DNA of 64,000 nucleotides from Felis catus (GCF_018350175.1 NC_058380.1:91388001-91452000); one strand, 5' to 3'; shown: positions 1 to 64,000, numbered from the stretch's first letter. Numbers and translations: made by a program. The notes: generated from the letters alone by a model not told the origin.

Positions 1-42955: not shown

Positions 42956-43973
42956 GGCCCAGCCTGGCGGGGGCAGGCAGAAGAGACAGAATCAGCTCAG
43001 CGGAGGGGCAGAGCTGCAGCCCAAGAGGGTGCCCAACCCGCAAAGGGCCTGGCTGTGGAGACACCAGGGTGTACAAGGCTTATGTGTCGTGTGGGTGCGC
43101 ATGGGAGTGAGCTGGGTGTGAGGGCCGAGGTCTCCCAGCTGCCCTCCTTGCGTGGCAGTGGGGGATGGGGTGGGGAGGCTGGGAGATGCAGCTGTGCCGT
43201 CCCCGTGGCCGAGCCCCAGTGCAGGGAAGCCCCTCAGCCCAGGACCCACCTGCAGTGCTGATGGCAGCGGTGTCCCCTCTCGTCCTGTGGGCCAGGTCCC
43301 AGCGCCTGTGAGGCAAGCAACTGGCAGCTGCCTTTTCCCTCCTGGGGAGGGGCGGGGCCGTGGGGCGGAGCTCAAAGATGGGGTTCCCAAGATCCCAGGA
43401 GGCCCCAGCTCTCCCAGCACAGCGGCCACCCACCCTTCCTTCTCAGGTGGGTGGTGGCCCAGCCTGGGCTCCGAGGGGCACGGCCAGCCTGGGTGACTCA
43501 GCCTCCATGCATCTGAGGCACGTCGTCATCCCTCCCAGGACCTGCAGCTCGCCAGGAAGGAGGGCAGGAGGTGAGCCTGAAGTCAGCCTCAGCTCCTGGG
43601 CCTGCGGTGGGCTGGGGAACCCCAGCCATCACTCGCCTACCTCAGAACCCCTGTTTTGAGGCAGAGGGCAGAGGTCCTCACTTCAACCAACAGCCTCTGC
43701 CTGGCAGACAGAGGCTAAGATGTCTGAGAGCACAAACTGCTCTGAGGTTTATAGGTTTCTAACTGATAAAAAATGTTGTATTTACACACCTTTGCTAAAA
43801 CTGACCTTACAATTGGCGACGACAGGGGCTTCATTCGCAAGTGTTGTTTGTAGCTCGTTTCTGAAAATGCAGCTTCTCTTGGCGCGCTCAGGGACCACCA
43901 CCAGCTCCCCACCCCACCAGCGTCTCCCACTTTCATCTGTAAGTTGGCAGGTAGCACCTGCCACACAGGGTCG

Positions 43974-43975
<2 letters not shown>

Positions 43976-44018
<43 letters not shown>

Positions 44019-44026
44019 TGTGTGTG
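43976..44026. repeat. (GT)n microsatellite
   Basis: GT run. Confidence 0.95.
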
Positions 44027-44199
44027 ACGGGATGACAATGGATGTGAGTACTTGGGTCTGGGCCTGGCACTGGTGATCTTCACCCCTCGGAGCGATTAGG
44101 GCAGTAGGGTGGGTCAAGGACCTGCGCCCCCAGTCTTTGGTGCCCAACGGAGCCCCCAGGAAGGGCGGGATCAAATCAGAGGTGGCCCAGAAGCCAGCG

Positions 44200-44730
44200 T
44201 GACCGGGGTGGCCTGCATGAGGCCAGTCAGACCGGTCCGGACACGATTTCCACCTTTGCGGCACCGGGTGTGAAGGGAAGCGGGCCCCGAGCCCCTCGGA
44301 CTTCGCAGGTGTACGACAGACGCTCATTGCGCAGGCTCTAGAAGCCCCACCCACTGCCCCTACAGACTCCGCCCCTTGCTGCGAGGCGGAAGCTGGCGCA
44401 TGCGTGAAACAGGCCTAGGGTGGCCGGTGGGAACTTTATTCCCCAGAAGCCTCCGCGTTCCAAGGTTTCTCTAAAGACCCGGTTCGGGGTCTGCTTGCTC
44501 CGGACGGTCCAGGACACGGCCTAGGCCGCTCAGCTCTGACCGCCGGAGCCCCGGAGGCGCGGATTTGGGCGGGCTCGGGAGGTGGGCCTGAGGGGGCGGG
44601 ACCTCACTCCAGGGGCGGGGCCTCGGGGCAAGGGGTGGGGCTTGGTGGCTGGTGCCTCCTTGGGTGCTCGCCCAGCGGGCGGGTGGGAAGCTGAGCAGCC
44701 CCGGAGGGAGGCCGAGGCTGGGCGCCTAGC
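44200..44730. promoter_or_regulatory. CpG-rich promoter-like element between CYSRT1 and RNF208
   Basis: NRF1-like GCGCATGCG at about 44396-44404, ETS-like GCGGAAG and several GGGGCGGG boxes. Confidence 0.6.
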
Positions 44731-46590
44731 CCTCCCCTGACCGGGGCTCTCTCAGTTGTCCATCTTAACCAGAGCCCATAAGGCTCTCGCTGCCCATCCC
44801 GTCAGGCACCTGCTCACTTGCACACCTCCCACACCCGCTCTCCATAAATGGCTTTGGAAACTGAGACCCAGACACTAGCCTGAGGTCACACAGAGCAGCA
44901 AAGTCGGGCCCCATGGGACAGCTACGCTGCTCCAGTCTGTTTTGCCCGCGTGGGCTTCGTCACCAGGAACAGCGACCTCTCTGAAGGAGCGGGGCAAGGC
45001 CCATAGCCAGGTGCAGTTCGGCCTGGACAGAGCAGAGGGGCTGTGGCCAGAAGAGGCTGAGACTGTCCAGGGTCAGGCACAGGGCCCAGTGCTGGTCACT
45101 GGAGTGCTAGCCTGCCACGTGGTAGCTGGGTTAGGTCGGGGGGTGGCACTGTGCAGGTCCCCGGCAGCTGTGGCCCCCCGCCCAGTAGTTGCCAACACGT
45201 CCTCTGTCCTTTCTCTCACCTGAGGGTTCCCCACAGGCAGAGAGAGGGTAGACACCAGGGAATCAGGGAAGCCCGGCTTGAGGAAACAGAAAGGAATGGG
45301 GCCTCCATGCTGGGTGGGGTCAGGTTAGCACACAAATACGTGACAGCAGGGCACGTGCTGACCTGATGGGATGCCGGAAAGGGCCACCCCACCCTGGGCG
45401 GGTGCGTGTCCTCGTGGGTTGCCCCACTGGCCTGTCCAGCTGTCTGTCGGACCTTCCGCATACCCCTCACCCTGTCCAGCTGTCCATGAGTCCTGTCCTC
45501 GGACCCTTCTCCCAACGACTGTCCCCCTCTCCATCCACTCCTCTGCTAGCTTGCTTGCCCACACCTACTCAGCCTCATGGTCACATCATCCTCTTTGAGC
45601 CTGTCAGCGTTGAGCACAACCTGGTCACACTTGTGAGCCAGAGGCATGCCTACTGGGGGCACAGTGGAAGGACAGCAGTGACGCTGACTCTCTGGGGGGG
45701 GGGGGACACACGGCAGTCCTGGTGGGGGGGGCTATGGGAACCAGCTTTGCTGAGACCCCCCCAGTCTGCTCCTCTTGTCTTCTTCCCTCTGGCATTATGA
45801 GGTCTCGGCTTCGAAAAGCAGGATTTGCCTTCTAGAATTGGGGGTGGGGGTACTCGACTAGGACCCAGGGTCGGTCAAGCGGGACTGGGGTGGGAGTACT
45901 GGAAAGGGGTGTCGCGGGGGTCCCGATTCACACGCGGCCCGCAGGGAAGGGCAACCCCGGGAACGGGCACCAGGCCCGCGGCGATGGAGGGGNNNNNNNN
46001 NNNNNNNNNNNNNNNNNNNNNNNNNNNNNNNNNNNNNNNNNNNNNNNNNNNNNNNNNNNNNNNNNNNNNNNNNNNNNNNNNNNNNNNNNNNNNNNNNNNN
46101 NNNNNNNNNNNNNNNNNNNNNNNNNNNNNNNNNNNNNNNNNNNNNNNNCCCGGAGCCCCGCGCCCCGCGCCCCGAGCCCCGCGCCCCTGGGAGCCGCCGT
46201 GCCGCGCCATCGCCCGAGGTCGCCGCCGGAGCCGCTGGAGCCGCTGGAGCCGCCGGGCCGAGGCGCGGGCGTCGCATCCGGGCCTGCCTTTGAGACAACC
46301 TCTGCGGCGGCGGCGCGCGCGGCCCGGGGACGCCAGGCTGGGGCAGGTGAGCTCGGGCGGGGCGGGGCGGGACGGCCGCGGGGTCGCGACTCGCCTCCTC
46401 TTCCCACCCGGGCAGGGGTTGGGCCTTGGGGGCGGGGGGTGGGGAGGGGGCTGGGTCCCAAGTCCAGCGAGGGTGAGGGTCAGAGGTCGGGAGCCCTGTC
46501 TTCTGTGCGGGGTGAGGGTGGGCCCCGGGCGCTGCCCTCACGCTGTCTCTCACCTGCAGCTCGGGCCTGGTCCAGGCCTCTCTTCTGCTC

Positions 46591-46623
<33 letters not shown>
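46591..46623. repeat. (CCG)n trinucleotide repeat (about 11 units) in the RNF208 5' region
   Basis: Perfect ccg run. Confidence 0.9.
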
Positions 46624-47112
46624 AGCCCGCGGCCTGGGGCCTCCCGCAGCCTGGGCTCAGGCTAGCTGCCTTCCCTGGGAGCCTTGTCCTGGAGCCATGG
46701 GGCCCACCTAGCCCCTGCCTGCCCGGATGTCCCTGCTCAGGGACTGCTGACCTCGGCTGCAGGGGGAGCCCCCCCCACGCCCCCTCTCCAGCCTCAGCAG
46801 CCAGAGACCCTGGGTGAGCCCCTGGGCCAGACCTGCAGCCCAGGGCAGCCTCCTGTACTCCCCTGCCCCCGCCTCCCTCCTCCTCCCCCACCTCTTCCTC
46901 CTCCTCCTCCTAGGACTGGACCGGAGAAGCCACTGTGGCCACTGGGGGGGGCCCTGCCCCCCCAGCTCTCGCCGGCCGCCCCCAGGAGTCCTCGGGGCGG
47001 CCGGGGTCCCCACCAGGCCTGGCAGGACCAGGATGCTGCTCCCTCTCCTCCTCCCCGGCCTCACCCAACGCCCCCACCCACCCGAACACCCAATCTGATT
47101 GGAGACAGCCGG

Positions 47113-47910
47113 ATGCCGGCTGACCCTGGGCCCGAGGTGGGCAGTGGCTGGCCAGGCCTCCTCATGTCCTGCCTGAAGGGCCCCCATGTCATCCTCAAGA
47201 TGGAGGCCATGAAGATTGTTCACCCTGAGAAGTTCCCCGAGCTGCAGGCGGCTGCCGCTTGCTTCCCACCTGCACCGAGGCCCACCCCTGCTCTGGCACC
47301 CAAACGCGCCTGGCCCTCAGACACAGAGATCATCGTCAACCAGGCGTGTGGGGGGGACATGCCCACCTTGGATGGGGCGCCCCGCACCCCTCCGTTGCCA
47401 CGACGGCCCCGGAAGGGCAGTGTGGAGCTGGGCTTCCCCCGCGTGGCGCCAGCGGACGAGGTCATTGTCAATCAGTATGTGGTGCGGCCCGGCCCTGCCG
47501 CCTCGGGGCCCCCCGCCACGGCGGCACCGGCTTCAGGTGAGCCCCTGGAGTGCCCCACCTGCGGGCACACGTACAACGTCACCCAGCGGCGGCCCCGCGT
47601 GCTGTCCTGCCTGCACTCCGTGTGTGAGCAGTGCCTGCAGATTCTCTATGAGTCCTGCCCCAAGTACAAGTTCATCTCCTGTCCCACCTGCCGCCGGGAG
47701 ACTGTGCTCTTCACGGACTACGGCCTGGCCGCACTAGCCGTCAACACGTCCATTTTGAGCCGCCTGCCACCCGAGGCACTGACCGCCCCATCCGGGGGCC
47801 AGTGGGGGGGCGAGCCGGAGGGCAGCTGCTACCAGACCTTCCGGCAGTACTGCGGGGCCGCGTGCACCTGCCACGTGCGGAACCCGCTGTCCGCCTGCTC
47901 CATCATGTAG
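47113..47910 (+). CDS. RNF208: RING finger protein 208, single coding exon, 265 aa
   Basis: MPADPGPEVGSGWPGLLMSCLKGPHVILKMEAMK...; RING CPTC-x15-CLHSVCEQC-x15-CPTC; ends CSIM. Acceptor at 46913, ATTAAA at 48054-48059. Confidence 0.95.
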   Translation: MPADPGPEVGSGWPGLLMSCLKGPHVILKMEAMKIVHPEKFPELQAAAACFPPAPRPTPALAPKRAWPSDTEIIVNQACGGDMPTLDGAPRTPPLPRRPRKGSVELGFPRVAPADEVIVNQYVVRPGPAASGPPATAAPASGEPLECPTCGHTYNVTQRRPRVLSCLHSVCEQCLQILYESCPKYKFISCPTCRRETVLFTDYGLAALAVNTSILSRLPPEALTAPSGGQWGGEPEGSCYQTFRQYCGAACTCHVRNPLSACSIM

Positions 47911-49441
47911 CACCCGCCCGCTCGACGCTGCCCGCCAGTCCTTGCTCGCCGCTTCTTCAGGGATCCGGCCCTGCCCTGTCGCCTGTTGACCCCTCACCCA
48001 CCACTGCTTCCGGCCCCTCCCCGTGTGGCACTGCCGCTGCAACCAACTCTGCCATTAAAACTCTTTGCCAAAGTTTGCACCTTGTTCCCTGGACTGAAGC
48101 CTGCTCTTGCGGCCTGTGCCCAGGGCTGTGGCCCAGACAGGGTCCAGCCTGGAGCCACCAGAGGGAGGCCCAGTGCCTCTTGGGGCCAGCCTGCTCTGCT
48201 TGCCAGGGAGGGACCAGGCTGGGCCAGGCATGCCGCTCAGGAGGGCTGGGCCTGGATGTGCATGTGCGTGTGTGCACGTGAATGCCCCGCACGTCTGTGC
48301 AGAGCCAGCCTTCTGTGTGTGCTGGTGTGGGCAGAGGTGCAGAACGGGCAAAGGGCAGACACGTCCTCTGCACCGGCCCCTGGATGTGGGGGCAGCTGTA
48401 CGGGGGACACCTCAGTCCACCGGGCTCCTGGTGCCCACCAGACCCTCTGAACTTGAATGGGAAGGGCCTTTGGGCCAATCTGAGCCAGGACTGAGACCAA
48501 GACTGGCTGAGATCCTGGTGGGGTAGGAGGACTCGGGGGACTTCTATCTCATACTCCACTACCTGGATTTGGGGAAGAGCCTTTGCAGTGGAGGGGGGAG
48601 GAGGGAAGGTTTGGGGAGAGTCCCTGGATGCCGAAGAAGGGGTAGAGACAGCAAGAACACGGTAACAGTGGTTTCAGGAGAGCTGCCGTCTATTGAGAGC
48701 CATTCCTTGCGCTGGGCACAAGCCCGCGAGGTCGTTCTGTGTTTGTCCTTTAGATAAAGGACTCAATGACATGAGGTTGCAGGGCACTGGGCCTCAGCTC
48801 AGTGCTCCCCAGCTCCAAGGCCTGGCGGGGCCCTTGTTCCTTGCAGTTCGGGCACCTGGCCGCTCGGGCCGCCCCCTTGGGTCCTGACCCAGCCAGTGAG
48901 GGAGCTATTTGTGGCCTGAGCTTGCGCGGCAAGGGCCCCTCCCCTCTGGTGCCCTGTCCTTCAGGGAATACACACTGGCCCTCATCTGGAACATGACCAG
49001 GTGGGGGGACCTGCACCCAGGGCCCCGCTCTCTTCAAGGAGTCACCTCACTACCAGACGTCTCTGTTCACTTTCGTGTCCGCTGTGTCCCTCTTGCAGAC
49101 AGGCCGGGCGGGGCAGGGAGACGGGGTGAAGACGGCTGTGTCAGTTTGGGACCCTCCCGTCGAGGGGGTGCTTGGGGGGCCCTGGTTGCAGACCTCCTCC
49201 AGCACCGCCCTTGGGCATCAGTAGCGTCTGGGCGGCAGGGTAGTTTGAAGTCTCTGGCTCGGTCGGAGGCTGAACACAGGTTCCTGGGTAGCCCTGGCCC
49301 CAGACCTGGTTCTTGATTGAAGGCCGGCGCCCCACTCAGTCTTGGGTTTTTCAGCTTGGCCATCAGGCCTCAGGGCAAGCCCGGGCCTCCTGGCCCCTCG
49401 GCGGCCCTGGTGGCGCGGGCGGCAGGTGTGCCGGGCCCTGC

Positions 49442-50166
49442 TTAGTGGCCAGCGCGGTCCAGCAGCATAAAGAGGAGCCCCAGCAGCATGAGCGGCGTGA
49501 AAACGAGCAGCAGCCCCAGCAGCTCAAGGGCCAGCAGGCCCAGCAGCACTAGGCGGCGGGAGCAGGGCCCCCGTTCCCGCAAGGCCCAGAGCCGGGCACC
49601 CAGGCAGGGCGGGCAGGGCAGGAAAGGCAGGCAGCCCCGGCCGCCCACGGGTCCCGCCAGGAAGCGGAGCTGGTACCGGTGCTCCAGGGACGCCCAGGGC
49701 CCAGGGCCGCGGCGGGCAGGTGCGGGGGGCGTGGGGGGCCGCGGGCCCTGGGGCCCGTCCGCCTGCAGCAGCTCCTTCTGCAGCTGGCAGATCTCCCACT
49801 CAAGCATGGGTGTCCTCTGGCGACAGAGCGGGCAGCAGACCCGGCCCAGGTCGGCGCTGGGGGCCGCGACCAGCAGCTGGTGCAGGCAGTCCACACACAG
49901 GCCGTGGCCACAGTTCAGCAGCGCCAGGCGGTGCTCACTGGGCCCGTAGGGCTCCGTGCAGATGGGGCATTCCTCTTGCCCCGGTTCCCCCGCTGGCTCC
50001 CCCTCCTCCCCCTCCCTTGCTCTCCCAGCCCAGGGGCAGGCCGTGGCCGTGGCCCCCAGGAGGGGTTCACTGTCTCCAGCCCCTGCACCCTGGGTATTCC
50101 CAAGAACCCTGCCGCCCACCTCTTCATCTGCCAGCCCTGGGTGCGGGGGGGCCAGGCGTTCAGGGC
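49442..50166 (-). CDS. Uncharacterised RING-HC (C3HC4) protein with C-terminal hydrophobic/transmembrane segment; start codon unresolved
   Basis: Open frame of more than 300 codons containing CPICTEPYGPSEHRLALLNCGHGLCVDC...CPLCRQRTP (49823-49969), a Pro-rich linker and LVLLGLLALELLGLLLVFTPLMLLGLLFMLL before the stop. Strong acceptor (ccgtccaccttccacag) at 50167. Confidence 0.75.
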
Positions 50167-50982
50167 CTGTGGAAGGTGGACGGGGGAGCCCAGCGCTGAG
50201 GTCACGGGGGCCATGAGTGGGGGCCCCAGGGCAGGGGTCAGGATGGGTGGGTGGGGTCCCCAGGGTGGTGACGAGGGTGGTTGGGGCCGTGAAGGTCAGT
50301 GCGGCCCTCTGGGTGAGGGCAGGGCCTGGCACAGACCTCGAAACTGCCGCAGCCTCGCCCCACCCCGGAAAGTCAACTTCACCTGGGCCCCAGCGCTTGT
50401 GCTGGCTCCGGGCAGCTCCTGGGCCCACGAATGCCGTCTTCACGGGATCTGCCCCAGCCCGGACGTGGCCGCCTCAGCCCACTCGTGTCGGCAACTGGCG
50501 GACAGACAGGCGGACTCCAGGCAGCAGCCTTGTGGGTAGGCGGGAGGGCTTGACTCCTCCTACAAGAATTCCCCTCGGAGCACCGAAGGCCCTTCCCAGG
50601 GGCGGGGACAATGGCTGCCCCACCCCCCGCCCCGTTCCCACCCGAGGGACTGCTACTCCTGGGACCGCTACTCCTGGGACTGGCAAGGAATGGTCAATCC
50701 CCACTTGGCCAGGGCCTCCCCTCACCCTTCCTTCCAGGGCCCGCTTAGGCTGGCCCCTGCTTGTCGGAGTCCGGGCAGAGCCCATACAGCGTGGGCAAGT
50801 AGAACACATCGCAGAGACTCAGACCCGGAGAAACTACTGCAGCAAAGACGGCTGAGCTGTGGTGCATTTGTGCTCGCCACGACTGCTGTCCCCGTCCAGA
50901 CACTGTGGGCCCACACACGCCCTGAGGCACCCAGACAGGCACGCGGAAGAGCAGGTCAGAAACAGCCAACAAGAGCCCACAG

Positions 50983-50988
50983 TTTATT
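50983..50988 (-). terminator. Polyadenylation signal of NDOR1
   Basis: TTTATT on + strand, about 525 nt past the stop. Confidence 0.7.
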
Positions 50989-51513
50989 ACGGAGGTGTTC
51001 CAGGAACAGGGTGAGGAAAGAGTGTGCTAGCTGGGGGTCTCCCCTGGTCCTGCCTTCCAGCCCTAGCCCTGGCCCTGCGAGGCCCTGTGACAGCACCGTG
51101 TACTTTGTGGGTGGGCACAGAGATGTGGCAGAGGGGGACTGGGAAACTGCTGTCCCCTGGGACAACCTCAGAAGGCTCTCCGGGCTCGCATGCTGTCTGG
51201 AAGCTGGTGTCTGGGGAGCCCCTGATGCCCATCAGGCTGCCCGTTCCTTCCTGGGGCCCCGTCCTTATGCAGGGTGGGGCAGCCCAGGGACCATCCTGAC
51301 CAGGACCCAAGCTGGGGCCAGTGGGGAAAGGCTGGCAGTAGCCTGCAACCCTGGATGGGGGCAGGGGTGGGGTGGTGAGTGAGCAGCGATGTCAGGGCTG
51401 GGTCTAGGACCCCAGGTTGACTGAAGTGAGGCTGTGCAGGGGACAGGGTGGAAGGTGACAGTAGCCCCCCAGAGGACAGCGTTTAGAGTGGCCAAGGCTG
51501 GCAGGATGGCTTC

Positions 51514-59990
<8,477 letters not shown>

Positions 59991-60037
59991 NNNNNNNNNN
60001 NNNNNNNNNNNNNNNNNNNNNNNNNNNNNNNNNNNNN

Positions 60038-60448
60038 NNNNNNNNNNNNNNNNNNNNNNNNNNNNNNNNNNNNNNNNNNNNNNNNNNNNNNNNNNNNNNN
60101 NNNNNNNNNNNNNNNNNNNNNNNNNNNNNNNNNNNNNCGCTGCGTGTGGACGGCCTGGCCCCCGGCCTCTCCTGGTGGAACGTGTTCGTGCCCTTTTTCG
60201 CCGCTGATGGGCTCAGCACCTACTTCACCACCATCGTGTCCGTGCGCCTCTTCCAGGACGGAGAGAAGAGGTTGGCAGTGCTCCGCCTCTTCTGGGTCCT
60301 CACGGTTCTTAGCCTCAAGTTTGTCTTCGAGATGTTGTTGTGCCAGAAGCTAGTGGAGCAGACTCGGGAGCTCTGGTTCGGCTTGATCACGTCTCCGGTC
60401 TTCATTCTCCTGCAGCTGCTCATGATCCGCGCCTGTCGGGTCAACTAG
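60038..60448 (+). CDS. TMEM203: Transmembrane protein 203 (N-terminus lies in the N gap; start inferred from a 136-aa orthologue length)
   Basis: Visible part LRVDGLAPGLSWWNVFVPFFAADGLSTYFTTIVSVRLFQDGEKRLAVLRLFW...LLMIRACRVN*. AATAAA at 61276-61281. Confidence 0.9.
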   Translation, partial: XXXXXXXXXXXXXXXXXXXXXXXXXXXXXXXXXXLRVDGLAPGLSWWNVFVPFFAADGLSTYFTTIVSVRLFQDGEKRLAVLRLFWVLTVLSLKFVFEMLLCQKLVEQTRELWFGLITSPVFILLQLLMIRACRVN

Positions 60449-61610
60449 CCTCAGGCGGGAGCGAACTCTGGACGGCTAGCATGCTGGACCCCAAGCTGAG
60501 TTCCTACTTCCACCGTACCAAAGGAGAAGTCTGGGTCTGAAAGGAAAGCCAGCTCCTGCCCTGGCGAGTGCCCAATTTTCTCTCTACCAGTCCATGTCTG
60601 AAATTGTTCCCTCAGCAGGGCTAAAAAGAGCAGCCTTGATCCTTAACATGTATTTCCTGTTATTTCATGCTTTGAAAAGCTAACCCTGAATTGAGATCCT
60701 GAGAGGGACCCCAGGCCATTTCTCTGACAGTAAAATGTCCTGATGGGCTCTGCGTATGTTTATGGATCCTGGGAAAGTACTCCCTGTGCAAGGGCTGCAG
60801 AGCTGGTCTTATGGATTTCCTCTGCCCAGAAGCACTAACCTAAGAGCTCACTGCCCCCTCCATCTGGACAAGACTTAGATGCTTGAGCTCAAAGTGTAAA
60901 CCAGCTTGTGTCTCCTCCCCTGAGCCACTGGGGAGGATGGCCTCTTCTTCATTCCAGCTCAGGCAGACAGGAGTATATTGAGTAAGCACGACTGGGACCC
61001 TATTTGGAGATCTGTCGCCTGAGAGAACTTTGCTTATGAAGCGCTGCTTGGCTTCCTATCCCAGCGGATTGCATCGTCCACAACTTTTCCACCACCACCT
61101 TGTGGCCAGCACTGTTAGCACACCTGAGACAGATTTAGGCCTCCCTCAAGGGACCAGAGAGAGGAACAGCTTTGATGCTCATAGGCATCGAGACTTGCAA
61201 ATGGTCTTGGCCCACATTTGTTGGCCTGAGGTCTTTAGTTTAAGGTGCCAAATGAGAACGTTTGCTGAGATAAAAAATAAAATAAGAGAATGTTTTGCTG
61301 AGATGCGCAATGGTTGCCTGACCTCTTGAGGGTGAAACAATATGAATGCTGAGAAGGTCCCTGCTGTGCGATGTAGCTGGTTACAGAGCTGACTGTAGGG
61401 AGACAGGAATGCACTAGAGTTTCTTTAGCCAATGTGTGTGTGTGTGTGTGTGGGGGGGTGTTCCCTTGGGGAATCCTTGCTTCCTGCCTGGGGAGCCAGG
61501 GTGAAGATATAATGGGGTAGGCCTGTGTTGAGGACCTGCTGAATGGTTTGTGTGACATCAGAACCTTGTCTTCCTGCCGGTGTGCAGTCTTTGTAGGCCT
61601 TGCTGTGGAG

Positions 61611-62050
61611 CAGGGGTCAGCCAACTATGGCCTGAGGTCTGTTTTTGTACTACTTTTCAGCTAAGAGTAACTTTTCCATTTTCAAAGGATTATAAACATG
61701 AACACGTGACAGAAAGTGAATGTGGCCTGCAGTGTCCAGGGTCTCTCAAACTTGGCACTCTTGGCCTTTTGGGTCAAGTCATTCTTTGGGGGAGGGGGGG
61801 GGCGGGCGGGGGGAGGGGCTGTTCTGAGCATTGTAGAATACAACATCCCTGGCCAGCATCCCTGGCCTCTACTCACTAGATGCCAGTAGCACGCCTCACT
61901 TGTGACAACCAAAAGTGTCTTCATACATTAACAAGTCTCCTGGGGGACAAAACTGCCCCTAGTGAGAACCACTAGGCTAAAATATTTACTGTCCGGCCCT
62001 TTCTAGAACAAATTTGCAGTCTTATTGTGGTGAAGCAGCTTTGTGACCCT
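61611..62050 (+). mobile_element. MER58-type hAT DNA transposon interrupted by a nested MER20
   Basis: MER58 ends caggggtcagccaactatggcc... and ...ctaaaatatttactgtccggccctttctagaa. Internal MER20-like segment at about 61738-61972 (cctggcctctactcactagatgccagtagcac...gtgacaaccaaaagtgtct...tgagaaccact). Confidence 0.75.
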
Positions 62051-62202
62051 TTGCCTAGAATGGATGCTGCATGGCCTGAACCATTGAGATGCTTGAGTTG
62101 GAGACTGTTCTGGTGTGTCCCACAGCTATAAAAATGTTTCCTACCCAGTATTGGCATAATTTGCGTCAAAGTCAGATACAAGCTGAACGTTAGAAATGGA
62201 CT

Positions 62203-62316
62203 TTTATTTATTTAAGTTTATTTACATAATCTCTACAACCAATGTGAGACTCGAACTCACGACCCCGAGATCAAGAGGTTGCACGCTTCTCTGACCGAGC
62301 CAGCCAAGTGCCAGGG
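62203..62316 (-). mobile_element. Older short Can-SINE
   Basis: T-rich tail, then actcgaactcacgaccccgagatcaagag...ctgaccgagccagccaagtgcc. Confidence 0.8.
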
Positions 62317-63409
62317 AGTGTTTTTTTCCCTTTAATGTTATTTTTAGATCCCATGTGTTGTTGTATCCTGTTGTGTTCTGTAGTTCAGGACTGAGTGATC
62401 CTGTTGCTGTAGAGGTGATGTGCATGAGAAGGCTTCGTTTCCTTTGGAAAGGTGATTTGATGAGAGCCGAGGAAGGAAACACTTGACTTCTGAAAGCTGA
62501 AATCCAGTTTATTTTCTCGGCTCAACAGAATGGAGAGGTGTAAGTCAGTCAGTGCAGACCACCACGGGACCCAGAAGCTGAGAAGGGCACCCAGGTTGAA
62601 ACCTGCCCCCGGTCTATGCAGAGCCCCAGGTGTCCTTGGAGCCCTGTCCCTGAAAGGTGAGTGATGTAGCAGGCAGTAGTGCCATTACTGGGAGAGAGGA
62701 GGGGAAGGCTAGCAGCATCTCTGTGTCCGTGCCCCCGTTTCCCCTTCTCCCCTTGGCTCCACTGGGCCTGAAAGAGTGTGGTGGGTGCTGTGCAGCCCTC
62801 AACTGGGAGTGAGCTTCTTCATGGCATGTGGGCAAAGAAGCTGTGCTCTTGGGGTCACTGGCACCCCTTCCAGCCTTGGGATGGGGGAAGTTCAGCAGAT
62901 GTTAAGAGGAGTAGTGTGGGGAGGCAACAGGGTGAAATGCACAGTGTGGCTTTTGTGGCTCCTTCTGCGTTAGAGAGCTGTGTGCGGGGAGCTTTGTGCT
63001 TCCTCACAGCTTTGCACTCCTGTCCCTGCTTGGCGGGCCCTGGATGGCAAAGTGCAGAGTAGCACTTCTCCCAATTGTCTGAGTAATAGGGTGAGTTGTG
63101 GGGGCTGGCAAGAGCTAGGGGTTCCCGAGAAACCAATTCCTCAGCACTGGGTGGATCTCCGGCATTGGCATCCCCACTAAGTCCGCGGAAGACCGAGGAC
63201 CACAGGTGGGCAGTCCCTGAATGGAGTCAGGAGGCTGGTGCACAGCCCGTGTACCACTCACGGGAGCGAGAACAGCTTTCCAGTCCTGGACAGGCCCTTC
63301 TCCCACTGCACTCTGAGCGCGAGGAACAGGTGGACTGGGTGCTGGCACGATGAGGAAGGGCCGAGCCCAGCCAAGGTCACCCACCGCTCTGGGCCCAGGG
63401 GTCCGGCTG

Positions 63410-63795
63410 GGACTGCCCGCCAGGACCCGCCCCCTCCGGGCTCCGCCCCCCCGGTCGCTGCAGACCAATGGCGCAGAGGCGGAAGTGGGGCCGCCAATGA
63501 GCGGCGTGAGGGGTCGGGGGCGTGCCCAAGAGGCCCTTTCCCCAATGGGGACTGGCTCCGGAGACCGGCGCTATCCAACTAAGTCCCCGGGAAAGAGAGG
63601 TCAGGGCGAGCGGTCTCCAATCAGCGCGGCCGGCCGTTCTCCCCTGTCGTAGGTGGGGCCGCCGGGCGCGGGGCGGGTCCGAGCCGGCCCCCCGCCGTAG
63701 ACGGCGGGCGGGGGGCGTGGCCGCGGCGAGAAGGCCGGCGCCGGGCGGCGGCCGCAGTTCCCGGCGCGCGCTGGCTCCGGCGCCCGCTCCGCAGC
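63410..63795 (+). promoter_or_regulatory. TPRN CpG-island promoter with clustered CCAAT and GC boxes
   Basis: CCAAT at 63465, 63494, 63542 and 63617. GC boxes and GCGGAAGT. Confidence 0.75.
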
Positions 63796-64000
63796 ATGGC
63801 CGGCCTGGGGCGGCCGGGCCCGGGGCCCCGCGCCGCAATGCCCGCCTGGAAACGGGAGATCTTGGAGCGTAAGCGGGCCAAGCTGGCTGCCCTAGGCGGG
63901 GGCGCGGGGGCCGGGGCCGAGGCGGGCGCGGCGGAGCCCTCGGGGCCGGCGGCGGAGCGGCTCGTGCTGGCCGAGAGCCTGGGCCCGCTGCGCGAGAACC
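63796..64000 (+). CDS. TPRN: Taperin, 5' part of exon 1 (runs off the window)
   Basis: MAGLGRPGPGPRAAMPAWKREILERKRAKLAALGGG...ERLVLAESLGPLREN, the taperin/phostensin-type N-terminus. Syntenic after TMEM203. Confidence 0.92.
   Translation, partial: MAGLGRPGPGPRAAMPAWKREILERKRAKLAALGGGAGAGAEAGAAEPSGPAAERLVLAESLGPLREN

Follow-up and report, generated by a model that had tools for sequence, protein, structure and literature searches.

The window, by which we mean the whole stretch of 64,000 nucleotides of Felis catus DNA that was analysed (GCF_018350175.1 NC_058380.1:91388001-91452000), contains a RING-finger gene located between NDOR1 and RNF208, with RNF224 (39555-40313, minus strand) also nearby. 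In the translation of the minus strand, the gene appears as a stop-free frame of 333 codons (49442-50443) that extends from a GTG to a TAA. NDOR1 lies upstream on the same strand and terminates at 51516-51514, and RNF208 converges on the RING ORF from the plus strand, its coding sequence finishing at 47910. RNF208 itself ends in CSIM (47896-47910), a lookalike of the CaaX prenylation box. The RING ORF is preceded by an in-frame TGA (50476-50474), and its first in-frame ATG is found at 49807 (Met213), past the last zinc ligand of the RING; a product starting at this codon would be without the RING. These observations agree with a preliminary description of the locus, which had placed the gene right behind NDOR1, on the strand that NDOR1 also occupies, and had pointed out that no AUG precedes the RING here.

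Because the AATAAA of NDOR1 is at 50988-50983, the RING gene starts at most ~540 nt from the end of NDOR1. A promoter of its own may be marked by two GC boxes, GGGGCGGGG and CCCCGCCCC (at 50633 and 50607), in a context where the CpG o/e is only 0.50. Within the 1.9 kb that follow the stop codon of the RING gene (47500-49441, minus strand), there is no AATAAA or ATTAAA, and only an AATAGA is present, at 48694. RNF208 has an ATTAAA on the plus strand at 48054, and the 3' ends of the two genes may be close together. Note that the window contains runs of N upstream of RNF208 (45993-46148) and inside the TMEM203 region (59990-60137). The coordinates of the individual features are collected in Table 1.

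Table 1. Features of the RING gene and of the region between it and NDOR1, in window coordinates
Feature	Position	Strand	Basis or remark
Stop-free frame, GTG to TAA, containing the whole RING-to-TM coding sequence	49442..50443	-	ORF translation
Eutherian frame-conserved core, residues 61-333; minimal coding region accepted	49445..50263	-	Frame test and tblastn boundaries
C-terminal hydrophobic helix (predicted tail anchor), with 4-5 residues beyond	49457..49555	-	Kyte-Doolittle >2 and AF2 helix
Cys-rich juxtamembrane stretch GCLPFLPCPPCLG	49598..49636	-	95% column identity in eutherians
Post-RING helix EWEICQLQKELLQAD, nearly invariant	49757..49801	-	Alignment and AF2
C3HC4 RING, C159 to C206; E2-contact Ile161 and Pro204, linchpin Arg207	49826..49969	-	Pfam, invariant columns, AF2 and Foldseek match to TRIM32 RING
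Two ACG codons (residues 132 and 134), gccACGg context	50042..50050	-	Context scan
DSEPLL in the disordered leader; conserved EPLL motif resembling an acidic dileucine signal	50057..50074	-	Most mammals and many sauropsids
Proposed 216-nt intron	50167..50382	-	Motif scan (motifs present) and frame test (comparative data against)
CTG (Leu61), top candidate near-cognate start, context accaccCTGg (ACCACCCUGG)	50261..50263	-	Kozak context and conservation
In-frame TGA; Arg (inferred CGA) in earlier same-species model and three felids, Gly in cheetah	50474..50476	-	Protein models
Predicted 231-nt GT..AG intron of felid gene models, frame-preserving	50495..50725	-	Felid models
Two GC boxes, possible own promoter	50605..50633	-	CpG o/e 0.50
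Felid ATGs 50809 and 50785, in frame with the RING ORF; RefSeq felid models start here	50783..50809	-	Felid models
AATAAA of NDOR1, the sole minus-strand AATAAA of the area	50983..50988	-	~540 nt upstream of the ORF

The translated ORF consists of an acidic leader, a complete C3HC4 RING, a Pro-rich linker, the juxtamembrane stretch GCLPFLPCPPCLG and a hydrophobic C-terminus, as had been described, and translation, Pfam and Kyte-Doolittle analysis bear out each of these parts. Pfam places the RING at aa 158-209, where both zf-RING_5 (2e-08) and zf-RING_2 (1.6e-07) exceed their cut-offs, and the Kyte-Doolittle value is above 2 over residues 297-329. Across 43 vertebrate orthologues from reedfish to cat, the eight zinc ligands are invariant in C3HC4 order and spacing, and so are the residues that follow C7 (Pro) and C8 (Arg); the Ile after C1 is kept in at least 90%. 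In the numbering of this alignment (A1), P101, P146 and R149 are invariant and I102 nearly so. When AlphaFold2 was run on the alignment of the 43 orthologues, the leader was modelled as disordered (pLDDT <50) and the RING with confidence, followed immediately by a helix, two short helices and a 40-residue terminal helix at pLDDT 90-98. Since the only predicted TM helix is at the extreme C-terminus and the acidic, disordered N-terminus is without a signal sequence, the layout is that of a tail-anchored protein, and the model suggests a ligase whose RING would face the cytosol. Its E3 activity, topology and localisation are read here from the sequence and are to be taken as predictions.

The best matches found by Foldseek to the modelled RING are E2-binding TRIM RINGs (TRIM32 and TRIM25), among which the TRIM32 RING (PDB 5fey, 2ct2) is the closest in structure, with 42% identity and an rmsd of 1.2 A over 54 columns. 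A TRIM protein is nevertheless ruled out, as there is no B-box or coiled coil.

The RING-to-TM part of the protein retrieved 142 homologues from all the eutherian superorders and opossum. The best of these is the cheetah 'ring finger protein-like' (XP_026906852.1; E 8.8e-156, 99% identity, full coverage), and the orthologues of other mammals show 60-87% identity to the RING-to-TM part. A search with the alligator orthologue gave 175 homologues and added birds, turtles, squamates, newt, frogs and reedfish. In RefSeq and UniProt, 'ring finger protein-like' predictions are listed for well over 150 vertebrate species (mammals, birds, reptiles, amphibians and reedfish); elsewhere, the orthologues carry automatic names such as RNF182, RNF183-like, RNF225-like and RNF208-like. 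The gene is real and intact, and it is already known as a prediction, so the word 'hidden' that had been applied to it is not appropriate. We consider it likely from these comparisons that the locus represents, in felids, a gene found throughout the vertebrates, predicted by the databases and uncharacterised, which encodes a membrane RING ligase in a conserved frame from ~50263.

The homologue matches include a 201-aa human 'hypothetical protein', and the unnamed predicted locus that had been mentioned for the human position does exist. The human counterpart is probably LOC122513141 / A0A2R8Y4M4; the rows taken as human (P0058 and P0060) were excluded from the alignments and tests beyond the initial comparison, and two unlabelled primate-like Logan proteins (P0030 and P0036) were used in the first alignment only. 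LOC122513141 appears as an unnamed human RING E3 in the E3-ome census (PMC13061254, supplement) and in a preprint, which predicts a contact with PLPP6, as an unknown protein of the ER membrane (bioRxiv 10.1101/2024.10.01.615885). The name RNF228 was considered for the locus and dropped, since its Gene ID and its UniProt entry are different ones, its context is chromosome-2-like, and no link to the locus could be made. Our literature search found no functional study of the 'ring finger protein-like' gene, nor any paper on NDOR1 together with read-through or with 'ring finger protein-like'. Among Logan/ENA contigs, 868 contain the complete mouse ORF and 100 the rat ORF (cluster of P0082), which may reflect expression. 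Several rodent entries named NADPH-dependent diflavin oxidoreductase 1 (Microtus P0281, Apodemus P0241 and mouse P0237) are fragments of the RING protein or fusions with it, and these names are an annotation mix-up between NDOR1 and the RING gene downstream of it.

The RNF183 family is made up of lysosome- or ER-localised E3s with an N-terminal C3HC4 RING and one or two C-terminal TM domains (PMC7313026). The order of a C3HC4 RING and a C-terminal TM segment is shared with RNF183, RNF186, RNF152 and RNF182 as well as RNF222, RNF223 and RNF225, so that the comparison drawn earlier with the RNF152/182/183 type holds; here, there is one terminal helix. When the cheetah protein was used as a query with language-model features, the nearest ESM-Atlas clusters were RNF183-like, RNF183, RNF222, RNF152-like and RNF182 (similarity 0.87-0.95). 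Unlike the RNF183 family, in which the RING is at the very N-terminus, this protein has a disordered acidic leader of at least ~100 aa with the EPLL motif ahead of the RING. In the protein sequence searches, no named paralogue ranked above the orthologues. The two neighbouring RING genes, RNF208 and RNF224, share with this protein the spacing of the RING ligands and a CPxCR..T signature (identity of 34% across 64 aa for RNF208 and of 31% across 105 aa for RNF224) and are probably its local paralogues as judged by sequence. Both are, however, without a TM helix, and the three clustered RING genes may reach membranes each by a different route.

Where the coding sequence begins is a separate question. 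The RING-to-TM part is far beyond chance, as evidenced by its GC3 (0.87-0.92, against ~0.65 in the flanks) and by homologue E-values down to 1e-156. Stop-free runs are common at ~70% GC, so that the long open frame upstream of the RING, taken alone, counts for less. Over residues 61-125, GC3 is 0.58-0.70, so the signature of the RING-to-TM part (~0.9) is missing, and conservation is only ~50-60%.

We therefore compared reading frames among species, using predicted protein models mapped to the window DNA. In a tblastn search of 47 eutherian models, 44 kept the RING frame to at least ~50220-50310. In addition, 18-codon windows were compared with all three frames, where models without a clear match were not counted; note that this test is biased, since gene predictors prefer open frames. 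For residues 61-78, 79-96 and 115-132, the main frame was used by 30, 19 and 28 models, respectively, and another frame by none, and a single model used another frame in each of residues 97-114 and 133-150. Upstream of residue 61 the frames are mixed: the counts of main versus other frames are 12 to 7 in residues 43-60 and 3 to 10 in residues 1-18. In horse, cow, Acomys, kangaroo rat and several bats, for instance, the models have PEGHxDL where carnivores have QRATLTF, which is the same DNA in a shifted frame; the alternative frame of the cat over this region encodes PEGRTDLHGPNHP. Twelve short models, whose starts are ATGs at various places close to the RING, are uninformative on the upstream frame. 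When five felids were compared, unique amino-acid changes numbered 12 in the 45 codons of residues 1-45, against 5 in the 113 of residues 46-158 (Fisher p = 1.7e-4) and 3 in the 175 of the RING-to-TM part (4e-7). By these comparisons, the conserved reading frame is placed as starting at ~50263, which is inside the proposed intron, and it leaves at least 98 conserved in-frame residues ahead of the RING in eutherians; in birds, the corresponding length is ~150 aa.

The absence of an AUG is partly private to this genome and partly eutherian-wide. The private part is due to the TGA at 50476-50474, which alone separates the frame of the ATGs at 50809 and 50785 from the RING ORF. The 378-aa UniParc model of the same species (P0208) is identical to the window at all 333 residues of the ORF and at all 28 residues of the first exon (the exons of the felid models were translated separately), and has Arg at the position of the TGA. 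Clouded leopard, lynx and jaguarundi also have Arg at this site, and cheetah has Gly; the cheetah protein has the same RING-to-TM layout and presumably the same neighbours, whereas in the window the TGA breaks the N-terminus of the felid model. We infer a CGA-to-TGA change in the window relative to the earlier model of its own species, which has the look of either a CpG-transition allele or a difference between assemblies.

The wider part concerns eutherians in general. Outside felids, the frame of the upstream extension is not conserved, and hyena, fur seal and meerkat use other frames. The eutherian alignment contains no conserved Met column, the models begin at points all along the leader, and nine of those in RefSeq, among them those of rat, Arvicanthis, Vicugna, Dasypus and Myotis, are flagged as partial. 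In mouse and rat, there is no upstream ATG ahead of the RING at all, and the mouse UniProt entry A0A2I3BPW1 (P0237), filed under Ndor1, starts at a Met inside the RING and comprises the last 141 aa of the RING protein. Birds (MEPAAGEEAEPG...) and opossum, in contrast, retain a clear AUG. In counting start codons, only NCBI models were used, since the N-terminal Met of Logan, ENA and JGI proteins is often a GTG or other alternative start assigned by a prokaryote-style gene finder on vertebrate contigs (for example, VEAKLC versus MEAKLC in mouse). The suggestion that the gene had lost its start codon here is consequently half right: the TGA, which is absent from the other felid models, cuts off ATG 50809, but the AUG gap is wider, as mouse and rat show.

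Both a conserved ORF ahead of the first AUG and a near-cognate codon in good context, which together serve as the criterion for non-AUG initiation, are present at this locus. The in-frame near-cognates in strong context are ACG 50437, CTG 50263, CTG 50134, GTG 50119, ACG 50050 and ACG 50044. Among these, CTG 50263 (Leu61) coincides with the onset of frame conservation, and of 34 eutherian models in RefSeq, 32 retain Leu61, with Thr or Ala before it, which implies a purine at -3, and Gly, Glu or Ala after it, which implies a G at +4. Downstream of this codon there is an out-of-frame ATG (50214, ccactcATGg) that opens a 99-codon ORF (49915-50214) overlapping the leader as well as the RING's first half. 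This ATG arises from THG codons and is absent in rodents. From the sequence, we give about an even chance to near-cognate initiation of some kind. The preferred candidate for it is CUG 50263, a choice that is tentative. Correspondingly, it is possible, though hardly the expected outcome, that eutherians lost the ancestral AUG and that the ligase is translated solely from this conserved, Kozak-optimal CUG, the lineage-specific AUGs and the felid upstream ATG being irrelevant.

A start at CUG 50263 has to be weighed against several other models. An AUG might be spliced in from upstream, either from a separate 5' exon or from a read-through or alternatively spliced NDOR1 RNA, possibly as an NDOR1-RING fusion. 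The proximity of NDOR1 on the same strand, with its end only ~540 nt away, is consistent with such an arrangement, as are the filing of mouse A0A2I3BPW1 under Ndor1 and the non-RefSeq models of Microtus and Apodemus that fuse the RING protein with NDOR1 or label it as NDOR1. There is also a pyrimidine-rich tandem acceptor (cagAG) at 50310-50307, of which the distal AG alone fits the frame of the 2-base donor of the NDOR1 penultimate coding exon. However, the proximal AG and the acceptor at 50167 are out of frame with the NDOR1 donor, the species differ in frame just 3' of the tandem acceptor (50317-50264), which argues against conserved coding from there, the CDS of mouse A0A2I3BPW1 is not continuous with Ndor1, and the fusion models are automatic predictions. 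We regard a spliced-in AUG as rather unlikely. Initiation close to the RING, at ACG 50050 or 50044 (or at CTG 50134 or GTG 50119), would give a protein of ~200-230 aa resembling the short primate models and would turn everything upstream into 5' UTR. These codons are all in strong Kozak context, six models (fox, lemurs, marmoset and Kogia) have an ATG at residue 134 where the cat has ACG, and the GC3 signature is strong only near the RING. Nevertheless, frame conservation and the EPLL motif reach further upstream than such starts, which are also disfavoured because the ATG at 50214 would intercept scanning ribosomes before they arrive there; we find a RING-proximal start distinctly unlikely.

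Two further models keep the region upstream of 50263 in use. According to the preliminary description, a coding piece starting at GTG 50443 and ending at 50383 is spliced over a 216-nt intron to an exon that starts at 50166. The motifs for this are indeed there, with a GT donor at 50382 (CAG|GTGAAG) and, up to 50167, a strong acceptor rich in pyrimidines, and the removal of 216 nt preserves the frame. Pro/Ser/Thr-rich coding sequence of high GC content, on the other hand, often mimics splice acceptors, and the 3' half of the proposed intron (50263-50167) is frame-conserved in Carnivora, Perissodactyla, Artiodactyla, Chiroptera, Rodentia, Primates, Afrotheria and Xenarthra, that is, in all eutherian superorders. 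Since the conserved frame starts near 50263, within 50382-50167, both the intron and the GTG are unsupported. The piece from GTG 50443, moreover, is the fastest-evolving part in felids and is inconsistent in frame among species, and the context of the GTG is weak, so that we take this model to be very improbable. Almost equally improbable is the model in which the gene is disabled in this genome, the TGA being a nonsense allele of the 378-aa felid protein. This TGA is indeed the sole difference from the same-species model, and four other felids are open at the site, but the N-terminal extension that it would truncate is not conserved in frame outside felids (hyena, fur seal, meerkat), mouse and rat are without any such upstream ATG, and the RING-to-TM part is intact, with 3 of 175 residues differing from other felids.

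In the preferred reading of the locus, the conserved coding frame runs from ~50263 and everything upstream is leader; the TGA at 50476-50474 removes the felid upstream ATG in this genome, which leaves no AUG. The protein would consist of a disordered acidic leader with EPLL, a catalytic-type C3HC4 RING, a helix, the Pro-rich linker, the Cys-rich juxtamembrane segment and a tail-anchor helix, in this order. From the ER or endolysosomal membrane, its RING would face the cytosol, where it would be expected to recruit a UBE2D-type E2~Ub, and the ligase would ubiquitinate membrane-proximal substrates in the manner of RNF183, RNF152 and RNF182. EIF4G2, TEAD1 and STIM2 are mammalian genes that are translated only from near-cognate codons, and this mode of translation has experimental support. 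The RING gene resembles these genes in that its conserved ORF offers no AUG that could be used and conservation sets in at a near-cognate codon whose Kozak context is optimal, although here the likeness is drawn from sequence.

The gene call itself is correct but mostly ordinary, since the databases already hold the prediction, and the non-AUG start is a testable hypothesis. Few RING E3 genes still lack a symbol or a defined start codon; this locus is among them, and the annotation pipelines give it at least 12 different N-termini or a partial flag. A defined start would permit correct expression of the protein, for which a particular CUG and a product of 274 aa are predicted here. If true, the CUG start would be a clean addition to the few mammalian genes listed as relying on non-AUG initiation, and a defined start would open the study of a conserved, predicted tail-anchored ligase beside RNF208 and RNF224.
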